From an uncultured Gammaproteobacteria bacterium (lineage in GTDB: Bacteria > Patescibacteriota > Patescibacteriia > UBA1558 > S5-K13), in assembly GCA_964424195.1 (NCBI GenBank), contig CAYRHT010000006.1, positions 1 through 33,408 on the forward strand: DNA of 33,408 nt. The letters run 5' to 3'. Made by a program: the position numbers and the translations under genes. Positions 1-33,408 of this stretch are shown here, piece after piece; the stretch's first letter is position 1, and the number at the start of each line of letters is the position of its first letter. The notes beneath the pieces were generated by a model. That model worked only from the letters and a program-made list of their open reading frames with translations. It had not been told where the DNA came from and did no database searches.

Positions 1-1
1 T

Positions 2-265
2 CTCCTAGGTTTTCTTCTAGGTTTTGGAGCTTTATTCGGAGATATACTTGAAAGCTTTTTTAAAAGAAGATTTAATATTAAATCTGGTAAACCATGGATT
101 CCTTTTGACCAAATAGATTGGATAATTGGAGCTATATTATTAAGTAGCTTATATCTTAATCTATCCTTAAGAATAAATATATTATCAATTATCTTCCTAG
201 GATTATTTCATCCTTTAGTAAATATTATTTCCTACGAGCTAAAGCTTCGAGACGATAAGATATGA
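2..265 (+). CDS. 3' end of CDP-archaeol synthase-like (CarS/DUF46) membrane protein, 5'-truncated by window edge
   Basis: Frame starting at nt 2 reads LLGFLLGFGALFGDILESFFKRRFNIKSGKPWIPFDQIDWIIGA...KLRDDKI, ending TGA at 263-265. GDxxxSFxKRR...DQxD is the CarS-type signature and the CdsA HGG motif is absent. Not in the ORF track. Confidence 0.75.
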   Translation, partial: LLGFLLGFGALFGDILESFFKRRFNIKSGKPWIPFDQIDWIIGAILLSSLYLNLSLRINILSIIFLGLFHPLVNIISYELKLRDDKI

Positions 266-271
266 TACTCA

Positions 272-300
272 TTGATAAAGTCAATAAGTAATGATATTAT
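272..300 (+). promoter_or_regulatory. sigma70-type promoter for the R-M operon
   Basis: TTGATA (272-277), 17 bp, TATTAT (295-300) with TGn extension. An inverted repeat ATTGA-N5-TCAAT (271-285) overlaps the -35. Confidence 0.45.
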
Positions 301-325
301 TCAATTAGAATCTTAATCAAAAACA

Positions 326-1372
326 ATGCCCATCAAAGATCAAAATAAAAAAAATATAAAAATCAAAGAGCTAGGTCAATATAATACAAAACTCTCAATT
401 ATTGATTTTATAATAAAACAACCTTTTTTCCCTAAAAATAAGAAAATTAGCATCCTTGAACCCTCAAGTGGGAGTGGAAATTTCTTAGAAAAACTAAAAG
501 AAAAAGGTTATTCAAACATCTCTGCTTACGAAATAGATAAAAAATATATAAAAACAGGGGCAATTATTAAAGACTTTTTAAAATTTAAAATTAACAAAAA
601 ATTTGATTTAATAATTGGAAATCCTCCATTTACATCCACTAAAACAACAAAAAGTTACTATGAAAATTCAGAAACAGAATTTAAAACAAGGTTTATAGAA
701 ATGCTATTTTTGGAAAAAAGTTTAAAGTTACTAAAAAATAATGGAAAAATTATTTTTATTTTTCCGAACCGATTATTTTTAGACAAAAAGTTTAACAGAA
801 TACTAAAAATAATTTATAATAAAGGATTTTATATTAATAGAATTGTCGAACTACCTTTAAATATCTTTACGAACACCTCGAGTACTTCCAGTGTTTTAAT
901 AGTATTATCAAAAATAAGAAGCGGAATTTATGTTAATGGACATTCTGTTCCGATAAAGCAATTTTTAGAAGATAGCAATTTTTTACTTTATAAAGATAAA
1001 GACAAATACATTGATAAACATGCCATCTCTCTTGGCGATTTAATGAAAAAAATACCTCCACCAAAAGAATCTCAAAATAAAATAAAAGTTACAGCAGGAA
1101 ATTTAAAAATTATAAAAAACAAAAACAACACCTATTTAGCTGTTGTCCGTAATGGTAATTCAAGTGTAGGAAGATTTAGTCTATTTGACCCTAAAAAATA
1201 TTACTTCAACGAATGTTTTTATTTTTTTGAAATCAAAAATGGTTATGCAAAAGAAATACTACCTTTAATGAAAAGTGATTTTTATAAAGATTATATACAA
1301 TTAATTAGCAAGCGAACTGGCTCTAAATCTATTAGTAGCAAAGACTTATTAAAATTAATAGTAAAAAAATGA
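326..1372 (+). CDS. Amino (likely N6-adenine) DNA methyltransferase, gamma class, Type II R-M
   Basis: Motif I ILEPSSGSGNF precedes motif IV IIGNPPF. Overlaps the next gene by 4 nt (ATGA). Confidence 0.9.
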   Translation: MPIKDQNKKNIKIKELGQYNTKLSIIDFIIKQPFFPKNKKISILEPSSGSGNFLEKLKEKGYSNISAYEIDKKYIKTGAIIKDFLKFKINKKFDLIIGNPPFTSTKTTKSYYENSETEFKTRFIEMLFLEKSLKLLKNNGKIIFIFPNRLFLDKKFNRILKIIYNKGFYINRIVELPLNIFTNTSSTSSVLIVLSKIRSGIYVNGHSVPIKQFLEDSNFLLYKDKDKYIDKHAISLGDLMKKIPPPKESQNKIKVTAGNLKIIKNKNNTYLAVVRNGNSSVGRFSLFDPKKYYFNECFYFFEIKNGYAKEILPLMKSDFYKDYIQLISKRTGSKSISSKDLLKLIVKK

Positions 1373-1986
1373 AAAGAACTGAACGACAAGCACATGGTTT
1401 TATTTTTCAAGATTGGGTTGTTGGAAGATTTCTAGATATGGCTTATACTGCAGAATGGGACATTCCAAAAAAAATTAATACTTTCTCTCACAAAAATATA
1501 AGCATTAAAACCGCAAAATGGAAAAATAGTGTTGGGCTTGGAGATGCATTAAAACAATTTAGGATAAATGAAAAATTTCAAATATTAATTGCATTTTACA
1601 AGATTGAAAAAGGGAAAAAGAAAATTATTAATATGCAGCTGATAGAAATTAGTAGAAAAAAGTGGAGAGAATTATGGGGTAATATGACAGAATACAAACT
1701 TGAAAAACTATTGTCTTTAATTAAAAGTAGTGAAGGTAAAAAATTAAGAGGAAAAAAGTTAAATGAGTTTAGGAAAAAAGTTAAACAAGAAAAAGAGGAT
1801 ATAATAAATGACTATACCGGAAGAATTAGATTACATCCAAAAATAGATAGTAAAACACAAAGAAGATTACAATGTAGCCTACCCTTTGGCGTCTTATTTG
1901 AAGAATTTAAATTAGATAAAAGAATTATGAAAAAATTTAATCTTTGGGAAAAAGAAATAATTCTAAACAAAATAAAATTGAATTGA
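1369..1986 (+). CDS. Putative Type II restriction endonuclease (PD-(D/E)xK-like)
   Basis: Coupled to the MTase. Highly basic, with WDIP...ISIKTAK resembling a PD...(D/E/S)xK core. No named family recognised. Confidence 0.6.
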   Translation: MKRTERQAHGFIFQDWVVGRFLDMAYTAEWDIPKKINTFSHKNISIKTAKWKNSVGLGDALKQFRINEKFQILIAFYKIEKGKKKIINMQLIEISRKKWRELWGNMTEYKLEKLLSLIKSSEGKKLRGKKLNEFRKKVKQEKEDIINDYTGRIRLHPKIDSKTQRRLQCSLPFGVLFEEFKLDKRIMKKFNLWEKEIILNKIKLN

Positions 1987-2010
1987 ATTGATTCTTATAT
2001 TATAAATATC

Positions 2011-2042
2011 AAAAAATCCTCTCAGTAATGAGAGGATTTTTT
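2011..2042. terminator. Bidirectional intrinsic terminator between the R-M operon and rpoC
   Basis: AAAAAATCCTCTCA-GTAA-TGAGAGGATTTTTT, a perfect 14-bp stem between convergent genes. Confidence 0.9.
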
Positions 2043-2058
2043 ATTTGAAATAAATAAC

Positions 2059-5000
2059 TTATTTTTTATTAGTTTTCTTTTCTACTTTCTTCTCTACTTT
2101 TTTAACAATCTTCTGTTTTCCCGTTTTTGGATCTATTCCAAAACCAGTACCAGCTGGAATTAATCGACCAATAATAACGTTCTCTTTCAGACCTCTTAAG
2201 TGATCAACTTGTCCAGAGATTGAAGCATTAATTAATACTCGAGCTGTTTCTTGGAATGAAGCTGCTGACAAGAAAGAATCAGTAGTTAGAGAAGCTTTGG
2301 TCATTCCTAAGAGCAAGATTGAACCCTTAGCTTCTTTCTTAGATTTCTCTTTCAAAGTAATATTAGCTTTCACAAATTGATTTCTAGTAATTATAGCGCC
2401 AGGGATAAATTCACTATCCCCTGGATCTTCAACATATACTCGAGAGAATAATTGTTTACATACTAATTCAATATGCTTATCATTTAATCTTTGTCCCTGA
2501 CTAGAATAGATATATTGGATTTCTTTAATAATATACTTTTGAACAACATCTTGTCCTTTAAGGGTATAAAGTTTTTTAAGATTAACACTTCCTTCAGTAA
2601 GTTGAGTACCAGCATCAACTAAATCATTATTCTTTACCCATAAATTAATATCATCTGGAACAATATATTCACCAACAATTGGTTTTTGAGCAATAATCTC
2701 AATTTTAGTTTTAGTTAAATGCACCATACCAGCATTAATTGATTTAATTTTTCTTCCATCAAGCTTAAATAATTCTTGTTTTTTCTTAATCTCTTCTTTG
2801 TCTTTAATTGCAATTTCTGCTTTTTCTGGAATATCATATCTTTCTAAAACATTTTCATTAGAGAAAACTTGAATTAGCTTTGATTTCTTTTTACCTTCAT
2901 CTTCTACATCAGAAATTTTAACCTTACCTGATAATTCACTAATCACAGCTTGCATCTTTGGATTTCTAACTTCTAAAATTTCTTCAACTCGAGGAAGACC
3001 TTGAGTAATATCACCACCAGCAATACCACCAGTATGAAAGGTTCTCATAGTTAATTGAGTTCCAGGTTCACCAATACTTTGAGCAGCAATAATACCTACT
3101 GCCGTTCCCATAGTAACTAGCTTATTATGTCCTAAGTCATAACCATAACATTTTTGACAAACACCATTCTTAGCTTTACAAGTTAACAAAGATCTAATAT
3201 GTACTTCTGCTACTTCTAATTCATCGATTAAAGCTGCTGCTTTCTTATCAACTAAAGTATCTTTCTTAACAATTGTTTTACCACTCTTAGGTTCTTTAAC
3301 TTCTTTAATTACAAATCTACCTAAAACTCTAGGTCCTAATTTCTTTCCCATATTTTCTGATTCTTCTTTAGTAATTACTTTACCCTCTTTATCTTTACAA
3401 TCTTCAGAAAGAATTAAAATATCTTGGCAAACATCAATTAGTCTTCTAGTTAGATAACCAGCACTAGCTGTTCTCAAAGCTGTATCAGATAGACCTTTAC
3501 GAGTACCATGAGTAGAGATAAAGTATTCTAGAACATCTAGTCCTTCATTAAAGTTAGCTTTAATAGGCAATTCAATAATTTCACCAGCTGGATTAATCAC
3601 TAATCCCTTCATACCCATAATCTGAGTCATTTGACTCCAAGAACCTCTTGATCCTGAATTAATCATAGAATAAATAGAGTTGTTCTTTGGAAAGACTCCT
3701 TTAGATTTTTCAGTAACTTTATTCTTAACACCTGTCCAAATCTCAACAACTTTTACATATCTTTCTTTGTTAGTTAAGAAACCATCTTCATACAAATCTT
3801 GAATTTTCATTACTTCTTTATTCGCTTTATCAATCAATTCTGGCTTATCTGATAATTCTGGAAGATCTGACATGCTCCATGATAGTCCTGATTTAGTAAT
3901 AAACTTCAAAGATAATTTCTTTAATCTATCTAAAAATTCAATTGTTTTTTCGTCACCATAGATATCTAATACTTTAGCTACGGCATCTTTAATAGATCCA
4001 GAATCCATTTCTTCATTTAAGTATCTTAACTTCTCTGGTAAAATTCTATTAAAAATTGCTCGACCTACAGTAGTAGTAACAATCTTATCCCCTATTTTTA
4101 TTCTAATTAGTTCTTGTAATCCAATACCTTGTAAATCATAGGCTGCTAAAGCTGCTGTTCGATTAGCAAAAAGTCTCATCTTTTTTTCATCAACATCATC
4201 ATCAACAACAGCAGTTAAATAGTTAGCACCCCAGACCATGTCTTGAGTTGGAACAACTATTGGATCACCAGTAGCTGGTTTTAACAAATTTTTAGAAGAT
4301 AGCATAAGTTCTCCTGCTTCTTTTTTAGATGCTTCAGTTAAAGGAACATGAACCGCCATTTGATCTCCATCAAAATCAGCATTAAAAGCAGCACAAACCA
4401 TTGGATGAATTTGAATAGCCTTACCTTCAATTAGTTTTGGTTTAAAAGCTTGAATACCTAATCTATGAAGAGTTGGAGCTCTATTTAATAATACATAAGC
4501 GTCTTTAGTAATTTCTTCTAAAATATCCCAAACATCATCTCCACCTAAATCAATATATCTTTTAGCACTTCGAACATTATGAACAATTTCTCTTTCAATT
4601 AATTTAGAAATTACAAATGGTTTAAACAATTCTAGAGCCATAGTCTTTGGAATACCACATTCATGAAGTTTAAGTTGAGGTCCAACCACAATTACTGAAC
4701 GACCAGAATAGTCTACTCGTTTACCAAGTAAGTTTCTTCTAAATCTTCCTTGTTTTCCTTTTAACATATCAGCTAAACTCTTCAACATTCTCTTTTGTCC
4801 TGTTGAAGCTGTAACTGTTTTACCATGTCGAGCATTATTATCAATTAAAGCATCGACTGCTTCTTGAAGCATTCGTTTTTCATTTCTTAGAATAACTTCT
4901 GGAGCATTAAGGTCTTTTAATCTCTTTAATCTATTATTTCTATTAATAACTCTTCGGTAAAGATCATTTAAATCAGAAGTAGCAAAACGACCACCATCTA

Positions 5001-6018
5001 ATTGCACCATTGGTCTTAGATCTGGAGGAATAACAGGAATAGCTGTTAAAACCATACATTCTGGTCGAATACCATTTTTTATAAAATTCTGAGCTAATCT
5101 AGCTCTTCTAATAATCTTCTTAACTTTAGAGGCTGGAGCTGTTTTCACTTGTTCATTTAATTCTTTAACTAGCTCTTCTAACTTAATCTTCTCTAAAAAT
5201 GTTCTAATTGCTTCTGCTCCGATATCAGCACTAAAGATGTGTCCATACTTCAAAGAGAGTTCTTTGTAATCACTTTCAGAAATAATTTGAAAAGGTTTAA
5301 TTTGTTTTAATTCTTTTTTAGCTTCTTCTGCTACATTAGAAATCTTTTTAACTCTATCTTCTTTAGAATTTACTATTTCATTTTTTTCTAATTCTAATTT
5401 GGCAACTTCTTTAGCATTTTTAGCTTTTCGAGCTTCAGCAATCTTTTCATCTAGTTGACTAGCTTGTTCCTCTATTTTCTTGTCGATTCCTTTTACTTTT
5501 TGCTTTAATTCTTGTTTAATTTGAATTAAAGTTTCTGCTTTCAAATCTTCATTAACATTAGTAATAATAAAATTAGCAAAGTAAACTACTTTTTCTAACT
5601 GTTGAATAGATAAATCTAAGACAATACCAATTTTAGAAGGAACACCTCTTAAGAACCAAATATGAGAAACAGGAGCTGCTAATTCAATGTGTCCAAAACG
5701 TTCTCGTCTAACACTTTTTCTAGTAACTTCGACTCCACACTTATCACAGACAATACCTTTATATCTAATTCTTTTGTATTTACCACAATAACATTCCCAA
5801 TCTTTGGTTGGTCCAAATATTTTCTCACAGAACAAACCATCTCGCTCAGGTTTCTGAGTTCGATAGTTAATTGTTTCTGGCTTTAAGATTTCACCATGTG
5901 ACCATTCATGAATCTTTTCTGGTGAAGCTAAAGTAAGTCTAATACTATCAAAATGTGGTGTCTTATCAGCATCATTATTGAAAGTAAAACTTGTTTTAGT
6001 TGATGAAGGAGTTGGCAT
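2059..6018 (-). CDS. rpoC: RNA polymerase beta' subunit
   Basis: NADFDGD catalytic motif, N-terminal Zn-binding cysteines (CYCGKY...CDKC), trigger-loop motif QLTMRTFH. Confidence 0.99.
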
Positions 6019-6060
6019 ATATTTTATATTATATTTTTAAATTATATTATTTTTTAAAGC

Positions 6061-9000
6061 TTACTTTTTTTCTTCTCTTTCAGGTTTAGCAGTTATAACA
6101 ACATCTTCAGTAACTTCATTAATAAGTGCCTTTTGTACTACCTTATTCTTTTCCATTAATTCTACATTAATACCCAAAGCTTTTAATTCGCTAGTTAAAA
6201 CATTAAAACTCTCTGGAATACTAATTCTTTCAATCTTCTCACCTTTAATAATAGCCTCGTAAGATTTACTTCGACCATTAACATCATCAGATTTAATAGT
6301 TAGAATTTCTTGTAGAATATGAGAAGCACCATAAGCTTCTAATGCCCAAACTTCCATCTCTCCGAATCTTTGTCCACCAAATTGTGCTTTACCACCTAAA
6401 GGTTGTTGAGTAATTAAAGAGTAAGGACCAATAGATCGAGAATGGATCTTGTCTTCTACTAAATGGTTTAACTTCAAAAAGTAAGTTATTCCAACAGTTG
6501 TTCGGTTATCAAATGGTTCACCGGTTTTTCCATCATAAAGTTGGAATTTACCATCTTCAGCATAACCAGCTTTCTTTAACTCTCCTTTAATTTGATCAAT
6601 ATGAACACCATTTAAAGGAGGAGTAACAACTTTGTATCCTAATTTCTTAGCAGCCATTCCTAAATGAACTTCTAAAACCTGTCCTAAGTTCATTCGAGAA
6701 ATAATACCAAGAGGATTTAAAATAATATCAACTGGAGTTCCGTCATCCATAAATGGCATGTCTTCTTCTGGAATAATTCTAGAAATAACACCTTTATTTC
6801 CATGTCTACCAGCCATCTTATCACCCACTTGAATCTTTCTTAATTGAGCAATACTAATTTGAATAACTTTAGTAACACCAGCTTGTAGTTTATCTCCTGT
6901 TTTTCTAGAGAAGAATTTAATATCAACTACCTTACCGTGTTCACCATGTTCTAAGTATAATGAAGAGTCTTTAACATCTTTAGCTTTTTCACCAAAGATA
7001 GCTCTTAATAGTTTTTCTTCTGCAGAAAGTTCAGTCTCACCTTTTGGAGTAATTTTACCAACCAAGATATCTCCTGATTTAACAGTAGCTCCAACTCTAA
7101 TAATACCTTCCGCATCTAAATCTTTTAATCTTTCTTCACCAATATTTGGAATATCTCTAGTAATAACTTCTGGCCCTAATTTTGTATCTCTTACTTCAAT
7201 AGAATAGTTTTCAATATGAATAGAAGAATAGACATCGTCTCGAACTAATCTCTTAGAGAGTAAAACAGCATCTTCAAAGTTACTACCTTCCCAAGACATA
7301 TATGCTACTAAAACATTTTTTCCTAAAGCTAATTCTCCTTTATCAACTGAAGCTCCATCAGCAATTACATCTCCTTTTTTAATTCCTTCACCTCGATCAA
7401 CAATTGGACGTTGATTCATACAAGTGGAAGCATTAGAACGAGAAAATTTTGCCAGAGTATATTTATGTTCTTTACCTTTTTTGTTTTTAATAACAATTTC
7501 ATCAGATTGAACAGAAACAACTTTTCCATCTTCCTTAGCTCTAGTAACTTGTCCACTATCTTCAGCAGCTCTTGATTCTACACCAGTTCCAATAATTGGA
7601 GACTCTGGAGAAATCAATGAAACTGACTGTCTTTGCATGTTTGATCCCATCAAAGCTCGAACTGCATCATCATGTTCTAGGAAAGGAATAATTGAAGTAG
7701 CAATACTAATAATCTGATTAGGAGCAACATCCATATAATCTATTTTTTCTACATCACCAAAAGTAGGTTGACCATGAACTCTGATTTCAGCCTGAGGATT
7801 AGCAAAACTTCCATCTTCATTAACTGGAGTAGTAGCAGCAGTAGTTACTGACTTTTCTTCTTCAAAGGCATCAAGATAAACTACTTGTTTAGAAACTACT
7901 GGAACAACTGGCACTGTTTCTAATCCTTTTAGCTTAGCTATCTTTTTAGCAATAGCTTCGGTGATAGGAGTACCTCCTTTAAAAATAACTTTTTTAGTAC
8001 TAGGATCTTTTACGCTCTCTCTTAAAACATGTCCTTTGGTTGATTTAACTTCATTTTTAACATCGTGTAAAACTTTTCTATAAGGAGTTTCTAAGAATCC
8101 ATATTCATTAATTCGAGCATAGGTAGCTAAATGTCCAACTAAACCAATATTTGGTCCTTCCGGAGTAGCAATCGGACAAATTCGACCATAATGACTTCGA
8201 TGTACATCTCTAACTTCAAAACCAGCTCTTTCTCTAGATAATCCACCAGGTCCTAAGGCTGATAATCTTCTTTTGTGTTCTAATTCAGCTAAAGGATTAG
8301 TTTGGTCCATGAATTGAGATAATTGAGAACTCATAAAAAATTCTCTAATAGTTCCAATAACTGGTTTAGAGTTAATCAATAGGTTAGGAGTTAAAGAATC
8401 AATATCAGCAGTACTCATTCTATCTCTAATAATTCTTTCCATTCTAGCTAAACCAATTCTAAATCTATTTTGAATTAACTCACCAACAGCTCTTACTCTT
8501 CTATTTCCTAAATGATCAATATCATCTGCTTTATCTTGAGTTAAGTTTAATCTAATAATTTCTTTCACAACTGAAATTAAATCTTCTTTCTTTAAAATTC
8601 GATGTTCATTTGTAATTGGATAGTTTTGAGTAAATCTCTTATTTAACTTATATCGACCAACATTACCAAAATCATATCTAGAAAAATCAAAGAACATTGA
8701 AAAAATTAAAGACTTAGCATTGTCAGCTGTTGCCATATCTCCTGGTCTTATTCTCTTATATATTTCAATTAAACCTTCAGCTTGATTTGTAGCTAAATCT
8801 TTTTCTAATGTATTTTTTATAAAGCTAACTTCAGGATGATTATCTACATCTTTAAATAGATCAATAATTTCTTCATCTGTTTCATACCCAAAAGCTCTAA
8901 GTAATGAAGTTACTGCAACCTTTCTCTTTCGATCAATATTTACATAAAGAACTTTCTTTTTAGGATCAGTTTCAACTTCTAACCAAGCACCACGATTAGG

Positions 9001-9468
9001 AATAATCTTAGCACCATAGTAACTTCGACTTAAATAAGTATCGGAAGTAAAAAAAACACCCGCACTTCTAATAAGCTGGGATACAACAACTCGCTCTACT
9101 CCATTAATAATGAAGGTTCCTTTTTCAGTCATTAAAGGAAAGTCACCAAGATAGATTTCTTGTTCTTTAGAAGCACCACTTCTTTTGTTAACTAACTTAG
9201 CATTAATTCTTAAAGGAGCTTCAAAAGTAGTATTTCTCTCTCGAGCATAAGTTTCATCAAATTTAGGATCTTCTAGATGATAATCTAGAAAATAAAGCTC
9301 TAGATCTCTGTTAGTAAAATCTTTAATTGGGGAAATTTCTTCGAATAATTCTCTTAATCCTTTGTCAAAAAACCATTTATATGATTTTTGTTGGACTTCA
9401 ATTAAGTCTGGTAAATCTATAGCGTTTCTGAAACTAGTAAAATACTTTCTAGTAGGTTTAGTAGCCAT
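6061..9468 (-). CDS. rpoB: RNA polymerase beta subunit
   Basis: [58 protein letters not shown]. Confidence 0.99.
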
Positions 9469-9707
9469 ATTTTTTAAAAATTATAATTAATAAATGTATG
9501 AAAAAATAATGTAAATTTACGATAAAAGCCCCTTCCCCGAATCTATTTATTTAGGTTGCTTTTTAATATTCAGTTTTGTTTTATATTGATCGTTATATTA
9601 AAGGCTTTTAGCTCTCCTTTAATACAACAAAAGAACTCTGCCTCCAAAAGGAAGAGTCTTTCAAAAAATACTATTTTATTTATATAATATTAACATTGTT
9701 ATAACAA

Positions 9708-9735
9708 AGTATATCACTTTTGTAAATGTTGTCAA
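9708..9735 (-). promoter_or_regulatory. sigma70 promoter of rpoBC, giving a ~230-nt leader
   Basis: Minus strand TTGACA (9735-9730), 16 bp, TGn-TATACT (9713-9708). Confidence 0.6.
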
Positions 9736-9779
9736 GGAATTATACCCCTCTGAGAGAATTTGTCAAATTATTTTACAAA

Positions 9780-10118
9780 TTATTCTTTAATTCCTAATTG
9801 TTCTTTAGCAATTCTTAATACACTCCTAAAATTAGCTAAGTAACCATCCATAAGTTCTTTACCAATATTTTCCACCTCTTCAACTTTATTAGGATTTTCT
9901 TCAAGAAATTTAACAATACAAGGCACCATTTGCTCTTCACGAAACTTTTTTATTTCTGCTGCCTTAAGACCTCCACTTTCAAAAATAGCATCATATTGAC
10001 CTACTAAGTTCTGAAAATCAGCACGAAACTGAGTTATAATTTCGTCTTCTACTTTTTGATCTGGCTTTTCGATAATATCCTCACTAGGCTTTTCAAAATT
10101 TTTCATACAATTTTTCAT
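9780..10118 (-). CDS. Hypothetical protein (true start possibly 10106, MKNFEKP)
   Basis: ORF track. A 12-bp tandem duplication ATTTTTCATACA (10098-10121) duplicates the start region. Confidence 0.6.
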   Translation of the reverse strand: MKNCMKNFEKPSEDIIEKPDQKVEDEIITQFRADFQNLVGQYDAIFESGGLKAAEIKKFREEQMVPCIVKFLEENPNKVEEVENIGKELMDGYLANFRSVLRIAKEQLGIKE

Positions 10119-10165
10119 ACATTTTTAATTAATAATTAATTATATAATACTAATATTAATTTATT

Positions 10166-10558
10166 CTACAAATTCTGATCAATAAAGTCTTTTAAAGTGA
10201 CTAAGTCCTTTTTATCCCTATCATAATGATAAGTGTTTATACCTACAGCTTGAGCACTTTTTACTGATTCCTTATCATTTTCAAAATAAAGTACATCTTT
10301 AGCTTCTAACCCAAAATTATTAAGCATTGTTTCATAATACTTAGGATCTATTTTATTAGGATGGTTCTTTAAGGTAAAAACTTCATATGGAGCATTCTTT
10401 AAATTAAGAATATTTGTGTCTTTATAATCAGCGTTAGTAAGAATAATCTTCTTATTAGGATACTTTTCAAGCATTTGATACATTTCCTCAAAAACCTCTC
10501 CTTCAGGAGTAATAAGAGAATATTTTGCGTCTACTAAAATTGTTTTTATATGTTTCAT
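10166..10558 (-). CDS. HAD-like hydrolase, short and degenerate
   Basis: IKTILVDAKYSL (motif I-like), LTNA, NHPNKIDPKYY, VLYFENDKESVKSAQAVGI. Confidence 0.7.
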   Translation of the reverse strand: MKHIKTILVDAKYSLITPEGEVFEEMYQMLEKYPNKKIILTNADYKDTNILNLKNAPYEVFTLKNHPNKIDPKYYETMLNNFGLEAKDVLYFENDKESVKSAQAVGINTYHYDRDKKDLVTLKDFIDQNL

Positions 10559-10559
10559 T

Positions 10560-11129
10560 TTATTTTGAAGAGTTTTTAATAAATTTTTTAAAAGTTTGAT
10601 AATATTTCTCTAATTCTTCTTTACATATATCCAGGGAAAGAACATTATACTTTTCTTCCATCTTTTTTTCTAATTGAACTAAACAATCGTCTATATTGTC
10701 AAATCTTCTACCTAATAGATTTAAATAGGCAAATACTCCCCGAGGATGGATAAAACGATAACAATCAGCATTACAACATATCTCAGCCTCTTTACAAGTA
10801 AAAGGAATTTGAGCATGGTGTGCTCCTACGCAATTTAATATTTTATCTTTTTCTTTATCGCTAATTTCAAATTCACTTAGAAATTCCCTTGTAGCATCTA
10901 CACTCATTTGAATATGTTCAGGAGCTTTACCATTTTTTATTGCTTCACCTAGTTTAACATCCATTAAATAAACACCTACTTTTACAATATTAGTATCTAC
11001 ATCAAATTTTTCAGCTAATTCTAAGGCTTTCTTTTCAGAAAGTTCAAAATGATCCATTATTGGAGTTCCAAATTTTTCTGTTTCAGAGATAGCAAATTCC
11101 CGTGCTTTTTGAACAATATTTTGATCCAT
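10560..11129 (-). CDS. HD-domain-like protein (LMD in place of LHD); likely start 11129
   Basis: DHFELS...VGVYLMDVK...VGAHH...NADCYRF follows the HD helical pattern. The ORF-track start at 11162 overlaps the upstream gene. Confidence 0.6.
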   Translation of the reverse strand: MDQNIVQKAREFAISETEKFGTPIMDHFELSEKKALELAEKFDVDTNIVKVGVYLMDVKLGEAIKNGKAPEHIQMSVDATREFLSEFEISDKEKDKILNCVGAHHAQIPFTCKEAEICCNADCYRFIHPRGVFAYLNLLGRRFDNIDDCLVQLEKKMEEKYNVLSLDICKEELEKYYQTFKKFIKNSSK

Positions 11130-11133
11130 ATAT

Positions 11134-11742
11134 TTATTTTTCAATTTTAAACATTTTTCCATGTCCAGGTACTACCCAATCAGCTATTTCTAAAATTTTA
11201 TCTCTGCTAATATCAAATTTATCTACATCATAAAAAAGATCTGGATTTCCTTTTTTACTTAAATCAAGCCAATCTTCACTATTTATAGCATCTCCAGCTA
11301 TTACAACTTTTCCAATATCAGAGTCTACAACAATACTAATACTATCATTAGTGTGTCCAGGAGTCTCAATAATTTTTACATCTTTAACGATTTGTTCATT
11401 TAAAATATCAAATCTCTCTAAAACACCCTCGTTTATTTTTTGAAACATTCCCACATATTTAGTTTCACCTCTAAATCTTAAAAATATTTTAGCCTCCTTA
11501 AATAAAGATATATTTGTAGTATGGTCTACATGTGAATGAGTTAAAATAACATTTTGAATGTCTTCTAGTTTTAAATTTTCATCTTCTAATGCCTTTAATA
11601 ATTTTTCTTGGCTAACGAAAGATCCAGGATCAACTATAATATTCTCCTCGCCTTTTATAAGAGTAGTTGTGCAATGAATTTGTAATTTACTAGGATTTAA
11701 AAATTTATGAACCCCTTCTACTAAAACTTTTACTTCTGCCAT
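11134..11742 (-). CDS. Metallo-beta-lactamase-fold hydrolase
   Basis: THSHVDH, TPGHT, AGDA and PGHG motifs. Confidence 0.9.
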   Translation of the reverse strand: MAEVKVLVEGVHKFLNPSKLQIHCTTTLIKGEENIIVDPGSFVSQEKLLKALEDENLKLEDIQNVILTHSHVDHTTNISLFKEAKIFLRFRGETKYVGMFQKINEGVLERFDILNEQIVKDVKIIETPGHTNDSISIVVDSDIGKVVIAGDAINSEDWLDLSKKGNPDLFYDVDKFDISRDKILEIADWVVPGHGKMFKIEK

Positions 11743-11759
11743 ATAATTAAATTTTAAAA

Positions 11760-12131
11760 TTAAATAAAAAAGTCAGTATCTTTATTTCTATCTATTAATT
11801 TATGAGCTACTTTCATTTCTTCTGGAGAATAGATATAGGTTATTTTAAATTTCCCAGATGTAATTTGTTTAATATTATCATGAGTAATCTCAATAACATG
11901 AACGAGTCCCCAATACAACCATTTACCATCAATATTTTGTACTAAAAAATTACGAACTGGCGGTGCTTGATAAATTCTAAGACCATCTTTATCTTTAAAT
12001 TCAAAAATTCTATCTTTAAAATCTTCAACAGTAAAAGGATTTATTTTATGTTTTTCATAATCTAATTCCATTGGAAAACCCTGTTCAGTGGATATTTGTA
12101 AAGTATCATTTGTTGTAATATTACTACCCAT
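11760..12131 (-). CDS. Hypothetical protein
   Basis: 123-aa ORF in an operon-like run. No motif recognised. Confidence 0.65.
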   Translation of the reverse strand: MGSNITTNDTLQISTEQGFPMELDYEKHKINPFTVEDFKDRIFEFKDKDGLRIYQAPPVRNFLVQNIDGKWLYWGLVHVIEITHDNIKQITSGKFKITYIYSPEEMKVAHKLIDRNKDTDFFI

Positions 12132-12142
12132 ATATTTATTGT

Positions 12143-12757
12143 TTAATTTATTTTTATTTGAAGATTAATTAACTCTTCTTTTACCTGTTGAGGGGTTTTA
12201 AATAATATTCCCTATATTCCTGCTTGTATTGCGCCCTCAATATTTTCTATATAATCATCAATAAAAACAACTTCTTCTGGTTTATCTTTTAGCTTATCTA
12301 AAATAATATTATATATTTTACTATCAGGCTTAACTATTTTCTCAGCACAAGAAAAGACAATTGCATCAAAATATTTATCATACTTGTTTTCATAAAAATA
12401 TTCCATCGTTGGAATTTCTGTATTCGATAAAAAACCAATTTTATAACCATTTTTCCTTAAATCTCTTAGAAGCTGATACATATCTTTCTTATCTAGAAAA
12501 ACATTATTTACTGCCTCTTTCCATAAAGAATCTGATTTTGGCTCATTAATATTTAATTTATCACAAATTTCTTTCCATAAAGTATTCTCTAAAATAGTTC
12601 CCTTTTGAAACTCTATAAATATATCAGTTTCTTCAGAAAAGATAGTTTTTAATAATTTTAACTCAACTCCTAAAACTTTAGCACAGTATTTTATTACCTC
12701 TTCCAGAGGTTGATCAATAAGAACACCTCCCCAATCAAATATTATCGTTTTAATCAT
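12143..12757 (-). pseudogene. HAD-IA phosphatase interrupted by an in-frame TAG (12212-12214)
   Basis: FDWGGVL, LSNT, KPD and FIDD motifs. After ...AIQAGI-TAG the same frame continues GILFKTPQQVKEELINLQIKIN-TAA, a typical HAD C-terminus, ending 11 bp before the next start codon. Confidence 0.75.
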
Positions 12758-13857
12758 TGTTTAATAGGCATGATTATATACACATAATCCTTGTCATTAT
12801 CTGACTTTATTAACCCTGGACTAGCATTATCATTAATCTCTAAGATTAAATTACTATTACCTAAATTAGCTAAACCATCTAAAAGATAACGATAATTAAA
12901 AGTAATTTCATTTTCAATACCCTCTATTTTAGCTTGAACAGTAGTAATGTTCTCCCCTAATTGATTACTAGTAGACATTAAAACTATTTCATTCTTATCT
13001 GGTACAAAACTCAATTTAACATCATTAATTCCTGGTTTACAAAACAAACTAGTTCTTTTAATGGCTTGAGTTAATTCACTAACTCCAACCTCTATTGTTG
13101 TTTTAGATTCTGTAGGAATTATTTGTTTGTAATCTGGATAAGAACCTTCAGTTAATCTAGATACTAACTCAATTCCATCAGCAGCGAATAATATTTGGTT
13201 TTCATCAACATAAAGTTTTACATTTTCTTCTGAAGTATCACTAACTATTCTAATCATCTCTTGCACAGTCTCAATTGGAATAATAATTTTACTATCTCCA
13301 ATTGATTCATCTAAATTAATATGTTTTTCTGCTAAACGATATGAATCTGTTCCTACTAAAACTACTTTCTGACCTTCAATGTTTAAAAAAGTACCAGATA
13401 TCTCTGGTCTAGTTGAATCTAAAGCTACTGCAAATACTGTTTTAGACAAAGCACTTCTTAAAACATTTGTTTTTAATATATATTCATTTTTCTTATCTAC
13501 TCCTGGTAATAATGGAAAATCTTCTGAACTTAAAGTATTAATTGAAGTTTTATCATTAGCACATTCAATTTTTAATTTATCTTCTTCTAATTCTAATACT
13601 ATATTATCTCTTGGCAAGAGATTAACAAAGTCAGTTAAAAGTCGAGCTTGAACTGTACATTTTCCTTCAACTTCAACTTTAGCTCTAACTCTACAACTTA
13701 TACCAATTTCTAAATTTGTAGTTGTTAAAGTAACTTCTCCTTTTTCAGCTGTAATTAAAACATTATTTAGAATTGGTAAATTAGCATTCTTACCAGCTAA
13801 ATGACTTACAGCATGTAATCCTTTAATTAAGTTTTCTTGTAAGCAAATTATTTTCAT
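12754..13857 (-). CDS. dnaN: DNA polymerase III beta clamp
   Basis: TTTNLEIGI, GTDSYRLAE, YPDYKQIIP, FNYRYLLD, YIIMPIK. Lies downstream of dnaA. Confidence 0.98.
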   Translation of the reverse strand: MKIICLQENLIKGLHAVSHLAGKNANLPILNNVLITAEKGEVTLTTTNLEIGISCRVRAKVEVEGKCTVQARLLTDFVNLLPRDNIVLELEEDKLKIECANDKTSINTLSSEDFPLLPGVDKKNEYILKTNVLRSALSKTVFAVALDSTRPEISGTFLNIEGQKVVLVGTDSYRLAEKHINLDESIGDSKIIIPIETVQEMIRIVSDTSEENVKLYVDENQILFAADGIELVSRLTEGSYPDYKQIIPTESKTTIEVGVSELTQAIKRTSLFCKPGINDVKLSFVPDKNEIVLMSTSNQLGENITTVQAKIEGIENEITFNYRYLLDGLANLGNSNLILEINDNASPGLIKSDNDKDYVYIIMPIKQ

Positions 13858-14139
13858 ATATTTTTATCTTATTATTTTTTAATTTATTTATCTCCCTAAT
13901 TAGTATTTATTTAATATTTTATATATATAATTAATAATAACAATAAGGGATAATTTTTTAGTTAATAACTCTATTTCTGGTTTTGTTTAAAGAGCTTACT
14001 CTTGTTTATAAACTAGGGAATTACTAGGGGTATTTAGTCTAATGAAAAGTGGATGATTAAGTAGTCTTTCTTATCCCCTTTTTTATTAACAAGTTATTGG
14101 TAGAAAATAAGGGGTTTATTAACAAGTAATTAACAGAAA
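13858..14139. other. oriC: Probable replication origin oriC (dnaA-dnaN intergenic region)
   Basis: AT-rich. DnaA-box-like 9-mers TTATTAACA (14083, 14116), TTATCCCCT (14071), TTATAAACA (reverse complement, 14003). Box at 13945-13953 is followed by TAA triplets (13932-13946, DnaA-trio-like) and an AT tract toward dnaN. Confidence 0.7.
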
Positions 14140-15501
14140 TTATTCATATAATCTTTGTTTGAGTAGTTCAATATCATTTTTAAGCTTTTCATTCTCTTTA
14201 ATTTCTTCACTTATCTTGTTAAAAGCATGAATAGCAGTAGTATGATCTCTTCCACCTAGTTCAGTTCCAATATTTGGATAAGAAGCATTTAATTCTTGTC
14301 TCATTAAGAACATACATATTTGTCTAGGCACTACTAACTCTTTCTTTCGAGAGTTTCCAGTTAACTTTTCTAAAGTTATATCAAAATACTCAGATACTTT
14401 TTTAAGAATCTTTTTAGAAGTTAAACCAGTAGTTGTTTGTTGAGGAGATATCTTTCCTAAGATGTTTTTTACAGAGTCTAAAGTAATATCTTCTTTACTT
14501 AATTGATTTACAGCTATAATTCTGTTTAAAGCTCCTTCTAACTCTCGAACATTATTCCGAGCGACATTAGCAATATATTCAATAACATCATCGGCAATAT
14601 TAAAATGAATATTCTTTTCTTCTATTTTTGATTGTAAAATAGCTACTCTAGTTTCTAAATCAGGATGTCCAATATCAGCAATCATTCCAGATTCAAATCT
14701 AGAAGTTAATCTATCAGCAATTGCTGGTAAAGACTTTGGAGGACGATCAGAGCTAATTACAATTTGTTTGTTTTGTTGATGAAGAGTATTAAAAGTATGA
14801 AAAAACTCTTCTTGAGTTCTTTCTTGTCCTTTCATAAATTGAATATCATCTACTAATAGTACATCTGCTTCACGATATTTCTTTTTAAACTCATCTATTT
14901 TTCCAGTTTGGATAGATTTTATATAATCAGTGGTAAAGTTTTCACTACTAACATAGACTAATTTACAATTAGGAATACTTTTTTGAATTTCATTCCCAAT
15001 AGCATGCATTAAATGGGTTTTCCCTAAACCTACTTCACCATACAAGAATAAAGGGTTATATACTTTTCCAGGCTCTTTAGCAGCAGCCATAGCAGCCGCT
15101 TTAGCTAGTTCATTTTGTTTACCAGTTATAAAACCATCAAAGTCGTATTTTTGATTTAAATTGAAACCATTTTCAGAACTAGTAGTTATATTTTTAGGTG
15201 TTTTAATTTCTTCAATACTTACTTTTTTAAGTTCTGGTTTATTTTTTACATCCTGAGAAATTTTAAAGATTAATTTTTTTACATCTTTACTACCTAAAAC
15301 ATTATTAAGAGCTTCTAATATCTTTTTATTATATTTATTCTCTAACCATCTCTTAGTAAATCCATTAGGAACAGCAATTAAAGCACAGTCTTTTTCAATA
15401 TCAATAATATATGTATTCTTAAACCAAGTTGTAAAACTTGCTTTTGATATTGAAAGTTCTAGTTCACCTAAGATAGCTTGCCATGTTTTTTCTTTGTCCA
15501 T
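14140..15501 (-). CDS. dnaA: Chromosomal replication initiator DnaA
   Basis: YNPLFLYGEVGLGKTHL (Walker A), LLVDDIQF, RNNVRELEGAL, GGRDHTT. Confidence 0.99.
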   Translation of the reverse strand: MDKEKTWQAILGELELSISKASFTTWFKNTYIIDIEKDCALIAVPNGFTKRWLENKYNKKILEALNNVLGSKDVKKLIFKISQDVKNKPELKKVSIEEIKTPKNITTSSENGFNLNQKYDFDGFITGKQNELAKAAAMAAAKEPGKVYNPLFLYGEVGLGKTHLMHAIGNEIQKSIPNCKLVYVSSENFTTDYIKSIQTGKIDEFKKKYREADVLLVDDIQFMKGQERTQEEFFHTFNTLHQQNKQIVISSDRPPKSLPAIADRLTSRFESGMIADIGHPDLETRVAILQSKIEEKNIHFNIADDVIEYIANVARNNVRELEGALNRIIAVNQLSKEDITLDSVKNILGKISPQQTTTGLTSKKILKKVSEYFDITLEKLTGNSRKKELVVPRQICMFLMRQELNASYPNIGTELGGRDHTTAIHAFNKISEEIKENEKLKNDIELLKQRLYE

Positions 15502-15584
15502 TTCTTTATTTAAATTAAAAAATAATATTTCTCAAGTGATTGAGACGGTAATCATATTTTAGCCTAAAAACAGGAATTAATAAA

Positions 15585-15616
15585 TGTTTATAAGCTGTTA
15601 ATAAAAAGGGGATAAG
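15585..15616. promoter_or_regulatory. DnaA-box-like triplet upstream of dnaA
   Basis: Minus strand reads TTATCCCCT-TT-TTATTAACA-GC-TTATAAACA (11-bp period). These are the same three variants seen between dnaA and dnaN. Confidence 0.65.
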
Positions 15617-15659
15617 ATATTTAGTAGAGTAAGCCTTATTTTAATGATATACTTATTTT

Positions 15660-16004
15660 ATGATAGAAGTATTTATACATAATAAAACTCTTTTAGATAT
15701 GATGAGTATTAATCATTTCTGTTCCGGGCTAGTCCTTGGTGTTTTGTTAATTCTATTTAATAGAAAGATATCTAAGAAAATATATTTTAAACTAGGAATT
15801 ATTTGGTTAATAATCTGGGAAATATTTGAAGGAAGTTTAAGATTCCTTAGAATCTATTATCCTCTACTTCTAGAGAAGTTAAGCTTTATCCCTTCTGGTT
15901 GGGCTAGTGATGAAAGCTTTGTTAATATTATAGGAGATATGTTAACTGGTTCTTTAGGATTATTAATTATTTATTTAATTTTTAAAAAAGTATGGAAAAA
16001 ATAA
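15660..16004 (+). CDS. Small membrane protein (loosely DUF2585-like)
   Basis: About three hydrophobic helices with NHF...WEIFE...ES.VN..GD polar motifs. Confidence 0.6.
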   Translation: MIEVFIHNKTLLDMMSINHFCSGLVLGVLLILFNRKISKKIYFKLGIIWLIIWEIFEGSLRFLRIYYPLLLEKLSFIPSGWASDESFVNIIGDMLTGSLGLLIIYLIFKKVWKK

Positions 16005-16438
16005 ATTATCAAGTTAGAGAATTAGAAAAAAAAGACTTAGATTCTAATTTGGGTTATTTAGAAACTTTAAAAAACCTAACTGAAGTGAAAGAACTTCCTA
16101 TTGAAAGATTAGAAGAAATTTTTGATAAGATTAAAGAGCAAGGTACTTGTATTTTCGTTGCTGTAAAAGATGATGGACAAATTATTGGAGCTACATCTTT
16201 GTTATTAGAGCAAAAATTTACTCATGGTGGGGTTTTAGCGGGACATATAGAAGAAGTTGCTACTCGGAAAGGTTATGAAGGAATGGGAGTTGCTAGTACT
16301 TTAATAAAGAAAGCTATAGAAGTAGCTCAAGAAAATAATTGTTATAAATTAATATTAGATTGTGAAGATAATCTTATTCCTTTTTATGAAAAGTTTGATT
16401 TTAAGGAAAAAGGTAATTATATGAGAATTGATTTCTAA
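15992..16438 (+). CDS. GNAT acetyltransferase, glucosamine-6-phosphate N-acetyltransferase (GNA1)-like
   Basis: LEQKFTHGGVLAGHIEEV, GYEGMGVA, CYKLILDC and FYEKFDF match the eukaryotic-type GNA1 pattern. Confidence 0.75.
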   Translation: MEKINYQVRELEKKDLDSNLGYLETLKNLTEVKELPIERLEEIFDKIKEQGTCIFVAVKDDGQIIGATSLLLEQKFTHGGVLAGHIEEVATRKGYEGMGVASTLIKKAIEVAQENNCYKLILDCEDNLIPFYEKFDFKEKGNYMRIDF

Positions 16439-16494
16439 ACTAGATTGACTTTATTTCGTCTTTAAAGTAAGGTGTTTATATAAAGGAGGATATT

Positions 16495-16734
16495 ATGTAT
16501 ACTATTATCGAAGGTCTTATGAGAGATATTAAAGAATTACGAGAATGTCTTCAAAATGCTATTAAAGCAGGAGAAGATATATTAGAAGTTACTTCAGCTC
16601 CAAATAAAAAATTTTTAAGAAAACATTGGGAAGAAACTCAAGAAATTGCTGAAGAATTCGGTTTTAGAGCTGTTGATGATGAAGAAAGTAATAAAATAAA
16701 CGGTATTATATTTGCTAAACTCTCATCTACTTAG
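16495..16734 (+). CDS. Orphan small acidic protein
   Basis: Own promoter TTGACT (16445)-17-TAAGGT, Shine-Dalgarno GGAGGA, and terminator. Confidence 0.75.
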   Translation: MYTIIEGLMRDIKELRECLQNAIKAGEDILEVTSAPNKKFLRKHWEETQEIAEEFGFRAVDDEESNKINGIIFAKLSST

Positions 16735-16756
16735 GTAGATGAGTTTTCTTTTTTTT
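16722..16756 (+). terminator. Intrinsic terminator
   Basis: CTCATCTAC-TTAG-GTAGATGAG followed by a long T tract. Confidence 0.8.
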
Positions 16757-16839
16757 CATGTTTTAAAGTGTTAAAAATATTGACTTAATTCATTTTTTAA
16801 GGTAAATTGAGTTATTGTATAAAAAATAAAGGAGGAAAA

Positions 16840-17112
16840 ATGAATATTTATTTAACCAGTAGAAATGGTCTTATAGTAGCCTATAAAAAAATTAAAAATT
16901 CCAACGTTGAAAAGCTCTTGATTGAATCAAAAGATTCTAGAGAAGTAGCAGCATATTGTTTAGGAATAGCATCTATAGATCCTCTTGTTGAAGTCGAAAT
17001 GGAATTTAAAAGTAAAAAAGAGGAAGAAGATTTTCTTACTGAAATTCAACAAGTCCCCAAAAATGATTCACAGACATCTTTGAATCATAAGTTCTTGTTG
17101 TTAGTTAATTAA
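16840..17112 (+). CDS. Orphan small protein (start reassigned to ATG 16840)
   Basis: TTGACT (16780)-17-TAAATT promoter and AAAGGAGG before ATG 16840. The ORF-track TTG start at 16807 overlaps the -10 box. Confidence 0.7.
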   Translation: MNIYLTSRNGLIVAYKKIKNSNVEKLLIESKDSREVAAYCLGIASIDPLVEVEMEFKSKKEEEDFLTEIQQVPKNDSQTSLNHKFLLLVN

Positions 17113-17121
17113 AAAGGTTTT

Positions 17122-17150
17122 CTAGTTGTCCTTAACAGCTAGTTTTTATT
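17122..17150 (+). terminator. Intrinsic terminator
   Basis: CTAGTTGT-CCTTA-ACAGCTAG followed by TTTTTATT. Confidence 0.65.
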
Positions 17151-17162
17151 TTTCTCTAAACA

Positions 17163-17191
17163 TTGACTATAACTAATAAATTTGGTATCTT
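17163..17191 (+). promoter_or_regulatory. Promoter of the rpmH operon
   Basis: TTGACT, 17 bp, TATCTT with TGn extension. Confidence 0.6.
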
Positions 17192-17233
17192 TATAGCACA
17201 ATTAACACTAATTAATTATAAAATATTAAAAAT

Positions 17234-17389
17234 ATGTCAACTAAAAGAACATATCAACCAAAAAAGAAGAAAAGACTTAAAAAACACGGTTTTATGAAGA
17301 GAATGGCTACTAAAGCTGGTAGAAGAATCTTAAAAAGAAGAAGAAATAAAGGTCGAGAAGAGTTAGCAGTTAAAGGAGTAAAGAAATAA
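17234..17389 (+). CDS. rpmH: 50S ribosomal protein L34 (51 aa; missing from ORF track)
   Basis: [51 protein letters not shown], in the canonical position before rnpA. Confidence 0.98.
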
Positions 17390-17403
17390 ATTAAAATAGC
17401 AAA

Positions 17404-17742
17404 ATGATTGCTAAAAAGTTTCGTTTACATAAAAAAAGTGATTTTGATGAGTTAGCTAAAAGCTCTAACAAATTTTATAGTAATAACTTTGTTTTAAAGT
17501 TTATTAAAAATGAAGAAGATTTTAATTGTTTTGCAGTAGTTGCTTCTAAAAAGATTAGTCTTAAAGCTGTGATTAGGAATAAGGTTAGACGAAGAGTATA
17601 CGAAGTTATTCGTTTAAATATGGATAGTTTTAAAAAGAGCTTTAAGATTATTATTTTTGTTAAAAAAGGAGTTTTAGAGATGGAATATAAAGAATTAGAA
17701 CAAGAAGTTCTTTCTTTATTTAAAAAAGCAAAATTAGTATGA
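17404..17742 (+). CDS. rnpA: RNase P protein component
   Basis: [19 protein letters not shown] (RNR motif) and synteny. Confidence 0.95.
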
Positions 17743-17972
17743 AGAAGATATTCCTATTTCTAATCAGACTTTATCAAAAAACACTTTCACCAAGTACAGG
17801 ATGGTTTAAATATAAATATCCGCACGGATATTGTAAATATCATCCAACTTGTTCAGAATATTCTTATCAAGCGATAGAAAAGCATGGAGCTATTAAAGGA
17901 TTTTTCATAGCTCTTTGGAGAATTTTAAGATGTAATCCTTTTTCTAAAGGTGGACATGATCCAGTTAAATAA
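17739..17972 (+). CDS. yidD: Membrane protein insertion efficiency factor YidD
   Basis: [10 protein letters not shown]...[16 protein letters not shown]. Confidence 0.97.
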
Positions 17973-17990
17973 AAAATAATAAAAAATAAA

Positions 17991-18767
17991 ATGTTAATGC
18001 AACTTTATACAACAGTCCTCTATCAACCTCTTTTTAATCTATTAGTATTTTTCTATAATATAATTCCAGATATTGGAATAGCTATTCTTCTTTTAACTAT
18101 TCTTGTTAAAGCAATAATTTGGCCTTTATCTCATAAAGGTTTGAAATCTCAAAAAGTTTTACAAGATTTACAGCCAAAATTAGAATCTTTAAAAGCAAAG
18201 TATAAAGATAATAAAGAAAAGCTTGGTCAAGAAACAATGGCTCTGTATAAAAGAGAGAAAATTAATCCGATGGCTTCTTGCCTTCCTCTTTTAATTCAGT
18301 TTCCAATCATTATTGCTGTTTTTAGAGTTTTTAGAGCTATATTTGTAGAGACAGTTGATTTCAGTCTATTATACTCTTTCGTTAAAGTTCCAGAAATTAT
18401 TAATCCAATGATGTTAGGTTTCTTAGATTTATCTAAACCTCAAATAGTATTAGCTATCTTAGCTGGTTTAGCTCAATTCTGGCAAAGTAGAATAATGTTA
18501 AAGAAAACTAAGAAAGATACTTTAGGTCCTGATGGTAAGAAAAAAGAATTAAGTTTACCTCAAACAATGAGTAAACAAATGATGTATTTTATGCCAGTAA
18601 TTACTGTATTTATTGCAGCTAGTTTTCCAGGTGGTTTAGCTCTTTATTGGTTAGCAATTACATTATTAGGAGTTTTAGATCAAACCTTTATTAATAAGTC
18701 TATGGAGAAATCAAAAGATTCTATTTCTCCATCAACCCCTCAGTCTGAGATTATTGATGTTAAATAG
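17991..18767 (+). CDS. yidC: YidC/Oxa1 insertase (short form)
   Basis: LYKREKINPMASCLPLLIQFP, FPGGLALYW, and synteny. Confidence 0.96.
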   Translation: MLMQLYTTVLYQPLFNLLVFFYNIIPDIGIAILLLTILVKAIIWPLSHKGLKSQKVLQDLQPKLESLKAKYKDNKEKLGQETMALYKREKINPMASCLPLLIQFPIIIAVFRVFRAIFVETVDFSLLYSFVKVPEIINPMMLGFLDLSKPQIVLAILAGLAQFWQSRIMLKKTKKDTLGPDGKKKELSLPQTMSKQMMYFMPVITVFIAASFPGGLALYWLAITLLGVLDQTFINKSMEKSKDSISPSTPQSEIIDVK

Positions 18768-18860
18768 TTAGATAAATTTTTTGATTCTAGTATTGCTATT
18801 TGTATTATTTTGTGATAGATTAATATATTATTAAAATAATAAATAAAAAAGGAGGAAAAG

Positions 18861-19151
18861 ATGGTAAGAAGTAAAAAAGTTGTTATTGTATTAGTTACGA
18901 TAATTTTTATTATAGTGATAATGTCATGTATTGTAAGTGTTGTGAAGGGCAACTTTTGGTTTGTAGGACCTTTAGCCCTTAAGGCAATTCAACATAAAGA
19001 CCCATCAATTGTTAAAATAGTTGAATTAGAACGTAGATTATGGAGATATGGCAAGGTTGTTGCATGTAATGAAAAAGGATTTGAAAAAGAATTTTATATT
19101 GATACTGATATATTTCAAAATATAACTGTAATTCCTATTCAAGAAGAATAA
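18861..19151 (+). CDS. Orphan protein with an N-terminal membrane anchor
   Basis: TTGCTA (18793)-17-TAGATT promoter, AAGGAGG Shine-Dalgarno, hydrophobic N-terminus. Confidence 0.7.
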   Translation: MVRSKKVVIVLVTIIFIIVIMSCIVSVVKGNFWFVGPLALKAIQHKDPSIVKIVELERRLWRYGKVVACNEKGFEKEFYIDTDIFQNITVIPIQEE

Positions 19152-19171
19152 AATTAGTAGTTAGTTTATTT

Positions 19172-19199
19172 AAAAGCCCAGACAAATGTCCGGGCTTTT
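19172..19199. terminator. Bidirectional terminator
   Basis: AAAAGCCC-A-GACA-AA-TGTC-C-GGGCTTTT between convergent genes. Confidence 0.85.
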
Positions 19200-19221
19200 A
19201 TAATATCTAAATTTATAGTTT

Positions 19222-19962
19222 TTAAAATTGCCTATTAGAACTAACAATAATTTTTAATTTCTCTTTAGCAATATTTATTTTAGCTGGAGTATTTATAACT
19301 TGGTAATCATCTAAAAGTATTGGTACAGAATCAGTTTTAGCTGTGATGTTTATCTCTTTACTAGTTAAAAGAGTATGTTGAGAACCCTTTTGAAACATAT
19401 TTCCTTGTTTTTCAATGAATAAATCTAAAACACCATCAGTTGGATTTGTTTTGTCTTCTTTAATGATACTCTCAGCATTAAAATTCTTTATTATTATTTG
19501 ATTTCCAGCTTCAGCTTTTATTTCAAAGTTATCAATCTTAACAACTACATCATCAGCTTTTTCTATTCTTAAAGAGTGAAGGAAATACTTTTTATTAATC
19601 TTCCCAACATCTATTTCTTTAATAATTCTTCCACTAAGAACATTACAAGCTAATTCTCCACTAGGAATACCGAACATTTCTCCAAAAGAACTCTTACTTT
19701 GAATTGGAATATATCCTACAGCTATATCTTTAGAAATAACACTATTTAAAGCATGACTAAATGTTTTGTCATCACCAATAATTACTACTGTATGAGCTCC
19801 TTGGTTAATTTCAGAGTCTATAAAATTATCTATATTCTTAAGTAGATTAAGATGAAGAGTCTTGCCTTTAATATCAAAATCTATAATTCTATTTTCAATT
19901 TTATTAATTAGATTCTTGTATTTCTTATCCTTTAAACAAGAATCATATATATAGAGATACAT
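19222..19962 (-). CDS. Diacylglycerol/lipid kinase catalytic-domain family protein, degenerate
   Basis: VVIIGDDKTF (cf. GGDGT), GYIP, IKEIDVGKINKKYFL layout. Confidence 0.7.
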   Translation of the reverse strand: MYLYIYDSCLKDKKYKNLINKIENRIIDFDIKGKTLHLNLLKNIDNFIDSEINQGAHTVVIIGDDKTFSHALNSVISKDIAVGYIPIQSKSSFGEMFGIPSGELACNVLSGRIIKEIDVGKINKKYFLHSLRIEKADDVVVKIDNFEIKAEAGNQIIIKNFNAESIIKEDKTNPTDGVLDLFIEKQGNMFQKGSQHTLLTSKEINITAKTDSVPILLDDYQVINTPAKINIAKEKLKIIVSSNRQF

Positions 19963-19985
19963 ATAAGTGAATGCTATTTAGTAAA

Positions 19986-20402
19986 TTAAACTAATTTATC
20001 TTCTTCTTTTTCATTAAACTTTTCAACAACTTCTTTTTTAGTTTCATTTTTAACTTCACCATTCATTTTAATATTTCCATTAATTTTTGAACCAGCTTCT
20101 ACAGCAATAGAGCTAGCTTCAATATCTCCTTTAATAGTTGCTGACTTAGCAATATCAATAGAGTTATTAACTTTAATATTCCCACTTACTTTTCCAGAAA
20201 CAAAAGCACTATCTGATTCAATATTAGCTTTTATCTCAGCTTTGTCTCCAATTAAGATATGACCATCAGTTTTAATATTACCATTTAACTTTCCTTCGAT
20301 AACAATATTACCGTGTCCATTAAATTCACCTTCTACAACAACAGACTCACCAATAATTGTTTCAGTGTTTTTAATGTTTTTAGCATTTTCATTTTTAAAC
20401 AT
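19986..20402 (-). CDS. Bactofilin (polymer-forming cytoskeletal protein)
   Basis: TIIGESVVVEGEF...IEG...beta-helix repeats...GSKINGNIKM. Promoter TTGACT-17-TAAAAT upstream. Confidence 0.92.
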   Translation of the reverse strand: MFKNENAKNIKNTETIIGESVVVEGEFNGHGNIVIEGKLNGNIKTDGHILIGDKAEIKANIESDSAFVSGKVSGNIKVNNSIDIAKSATIKGDIEASSIAVEAGSKINGNIKMNGEVKNETKKEVVEKFNEKEEDKLV

Positions 20403-20510
20403 ATGTTTTTTATTTAATTTTAAATTAAATTACTACTATCATAGTAGCCTTATTTTAAGCCTTTGTTAAGGATAAGTCAAATGGATTAATAGGTAATTTG
20501 TGGAAAAATA

Positions 20511-20548
20511 AAAAGGATTTGAGTTAAATTAATAACCTAAATCCTTTT
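20511..20548. terminator. Intrinsic terminator
   Basis: AAAAGGATTT...AAATCCTTTT inverted repeat just past the stop codon at 20557. Confidence 0.65.
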
Positions 20549-20556
20549 GTGATCTT

Positions 20557-20850
20557 TTAGTTTACTATAGAAAATGGCACACCTCTGATAGCACCGTCTT
20601 CAACCATGAAGGATGTGGTAATTTCTTGATTTTTCTTTAAAAACATTGCTAAGACATATTTAAAAGGTCTCTTTAAAAATGTCTTGTAAGTTTCTTCAGG
20701 GTCATTGATTTCTATAAAAGTAGCATTAAAACTTTCTTTTACTCCTGTTACTAAACCGACAAAGTTTTTTTGTACTCCTTGAAAAGAGAAATTTATTTTG
20801 ATTTTATCTCCCTTTTTTAACTTTTTGAAATCTTTAACATTTTTCTCCAT
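20557..20850 (-). CDS. Orphan small protein (start reassigned to 20850, MEKNVKD)
   Basis: Minus-strand TTGACT (20910-20905)-17-TAATAT promoter and GGAGGATATTATG ribosome site. The ORF-track start at 20922 lies upstream of this promoter. Confidence 0.7.
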   Translation of the reverse strand: MEKNVKDFKKLKKGDKIKINFSFQGVQKNFVGLVTGVKESFNATFIEINDPEETYKTFLKRPFKYVLAMFLKKNQEITTSFMVEDGAIRGVPFSIVN

Positions 20851-20920
20851 AATATCCTCCAATACTATATTTATTAGTTGAATATTAGTCTTTTTATGGA
20901 AATTAGTCAACTCTATAATC

Positions 20921-20955
20921 AAAAACCCAGCCCCTCTAGAGGGGCTGGGTTAAAA
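20921..20955 (-). terminator. Strong terminator of hppA
   Basis: Perfect 28-bp GC-rich palindrome AACCCAGCCCCTCTAGAGGGGCTGGGTT (20924-20951) with a U tract on the minus strand. Confidence 0.85.
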
Positions 20956-20969
20956 GAGTCTTCTTTAAT

Positions 20970-22970
20970 TTAAACAAAGATCATTACAAAGATTAGAGAA
21001 ACAATAGAAATAAGTTTAATCAAGATATTTAACGAAGGTCCAGAAGTGTCTTTGAAAGGATCACCAACAGTATCACCAGTAACAGCAGCTTTGTGAGCAT
21101 CACTTCCTTTACCACCTATATTTCCAGATTCAATATATTTCTTAGCATTATCCCAAGCACCACCAGCGTTAGACATAAATACAGCCATTAAGAAACCACA
21201 GACTGTTGAACCAGCAATTAAACCACCAAGAGCTTTAACTCCTAAAAGTAGTCCTACTAAAACAGGAATAACGATTGCTAAAAGAGAAGGAATAATCATT
21301 TCTTTTAAAGCTGAGTTTGTAGAAATATCAATACATTTCTTGTGATCAGCTTTAGCTGTACCATCCATGATTCCAGGGATTTCTTTAAATTGTCTTCGAA
21401 CTTCTTCTACCATTTTAAAGGCAGCTTTTCCAACAGCACTCATTGTTAGAGCAGAGAAAATAAAAGGAAGTAAACCACCAATGAAAAGACCAACGATAAC
21501 AACTGGTTCAGTAATATTAATTATACTATCCATTCCTTTTTCTTGAATAATTTGAGTGAAACTAGAGAACAAAGCTAAAGCAGTTAAACCAGCTGAACCA
21601 ATAGCAAATCCTTTTCCAATAGCAGCAGTTGTATTACCAACAGCATCTAATTTTTCAGCTCTTTCTCTAACTTCTGGTCCCATGCCAGCCATTTCTGCAA
21701 TTCCAGCAGCATTATCAGCAACTGGTCCATAGGAGTCAGTAGCTAAAGTAATACCTAAAGTAGAAAGCATTCCCACAGCAGCAATAGCAATACCATAAAG
21801 TCCCATTAATTTGTTAGCAAAGATAATTGCTAAACCAATAACTACAATTGGAATAATTGTAGAAATCATACCAACTGATAGTCCTTGAATAATATTTGTA
21901 GCTGCTCCTGTTTTAGAAGCTTCAGCAATACTTCGAACTGGTTTTTTACGATCAGAAGTATAATATTCAGTAGCTAGACCAATGATAATTCCACCAGCTA
22001 GACCAACTAAAGTAGCATAAAAAATATTAATATTATTACCAGTGAATTTGATAATGAAGTAAGATAAAATAGTCATTAGAATAGCTGATCCAAAAATTCC
22101 TCTATTCAAAGCACTATGTACTTTCTTCTCATTCTTTGTTTTAACAAAGAAGGTTCCTAGAATAGAAGCTAGGATACCAGCACCAGCTAAGAGTAAAGGT
22201 AGAGCTATTACATTTGTAGTTTTGATAGCTACTGCCCCAATAATCATAGCGGCAATTATAGATTGAACATAAGATTCAAAAAGGTCAGCACCCATTCCAG
22301 CAACATCACCAACATTATCACCAACATTATCAGCAATAGTAGCTGGGTTTCGAGGATCATCCTCAGGAATACCAGCTTCAACTTTACCAACTAGATCAGC
22401 TCCAACGTCAGCAGCTTTAGTATAGATGCCACCACCAACTCTAGCAAATAGAGCAATTAAAGAAGCTCCAAAACCAAAAGCATACATAATGTTAGAGTTA
22501 ATCTCAGGACCTATATTTAAACCATTAGCCATTAAAAACATTAAAGTAATTCCTAATAATCCAAAACCAACAACACCTAGACCCATTACTGAACCAGAAG
22601 AAAAAGCAATTTTTAATCCTGGATTAATTCCTTTTTGACAGGCAACTGCTGTTCGAGCATTAGCTTTGGTAGCTATTCTCATTCCAATATTTCCAGCTAA
22701 AGCTGAAAAAATAGAACCAGTGATGAAAGCTAAAGAAACTTTCCATCCACCCATTCCAATTCCTAATAATACAGCTATTACAACAACAAAGATTATTAAT
22801 ACTTTGTATTCTTTGTTTAGGAAAGCCATAGCTCCCTCATGAATAGCCTTAGTAATTTCTTTTGTTTTCTCATCTCCAGCATCTTTCTTAGAAATGCTTC
22901 GTCCAACAATCAAACTATATAGAATAGCTACGACTGCGGCACTTAGAGCAAAAATTAGTGCTTGTGACAT
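20970..22970 (-). CDS. hppA: Membrane pyrophosphatase, K+-dependent, probably Na+-translocating
   Basis: [26 protein letters not shown] (Ala marks K+-dependence), [20 protein letters not shown]. Confidence 0.95.
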
Positions 22971-23041
22971 ACTTTTTAATTAATTTTAAATTTGTAAAAT
23001 ATATAAAGACGACTGTAAATCGCCTTTATGAAATAAATAAA

Positions 23042-24358
23042 TTATTTTTCCTCTTTAGTTTCTTTTTCTTTCTTTTCTTTTTTAACTTTCTTGGTAGTAG
23101 CTTTTTTCTTAGGCTTCTTTACTTCTTTTTCAGTAGTTTCTTTTTTTTCTTTTGTTTTCTTAGTTTTTTTCTTTTCAACTTTATCTTCTTTTACTTCTTC
23201 TACCTCTTCTTCTTTATCGTCTTCCTTATCTAAACTCTCAGCTCCTTCAATATCAATCTTCCAACCAGTAAGTTTAGCAGCAAGTTTTACATTTTGACCG
23301 TCTCGACCAATTGCTAGAGATAACTGATCTTCTTCAACTTGAACTATAGCTGAGCTTTCTTTTTTGTTTAATTCAATATTCATGATTTTAGCTGGAGACA
23401 AAGAATTCTTAATAAAGGTAGCAGCATCTTTATTCCATTGAATAATATCAATCTTTTCACCACCTAATTCATTAATAATAGTTTGAACTCGAGAACCTTT
23501 TTGACCAACACAAGAACCAACAGGATCAATGTTGTCTTCTTTACTATGAACAGCAATCTTAGTTCGAGAACCAGGATCACGAGCAATAGCTTTTATTTCT
23601 ACAATACCATTTGAAATTTCAGGAACTTCTAAAGTAAATATCTTATTAACTACTTCTGGATGAGCTCGAGAAACAATAATTCTTGGTCCTCTGTTACTAT
23701 CCTCTACTTTTAAGATGATTACTCTTAATCTTGAACCAGTTGAATAGTTATCATTTCTAACTTGTTCTTCTGGTGGTAATAGTCCCATAGTCTTACTTAA
23801 ATCAACAATAACATTTGGTCCTTCTCGTCTTTGAACAATAGTATTAATAACTTCACCTTCTCTTTTCTTAAATTCATTAAGAATAGTTTCTCTTTCTGCT
23901 TCTCGTAATCTTTGAATAATAACTTGTTTAGCAGTTTGAGCAGCTATTCGACCAAAGTCACTAGGAATTTCTAATTTAATTTTTAATTCACCATCAAGTT
24001 TAGCTTTTTTAGAAACTTCTTTAGCATCGCTAATCATTAATTCTGTTTTAGGATTAAATCTATGGAAGTCTTCTGGCATTTCTTCGTTTTCTTTTAATGA
24101 ATCTCTAATCTCTTGATATTCTTCAGCTTCTTTTTCTAAGTCTTTGTCTGCGACAACTATTTTTTCATCCCAAACTTCTATATTACCAGTATCTAAATCA
24201 AATTTAACTTTAATGTTTTGATTTTTGTCACCAAAGTCTTTACGGTAAGCAGCTCCGAGAGCAGCTTCAATACTTTCCAAGACTGAATCTATGGAAATAT
24301 TTTTTTCTTCGCAAATAACTTGAATAGCTTGTTTGATTTCTTCTATATTTTGAAACAT
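23042..24358 (-). CDS. nusA: Transcription factor NusA with a charged C-terminal tail
   Basis: FGRIAAQTAKQVI, S1 domain, KH motifs ARDPGSRTKIAV, CVGQKG and AIGRDGQNVKLA. Confidence 0.98.
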   Translation of the reverse strand: MFQNIEEIKQAIQVICEEKNISIDSVLESIEAALGAAYRKDFGDKNQNIKVKFDLDTGNIEVWDEKIVVADKDLEKEAEEYQEIRDSLKENEEMPEDFHRFNPKTELMISDAKEVSKKAKLDGELKIKLEIPSDFGRIAAQTAKQVIIQRLREAERETILNEFKKREGEVINTIVQRREGPNVIVDLSKTMGLLPPEEQVRNDNYSTGSRLRVIILKVEDSNRGPRIIVSRAHPEVVNKIFTLEVPEISNGIVEIKAIARDPGSRTKIAVHSKEDNIDPVGSCVGQKGSRVQTIINELGGEKIDIIQWNKDAATFIKNSLSPAKIMNIELNKKESSAIVQVEEDQLSLAIGRDGQNVKLAAKLTGWKIDIEGAESLDKEDDKEEEVEEVKEDKVEKKKTKKTKEKKETTEKEVKKPKKKATTKKVKKEKKEKETKEEK

Positions 24359-24383
24359 ATTTTTATTCGTTAGTTTATTTTTT

Positions 24384-24414
24384 AAAAAAACTAGTATAAA
24401 TATAATATACTAGT
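24384..24414 (-). terminator. Terminator-like attenuator in the nusA leader
   Basis: Minus strand ACTAGTATA-TTATATT-TATACTAGT plus a T run (24390-24384), ending about 25 nt before the nusA ATG. Confidence 0.65.
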
Positions 24415-24422
24415 CTAATAAC

Positions 24423-24451
24423 ATCATAATCCTTTTATGGAATCAGGTCAA
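24423..24451 (-). promoter_or_regulatory. Proximal nusA promoter
   Basis: TTGACC (24451-24446), 17 bp, TATGAT (24428-24423). Confidence 0.7.
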
Positions 24452-24460
24452 GGGAATTTA

Positions 24461-24719
24461 AAATCCTCATATTACTGCACCCAAGAAAACTACATCAAGA
24501 ATTACTCGAGCGAATCTTAAAAAGATGGCCAGACTAATCCTGTCAGTAATTTCCATGCTTGTCGTGGATGCAGGAACATGAGGATTTACTTTTATCTATA
24601 TAGCTTACACATTACTACATCCAAGAAAATTATTTAGAGAAAATGTCTAGTCGTAACCAGATATTATCTTTTAATAATTTCCATGCTTGTCGTGGATGCA
24701 GAAATGTATAAGTTATATA
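24461..24719 (-). ncRNA. Unclassified tandem structured RNA: two ~125-nt hairpins with a shared core
   Basis: 27-nt perfect direct repeat at 24547-24573 and 24675-24701. Each copy pairs with a partner arm in its own unit. Core-stem mismatches become G-U only on the minus strand. Confidence 0.6.
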
Positions 24720-24730
24720 AGCAACATATT

Positions 24731-24758
24731 AATATAGCATACTGATAGAATTTGTCAA
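24731..24758 (-). promoter_or_regulatory. Promoter immediately upstream of the tandem hairpins
   Basis: TTGACA (24758-24753), 16 bp, TGn-TATATT (24736-24731). Confidence 0.65.
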
Positions 24759-24785
24759 CCCCTGTAGCATAATTATTAGGGAAAT

Positions 24786-24818
24786 AAAAAACATCTCAAG
24801 TTTAGAAGACAAGAGATG
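24786..24818 (-). terminator. Terminator after the 24834-25361 gene
   Basis: CATCTC...GAGATG followed by T6 on the minus strand. The loop is long. Confidence 0.5.
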
Positions 24819-24833
24819 ATCTTTTTTAGTTCT

Positions 24834-25361
24834 CTAGAAGTTTCTTTTAATTATATTTTTGAAGAATTTCCAATGCTCTATAACATGGAAAACTGAAATA
24901 ACAAACATAATAATTCCAATTTCAACATGCCAAAAAATCATATTAAAAGGCAATTTAAGTATCTTCCCAGAATTAATTTGAAAGATTAACAGAATGCCTA
25001 GAATTCCGGAAATCAAGAAAGAAAATAATAGTATTGAATTCCAAATTTGCTTATGGATTAAAAGATTAATTCTTTTTTTATGAAGTAAAATCCTACTTAT
25101 TGAATAAAGAACAATCAAAATTAGAGTAATTTGCAAGAAATGATAAGTCCTAGAAGAACTGGCTTTAGTTGGAGTAGTTTTATTTTCAATTTTAGAAATT
25201 ATCTGAGAATGATCACAAAGCTGATCTTGATTAGTATCTAAATAACGACCACATTCCCCTGGAGCAGGATCATCAATTAATCCATAAGGACAATCTAAAG
25301 CAGCTTGACTTATCAAAGGAATAAAAACGGAAATTAGTAGGATGATTAATGTTTTTTTCAT
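24834..25361 (-). CDS. Membrane protein, DUF4405-like, with an N-terminal Cys/Asp motif
   Basis: Signal-like N-terminus, CPYGLIDDPAPGECGRYLDTNQDQLCDHS, then transmembrane helices carrying His (IHKQIWN, FWHVEIG, FHVIEHW). Confidence 0.6.
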   Translation of the reverse strand: MKKTLIILLISVFIPLISQAALDCPYGLIDDPAPGECGRYLDTNQDQLCDHSQIISKIENKTTPTKASSSRTYHFLQITLILIVLYSISRILLHKKRINLLIHKQIWNSILLFSFLISGILGILLIFQINSGKILKLPFNMIFWHVEIGIIMFVISVFHVIEHWKFFKNIIKRNF

Positions 25362-25413
25362 ATTTTTTATTTTTATTAGTTATTTAATTTTAACACATAA
25401 ATTAAAATACCTT

Positions 25414-25443
25414 AAAACCGCTTAGCAATAACTAAGCGGTTTC
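25414..25443. terminator. Intrinsic terminator
   Basis: AAAACCGCTTAG-CAATAA-CTAAGCGGTTTT, a perfect 12-bp stem. Confidence 0.85.
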
Positions 25444-25462
25444 TTAAGATAATGTATTTAGT

Positions 25463-25846
25463 TTACAACACAAAGAAACTAACATAAGAGACAATAGCTC
25501 CAAAGATAGTCACAAATAATCCAATAAATACTATAGTTTCTTTTTTCTTAGTAAAGATTTTACTGAAATTCTTTAATGCTTTGGGAGCTAAGAAATAAAG
25601 AGCTCCTTTCACAATTCCAGCCCAACCAAAGATAGGGAGAATTATAAACCAACCTTCTGTATTACCGGTAAAAGTAATTAAAAGATAGCCAGCAATTAAT
25701 CCTAGGAAACCATAAAGGTAATTGTTTGATTCATTGTCTATTAAATCTCTAAAGGCCTTTAAGTGGTATTTAGGATTAAAAAGCATCCCAATTCCTAAGA
25801 GTAAATAAACAATACCAATGAGTTGCAGGATTTGAATATTAGTCAT
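25463..25846 (-). CDS. Small multi-pass membrane protein (DUF2065-like)
   Basis: About four hydrophobic helices; GWAGIVKGALYFLAP. Confidence 0.65.
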   Translation of the reverse strand: MTNIQILQLIGIVYLLLGIGMLFNPKYHLKAFRDLIDNESNNYLYGFLGLIAGYLLITFTGNTEGWFIILPIFGWAGIVKGALYFLAPKALKNFSKIFTKKKETIVFIGLFVTIFGAIVSYVSFFVL

Positions 25847-26025
25847 AGTTTTTTTGTTAATTTTTTAGATTATATAAAGTTTTTATTACTATCTTTATTA
25901 TACTCCTTTTTAGTAATTTAAAACATAATAGTTATTAGGAGTTAAATAGTATTGAATATATACCCAATACTATTTTAAAAGCTATTGAAATAAAGCTTAA
26001 AATGTTATAATGTATAAAGACCTAA

Positions 26026-26102
26026 GGGCCTATAGCTCAGCTGGTTAGAGCGCTTGCATGGCATGCAAGAGGTCAAGAGTTCGAATCTCTTTAGGTCCAC
26101 CA
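26026..26102 (+). tRNA. tRNA-Ala(GGC)
   Basis: Cloverleaf: acceptor GGGCCTA/TAGGTCC with G3-U70, anticodon arm CTTGC-ATGGCAT-GCAAG, TTCGAAT loop, encoded CCA. Confidence 0.97.
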
Positions 26103-26128
26103 ATTAATTTAAAAATTATTTAAAATAT

Positions 26129-27052
26129 ATGAATAAAGAAAATGTAATTATTTTAGGATCAGGACCAGCTGGTTTAACAGCTGGATTGTATTTAGCTCGA
26201 GCTGGGTTTAAACCTTTGTTGATTGAAGGACCAAGACCTGGTGGATGGTTAACTACAACTACTATAGTAGATAATTATCCAGCTTTTCCAGACGGAATAG
26301 ATGGTTTTGAATTAATTATGAAAATGCGACAACAAGCTGAGAAATATGGTTGTAGAATAGTAAGCGACGTCGCTCAAGAAGTGGATATCCAAGATGGAGA
26401 AGTTAAGATCAAAGGACAGAAAGATCAGTATCTATCAAAAACATTGATTATTTCTACTGGTACTAACCCAAGAAAATTGGGCGTAGAAGGGGAAGAAAAG
26501 TTCTGGGGAAAGGGCGTCGCTGTTTGTGCTACATGTGACGGCGCATTTTTTAAAGATAAAAAAGTAATGGTAGTTGGTTCTGGTAATACTGCTTTAGTTG
26601 ATGCTTTCTTTTTAACTAAATTTACTTCTGAAATTAAGCTTTTAAACAGAAAAGATGAATTTAAGGCTGAAGAGGTGAAAGTTAAAGAATTAAAGGATAA
26701 TAAAAACATAGAAATACTAGAATTTACTGAAATTAAGAAGTTTTTAGGTGATTCTAAGCTAGAAAAGGTTGAATTATTCAATAATCAGACTAATAAAAGT
26801 GAAGAAGTTGAGGTTGATGGTGTATTTTTAGCTATTGGACATAATCCTAATACAGAATTATTTAAAAATAGCTTAAAATTAACAGAAAAAGGATATATTC
26901 AAGTAGATCCTGGAACTACTAAAACTTCTCAAGAAGGCATATTTGCTTGTGGAGATGTTATGGATGATAAATATCAACAAGCTGTTGTTTCTGCTGGAAC
27001 AGGTTGTATGGCTGCTTTAGATGTTCAAAATTACTTAGATTCTTCAAAATAA
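26129..27052 (+). CDS. trxB: Thioredoxin-disulfide reductase
   Basis: GSGPAG FAD motif, CATCDG redox motif, FACGDV...QQAVVSAGTGC. Confidence 0.95.
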   Translation: MNKENVIILGSGPAGLTAGLYLARAGFKPLLIEGPRPGGWLTTTTIVDNYPAFPDGIDGFELIMKMRQQAEKYGCRIVSDVAQEVDIQDGEVKIKGQKDQYLSKTLIISTGTNPRKLGVEGEEKFWGKGVAVCATCDGAFFKDKKVMVVGSGNTALVDAFFLTKFTSEIKLLNRKDEFKAEEVKVKELKDNKNIEILEFTEIKKFLGDSKLEKVELFNNQTNKSEEVEVDGVFLAIGHNPNTELFKNSLKLTEKGYIQVDPGTTKTSQEGIFACGDVMDDKYQQAVVSAGTGCMAALDVQNYLDSSK

Positions 27053-27087
27053 ATCGTTAATAACAGCTATTTTAAAGGTTTTTAGTC

Positions 27088-27115
27088 TCAAATTGTTCCA
27101 CGTGGAACAATTTGA
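27088..27115. promoter_or_regulatory. parS: parS site 1
   Basis: TGTTCCACGTGGAACA (27094-27109) inside a 28-bp perfect palindrome. Confidence 0.9.
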
Positions 27116-27129
27116 ATAAGTTCGGGTAT

Positions 27130-27153
27130 AAATTGTTCCACGTGGAACAATTT
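27130..27153. promoter_or_regulatory. parS: parS site 2
   Basis: Same 16-mer (27134-27149) in a 24-bp palindrome, 40 bp after site 1. Confidence 0.9.
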
Positions 27154-27195
27154 GAATGTTTTTTAGCTTAAATAAAGAGTTTTAACCATAAAAAT

Positions 27196-27780
27196 ATGAA
27201 AACTATATTAGCAACAACCTCTCCTCATAGAATAAAGGCTTTTCAGAAATTAGATCTAGATTTTATTACAGAAGCTAGTAATGTAGATGAATATACTCCA
27301 GAAAGACCAGGAGGTCCAAAAGAATTAGTAAAATATTTAGCTAAATTAAAGGCTGAGGCAGTAATCAAGAATCATTCTGAAGGTATTGTTATAGGTTTTG
27401 ATTCAGTGGGTTATTTTAATGGGAAAATATTGGAAAAACCTCAAAACAAAGAAGAATCTATTAGTAGATTAAAAACTTTATCAAATAACACTTATTCTTT
27501 TTATACTGGTATTTATATGTTTAATTTAGATAATGGTATAAGTCTCTTGGATTCTGTTAAAACAGAGCTCTCAATGAAAAATATTGATGAAAAGGAAATA
27601 ATTAAGTATTTAAAACAAGATTCTAAATATAATACTTATGCTCATGGATATGATCCTTTAGAACACTATAGTTCTACTTTTGTAAAAGAAATTAAAGGGA
27701 GTTGGAGTAATGTTTTATTAGGAATTCCCTTATCAAAAATTATGGAAATGTTATTTGAAATAGGTTATAAATTAGATTAG
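27196..27780 (+). CDS. maf: Maf-family nucleoside triphosphate pyrophosphatase
   Basis: ILATTSPHR, LAKLKAEAV, IGFDSV...GKILEKP, NVLLGIP. Confidence 0.88.
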   Translation: MKTILATTSPHRIKAFQKLDLDFITEASNVDEYTPERPGGPKELVKYLAKLKAEAVIKNHSEGIVIGFDSVGYFNGKILEKPQNKEESISRLKTLSNNTYSFYTGIYMFNLDNGISLLDSVKTELSMKNIDEKEIIKYLKQDSKYNTYAHGYDPLEHYSSTFVKEIKGSWSNVLLGIPLSKIMEMLFEIGYKLD

Positions 27781-27806
27781 CAAATTGTTCCACGTGGAAC
27801 AATTTG
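27781..27806. promoter_or_regulatory. parS: parS site 3
   Basis: 16-mer at 27786-27801 in a 26-bp palindrome directly after the maf stop. Confidence 0.9.
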
Positions 27807-27858
27807 AGTGCTTTAGGGCTTGAATAAAGGATATTACTCTTAAAAAATATAAAATTTA

Positions 27859-27933
27859 GTTCCAATAGTTCAATGGATAGAACAAGAACCTCCTAAGTTC
27901 TAGATCCAGGTTCGACTCCTGGTTGGGACACCA
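27859..27933 (+). tRNA. tRNA-Arg(CCT)
   Basis: Acceptor GTTCCAA/TTGGGAC, anticodon arm AGAAC-CTCCTAA-GTTCT, TTCGACT loop, encoded CCA. Confidence 0.95.
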
Positions 27934-27946
27934 TATATTCTTTTTA

Positions 27947-27972
27947 CAAATTGTTCCACGTGGAACAATTTG
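27947..27972. promoter_or_regulatory. parS: parS site 4
   Basis: 16-mer at 27952-27967 in a 26-bp palindrome. Confidence 0.9.
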
Positions 27973-28139
27973 AACATACTTTCCTTTATTTAAGACGTTT
28001 TTAAGAGATTTTTAACATAAAATTATAAGTATATTAGTGTTTTAAAGCTATCCGATACTATGAATAATCACTTATAAAAATATTATTCTTATTAAGAATA
28101 ATATTAATGTATTTTAACCTTTAATTGAAAATTATCGAC

Positions 28140-28181
28140 TTATCAACAACATGGGTATAAACCTGTGGACAAAGTGGATAA
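28140..28181. promoter_or_regulatory. DnaA-box cluster
   Basis: TTATCAACA (28140, +), TTATACCCA (28152, -), TTGTCCACA (28164, -), TTATCCACT (28173, -). Each has one mismatch to TTATNCACA. Confidence 0.55.
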
Positions 28182-28215
28182 AAAGTGTCATTTTTTAAGA
28201 AATCAAGCTATTTTT

Positions 28216-29031
28216 ATGCAAAAACCAGTATTTTCGATCATAATTCCTACATATAATCGTTGTCATCTCTTATGGCGAGCGATTAATTCAGTTTTAAGTC
28301 AAACTTACCCCTTTTTTGAATTATTAATTATAGATGACTACTCTGATGACAAAACTAAAGAATTAATTGATACATATACTGATCCTCGTTTAAAATATTT
28401 TAAATTAAAAGAGAATAAAGGAGCCGCTCATGCTCGTAATTATGCTCTGAATAAGGCTAAAGGAGAATATATCGCCTATTTAGATAGTGATAATGAGTGG
28501 CATAAGGACTTTTTAGAATCATATCTAAAAGCTTTTAAAGATTATCCGGAAAAAGTAATAGTTTTTGCTAAAAAGAATTATCGTTTGAAAATTATTGAAA
28601 AAAATGGTAAAGAAAAGGTGCTCAGAGATGAAACTACTAATCATGGAAAATATTTTGATTTAAAGAGACTATGGCAGAGAAAAATTTTAATTGATACTAA
28701 TACTCTGGTTCATAAAAAAGAAATTATTAAGAAAGTTGGTAAATGGGATGAAAAAATGGATTTTTGGGAAGACTGGGAATTTACTTTACGAATGTCTCAG
28801 AAGTACCCGGAAGGATTTCTCTATTTAAACCGAACTTTAATTGACTATGAACAAAGAATAGATTTTACTAATCCTAAGAAAGTAATTGCTAACTGGAATA
28901 GGAATGAAAAGTATATTTTTAAAAAGCATCAAAAATATCCTTTAATTAAATTCCAAGACTGGTATCCACCACAGAAACATAAATCAACAGTTTCAATTGT
29001 TAAATTTTTAATAGATAAGAAAAAGGGATAA
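28216..29031 (+). CDS. Glycosyltransferase family 2 (start reassigned to 28216)
   Basis: FSIIIPTYNR, IDDYSDD, ARNYAL, YLDSDN (DxD), WEDWEF. Confidence 0.93.
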   Translation: MQKPVFSIIIPTYNRCHLLWRAINSVLSQTYPFFELLIIDDYSDDKTKELIDTYTDPRLKYFKLKENKGAAHARNYALNKAKGEYIAYLDSDNEWHKDFLESYLKAFKDYPEKVIVFAKKNYRLKIIEKNGKEKVLRDETTNHGKYFDLKRLWQRKILIDTNTLVHKKEIIKKVGKWDEKMDFWEDWEFTLRMSQKYPEGFLYLNRTLIDYEQRIDFTNPKKVIANWNRNEKYIFKKHQKYPLIKFQDWYPPQKHKSTVSIVKFLIDKKKG

Positions 29032-29121
29032 TGGGTATATATTCATTAATAGCTAACTAGTTATTTGTATTAAAGCTCTATAATTAGTATTATTAATGTA
29101 GAAAATAAAAAAAATAGTTTT

Positions 29122-30159
29122 ATGGAAATAAATAAACTTTTAAAAACTTCGGTTGAAAAGAAAGCTTCAGATTTACATTTAGTAGTTGGTCATCGACCAG
29201 TGGTTCGAATTGATACAGCTATTAAACATCTAGAGGAGTTTCCAATTCTAACCGCTTCAGAATCTAAAAGAATGATTGAGAGTATTTTGACTACTCAACA
29301 AAAAACTAAATTTCATGAAGAGAAGGAGTTAGATTTTTCTTATGAAATTAATAATGTTGGTCGATTTAGAATTAATCTCTTTTGGGAAAAAGATAATATT
29401 GCTTTAGTAGCTCGAGTAATTAGTAAAGATATTCCAACTTTAGAACAACTAGGTTTAAATACTACAGTAGAAAATTTAATTAAAGAGAAACAAGGATTAA
29501 TTTTAGTTACTGGTCCTACAGGCTGTGGTAAATCAACTAGTTTAGCATCTATGATTAATCATATTAATCAAACTCGAGAAGATTCTATCATTACTCTAGA
29601 AGATCCAATTGAATATTTGTTTCCTAAAGAAAAAGGAGTGATTGTTCAGAGACAATTGGGTTCAGATATGGTTACTTTTGCTGCTGGATTAAAACATGTT
29701 CTTCGTCAGGACCCAGATGTGATTATGGTTGGGGAAATGAGAGACTTAGAAACCATAGCGATGACTTTAACTCTAGCAGAAACTGGTCATTTAGTTTTAG
29801 CTACTCTCCATACTCCTAATGCTGCCCAAGTAATTGATCGAATTGTTGATGTTTTTCCACCCTACCAACAAGAACAAGTTCGATTACAATTTTCTATGGT
29901 TTTAAATGCAGTAATTGCTCAACAACTTTTACCTAGAAAAGATGGTGGCTTAGTGGCGGCTAGGGAAATATTAATTAATACTCCAGCAGTTTCTAATATT
30001 ATCAGAGAGAACAAAACACCACAGATTAAGACTGTAATGCAGACTAGTGCAGAACACGGTATGGTTACTATGAGTCAATCAGTTAAAACAATATATGAGC
30101 AAGGATTAATAGACGAAAAGGTTGCTCAATCTTTTTTAGTTAATGAAGTCTATGAATAA
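29122..30159 (+). CDS. pilT: Type IV pilus retraction ATPase PilT/PilU
   Basis: ASDLHL, GPTGCGKST, ITLEDPIEY, LRQDPDVIMVGEMRD, ETGHLVLATLHT, AVSNIIRE. Confidence 0.95.
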   Translation: MEINKLLKTSVEKKASDLHLVVGHRPVVRIDTAIKHLEEFPILTASESKRMIESILTTQQKTKFHEEKELDFSYEINNVGRFRINLFWEKDNIALVARVISKDIPTLEQLGLNTTVENLIKEKQGLILVTGPTGCGKSTSLASMINHINQTREDSIITLEDPIEYLFPKEKGVIVQRQLGSDMVTFAAGLKHVLRQDPDVIMVGEMRDLETIAMTLTLAETGHLVLATLHTPNAAQVIDRIVDVFPPYQQEQVRLQFSMVLNAVIAQQLLPRKDGGLVAAREILINTPAVSNIIRENKTPQIKTVMQTSAEHGMVTMSQSVKTIYEQGLIDEKVAQSFLVNEVYE

Positions 30160-30910
30160 ACTTAATATAATAATTTTAGCAGCTGGTCAGGGGACTAGAA
30201 TGAATGGTAATCAGCCTAAGGTTTTAACTCCATTAAATGGAGAGACTTTAATTGAGAATTTATTGAAGACTATTAAAAAAACTGAATATGATAATTCAGT
30301 TTCTGTTGTTGTTGGTTATCAGGGAGAGAAAGTAATTGAAAGATTAGGTGATCAATATAATTATATCTGGCAGAAAGAACAATTAGGAACTGGTCATGCT
30401 GTTCAACAATGTGAGAGTAGTTTAAAAGGTAAACATGATAGTCATTTAACTCTCTATGGAGATATGCCATTTATTTCTTTAGATACTATCCAAGATATTA
30501 TTAAAATGCATCAAGATCAGGACTCTGTTTTGACTATGGTTACTTTAAAACTACCGAATTTTGAAGGTACTCATCATATATATAATCACTTTGGTCGGAT
30601 TTTTAGAGATGAGAATAATGAGATTTCTAAGATTATTGAATTTAAAGATGCTAGTGAAGAAGAAAAGAAAATTACTGAACTTAATCCAGCAATCTATTGT
30701 ATTCAAGATGAGTGGCTTTGGGAAAACTTAGCTAAAATAAAAAGTGATAATAATCAAAAGGAATATTATCTAACAGACTTGGTTAATCTAGCTCATCAAC
30801 AGAAAATTAAGATTAATTCTTTTGTAGTTGAAGATAGTTTTGAATTAATGGGAGTAAATACTAAAGAAGATTTAGAATTAGCCCAAAAGATATATCAAGA
30901 GAAAGAATAG
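30143..30910 (+). CDS. GlmU-like N-acetylglucosamine-1-phosphate uridyltransferase, N-terminal domain only
   Basis: LAAGQGTRM..PK, EQLGTGHAV, LYGDMP, IIEFKDA, QKEYYLTD, GVNT. Stops at about 255 aa with no hexapeptide-repeat domain and is followed by a terminator. Confidence 0.88.
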   Translation: MKSMNKLNIIILAAGQGTRMNGNQPKVLTPLNGETLIENLLKTIKKTEYDNSVSVVVGYQGEKVIERLGDQYNYIWQKEQLGTGHAVQQCESSLKGKHDSHLTLYGDMPFISLDTIQDIIKMHQDQDSVLTMVTLKLPNFEGTHHIYNHFGRIFRDENNEISKIIEFKDASEEEKKITELNPAIYCIQDEWLWENLAKIKSDNNQKEYYLTDLVNLAHQQKIKINSFVVEDSFELMGVNTKEDLELAQKIYQEKE

Positions 30911-30928
30911 ATAAATAATTTAAATATT

Positions 30929-30960
30929 AAAAAACCCCTTTCATTCGAAGGGATTTTTTT
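30929..30960. terminator. Bidirectional terminator
   Basis: A6-CCCCTTT-CATTC-GAAGGGA-T7 between convergent genes. Confidence 0.7.
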
Positions 30961-30988
30961 GTTTCTGTATTTTATCTTTAAGATATTT

Positions 30989-31681
30989 TTATTGCTGACA
31001 ACCACAAGAAGACTGATATGTTCCTTTATTACCACTGAGACAATCTTTAACATTATCTAAATTTTCATTATTAACCTGAATTGGATAAAATTTAAATAAT
31101 CCAATTGTTAAGAATATGAATAAGATGAGAATTATAATTTGAATTTTAGATACTTTTTGAATTTCTTTCTTCTCAAATACTTCACAGGTCCCTCCAGGAC
31201 ATAATTGAGCCTTTTCTTTATGAAATAGATTGTAAATCTGACAACCTAAACAAATTCCAAAAGAAGATTCAAAAAACAAGAATATTAGACAGATTAAACA
31301 AATAGCGAAGTTTAAGGGTCCTTTAATATTCTGGACTATCATTAAGAAGAACATAATTAGTGATAATACTAATCCCATTCTCCAAGCAAACTTTTTTTGA
31401 GGAGCACCAGTATATTCTACTTTTTGTTTAGAGACAATCAAGCGACCAATGATCATGGTTGGAGCAAACTTAGGATTAACAAAAAGACGAATAAGGAAGT
31501 CAATTAAAAAGACGATAATAAATATTTTTATTAATTGAAAGTCCCAAACTAACCAAATGTGCATAAAAGATATTAGAGCAAAGACGAATAAGATACCAGC
31601 AGCAGCTCTTACTTCTCTTTCATTTAAAACTCGAACATCATATTCTTTTACTTTTTCACCAAAGTGAAATATATTTTTCAT
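30989..31681 (-). CDS. DUF4395-family membrane protein
   Basis: NEREVRAAAG, GAPQKKFAW, FESSFGICLGC, LCPGGTC. Confidence 0.8.
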   Translation of the reverse strand: MKNIFHFGEKVKEYDVRVLNEREVRAAAGILFVFALISFMHIWLVWDFQLIKIFIIVFLIDFLIRLFVNPKFAPTMIIGRLIVSKQKVEYTGAPQKKFAWRMGLVLSLIMFFLMIVQNIKGPLNFAICLICLIFLFFESSFGICLGCQIYNLFHKEKAQLCPGGTCEVFEKKEIQKVSKIQIIILILFIFLTIGLFKFYPIQVNNENLDNVKDCLSGNKGTYQSSCGCQQ

Positions 31682-31750
31682 ATATTTATAATTTAATTAT
31701 TAAATACTTTTTAAAGTATAGCATTATTATGAGAAGATAAAAAATAAATT

Positions 31751-31777
31751 AAAAACAGACCTTTATGGTCTATTTTT
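31751..31777 (-). terminator. Terminator at the distal end of the cassette array
   Basis: AAAAACAGACC-TTTAT-GGTCTATTTTT, fully paired with a G-U on the minus strand. Confidence 0.7.
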
Positions 31778-31810
31778 TGTTTATCTGTCTTTTGGATTTT
31801 CACTATTTCA

Positions 31811-31884
31811 CCTCAACGTGTTCCAGATGATCCGAAGTCCTGCAAGTGAAACGAAGGAGGATTTTGGATATCTAGCGTTGTATG
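31811..31884. mobile_element. attC-like site A (array end)
   Basis: CCTCAAC...CCAGATGATCC GAAGT...GGATATCTAG C GTTGTAT, an imperfect hairpin with a bulged base. Confidence 0.55.
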
Positions 31885-31891
31885 ATGTTGA

Positions 31892-32449
31892 TTAAAAAAA
31901 TTTCTTATTTATTTTTGATAAATAATCTTCATAAAATTCGGAACCTAATTCTGCTAATAAAATTGGATTATTTGGTTCATTTACTTGCTTACCCAAATGT
32001 GTACATGGAGGATAGAAAAGTTTGCCTGAATTAGTAAAGGAGGTAGCTACTATTTTCTCTGGGTAAAATTGAACTCCAGAGGTGACTTCGTAAGTCACCT
32101 TACTATCATGAACAATAAAGCTTTTTTCCTTTGGTAGAGACGTTATTAATATGTGTTGTGGACTTTTTTCTATAAACTCTTCTATTGTGTGTTCGTCTGC
32201 GTCTCTAGCGTTTTTTAAATATTGTAAAAGAGGGTCTTCTTTTCTTTCATTTTTAAAGTTACTTTGCCATGGTTCAAATTTATTACGAAACGATTGACAT
32301 TCTCTTTCGGCTTTTTTCCAAACCTTTTCGAGGTAATTAAGAAAATTTTTCCAATTTTTTTCAAAATCTTTAATATTTTCAGCTTTTTTCATAGATTCTA
32401 AGGAATCTTTTGCTAATTTAAGTTCTTTTTTTGAATGTTTAAGAGACAT
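31892..32449 (-). CDS. Cassette-borne hypothetical protein, HEPN-like
   Basis: Helical N-terminal half with LKNARDADEH (Rx4H, R82/H87). Bounded by attC-like sites. Confidence 0.6.
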   Translation of the reverse strand: MSLKHSKKELKLAKDSLESMKKAENIKDFEKNWKNFLNYLEKVWKKAERECQSFRNKFEPWQSNFKNERKEDPLLQYLKNARDADEHTIEEFIEKSPQHILITSLPKEKSFIVHDSKVTYEVTSGVQFYPEKIVATSFTNSGKLFYPPCTHLGKQVNEPNNPILLAELGSEFYEDYLSKINKKFF

Positions 32450-32467
32450 ATTTTTTTAATTAATTTC

Positions 32468-32568
32468 ATATAACGTTTACCGATATCCGAAGTTTTCTTG
32501 AGCAGAGCGAAAGAAAACTTGGGTGGAGGTTCTCGGAAGAGCCGTAACCGGATATCGCGTTGTTAGCT
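32468..32568. mobile_element. attC-like site B
   Basis: ATATAAC...CGATATCCG / CGGATATCG...GTTAGCT, with an internal 10-bp hairpin AAGTTTTCTT/AAGAAAACTT. A GC-rich island in AT-rich DNA. Confidence 0.7.
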
Positions 32569-32634
32569 GATGTGTATGTTTTTCTTTGACCCGCCCAGAG
32601 CGGGTCACTCTTAAAAAGAATTAAGTTTTATTTT

Positions 32635-33153
32635 TTACGTTTCCTGTTGCTTTTTTAATTTGTTGCTTAATTCTCTAAGGTTTTTTAACAAATCATAGAC
32701 TTTAAATTTTTTTTGTTTTTCAAATTGATCTATTAAGTCTCTGTACGATAAATAGTTTTCCCAAACATCAATTTCATTATCACTGGGAAAATCAACTTCA
32801 GCCGTAAGTTTCATTTGATTTCTTTGTTTAAATTTACTACTTTGCTTAAAATCACTAGCACACTTAGTCAAATCAGCTCGAAGAGCCATTAATTGACCAA
32901 TTTCAACCATTGATGTATTTTCTCCACGCTTTAGATGTGCTCCATATTGCTCCATTAAATATTTCTCATTAGGCAATACATCTAATATTTCTTCCATTTT
33001 TAAAATTATTTCTTCTGGATTTACTTCTTTTTCATTTTCAGGTGTCTCTGTTTTTGTTATTTCCGGATCAGTCCCAGGTTTTAAAGTTTCATTTTGATTT
33101 TTTGTATTTGCCATCTCTTCTGGAGTTGGCATTTTTGGTTCTTCAATACCCAT
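32635..33153 (-). CDS. Cassette-borne hypothetical protein
   Basis: 172 aa, with an acidic Pro/Thr-rich N-terminus then a helical domain. Lies between attC-like sites B and C. Confidence 0.7.
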   Translation of the reverse strand: MGIEEPKMPTPEEMANTKNQNETLKPGTDPEITKTETPENEKEVNPEEIILKMEEILDVLPNEKYLMEQYGAHLKRGENTSMVEIGQLMALRADLTKCASDFKQSSKFKQRNQMKLTAEVDFPSDNEIDVWENYLSYRDLIDQFEKQKKFKVYDLLKNLRELSNKLKKQQET

Positions 33154-33253
33154 ATTTTTTTGTTATTTATTAAAATAATAATTATTAATAGTAAAAATAA
33201 AATTTAATTCTTTTTAAAAGTAGGCGTTAGCCGTAAAGTAAAACATATATTTC

Positions 33254-33352
33254 AGCTAACATCGCGATTAAGCGAAGTAAAATTTCTAGGCAACCCAAGA
33301 AATTTTATTTGGACGGAGCCTGCAAGGCGGAGTCTCTTAATCGCTGTTATAC
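33254..33352. mobile_element. attC-like site C
   Basis: AGCTAAC...GCGATTAAG / CTTAATCGC T GTTATAC, with internal hairpin AAGTAAAATTTCT/AGAAATTTTATTT. TCAGCTAAC (33252-33260) is the exact reverse complement of GTTAGCTGA (32562-32570). Confidence 0.7.
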
Positions 33353-33408
33353 GTTTTTTCTGCAAGAAAAAAAGCCGAAGGCTCAGTTCAAAAAATATTT
33401 TTCGTTCT

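Follow-up and report, generated by a model that had tools for sequence, protein, structure and literature searches.

Introduction

Several well-described RNAs share individual traits with the element reported here, and it is most easily introduced through them. The bacterial SRP (4.5S) RNA (RF00169), which has a promoter and a terminator of its own, is a single-copy rod of ~110–130 nt whose ends are paired; it carries fixed internal loops in a covarying hairpin, and the long strand of its asymmetric loop lies on the 5′ side, as in domain IV of the E. coli 4.5S RNA. The 6S RNA (RF00013), of ~180 nt, is a rod-like, trans-acting molecule whose large internal loop is a two-sided mimic of the open promoter, and it titrates RNA polymerase in a dose-dependent manner. 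CsrB/RsmZ sponges and Y RNAs are stand-alone RNAs in which conserved short modules dock a protein; in the CsrB type the copy number of the module sets the capacity, and Y-RNA-like genes also occur in phages. The put RNA of phage HK022 and related processive antiterminators consist of paired hairpins with asymmetric loops and are found in phages, close to the beginning of a long operon; put acts solely in cis, on its own polymerase. Finally, tandem riboswitches (glycine, NAD+-I, guanidine-II) place two similar modules in series in one transcript, the tandem being their norm in the 5′ UTR of a defined set of genes.

The element described below resembles each of these systems and departs from each of them. 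It shares with SRP RNA the size, the rod shape with paired ends, the covarying hairpin and the position of the long loop strand, but neither a GNRA tetraloop nor an AGG/AGCA symmetric loop is present, its loop has 10 nt facing 1 nt and lies one helical turn and two helices below the apex, and it occurs as tandem duplicates and as truncated phage versions. Unlike in 6S RNA, one strand of its loop is a single U. It has neither the GGA loop motifs of the CsrB type nor the Ro-binding bulged helix or tRNA-like domain of Y RNAs, and the unit repeated here is the whole 130-nt rod rather than a short hairpin. In contrast to put, its host copies precede terminator-like signals, convergent genes or gene ends, and, unlike the tandem riboswitches, its norm is a single unit with no consistent downstream gene.

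A large part of bacterial diversity belongs to the Patescibacteria (CPR); their genomes are tiny, with few known regulators, and most of them cannot be grown alone. To our knowledge, almost nothing has been reported on their non-coding RNAs besides the universal ones.

The tandem element in the window

The locus lies on the minus strand of the window, i.e., the whole 33,408-nt stretch of DNA that was analysed. A near-consensus promoter at 24758–24731 is followed there by two long hairpins, at 24720–24596 and 24587–24461, which share an identical 27-nt core. The features of the element and of its immediate upstream flank are the following.

24731–24758, minus strand: sRNA promoter, with the −35 box TTGACA at 24758–24753, a 16-nt spacer and the extended −10 box TG-c-TATATT at 24739–24731
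24596–24720, minus strand: unit 1, from the fold and the covariance model, a complete family member with the short canonical apical hairpin CUGGU-UACG-ACUAG
24683–24692, minus strand: asymmetric internal loop of unit 1, CGACAAGCAU, facing a single U
24461–24587, minus strand: unit 2, from the fold and the covariance model, a family member whose apical hairpin is enlarged
24555–24564, minus strand: asymmetric internal loop of unit 2, CGACAAGCAU, from the sequence and the model alignment
24490–24501, minus strand: UUCUUGAUGUAG, a supposed partial 3′ arm, which the model alignment assigns to unit 2 as the 3′ strands of its P4 and P3
24455–24463, minus strand: U-tract GAGGAUUUUAAAUU, at and after the base of P1 of unit 2, the likely 3′ end of the RNA
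24786–24818, minus strand: weak terminator-like hairpin CAUCUC...GAGAUG with a U6 run, read directly, at the end of the upstream 175-aa ORF (25361–24834)

The promoter agrees with the consensus at 11 of 12 positions, includes the TG of an extended −10 element, and predicts a transcription start at ~24724. Folding of 24730–24440 gives the two hairpins with a minimum free energy of −93.1 kcal/mol, compared with a mean of −56.4 for shuffled sequences (z = −7.76), and none of the 200 shuffles was as stable. The 27-mer shared by both units, CTGCATCCACGACAAGCATGGAAATTA, is present in these two copies and nowhere else in the window, against a chance expectation of 0.00. The outer stems of the two units are unlike in sequence, with the pairing kept in each, and the 3′ arms of the core, UGGAUGUAG and UGGGUGCAG, differ only by changes that G-U pairing tolerates. 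Against the covariance model of the family (R1), unit 1 scores 106.6 bits (E = 1.8e-28; 23.8 bits on the opposite strand) and unit 2 scores 83.1 bits (E = 1e-24). In unit 1 the loop is closed by CCA/UGG below and by a G-C and a G.U pair above.

Most of this architecture had been recognized in a first-pass annotation of the sequence, and its promoter, hairpins, common core, paired but unlike outer stems and G-U-tolerated arm differences are all confirmed at these coordinates. Other details needed correction. The invariant asymmetric loop exists, but covariation places the 10 nt of CGACAAGCAU opposite a single U and not opposite UCU. The upstream terminator does correspond to a weak hairpin followed by U6 at 24818–24786, for which a consensus terminator scan made no call. 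The extra 3′ arm at 24501–24490 is likewise present, but the alternative pairing proposed for it is not supported as a conserved one: the arm is the regular 3′ strand of P4 and P3, and it differs in sister loci (L002, L250, L277). The apical regions, taken to be unrelated, both align to the P4/P5 module of the family.

The limits of the transcript are indicated by comparison with related loci. The promoter is kept in seven sister loci, among which the flank upstream of it is unrelated; this promoter also stands before L027, L042 and L050, homologues with a single unit. In the eight sister loci compared at the other end, conservation stops right after the U-tract 3′ of unit 2, and in other lineages a U-run likewise follows the basal stem. 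These data support the view that the window encodes one stand-alone RNA of ~268 nt, from ~24724 to ~24457 on the minus strand and under a promoter of its own, in agreement with one of the two options that the annotation had offered, an independent RNA.

A structured RNA family of Patescibacteria

A scan of species genomes placed the core of the family in at least 118 Patescibacteria species genomes, with one copy per locus outside the tandems described below. The unit is a rod of ~130 nt (~125–136 nt) consisting of P1–P2, the asymmetric loop, P3, P4 and a capped P5. As formalized in R1, the family is defined by P2, the 10-nt loop closed by CCA/UGG and facing one U, a P3 of 10–11 bp, and a capped apical hairpin. 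Above the loop, the GG that follows CGACAAGCAU pairs with (U/C)C in the 122 homologues, which gives a G-C pair and a conserved G.U pair, and the length of P3 is constant at 10–11 bp. The apical module is less conserved and comprises P4 (AGG/CCU), an internal loop, and P5, with G.U and G-C pairs under a stable tetraloop; P4 and P5 were defined from column statistics, as RNAalifold run on the raw alignment missed both.

In the alignment of 122 sequences, 93.0% of the cells are paired, against 75.2% after shuffling and 37–49% when the partners are slid. Compensatory changes, on both sides of a pair, occur in 23 of the 32 pairs, and none of 500 shuffles reaches any of these measures. P1, P2 and P3 covary freely, while the closing pairs and the length of P3 are fixed. 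Two G.U pairs are conserved across the family, and on the opposite strand the R1 score falls from 106–117 to 22–31 bits; the conserved unit is therefore an RNA rather than a DNA element, and its strand is set.

Most loci were retrieved with patterns that contain the loop, which makes its apparent invariance partly circular. Only six loci are unbiased in this respect, as they were chosen solely by homology of a neighbouring VanW-like protein (47–59% identity), and these are fairly close relatives of each other; all six contain the RNA, at 106–117 bits, and all six carry CCACGACAAGCATGG. As for specificity, the two chance pattern matches from non-CPR genomes scored at most 15.1 bits against R1 (L078) or gave nothing at E ≤ 1 (L036).

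The family matches none in Rfam 15 and is, to that extent, undescribed. With the 4227 Rfam models in gathering mode, the window returned only two tRNAs, and 18 homologous loci returned only tRNAs. In E-value mode, the window and two typical, GC-richer members gave only sub-threshold look-alikes of hairpins and terminators, namely plant miRNA precursors and the rnk leader, with 20–31 bits against thresholds of 55–140. The SRP and 6S (RF00013) models had no match at E ≤ 10 in the window and the same two typical members, and a literature search on CPR structured RNAs, SRP, 6S and the loop sequence returned only unrelated primer matches. The Rfam comparison bears out the earlier suspicion of a conserved structured module outside the known families, and the homologues covary.

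Its single copy, its strong covariation and a loop that is fixed in at least 118 species make this RNA a strong candidate for a new class, with a role in housekeeping or in global regulation; the case is strengthened by its recurrent duplication and by its presence in phages.

Tandem duplication and phage copies

Tandem arrangements occur in three lineages, namely the group of the window, L249/L253 and L254/L260, and they arose independently, at least three times. The tandem of the window is a lineage-specific duplication that recurs elsewhere and not, as first proposed, the defining module of the family, whose norm is a single unit with promoter-like and terminator-like signals. Within the window, unit 2 probably represents the ancestral copy, given that the single units of L027 and L042 match it in P1 and in the apical insertion. 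A scan of metagenomes for further tandems was dominated by unrelated repeats that contain the 12-mer by chance (20 of 29 loci).

Scans of viral sequences with 15-mers and gapped patterns gave almost exclusively chance matches, and only L141, L159, L160, L200 and L144 passed the model; among the other viral loci selected by pattern (R1, E ≤ 1 or E ≤ 0.01), the best reached 18.8 bits (L147, E = 0.028). The RNA is found in two real phage contigs, and terminase genes are present in both phage types. In L159, L141 and L160 it has a reduced form that consists only of P2, the loop module, P3 and a cap, so that the likely functional core is P2, the loop and P3. The phage copies are complete and covarying, not 3′ fragments. 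Both phages carry the RNA close to the beginning of a long rightward gene block, and in L200 a stretch of ~180 nt separates it from a candidate co-chaperonin ORF (87 aa) and groEL downstream. A blastn search with one host and one phage copy found no match among GenBank phages, and no protein common to the phage fragments and the host loci was found as a clue to a partner.

Genomic context and relation to nusA

Among 121 loci, a VanW-like gene adjoins the RNA in 104, and the other usual neighbours are Hsp20 (69 loci) and ClpP (44 loci), in variable and often convergent orientation. The next gene is convergent in ~49 loci, and in ~41 the RNA follows the 3′ end of a gene. Promoter-like sites were found upstream in 42 of 111 loci, compared with 11 of 111 controls, and terminator-like sites downstream in 77 of 111, compared with 26 of 111 controls. 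The RNA keeps a syntenic place in the chromosome and shows no sign of mobility.

In the lineage of the window, as in L027 and L042, the gene directly downstream is nusA, which has signals of its own.

23042–24358, minus strand: nusA, with the Pfam domains NusA_N and KH_5; the downstream gene in the lineage of the window only
24423–24451, minus strand: promoter of nusA, TTGACC, 17-nt spacer, TATGAT; outside the sRNA
24384–24414, minus strand: leader hairpin of nusA, ACUAGUAUA/UAUACUAGU, with a U7 run; a terminator-like attenuator candidate, separate from the sRNA

The nusA promoter is present in L003, L005 and L006, all devoid of the RNA, and the leader hairpin is conserved in L001–L003, L005 and L006. 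More generally, relatives whose NusA is 82–88% identical lack the RNA and retain both the promoter and the leader hairpin; L250, L259 and L271 retain the RNA although the sequence between it and nusA has been replaced. The RNA is thus independent of nusA. Since nusA is downstream in only 5 of the 121 loci and its leader persists where the RNA is absent, the other option of the first-pass annotation, a riboswitch-like leader of nusA, is unsupported; for this window, a false lead is thereby removed.

The U-tract after unit 2 is short in the window, so that transcription may in part read through into the nusA leader.

Proposed function

The reading that we favour, at a probability of about 0.5, is that of a stand-alone RNA, here in tandem, that acts in trans. 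The fixed CGACAAGCAU loop module would dock a conserved partner in the cell, most probably a protein, and the RNA would be a scaffold or decoy after the manner of the 6S, CsrB, Y or SRP RNAs, with an effect that scales with dose. Such an effect would explain both the repeated head-to-tail duplication under one promoter and the presence in phages of a minimal version that keeps only P2, the loop module, P3 and the cap.

How the loop might be recognized is suggested by what is constant around it. No intramolecular partner, such as a pseudoknot, was found for the loop in the RNA, in its apical region or in the flanks, and 7-mers complementary to the loop are not in excess in the 118 flanking 8-kb loci, once the antisense strand of the RNA itself is discounted. 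Because the closing pairs and the length of P3 are fixed while P1–P3 covary, and because no complement of the loop was found, the module would appear to be recognized by its three-dimensional shape rather than as a simple pairing seed.

A bolder extension, possible but held only tentatively, is that the RNA forms the core of an undescribed ribonucleoprotein or regulatory system specific to a large branch of the CPR, in which the fixed three-dimensional loop engages a conserved housekeeping machine, tandem duplication tunes the effect, and phages have copied the RNA in minimal form to hijack or titrate the partner; a variant would be a new ligand-binding or catalytic core. The P2–loop–P3 core offers a short, testable bait, and R1 can be used to annotate genomes and metatranscriptomes.

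Alternative explanations

Two alternatives also rest on the conservation of the loop. In one, the exposed CGACAAGCAU would pair with, or kiss, an mRNA start, rRNA, tRNA or a second copy of the RNA, perhaps through its CAUG palindrome. Pairing of this kind is the mode of many bacterial small RNAs, and a fixed, single-stranded stretch of 10 nt without an intramolecular partner would suit it, as would a self-complementary CAUG through which tandem copies could kiss. However, the closing pairs, the lone opposing U and the P3 length are invariant as well, which is unusual for a plain seed; long duplexes are topologically disfavoured in an internal loop; and the flanking loci hold no excess of complementary sites. 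Only a very conserved RNA could stay fixed as a target throughout a class-level clade and its phages, and no such target was identified. We regard base pairing as unlikely, though it deserves some weight. The other is that the RNA senses a ligand or is catalytic, as an aptamer-like module acting in trans or as a new ribozyme. The conservation of the loop with its closing pairs does recall a riboswitch aptamer or ribozyme core, and some riboswitches and self-cleaving ribozymes are known to occur in tandem and in phages. What makes it doubtful is the inconsistency of the downstream gene and of any expression platform, the presence of one internal loop only, with neither junction nor pseudoknot, and the single housekeeping-like locus per genome in place of many mobile copies. 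Scarcely more can be said for a highly divergent universal RNA, of the 4.5S or 6S type, that the Rfam models miss in this clade. A single-copy rod of ~130 nt that has paired ends, a promoter and a terminator of its own, and fixed internal loops in a covarying hairpin does have the general look of 4.5S RNA, including the 5′ position of the long loop strand known from SRP domain IV. Membership in the SRP family was nevertheless rejected, as the apical loops are UUCG-like or variable rather than GNRA, no AGG/AGCA symmetric loop with a conserved 3′-strand AGCA is seen, the fixed loop lies below P3, P4 and P5, some 30 nt from the apex and not within about 10 nt of it as in SRP domain IV, and in an SRP RNA it would be strange to see tandem copies and truncation in phages. 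For 6S, the unit of ~125–136 nt and a bubble of 10 versus 1 nt, not two-sided, argue against membership, and the models of both families remain unmatched at E ≤ 10. The lack of an SRP-like motif or a dnaX-type neighbour within the 8-kb to 33-kb locus pieces is uninformative on this reading. We give it little chance.

The last two alternatives bear on whether the element is an independent RNA at all. As a cis-acting leader of nusA, it could be a riboswitch, an attenuator or a put-like antiterminator; it does lie directly upstream of nusA in the lineage of the window, L027 and L042, the short U-tract would permit read-through, and in both phages the RNA sits near the start of a rightward block, a common site of antitermination elements. 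Against this stand the 5 of 121 loci with nusA downstream, the separate nusA promoter and leader hairpin that persist in relatives without the RNA, and the replaced spacer in L250, L259 and L271. Membership among cis-regulatory leaders in general was rejected on the neighbours, which are VanW-like, Hsp20 or ClpP genes in three orientations. As to a put-like antiterminator, which would lie inside the transcription unit that it modifies, the phage copies sit early in long rightward blocks, and most host copies lie before convergent genes or after 3′ ends. A cis-acting role on nusA is very improbable. A DNA-level repeat, be it a MITE, a REP-like element, an attC-like or transposon-end hairpin, or a phage attachment site, would account for a long imperfect inverted repeat, for its occurrence in phage contigs, and for the end of one related contig set near the region upstream of nusA. 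However, the window holds just two copies, adjacent, in 33 kb, with one per locus elsewhere; selection is strand-specific, with G.U pairs conserved and the opposite strand ~80 bits lower; compensatory changes uphold RNA pairing across species, and phage copies covary; and the syntenic position shows no mobility. A MITE or REP-like repeat, which the annotation had named among the findings that would refute its own proposal, is excluded by copy number, strand specificity and synteny, and for DNA-level repeats as a whole the chance is minute.

A small peptide starting at the AUG of the loop was considered separately and rejected: its frame spans 6 aa in unit 1 and 29 aa in unit 2, and the helix downstream of it covaries as RNA.

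The small-RNA locus upstream of nusA

The two tandem hairpins upstream of nusA represent a new and widespread class of Patescibacteria small RNA that is present here in duplicate, a finding that is broader than could be seen from the sequence of the window and that is relevant to both RNA biology and CPR biology. The locus comprises the following features, with an H+-pyrophosphatase gene next after nusA.

25361–24834, minus strand: 175-aa ORF
24818–24786, minus strand: weak hairpin and U6 run at the end of the 175-aa ORF
24758–24731, minus strand: near-consensus small-RNA promoter (TTGACA, 16-nt spacer, TG-c-TATATT; 11 of 12 positions match)
24720–24596, minus strand: unit 1, long hairpin (fold)
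24587–24461, minus strand: unit 2, long hairpin (fold)
24451–24423, minus strand: nusA's own promoter, directly after unit 2
24414–24384, minus strand: nusA leader, small hairpin and U7 run
24358–23042, minus strand: nusA

The ∼270 nt downstream of the small-RNA promoter fold into two long hairpins with an energy of −93.1 kcal/mol, compared with −56.4 ± 4.7 kcal/mol for dinucleotide shuffles of the region (z = −7.76; none of 200 shuffles is as stable), and both units contain an identical 27-mer found nowhere else in the 33-kb window (chance expectation 0.00). The first-pass annotation described this promoter and these two hairpins accurately.

Distribution and consensus structure

Scanning one genome per species with the pattern CACGACAAGCATGG, a 45–75 nt gap, and TTCTTGG retrieved at least 120 stretches, at least 118 of them from Patescibacteria-type contigs, with labels such as Uhrbacteria, Magasanikbacteria, Komeilibacteria, Kerfeldbacteria, “Parcubacteria”, and Patescibacteria group. 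The matches listed have one unit per genome, and two of them, from Phyllobacterium and Dyella, are chance matches. Many third-party records among the retrieved loci L007–L126 are titled “uncultured Gammaproteobacteria bacterium” and have the same VanW, Hsp20, ClpP synteny and RNA subtype as named Patescibacteria, from which we infer that these titles are probably wrong.

In the alignment of 122 sequences the mean column identity is just 51%, and the helices covary clearly: of 23 pairs predicted by RNAalifold, 17 show compensatory changes. Once helices P4 and P5 were added from column statistics, 93.0% of cells pair, versus 75.2% in column shuffles and 37–49% with slid 3′ partners, and two-sided changes occur in 23 of 32 pairs (758 cells); none of 500 shuffles reaches any of these measures. 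From base to apex, the consensus consists of P1, P2 (CYGYRUCCA/UGGRYRCRG), a 10-nt loop, CGACAAGCAU, that faces a single U, P3 (10–11 bp, constant in length and freely covarying in sequence), P4 (AGG/CCU), an internal loop, and P5, with a conserved G·U plus G-C beneath a stable tetraloop. The outer closing pair covaries (GCA/UGC in the metagenomic tandem loci L249 and L253, UCA/UGA in L254 and L260, UCA/UGG in the phage contig L200), and the G·U above the loop is replaceable by G-C in other retrieved loci. The covariance model and homologue search that had been proposed as a check were carried out, and the model scores unit 1 at 106.6 bits and unit 2 at 83.1 bits. The core in at least 118 Patescibacteria-type contigs and the covarying helices of the alignment bear out the earlier suggestion of a conserved structured module.

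The 14-mer and TTCTTGG were demanded by the search pattern, so their invariance in the alignment is circular. For an unbiased check, loci were picked solely by homology of the VanW-like neighbor protein (47–59% identity), and the DNA of six out of seven could be compared: all six carry the RNA between smc and the VanW-like gene (106–117 bits) and contain CCACGACAAGCATGG, and one has CUCUUGG in place of UUCUUGG. No loop variation has been seen so far, in searches most of which could retrieve only members with that loop. Of the six loci retrieved in this way (L278–L283, Uhrbacteria-type), five have a conserved 70–82 aa ORF (∼2250–2500; uncalled in L280) that separates the RNA from the VanW-like gene and has no match in Pfam. 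VanW and Hsp20 come after it, then in some loci a TSP3-repeat protein, and then a giant protein, exceeding 3400 aa in five loci and called at 1575 aa in L283.

Strand and transcript

Conserved G·U pairs, together with a score ∼80 bits lower on the opposite strand, point to selection on RNA of the higher-scoring strand (minus in the window) and not on a DNA hairpin. Promoter-like sites occur upstream in 42 of 111 loci versus 11 of 111 controls, same-strand terminator-like sites occur downstream in 77 versus 26, and a U-run directly follows the basal stem in many lineages. Comparison of eight loci from the window's lineage shows a conserved promoter preceded by unrelated DNA; conservation ends right after GGGGAUUUU, at the base of unit 2, and in three of the eight the stretch from there to nusA differs. 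A promoter kept without its flank and this end of conservation agree with an independent RNA, one of the two readings offered initially. Given these boundaries and the promoter- and terminator-like signals across loci, the transcript here most likely spans ∼268 nt, from ∼24724 to ∼24457.

Tandem copies

Among contigs encoding close NusA homologues, the promoter and tandem RNA recur in L001 and L002 (NusA 92% and 89% identical), and the RNA is absent from L003 (88%) and L005/L006 (82%), which retain the nusA promoter and leader hairpin. The single units of loci L027 and L042 have the window's promoter, and their P1 and enlarged apical hairpin resemble unit 2; unit 2 therefore looks ancestral, with unit 1 a later copy inserted between promoter and unit 2. 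The “partial 3′ arm” reported in unit 2 does exist, as the 3′ strand of P4/P3 in the model alignment; it differs in sister loci, so the alternative pairing proposed for it is not conserved.

Metagenomes were scanned for two cores 117–147 nt apart, with filtering by the covariance model and by reading. Three groups of tandems emerged: the window's lineage (L250, L259, L271, L275, L277), L249 and L253, and L254 and L260, the last with loci of 54–61% G+C and two nearly identical copies. Because the second and third groups lie in the usual VanW, Hsp20, ClpP synteny, tandem duplication has arisen at least three times. The other 20 loci are unrelated repeats containing the 12-mer by chance. The brine-lake loci L263, L265, and L270 hold 36-nt-period arrays (GCGACAAGCATGGGCACACYRTGGTGCACATGCAAT) with the same 12-mer, unrelated to the RNA family, which look like satellite-type repeats rather than CRISPR because no spacers separate their units.

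Copies in phages

Viral-contig scans filtered with the covariance model gave the following members.

L159 6369–6483, L141 4132–4246, L160 8566–8680: minimal RNA of one phage type, 52 bits (P2, loop module, 10-bp P3, short cap; without P4)
L200, region 2490–4638: second, unrelated phage contig, 59.6 bits, GAAA cap
L144 2446–2582: 48.6 bits, match of 66% G+C; 84-kb contig labeled viral, 2.9 kb of it read

The first type encodes small and large terminase, a DnaB-like helicase, a DnaD-like loader, an HNH endonuclease, and a lysozyme-like domain, and its RNA sits between leftward replication and rightward packaging genes. In L200, which also has terminases, a ParB-methyltransferase, and a weak, sub-threshold portal-protein match, the RNA precedes by ∼180 nt an 87-aa ORF (2805–3068), probably groES, which is followed by a phage-encoded GroEL (3070–4638). 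The L144 member is far richer in GC than other family members. The phage copies are complete and covarying, unlike the 3′ fragments typical of attachment sites, and no match turned up among GenBank phages. The proximity to groEL in L200, and often to hsp20 and clpP in hosts, may hint at a connection with protein quality control or may be coincidental.

Genomic context and possible function

Clustering of the ORFs of 121 loci, with representatives named by Pfam, gave as neighbors a VanW-like gene (104 loci), Hsp20 (69), ClpP (44), SMC (42), and an NrnA-like DHH protein (40). Most often the RNA sits just past the VanW-like gene at its 3′ end, whichever way the two are oriented; in one group it is upstream of that gene. 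This arrangement reflects clade synteny and not cis regulation, and the riboswitch-like leader for nusA first proposed is therefore rejected as very improbable: nusA is downstream in only 5 of 121 loci (the window, L001, L002, L027, L042), the relatives L003 and L005/L006 keep the nusA promoter and leader without the RNA, and the link between RNA and nusA is incidental. Still less credible is a dispersed DNA repeat, the MITE- or REP-like element named at the outset as the refuting case, which copy number, strand asymmetry, and synteny all rule out.

The loop, its closing pairs, the single opposing U, the G·U above, and the P3 length are fixed while the surrounding helices change freely, which we take as the signature of a recognized three-dimensional module. 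That units have repeatedly been duplicated head to tail behind a single promoter suggests a role for dose or valency, as does the phage version, in which little more than the module and a short rod is left. With no loop partner within the RNA and no excess of complementary sites nearby, these features favor, with a probability of about 0.5, an RNA that would act in trans, its fixed loop module docking a conserved cellular partner, most likely a protein, for which it would serve as scaffold or decoy. Pairing of the loop with other RNA, including self-kissing through CAUG, would also employ the loop but is unlikely given the lack of site excess, and a ligand-binding or catalytic core seems improbable. 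A very divergent universal RNA is a slightly poorer candidate: the rod shape and 5′-heavy asymmetric loop are common to SRP RNA, but the family has neither its GNRA tetraloop nor its AGG/AGCA loop near the apex, and 6S RNA is longer and requires a two-sided bubble. The Rfam scan suggested earlier found no matching family, in keeping with the misfit to known RNA cores noted then; no report of the RNA was found in the literature, nor any conserved peptide from the loop AUG.

Other features of the window

The nusA promoter and, immediately ahead of the start codon, the conserved leader hairpin (ACUAGUAUA/UAUACUAGU) with its U7 run (window 24384–24451, minus strand) recur in L003 (2915–2985) and L006 (170–240), relatives without the small RNA. 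The hairpin and U7 run look like a terminator-type attenuator, possibly for NusA autoregulation as in Bacillus subtilis, where autoregulation of this kind has been described. Contigs L005 (30–95) and L006 (1–60) break within a short tandem repeat (AACAGGTTT, at least five copies), ∼380–420 nt upstream of nusA and exactly where their relatives carry the small RNA.

Positions 12754–18767 form a chromosomal origin neighborhood, in which oriC could lie in the non-coding gaps at ∼15.5–15.7 kb or 16.4–17.4 kb; two tRNA genes are the sole Rfam gathering-level matches in the window.

12754–13857, minus strand: dnaN
14140–15501, minus strand: dnaA
17404–17742, plus strand: rnpA
17991–18767, plus strand: yidC
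26026–26099 and 27859–27930: tRNA genes
26129–27052: thioredoxin-reductase-like gene, between the two tRNA genes
27196–27780: Maf-like gene, between the two tRNA genes

Follow-up and report, generated by a model that had tools for sequence, protein, structure and literature searches.

A probable chromosomal integron-like gene-capture platform with an I2-less recombinase and folded recombination sites in a Patescibacteria genome

Introduction

In bacterial integrons, such as those of class 1 and the chromosomal integron of Vibrio cholerae, the recombinase gene is transcribed away from a unidirectional array, with an attI-type junction adjoining. The cassettes mostly hold one orphan ORF and end in an imperfect palindrome that runs from AAC to GTT; the box that follows one site is complementary to the box that precedes its successor, crossover is at GTT, and defence genes are part of the cargo. 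All of these features recur at the locus described here, the crossover at GTT being the predicted one. In canonical attC sites, the bottom strand recombines, with its extrahelical bases on the arm that faces the AAC triplet (PMC5027507). PMC9668308, citing Messier & Roy 2001, treats the IntI-specific domain as defining and necessary for integrons, and PMC7790495 attributes the shift of IntI from double- to single-strand recombination to the gain of the I2 alpha-helix. The “chicken-egg” question of integron origin was raised by Escudero et al. 2016 (PMC4792948).

Two further systems come close. Archaeal integrons (Ghaly et al. 2022, PMC9668308) are likewise known from genome-resolved metagenomics of lineages beyond the classical hosts, and they have attI beside the recombinase gene and many orphan cassettes; they differ in that the recombinases described here are without the IntI-specific domain. 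Xer/dif systems (archaeal XerA, IMEX and pdif modules) share a small, insertion-free tyrosine recombinase, a target beside its gene, and modules with inverted boxes. However, dif sites are short duplexes, whereas the sites described here are long covarying folds, set in polarised arrays in which each unit has one ORF. CTX-phi is an example of a folded single strand that serves as a Xer substrate (PMC4792948).

Here, we analysed a window of 33,408 nt (assembly GCA_964424195.1, contig CAYRHT010000006.1, positions 1 to 33,408), the right-hand end of which an initial annotation, made from sequence alone, had read as an integron or CALIN with a divergent attC class in a probable CPR genome. In agreement with the latter suggestion, RpoB places the host in the Patescibacteria (CPR); there are relatives with RpoB proteins 81-94% identical to it. 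With genomes of ~1 Mb, these bacteria account for a large share of the microbial diversity in groundwater and the sea; to our knowledge, they are thought to have few mobile-element mechanisms. A literature search with little reach into subscription journals found no integrons or integron-like arrays described in CPR/Patescibacteria. We propose, with a probability of about 0.82, that the window reaches into a complete chromosomal integron-like gene-capture platform in a Patescibacteria genome.

Results

The window holds the distal end of a nine-cassette array

The element's share of the window consists of two distal cassettes and the last three recombination sites, which together with their flank are as follows (R1 is a covariance model of the sites, described below):

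30989-31681, minus strand: DUF4395 gene (Pfam match), flanking the array
31751-31777, both strands scanned: bidirectional terminator-like hairpin between the last site and the DUF4395 gene, the distal end of the element
31810-31888, minus strand: site 1, a short attC-like variant of 79 nt and the last of the series (from sequence, fold and box comparison)
31817-32473, minus strand: cassette 9 (657 nt), from the TT of the GTT box of site 2 to the G of the GTT box of site 1
31892-32449, minus strand: ORF185 (185 aa; ORF list), orphan, in cassette 9
32463-32573, minus strand: site 2, a typical attC-like site with a three-way junction, 125 bits to R1
32474-33259, minus strand: cassette 8 (786 nt), containing ORF172
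32635-33153, minus strand: ORF172 (172 aa; ORF list), orphan, predicted helical, in cassette 8
33249-33356, minus strand: site 3, attC-like, 43.7 bits to R1
33357-33408, minus strand: 3' end of cassette 7, with a GmrSD-type nuclease gene beyond the window edge

The terminator on the left, the single same-strand ORFs between the hairpins and the continuation of the array off the right edge had all been noted in the initial annotation, and each is found here, the array running up to a recombinase gene that adjoins rplS. The whole array measures 14.4 kb and comprises nine attC-like sites, against three in the window, and nine cassettes, each of which closes with a structured attC-like site of about 80-220 nt; further sites, the lack of which the initial annotation had listed among the outcomes against its reading, are present, and the window's three hairpins are the last three of the series. 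In array orientation (the window's minus strand), the layout reads rplS, recombinase, attI-like junction, nine cassettes, terminator and DUF4395 gene. The recombinase and the attI-like junction lie ~12 kb past the right edge of the window, heading the same array. In locus L249, which is part of the window's own contig, the recombinase gene occupies positions 270-1106 of the locus, divergent from the array and three cassettes upstream of a radical SAM gene.

The three GC-rich hairpins bounded by AAC...GTT that had first drawn attention are present and fold better than shuffled sequences. Their GC content is 0.39-0.48 against a background of about 0.28, and when folded as single-stranded DNA they reach z = -2.35 (site 1, plus strand), -3.7/-3.8 (site 2) and -4.7/-4.0 (site 3) relative to shuffles. 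The motif CGAAGT, also noted initially, stands at the equivalent spot in all three (31833, 32488 and 33273) and is enriched in the window, with 13 copies against 5.0 expected, a count reached by 0 of 100 shuffles. Site 2 has the boxes ACATCAGCTAAC ... GTTATATGAAAT and the inner motifs GGTTACGG and CCTCCACCCAA, and site 3 the boxes AACGTATAAC ... GTTAGCTGAAAT. Site 1 reads, in array orientation, ACATCATACAAC, L stem, a stretch ending in ACTTCG, L' stem, AACAC and GTTGAGGT; it is missed by R1 and was therefore considered a divergent member. A weak R1 match at 25398-25466 was rejected as a site, being a plain terminator hairpin. Rfam searches, at the gathering threshold for the whole window and at a permissive E-value for the region, returned two tRNAs and noise only.

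The cargo of the array, namely orphan ORFs and a GmrSD defence nuclease, is typical of integrons, and also includes a radical SAM protein gene and a 4 kb transporter operon. Searches of Pfam and PADLOC with ORF185 and ORF172 gave no family match, and single-sequence structure models were of low confidence (pLDDT 50.3 and 64.5, respectively). An HEPN-like R-x4-H motif in ORF185 was set aside, as it was without Pfam support. Several cassettes carry a terminator-like hairpin of their own upstream of the site; in the 3' end of cassette 7, one lies at 33372-33384. In the source metagenomes, 33336-33408 is a repeated stretch, its depth being 40-245x against about 6x. When the cassette genes were compared across loci by local BLASTP, one clearly shared gene was found, an ORF427 homologue (64%) in the array of locus L177.

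The recombinase resembles IntI without the I2 domain

The initial annotation had proposed a search to the right of the window for a tyrosine recombinase with the IntI-specific insertion. The recombinase was found, and the insertion is absent. The gene next to rplS, transcribed away from the array, encodes a divergent tyrosine recombinase of 278 aa with all catalytic residues present. Its closest solved relative is the V. cholerae IntI (VchIntIA, 2a3v) at 155.8 bits, followed by XerA (141) and XerD (95); it scores higher against IntI than against the XerA, XerD or XerH structures. The match to 2a3v falls into two parts (query 7-183 on IntI 2-181, and query 204-276 on IntI 245-317), between which 20 residues stand in place of the 63 in VchIntIA, so that the IntI-specific additional domain (the I2 alpha-helix, ~43 residues) is missing. 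The same gap was seen in all 7 CPR proteins aligned to IntI1, and the closest 120 homologues all measure 260-302 aa. Against the integron integrase model TIGR02249, the protein matches in two stretches with 208.3 bits, below the cut-off of 265, and eight of its relatives score 201-234 bits. Against NF040815 (XerA / integron integrase), it matches over its full length with 240.6 bits, above the cut-off of 220. The lack of I2 and the score below the TIGR02249 cut-off set this recombinase apart from those of bacterial integrons; because the IntI-specific insertion is absent, the element falls outside the integron family as currently defined.

The recombinase gene is tied to the array beyond the window's own element. 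Besides that element, it lies divergent from and immediately upstream of the array in 7 motif-selected loci, and the same layout was found in all 3 informative loci picked by protein similarity alone. The order recombinase, junction, array is thus seen in eleven independent loci, the window's included; in one exception (L154), the recombinase is co-directional with its site. In the window's element, the attI-like junction reads AACTTCGTATATAAGGA / GTTAGGCGAAAT and lies 79 nt upstream of the recombinase start. A GTTNNNNGAAAT box, preceded by AT-rich, unstructured sequence, stands 70-115 nt upstream of the recombinase in this element and, among the 7 divergent loci selected by motif, in 6; it matches the outer box of the first attC wherever the latter was identified (L147, L153, L189 and L249, the window's element). 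Judged by the integron criteria of Messier & Roy 2001, IntegronFinder and Ghaly 2022, the locus has a candidate attI site beside the recombinase gene and a predicted crossover at a GTT that the cassettes also have. A CALIN is marked by the absence of an integrase near the cluster, which does not describe this array: as a tyrosine recombinase and an attI-like junction head it, the window's cluster is not a CALIN.

Since the protein passes NF040815 and fails TIGR02249, it could also, or primarily, be the chromosome-dimer resolvase of the cell. Carried further, this gives a reading in which a XerA-like resolvase acts on the junction as its dif, and the cassettes exploit Xer as double-stranded DNA, like IMEX and the pdif modules of Acinetobacter. 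The full-length NF040815 match and the lack of an I2-like domain agree with it, as do the place of the gene among housekeeping genes (rplS) and a recombination site within about 100 nt of the gene, since in some single-recombinase Xer systems (XerS/difSL) the site is close to the recombinase gene. Cassettes bounded by inverted boxes also have a counterpart in pdif modules, as described in PMC7399989. Against this stands the higher score of the protein to IntI than to any Xer structure, despite the missing domain, and the nature of the sites speaks further to the question.

The sites form a family of covarying three-way junctions

The model R1 was built from 6 sites from 4 genomes, and over 120 related loci make up the evidence base. 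R1 was run on two viral-contig loci and on the first 100 of 118 metagenome loci selected by motif, where it gave 188 matches. A scan of viral contigs gave only 2 hits. A scan of a genome collection with GGTTACG-N10-40-TCCRCCCAA returned 120 matches, mostly chance hits in unrelated phyla, among which three were true relatives: L019 (Falkowbacteria), L036 (Saccharibacteria) and L120.

Among 145 distinct sites, the three-way junction pairs in 95.3% of cells, against 74% in shuffles and 37-50% in slid controls, and 21 of 24 pairs show compensatory change; these pairing counts are somewhat inflated, since the alignment of 150 sites was fitted to the model. The inner motifs GGTTACGG, CCACCCAAA and ACTTCG are conserved and common to distant CPR lineages, and AAC and GTT stand at aligned positions in 126 of 150 sites. 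As a consensus, the family has GTT-A-NNN-GAAAT and TACATC-NNN-T-AAC. Compared with the sites of bacterial integrons, these are three-way junctions with conserved inner motifs, and few fit the canonical patterns: GTTRRRY (R') is found in 30 of 120 sites (25%) and RYYYAAC (R'') in 11 of 120 (9%). In all 122 of 122 sites, the extra unpaired bases (3-4 nt vs 1 nt) lie on the GTT-side arm of the sense strand, which in the bottom strand is the arm that holds AAC; this is the reverse of the canonical extrahelical placement (PMC5027507). The sites, which the initial annotation had described as unlike textbook attC in spacer lengths and bulged bases, depart from it in core consensus, arm asymmetry and inner architecture.

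Arrays of these sites are strictly polarised: in 31 of 31 multi-site loci all sites lie on one strand, and the dominant inter-site ORFs run with the array in 48 of 48 cases. Three-way junctions of 80-220 nt with covarying stems would be unexpected for a 28-30 bp duplex site that is read arm by arm, and strictly unidirectional arrays with one ORF per unit, polarised away from the recombinase, also speak against such modules. We consider it unlikely that the cassettes are duplex Xer/dif modules of a dimer resolvase. The two roles are compatible rather than mutually exclusive, and the same enzyme might be the only Xer recombinase of the cell, with attI doubling as dif.

Flanks match across cassettes, and homology breaks at GTT

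The initial annotation had observed that core sites match across each ORF, as expected for excisable cassettes, and the matches turn out to be longer than was claimed: within the window, cross-ORF complementarity spans 34 nt at 85%, 29 nt at 93% and 26 nt at 85%. The start of cassette 9 agrees with the outer box of site 1 at 8/9, the GTT box of site 3 with the outer box of site 2 at 9/9, and the AAC box of site 3 with the GTT box of site 4, outside the window, at 8/9. Over the nine cassettes of the element, box agreement amounts to 9/9, 7/9, 9/9, 8/9, 9/9, 8/9, 8/9, 9/9 and 8/9. Among 45 non-redundant cassettes, flank complementarity across the cassette has a median of 18/27 (p about 1e-6), against 10/27 within one site and 10/27 for random pairs; this test is indifferent to crossover at AAC or at GTT, as the same flanks are linked under both. 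In a further difference from bacterial integrons, the complementarity goes 25-75 nt past the boxes, with a fixed 2-nt mismatch (GAAAT vs GATGT). In cassette 8, this takes the form of imperfect terminal inverted repeats of ~75 nt (32554-32635 vs 33193-33268), each broken by a small hairpin (e.g., at 32588-32606), and the reconstituted site of its circular form folds at -58.5/-61.1 kcal/mol, compared with -36.0 with the flanks that it has in the array.

Repeated, structured, intergenic elements with inverted-repeat ends, which break short-read assemblies and show excess depth, might also be palindromic miniature repeats (MITE, REP or Correia-like) that accumulated between the genes of an accessory island. 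Conservation that surrounds the sites for about 130 nt had prompted this reading. Repeats of this kind have their own terminal inverted repeats and dispersed copies in both orientations. The copies here are clustered and co-oriented instead, on one strand in every multi-site locus and in arrays that start at the recombinase, and in the scan with R1, no match exceeded 25 bits across the window's remaining 31 kb of adjacent housekeeping DNA; within the window, they are not the solitary hairpins that the initial annotation had named as the outcome against it. Because the flank complementarity spans cassettes and not single sites, where it equals that of random pairs, we rejected this reading, to which we give hardly any credence.

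The position of the predicted crossover is suggested by one cassette leader common to three loci, which begins exactly at GTTGTACGAAAT. On its 5' side lies an attC arm in one locus and attI-type sequence in two. As the same leader follows either an attI or an attC core and homology breaks at GTT, crossover at the AAC box was considered less likely. In loci L251 and L252, which carry close homologues of the radical SAM gene, there are no matches to the site model; L251 nonetheless retains the cassette leader joined to attI-type sequence.

These junctions also bear on whether the sites are RNA-level elements (3'-UTR stabilisers, processing sites or terminators) behind accessory genes, with no DNA recombination and a recombinase that is there by coincidence. 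Every site is downstream of, and in sense orientation to, an ORF, a G-U pair on the sense strand is kept in 143 of 145 sites, and the sense strand scores far above the antisense strand in the model, all of which would fit such a function. It would, however, leave unexplained why outer boxes match across ORFs and not within sites, why the box of the first unit has its match in an unstructured junction beside the recombinase, why GTT is the exact point at which homology between loci ends, and why the layout of recombinase, junction and array recurs in eleven independent loci. Moreover, the terminator-like hairpins that several cassettes already own, and the lack of a matching Rfam family, argue against it, and we regard an RNA-level role of this kind as very improbable.

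Public data were also inspected for rearranged cassettes. The contigs of four public runs contained no joints across the window's cassettes, in assemblies that drop rare variants, and the sequence was absent from RNA runs. Exact look-ups of ORF172, ORF185 and the DUF4395 protein gave one cassette order in every contig read, and the order was identical in all 23 assembled contigs read that carry the flanking DUF4395 protein.

Discussion

The locus combines an integron architecture with a conserved fold, a junction signature across cassettes, a recombinase linked to the array, and the absence of I2. From the initial reading, excisable-type units and divergent attC-like sites stand, while both the CALIN and the textbook integron fall away. 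That the element works like an integron is well supported, recombination activity itself being predicted from sequence. We propose that the recombinase would insert and excise circular cassettes, with the crossover either at the GTT box or immediately 5' of it, and that it would pair an attC-like site with attI or with another attC-like site, as integron integrases do. For the circle of ORF172, the predicted junction is ...GGATATCGGTAAACG / TTAGCTGAAATATATG... Because the stems covary and the 25-75 nt complementarity is joined only in the excised circle, the site probably acts as a folded single strand. As the I2 helix, which reads extrahelical bases, is absent, recognition would probably proceed via the conserved three-way junction (GGTTACGG hairpin, CCACCCAAA linker and ACTTCG) and two fixed asymmetries: the internal loop of 3-4 nt vs 1 nt adjoining the boxes, and the conserved 2-nt mismatch of GAAAT with GATGT, nine bases outside the crossover.

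More tentatively, the element may belong to a distinct and widespread integron lineage of CPR/Patescibacteria, with a recombinase that never had, or does without, I2 and reads a folded three-way junction rather than extrahelical bases. As tools that need an IntI-specific profile will not call complete integrons here, a CPR cassette reservoir, possibly a large one, is being missed. For organisms thought to be poor in mobile elements, this would be a gene-capture platform, with a 4 kb transporter operon as well as defence genes among its cargo. A small recombinase and a site that is specific in structure, with inner motifs that are strongly conserved, could also make a compact new recombination tool.

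Here, a recombinase family closest to IntI heads polarised arrays of folded attC-like sites without having I2, which offers a natural experiment on the origin of integrons, or on a second structural solution. With cloned CPR components, the “chicken-egg” question becomes directly testable. If the clade branches below canonical IntI, it would be a living “proto-integron”; if true, arrays of cassettes with folded sites can precede the I2 domain, which would answer the paradox of Escudero et al. 2016.

Organization of the element

The initial annotation described three GC-rich folded sites, bounded by AAC and GTT and separating single same-strand ORFs, with a terminator at the left end of the array; all of these are present in the window:

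31751-31777, bidirectional terminator-like hairpin beyond the last site
31810-31888, site 1 (s1)
31892-32449, minus strand, ORF185 (185 aa)
32463-32573, site 2 (s2)
32635-33153, minus strand, ORF172 (172 aa)
33249-33356, site 3 (s3)

On the plus strand, each site starts with ...AAC and finishes with GTT..., exceeds its surroundings in G+C, and folds better than shuffled sequences (z -2.35 to -4.7). CGAAGT, noted as shared, lies at the equivalent position in 3/3 sites (13 copies in the window, 5 expected), and the box matches across ORFs, noted as 8-9 nt, are real and far longer, with inverted repeats of 34, 29 and 26 nt around ORFs. The proposed CPR origin is supported by RpoB: among named organisms it is closest to "Patescibacteria group bacterium" (81%), then to Komeilibacteria/Parcubacteria (71-72%); the G+C content of the window is 25-35%, and its ORFs read through with genetic code 11.

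The window is included in a 952 kb metagenomic contig, in which the array runs on past the right edge, as anticipated, through more cassettes and sites up to a tyrosine recombinase. In array orientation (window minus strand; coordinates on L249, the continuation of the array, equal 46477 minus the window coordinate), the order is as follows:

rplS, before the recombinase
270-1106, strand opposite to the array, tyrosine recombinase, 278 aa
1185 (box), 79 nt from the recombinase start codon, attI-like junction ...AACTTCGTATATAAGGA/GTTAGGCGAAAT
Cassette 1, ORF164; closing site a1, 1875-1980; box match 9/9
Cassette 2, ORF210; a2, about 2760-2960; 7/9
Cassette 3, ORF92 and a radical SAM/SPASM protein; s7, 4445-4555; 9/9
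Cassette 4, ORF427; s6, 5942-6050; 8/9
Cassette 5, five-gene operon, 4 kb; s5, 10105-10230; 9/9
Cassette 6, Cys-rich 91-aa ORF; s4, 10531-10740; 8/9
Cassette 7, 680-aa GmrSD-type nuclease; s3; 8/9
Cassette 8, ORF172; s2; 9/9
Cassette 9, ORF185; s1; 8/9

Each of the nine cassettes is framed by complementary boxes, one after the preceding site and one ahead of its own site. The operon of cassette 5 (L249 6301-9992, equal to 2978-6669 of L001, another assembly of the element) encodes a CsoR-like repressor, an ABC ATPase, a 147-aa protein, and MacB-type and FtsX-type permeases; these genes effectively make up one 4 kb cassette, a size rarely reached by integron cassettes, and a 31-nt stretch is identical at the two ends of this cassette. 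An 80-aa gene call in one assembly (L001 7322-7564), within and just past the long site 4 and absent from the ENA contig copy, is probably not a real gene. ORF185 contains NARDADEH at residues about 80-86, whose R-x4-H spacing recalls the HEPN nuclease motif; no profile support was found for it, and the structure model was poor.

A family of sites with a conserved fold

From 6 typical sites in 4 genomes we derived a consensus three-way junction, in which 8/24 pairs are compensatory, and built a covariance model (R1). On the ORF-sense strand, the 5' half reads TACATC-NNN-T-AAC, 1 nt, L'' stem, hairpin GGTTAC-GGCTTTT...AAAAGCC and linker TCCACCCAAA; the 3' half continues with a second variable hairpin, ACTTCR, L' stem, 3-4 nt and GTT-A-NNN-GAAAT. 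Scanning JGI metagenomes with a specific motif yielded at least 118 loci, and R1 identified 188 sites among the first 100 of these plus two viral-contig loci. Across 145 distinct sites, pairing was retained in 95.3% of cells, compared with 74% for shuffled sequences and 37-50% when partners were slid, and both sides changed in 21/24 pairs, in an alignment fitted to R1. Short variants such as site 1 (79 nt) and long ones such as site 4 and a2 (about 200 nt) also occur, some of which escape R1.

Sites of this family also adjoin genes of defence type: in a Saccharibacteria contig (L036 1-5807) these encode a HEPN RiboL-PSP protein, a ParB/DUF262-like protein and a restriction-modification pair, and the distal end of a further array carries a HicA-family toxin pair (L245 5411-5846). 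A lone site (L120 4584-4708, minus strand), flanked by a type I restriction-modification HsdS gene and an ORF of 115 aa, looks hybrid: its L'' and L' arms resemble different site types, so its main stem is non-complementary.

Solitary genome-wide repeats, the alternative named in the initial annotation, do not describe the window, as its other 31 kb, consisting of housekeeping genes (rpoB/C, nusA, pilT-like, tRNAs), holds no extra copy. A weak R1 match there (23 bits, 25398-25466) was rejected as a recombination site, being a plain stem-loop terminator (aaaccgcttag...ctaagcggtttt).

Complementarity spans cassettes rather than sites

Because conservation reaches about 130 nt around some sites, a palindromic repeat of the MITE type was considered. 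We compared 27 flank positions three ways: the right flank of site n matched the left flank of site n+1 at a median of 18/27 positions (n = 45 non-redundant pairs), while both flanks of one site and random flank pairs each gave 10/27 (Mann-Whitney p about 1e-6). Complementarity thus spans cassettes and same-site flanks equal random, and the MITE-type reading was rejected. All sites lie on one strand in 31/31 multi-site loci, and the dominant inter-site ORF is co-directional with the array in 48/48 gaps having one. One cassette leader common to three loci begins exactly at GTTGTACGAAAT, preceded by an attC arm in L249 and by attI-type sequence in the related loci L189 and L251, as would be expected if crossover takes place at the GTT box. 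Reconstituting cassette 8 as a circle joins about 75 nt of extra complementarity, with a fold of -58.5/-61.1 kcal/mol versus -36.0 in array context; a 2-nt mismatch nine bases outside the box is conserved (GAAAT on one side, GATGT on the other).

Cassette leaders match trailers imperfectly as inverted repeats about 75 nt long, each split by its own mini-hairpin (L001 2727-2860/6654-6790; window 32554-32635/33193-33268); leaders and trailers of the same families, 75-94% identical, turn up in dozens of metagenome loci. In three marine metagenome runs, assembler depth at window 33336-33408 reaches 40-245x, up from about 6x, and the site boundaries are where contigs break, indicating that many other loci or organisms in those samples share the cassette-end or site sequence.

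An IntI-like recombinase without the additional domain

A local screen of all loci, with IntI1 and XerD sequences used as seeds only, returned nine tyrosine recombinases, all far nearer IntI1 than XerD. Seven of the nine directly precede the array and are transcribed away from it; a GTTNNNNGAAAT box occurs 70-115 nt from the gene in 6/7 of these divergent loci, matching the outer box of the first attC where identified (L147, L153, L189). In an unbiased control, with homologues selected by protein similarity alone, 3/3 informative loci had co-oriented sites on the divergent side. One exception, L154, carries the recombinase (11279-12424) co-directional with its site (4958-5066), 6 kb apart; L191 1-3349 equals L154 minus 4.4 kb, with a dnaE N-terminal fragment fused in frame to the recombinase, and reflects a chimeric assembly or else a genuine rearrangement. 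At L248 10083-11059, 9 kb away from a homologue of the recombinase, a bAvd-like gene precedes a reverse transcriptase (RVT_1), which resembles a diversity-generating retroelement on a CPR contig.

Members of the recombinase family occur across Patescibacteria and measure 260-302 aa (mostly 278-282 aa); NCBI names the family "site-specific tyrosine recombinase/integron integrase". The element's own recombinase scores above the NF040815 cut-off (240.6 bits versus 220) but below that of TIGR02249 (208.3 versus 265, in a two-stretch match). Among solved structures, V. cholerae IntI (2a3v) is its best relative at 155.8 bits, followed by XerA (141 and 137) and XerD (95); the protein retains its catalytic residues as well as an SPLD tail resembling that of IntI. 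The alignment skips IntI residues 182-244, opposite which the recombinase has only 20 residues, so that the protein resembles IntI without having the I2 region. The initial annotation suggested looking to the right for a recombinase with the IntI-specific insertion; a recombinase is present there, but not the insertion.

Relation to integrons and proposed mechanism

The element works like an integron, as had been suggested, but departs from features that define integrons, having no IntI-specific domain, a sub-cut-off IntI score, and its own core consensus and extrahelical-base geometry. It is not a CALIN, as a recombinase and attI-like junction head the same array. Archaeal integrons keep the IntI-specific domain (PMC9668308), unlike the CPR recombinase. 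The IntegronFinder 2.0 survey contains no CPR integrons, and our literature search, of incomplete coverage, turned up no report of arrays like these in CPR bacteria.

Alongside the observed architecture, fold, junction signature, recombinase association and missing domain, we propose that the adjacent recombinase would insert and excise circular cassettes site-specifically at the GTT box; neither excision, circles nor variation in cassette order was seen in the assembled metagenome contigs. The attC-like site would act as a folded single strand, as suggested by the covarying stems and by a long outer stem that forms only in the excised state. In the recombined bottom strand of canonical attC sites, the arm facing the AAC triplet carries the extrahelical bases, which the I2 domain reads (PMC5027507; PMC4792948); in 122/122 sites here, the systematic extra bases are on the other arm. 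With I2 also missing, strand choice must be encoded in a different way; folding energies lean slightly towards the bottom strand, and a conserved G-T pair speaks for the top one. The CPR recombinase shares its insertion-free fold class with XerA, and may have a dual role, serving also as the cell's Xer recombinase.

Follow-up and report, generated by a model that had tools for sequence, protein, structure and literature searches.

The window, the whole stretch of 33,408 nucleotides that was analyzed, ends in the distal part of an integron-like cassette array, the top strand of which is the minus strand of the window. The features of the array are as follows, in the order of their coordinates.

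31811-31883, minus strand: last attC-like site of the array, an imperfect hairpin with R'' (ATACAAC) at 31877-31883 and R' (GTTGAGG) at 31811-31817
31817-32473, minus strand: cassette 1, starting at the first T that follows G in the upstream R' and ending at the G of its own R'
31877-31901, minus strand: 3' arm of cassette 1 (R'' plus extension), overlapping the stop codon at 31892-31894
31892-32449, minus strand: payload of cassette 1, an open reading frame (ORF) of 185 amino acids
32450-32474, minus strand: 5' arm of cassette 1 (R' GTTATAT, GAAAT, and an A-rich run), abutting the ATG at 32447-32449
32468-32568, minus strand: attC-like site separating cassettes 2 and 1, with the conserved core GGTTACGGCT...CCTCCACCCAA
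32474-33259, minus strand: cassette 2, with an ORF of 172 amino acids at 32635-33153 as payload
32562-32635, minus strand: 3' arm of cassette 2, made up of R'', extension, and ext1' (32562-32587), hairpin hpR (32588-32606), and ext2' (32607-32635), which ends on the stop codon
33193-33260, minus strand: 5' arm of cassette 2, made up of ext2 (33193-33221), hairpin hpL (33222-33234), and ext1 with R' GTTAGCT (33235-33260)
33254-33352, minus strand: attC-like site separating cassette 2 from the GmrSD cassette, most of which is outside the window
33346-33408, minus strand: start of the 3' arm of this next cassette (GmrSD payload, outside the window), with a terminator-like hairpin at 33372-33384

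Extension of the array (L001) on a 952-kb contig gave six complete cassettes and seven attC-like sites. All seven sites have AAC...GTT boxes, in keeping with the attC pattern (R'', RYYYAAC; R', GTTRRRY), and inner stems of 9 to 11 bp, and the circular junction of the last one (31811-31883) folds in prediction. The 185-aa ORF of cassette 1 matched no Pfam family; homologues of this payload with 38 to 45% identity are found in classical-type cassettes elsewhere. An Rfam search of 31600-33408 gave no family at an E value of 1 or less, a promoter scan gave counts no higher than in shuffles, and the window's 31 kb of housekeeping DNA contains none of the arm motifs.

When searching 31600-33408 for inverted repeats, we found that the three longest are the ends of the two complete cassettes: I1 (32554-32587 versus 33235-33268; 34 nt, 85%) and I2 (32607-32635 versus 33193-33221; 29 nt, 93%) in cassette 2 and I3 (26 nt, 85%) in cassette 1. 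Overall, the inverted arms in the window measure about 25 to 75 bases. The preliminary description had aligned the ends of cassette 2 with a 9/9 core (GTTAGCTGA), a paired block, and hairpins at the same offset, and its coordinates and counts hold. The local hairpins lie 24 nt from the R box: hpR (32588-32606) has a 7-bp GC stem, hpL (33222-33234) reads GGC-GTTA-GCC, and the similar hairpin noted near 33373 in the GmrSD cassette was found at 33372-33384 with the same 24-nt offset. For that cassette, the alignment of the arm blocks extends past 100 nt and includes indels. The GC stem and T tract of an intrinsic terminator are not combined in hpR or hpL of cassette 2; only the hairpins at 33372-33384 and 31751-31777, the latter outside the array, are terminator-like. 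With the first 12 nt excluded from scoring, the arms of cassette 2 scored 48, compared with 15.4 ± 2.6 in dinucleotide shuffles (z = 12.5; 0 of 1,000 shuffles), and a score of 48 was reached by 0 of 1,093 other window tiles. The ATG of this cassette lies 39 nt inward of the 5' arm, and its frame (arms plus attC) is about 240 nt long.

The claim that long arms bound each cassette thus held for cassette 2 but not for cassette 1 past the first 12 nt. Direct reading bore out the match of 21 of 25 positions between 31877-31901 and the reverse complement of 32450-32474. Past the first 12 nt, however, the score was 22 (z = 1.3), which 131 of 1,000 shuffles reached, so most of this "long" repeat is the 12-nt extension found throughout the family (GTTNNNTGAAAT / ACATCANNNAAC), to which an A/T run is added; counting the R box raised z to 3.8. 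The frame of cassette 1 is about 170 nt. That this cassette is almost armless past the 12-nt extension counts against the reading of the arms that we prefer below.

We compared the cassette ends with those of a control set of nine classical-type cassettes. Six class 1 cassettes showed perfect pairing over 6 to 12 nt from the GTT and none beyond, and three other classical-type cassettes paired over 9 to 11 nt, so the earlier statement that complementarity is typically limited to the R box of ~7 bp is roughly right. Every complete cassette of L001 has arms of the kind seen here. The preliminary description had allowed that other cassettes might lack the extension or that shuffled controls might match as well; this was the case only for cassette 1 beyond 12 nt, and not for cassette 2 or the array.

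We investigated the distribution of the arms in a set of 81 related loci with the attC core motif, mostly from CPR/Patescibacteria metagenome-assembled genomes; 137 AAC...GTT sites were found in related loci. Cognate-specific arms, scoring above the 95th percentile of noncognate scores, were found in 35 of the 39 cassettes that are cleanly delimited by matching R boxes. Cognate arms had a median score of 36, and noncognate arms one of 18. The reach of the arms in the delimited cassettes has a median of 68 nt, with 123 nt as the maximum, and the arms end close to the coding region, with a median of 4 nt to the stop and 20 nt to the start. Frames typically measure about 210 to 260 nt, and the longest versions reach about 365 nt. 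Of the automatically delimited "cassettes", about a third have no arms; most of these have mismatched end R boxes and different arm families and probably represent two or more cassettes separated by a site that was missed.

The arms have a fixed order of R box, ext1, local hairpin, ext2, and sometimes ext3, and the 12-bp extended R box carries one conserved mismatch. They fall into a few sequence families that are near-identical across candidate phyla, and unrelated payloads are found inside the same arm pairs in 21 cassette pairs. The framed payloads range from one ORF to seven genes, with 65 of 67 ORFs co-oriented with the array (65 plus, 2 minus). Arm length is symmetric across the two sides, short with short and long with long. 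Within families, 16 columns covary in both arms, and shuffling the partners reached the observed covariation in 1 of 2,000 trials. The two local hairpins differ between the arms, and their loops are direct on the same strand, not mirrored; a simple "longer stem" fails to explain these hairpins, a point against the preferred reading. Related arrays also contain payload-free units of about 55 to 90 nt, several copies per array, that consist of R' and a 12-nt arm, a loop of 11 to 15 nt with the conserved motif TCGCTYCGCTCC, the complementary arm with R'', and a mini core. The sharing of arms by unrelated payloads, the near-identity across phyla, the direct hairpin loops, and the covariation together show a conserved and maintained frame and not a relic of each cassette's origin.

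The crossover was placed at G|TT on indirect evidence, in that positions 4 to 8 of R', the variable ones, agree with R'' of the same cassette. Related-payload pairs in the first data set were too few, and too diverged in nucleotide sequence, to give unit boundaries, and orthologues were supplied by protein searches. Because orthologue similarity begins exactly at G|TT, the arms travel with the cassette. At the attI junctions read in L071, L035, and L073, the first cassette has its 5' arm directly at the junction. Orthologues of cassette 2 with 87% and 71% protein identity are found in other arrays, and both arms are kept; the arms show two compensatory double changes, and hpR has been replaced wholesale with its structure preserved. 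Between window cassette 2 and the 87% orthologue, hpR and the attC core differ and the flanking arm segments are the same; three one-sided arm mismatches in the window cassette are absent from this orthologue. As the core also is only loosely linked to the arm family across the related loci, with arm families combining with several core types, the frame is mosaic, a further point against the preferred reading. A cassette with a radical SAM (rSAM) gene plus a peptide gene could be compared with noncassette chromosomal copies, and the similarity ends ~25 nt before the ATG and a few nucleotides past the stop codon. L109 was considered as a natural deletion of a 427-aa cassette and rejected, as the next L109 cassette shares only the arm family with L001 and not the payload. 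The assembled contigs of 21 runs break at attC sites and show no joints, and they are uninformative on excision or inversion; neither an excised circle nor a junction read was seen among them.

The integrases described here are those of the related loci. An IntI-like gene, divergent from the array and upstream of it, was seen in 10 related loci that have detected attC-like sites (examples of the genes are L071:4816-5676 and L106:4317-5129); an eleventh related locus also has such a gene, with no attC-like site detected there. The integrases have the domains PF00589 and PF13495, 26 to 34% full-length identity to IntI1, and a C-terminal (K/R)SPL motif, and their best NCBIfam matches are the integron integrase model and the XerA/integron-integrase model. 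They score 190 to 247 bits with TIGR02249, compared with a cutoff of 265; the match skips profile positions 181 to 236, and the alignment with IntI1 has a gap of about 45 residues. By sequence, the enzyme is IntI-like but lacks the IntI-specific additional domain. IntegronFinder presumably requires this domain, and tools that require it would probably label such arrays integrase-less. Integron recombination has been held to depend on the domain (Messier and Roy 2001, as cited in PMC9668308).

Folding predictions were consistent with a contribution of the arms to the circular form of the cassette. The predicted bottom-strand fold has -56.6 kcal/mol in the circle, compared with -39.6 kcal/mol in the array context and -40.3 kcal/mol with a random arm, so that the arms contribute about 17 kcal/mol, and the circle was the more stable form in 51 of 59 cases (P = 2e-9). 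The preliminary description had suggested that the arms lengthen the stem of a single-stranded DNA substrate, and this gains support, with the arms contiguous with attC only in the circle. The predicted folds are rods with two opposed hairpins. The bottom strand was predicted to be more stable than the top strand in 57 of 59 circular junctions (P = 4e-11). Nivina 2016 (PMC5027507) reports the same direction for canonical attC, with the bottom strand predicted to have the lower folding energy. The L-box stems, where extrahelical bases direct strand choice in attC sites, are mostly perfect here; the asymmetry of the site lies in spacers of 1 to 4 nt versus 3 to 6 nt, a 5'-side branch, and a conserved T.T/G.T pair in the extended R box. 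The arms alone have no strand asymmetry (G.T wobbles, 20 versus 17; arms-only folding, P = 0.17) and so do not distinguish DNA-level from RNA-level pairing.

The system has much in common with integrons. The array is co-oriented, each cassette is closed by an imperfect hairpin that has ...AAC and GTT... as its borders, the bases just past G|TT belong to the next cassette, and in related loci a divergent tyrosine recombinase gene and an adjacent attI are found at one end of the array. Unlike in classical cassettes (6 to 12 nt), the end-to-end complementarity is 25 to 123 nt. Further differences from classical integrons are the strong sequence conservation of the attC core and arms across many candidate phyla, the fixed composite frame with opposed local hairpins and mostly perfect L-box stems, and the integrase of the related loci, which lacks the IntI-specific domain. 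Unlike the genes of housekeeping Xer recombinases, the integrase gene heads a cassette array in the 10 loci with detected attC-like sites. The payload-free units resemble the ORF-less cassettes of integrons but are only about 55 to 90 nt long, recurrent, and marked by the loop motif. Miniature inverted-repeat transposable elements (MITEs) and transposons with terminal inverted repeats likewise have inverted repeats at their ends that are tens of bases long and form sequence families. Here, however, target site duplications and a transposase are lacking, attC cores make up the flanks, and the termini are R boxes; unlike with MITEs, no copies occur outside the array within the window, and the interior is a variable coding payload. 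Xer/dif modules (pdif) were rejected as a candidate, since the sites are hairpins of about 60 to 176 nt with AAC/GTT boxes and not 28-bp XerC-spacer-XerD sites. By analogy, the processing stems of rrn operons (16S and 23S) are also formed by long-range pairing that flanks a functional unit in a longer transcript, but the repeat described here coincides with a DNA crossover site. Our full-text literature searches found no paper tying integrons or attC to CPR/Patescibacteria and no description of extended complementarity of cassette ends.

We lean towards the explanation that the arms act as outer helices in an extra-long composite attC, with the crossover inside the hairpin, and that arms and attC form a conserved frame that aids recombination. 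In the circular cassette, the order would be 3' arm, R'', attC core, R', and 5' arm, and the G|TT crossover would thus lie within the hairpin and not at its base. A crossover inside the hairpin would leave one arm at each end of each arrayed cassette. The arms would be contiguous and able to pair only after excision as a circle, where the junction core-G|TTAGCTGAAAT would be joined to the 3' arm of the same cassette; alternatively, they might pair across the payload in single-stranded DNA. The extra stem of 25 to 120 bp would stabilize the folding or extrusion of an AT-rich site in the excised cassette, and the stabilized circle could let an Xer-like integrase without the IntI-specific domain insert the cassette at attI. 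The data show what the arms consist of, that they match their cognates, covary, and move with the cassette, and that they are associated with the integrase; we infer both the pairing at the DNA level and its aid to recombination. Arms in the arrayed state would be no help to attC × attC excision unless paired across the payload, and this counts against the preferred explanation. It is also possible, though we would not expect it, that arms and attC make up a reusable chassis, with genes loaded at the tip of a preexisting hairpin and the payload-free mini units as its empty state.

The arms might act in RNA instead, pairing in the read-through transcript and looping out the coding region as an RNase III site or as an insulating or stabilizing structure. 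The tight fit of the arms around the coding region, the lack of DNA strand bias in them, and the fixed one-strand polarity of the spacer hairpins are in keeping with this, RNA pairing would maintain the covariation equally well, and the wholesale, structure-preserving swap of hpR fits an element of a structured transcript. Against it, the repeat starts exactly at the crossover and includes the R box, which an RNA role does not need, mismatches compatible with G.U on the top strand are not in excess (17 versus 20), and where a payload has a consensus promoter of its own past the 5' arm, as in the CsoR-ABC cassette (TTGACT-17-TATAAT), the transcript would be missing that arm. We regard the RNA role as unlikely. 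The preliminary description had also proposed a footprint of cassette genesis by fold-back copying. On this view, fold-back (snap-back) copying or an inverted duplication beside the gene would have left arms that are now decaying, functionless relics. The arms do extend to the coding region on both sides, the similarity of the rSAM-plus-peptide cassette to chromosomal copies stops near the ends of the coding region, and the three one-sided mismatches of window cassette 2 look like decay. Such a relic does not explain the same arms around unrelated payloads, the near-identity of arms across candidate phyla, the compensatory changes between arms, or the symmetric arm lengths, and unlike hairpins with direct loops would not be the product of a fold-back copy; as the record of each cassette's birth the idea is not borne out, and we rate it as quite unlikely.

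The mosaic frame, with arm families carrying several core types, and the change of hpR and core between the same flanking arm segments in the 87% orthologue would also suit arms of 75 to 135 bp conserved as homology handles for RecA-dependent exchange of payloads or attC cores after DNA uptake, with the inverted symmetry being incidental. This would leave the complementarity and covariation of the arms of one cassette, and their start at the crossover, unexplained, and we consider it improbable. The further proposal that recombination between the inverted ends, which include the R boxes, flips the cassette is not supported, given the co-orientation of nearly all ORFs with the array; in addition, the conserved GAAAT/ATGT asymmetry and the hairpin polarity are never flipped, and no inverted form was seen among the assembled contigs, which break at attC sites. 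An inversion switch is very improbable. Least credible is that the ends match by chance because the spacer DNA is AT-rich and of low complexity: this would suit cassette 1 past its first 12 nt, where 131 of 1,000 shuffles did as well, but it is refuted for cassette 2 by the shuffles and for the family as a whole by the 35 of 39 cassettes above noncognate controls.

The idea of a frame bears on how integron cassettes come to be made, a question that the preliminary description also treats as open, though a per-cassette relic is unlikely. In the family described here, which is spread over many candidate phyla of ultrasmall bacteria, the constant part is large, modular, and conserved in sequence, and it wraps the payload on both sides to within a few bases of the stop codon. 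By the usual description, what is conserved in attC sites is structure and not sequence (PMC5027507). The boundary between constant and variable parts is concrete and can be aligned for dozens of unrelated payloads. If the chassis explanation were true, CPR bacteria would have a dedicated route of cassette genesis and an Xer-like integrase working without the IntI domain. As the rSAM and peptide gene payload is also found as an ordinary chromosomal locus, the genesis of cassettes becomes addressable by direct comparison.

The AT-rich final 1.7 kb of the window holds two minus-strand ORFs, and the spacers between ORFs, of about 100 nt, are hairpin-forming and, in the minus-strand reading, start with ...AAC and finish with GTT.... 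In 31600-33408, the inverted repeats that rank first to third in length are exactly the cassette-end pairs I1, I2, and I3.

Features at the cassette ends of the window
31892-32449, minus strand: ORF of 185 aa, payload of cassette 1
32635-33153, minus strand: ORF of 172 aa, payload of cassette 2
32554-32587 versus 33235-33268: I1, 34 nt, 85% complementarity
32607-32635 versus 33193-33221: I2, 29 nt, 93% complementarity
31876-31901 versus 32450-32475: I3, 26 nt, 85% complementarity
32588-32606 and 33222-33234: small hairpins of cassette 2, 24 nt from the R box
33372-33384: equivalent small hairpin of the next cassette (GmrSD)

The count of 21 matches in 25 between 31877-31901 and the reverse complement of 32450-32474, made in the preliminary description, was borne out, as was its hairpin at a matching offset in each arm of cassette 2. 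We scored the arms without the first 12 nt from GTT, since these are conserved family-wide. Cassette 2 scored 48 against 15.4 ± 2.6 in dinucleotide shuffles (z = 12.5; 0 of 1,000 shuffles reached the score), and none of 1,093 other window tiles matched it. Cassette 1 scored 22 (z = 1.3; 131 of 1,000 shuffles) and is conspicuous only when the R box is counted (z = 3.8). The claim that each cassette is bounded by long terminal inverted repeats, for which shuffled controls had been named as a check, thus has strong support from cassette 2 and weak support from cassette 1 on its own; a chance match is ruled out, save for the distal part of the cassette 1 arms. Between the last attC and a DUF4395 gene lies a terminator-like bidirectional hairpin (AAAAATAGACC-ATAAA-GGTCTGTTTTT, 31751-31777), and the TGAAAT extension typical of the family is still present after the last R'. 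In seawater metagenome assemblies, word depth climbs from about 6x to 40-240x over 33336-33408 and contigs are broken at attC sites, so the arm and attC sequences are common to many genomes in these samples.

The 172-aa protein was placed on a 952-kb metagenomic contig. The extended array, L001, reaches 10 kb past the window end; its plus strand is the window minus strand, and the window coordinate is 43154 minus the L001 coordinate. It has seven attC-like sites and six complete cassettes in a single shared orientation.

Cassettes of L001, in order
Cassette 1: 427-aa protein
Cassette 2: five-gene CsoR and ABC transporter unit
Cassette 3: 91-aa protein
Cassette 4: GmrSD
Cassette 5: 172-aa protein, cassette 2 of the window
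Cassette 6: 185-aa protein, cassette 1 of the window
Seventh cassette: radical-SAM gene and peptide gene, cut by the L001 end

A lack of the extension in other cassettes, which would have counted against the preliminary description, was not seen: end-to-end complementarity runs past the R box in all complete L001 cassettes, reaching 75 nt in the 427-aa and CsoR-ABC cassettes and, with indels, >100 nt in the GmrSD cassette. The latter (L001:7599-9641) lies just past the window end, with its 3' arm starting from window position 33346, and its gene (PF03235, PF07510) belongs to a family annotated as restriction of modified DNA. Most of an 80-aa gene called at L001:7322-7564 falls within the GmrSD cassette's 5' arm and 176-nt attC site, and the call is probably spurious.

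As controls we used six class-1 cassettes from four plasmids, aadB, aadA2, arr-3, aac(6')-Ib4, aac(6')-29a, and blaVIM-2, in which perfect pairing from GTT extends over 12, 12, 8, 12, 6, and 11 nt, respectively; past 12 nt, the cognate scores (12-18) equal the non-cognate ones (mean, 14). Homologues of the 185-aa protein (38-45% identity) occur in classical-type cassettes of other bacteria, with end complementarity of only 9-11 nt, so one gene family is carried by two cassette kinds. The premise that complementarity is limited in typical cassettes is therefore about right for class-1 and classical-type cassettes, the scope of this comparison, and the arms in candidate phyla of the Patescibacteria (CPR) are a real departure. 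The 185-aa protein matches no Pfam family; its homologue loci (L137, L139, and L141) include one named source, Dyadobacter frigoris.

We scanned one genome per species with the attC-core motif TACGGCT.TT...CCTYCRCCCAA and obtained 103 loci, 81 of them genuine attC contexts. About 50 of the 84 record titles tallied named metagenome-assembled genomes (MAGs) of CPR/Patescibacteria from many candidate phyla, including Falkow-, Magasanik-, Moran-, Uhr-, Peregrini-, Gracili-, and Saccharibacteria and Parcubacteria; a few named bins of archaea or "Gammaproteobacteria". Between MAGs, the core and the initial portion of the arms are near-identical. The attC core GGTTACGGCTTTT..AAAAGCCTCCACCCAAAT.. (window 32500-32540; related loci L005-L107) is near-identical across many candidate phyla and recurs in three archaeal bins (Methanoregula, Altiarchaeales, and Methanosarcinales); this is unusual for attC sites and suggests mis-binning or a recent spread.

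A simple finder gave 137 attC sites and 62 intervals between neighboring sites, in which the median arm score past the first 12 nt was 36 for cognate and 18 for non-cognate pairs. Among the 39 intervals whose R' fits their own R'', taken as single cassettes, 35 scored above the 95th percentile of non-cognate pairs. Gapped alignment extended from GTT over a median of 68 nt (quartiles, 30-73; maximum, 123), and the median distance between arm end and coding region was 4 nt at the stop codon and 20 nt at the start codon; 65 ORFs were oriented with the array and 2 opposite. Armless intervals, mostly with mismatched R boxes and differing arm families at the two ends, are probably merged cassettes. 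One architecture is seen throughout.

Elements of the arms, outward from the crossover
Element 1: GTTNNN(T)GAAAT (5' end) versus ACATCANNNAAC (3' end), 12-bp R box with one conserved mismatch (38 of 62 intervals)
Element 2: ext1, about 14 nt
Element 3: local hairpin, one per arm
Element 4: ext2, 27-31 nt, near-perfect
Element 5: in long versions only, ext3 (AGAGGGGAWTAAGG) and further conserved elements

The constant side is about 135 nt each in long versions, and short versions, such as cassette 2 of the window, are short at both sides. The two local hairpins of a cassette are not mirror images: in 9 of 21 cases, the loops of both arms have TATC as their top-strand and GATA as their bottom-strand sequence, and G..A loops were found 11 times on the bottom strand and twice on the top. 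Two further repeated elements were observed. A GC-rich conserved hairpin of about 51 nt, GTTTTGG....TTCACCCCTAACCCCTC....CCAAAAC, found at L001:6678-6729 and in about 30 related loci (e.g., L030, L059, and L094), starts directly after the payload stop codon, which lies within a conserved ATAAGGAG motif; as it has no T tract, it is not a standard terminator. Payload-free mini units, with several copies per array, directly follow an attC and consist of GTT and a 10-nt arm, an 11-15-nt loop with TCGCTYCGCTCC, the complementary arm and AAC, and a 14-30-nt mini core. The same loop motif is present at two other places: the attC core, in its second hairpin, and the long 5' arms, at their inner end.

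Mini units in related loci
L011:161-201 and 1038-1078, plus strand
L024 1907 and 3750; L026 2200 and 3113, reverse-complement coordinates
L090:290 and 2966; L094:642, plus-strand starts

The arms are common to cassettes of different content, and they co-evolve. Both arms are shared within 21 cassette pairs whose unrelated payloads extend from one 130-aa ORF up to seven genes, and both arms change together in 16 alignment columns of three arm families, a matching that within-family shuffling of partners equaled in 1 of 2,000 trials. Orthologues of the 172-aa cassette (87% and 71% protein identity) lie in other arrays with different neighbors; similarity to the window starts exactly at the GTT of R', and both arms are retained. 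In the 71% orthologue, ext1 and ext2 each have one compensatory double substitution. The 3' arm hairpin was swapped wholesale and is still a hairpin (GACCCGC...GCGGGTC in the window versus GATTTGC...GCAAATC in the orthologues). Three one-sided mismatches in cassette 2 of the window are absent from the 87% orthologue. The attC core of the window copy differs from that of the orthologues, and arm families are paired with several core types across the data set, so the frame is mosaic. A 63% homologue of the 172-aa protein lies between direct repeats of about 70 nt, AAGTTCGAAGA.TAGAGGCTAAGGGAAGCCA.CATTAAATAGAGCCTAAAGCTCTATTTTTTG, with no inverted arms (L136:300-480 and 1010-1130); these are repeated spacers of another kind. 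Arms and attC are best interpreted as a conserved, co-evolving frame round any payload. A scar of cassette birth without function, such as the footprint of fold-back copying first suggested, is unlikely given the arms shared across payloads, their co-variation, and the non-mirrored hairpins; inversion, also suggested, is not supported.

For predicted folding, the 3' arm, attC, and 5' arm of each cassette were joined as in the excised circle. The modeled circle folds to a long rod that carries two local hairpins opposite each other.

Mean predicted bottom-strand energy of 59 cassettes
Circle, cognate arms: -56.6 kcal/mol
Array, next cassette's arm: -39.6 kcal/mol
Random arm: -40.3 kcal/mol

The circle was the more stable predicted fold in 51 of 59 cassettes (p = 2e-9), which speaks for a longer stem once the cassette is excised and agrees with the earlier proposal that the symmetry may lengthen the single-stranded DNA stem. 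The bottom strand was more stable than the top in 57 of 59, an asymmetry whose source is the core; none was found for the arms alone (p = 0.17), with G.T-compatible mismatches balanced at 20 versus 17. The folding therefore fits RNA pairing as well as DNA pairing, and stems at the RNA level that process or insulate cassette transcripts remain the main rival. The inverted repeats themselves are best explained as the outer helices of an extra-long composite attC with the crossover inside the hairpin, which leaves one arm at each end of the linear cassette. The extra stem may help the excised cassette fold for insertion, a role to which the AT-rich sequence and an integrase without the domain that reads extrahelical bases lend added plausibility.

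With IntI1 as the probe, full-length homologues (26-34% identity; E = 1e-29 to 1e-43) were found in 11 related loci (L022, L071, L051, L106, L035, L073, L034, L099, L037, L074, and L010). All 11 loci have the integrase gene on the opposite strand, and in each of the 10 with detected attC-like sites it is upstream of the array, the same placement as in canonical integrons. At the attI junction of L071, the 5' arm of the first cassette sits directly at G|TT. As called, the integrases have 269-319 aa (mostly 269-290 aa) and contain PF00589 and PF13495. They score 190-247 bits with the integron-integrase model TIGR02249, below its cutoff of 265, and the match is split in two, with profile positions 181-236 skipped; the XerA/integron-integrase model is passed by three of five. 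Alignment with IntI1 shows about 45 residues of the IntI-specific domain to be missing. According to a passage in PMC9668308, citing Messier and Roy 2001, this domain is a defining characteristic of IntI and necessary for recombination. The array works like an integron, but the integrases of related loci fall outside strict membership as judged by the IntI domain. In the full-text literature searched, with most subscription journals outside it, we found no integron or attC linked with CPR/Patescibacteria and no description of extended cassette-end complementarity.

Tools that demand the IntI-specific domain would probably call such arrays integrase-less. The radical-SAM/SPASM gene with its small upstream peptide gene (L001:15-1222) is a cassette in L001, L108, and L109; L111 keeps the 5' arm with no attC downstream, and in L110 and L112-L115 (70-83% identity) the pair is an ordinary chromosomal locus without attC. 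Similarity between cassette and chromosomal copies ends about 25 nt upstream of the peptide ATG and a few nucleotides past the stop codon, and these copies are a natural before-and-after pair for cassette genesis.
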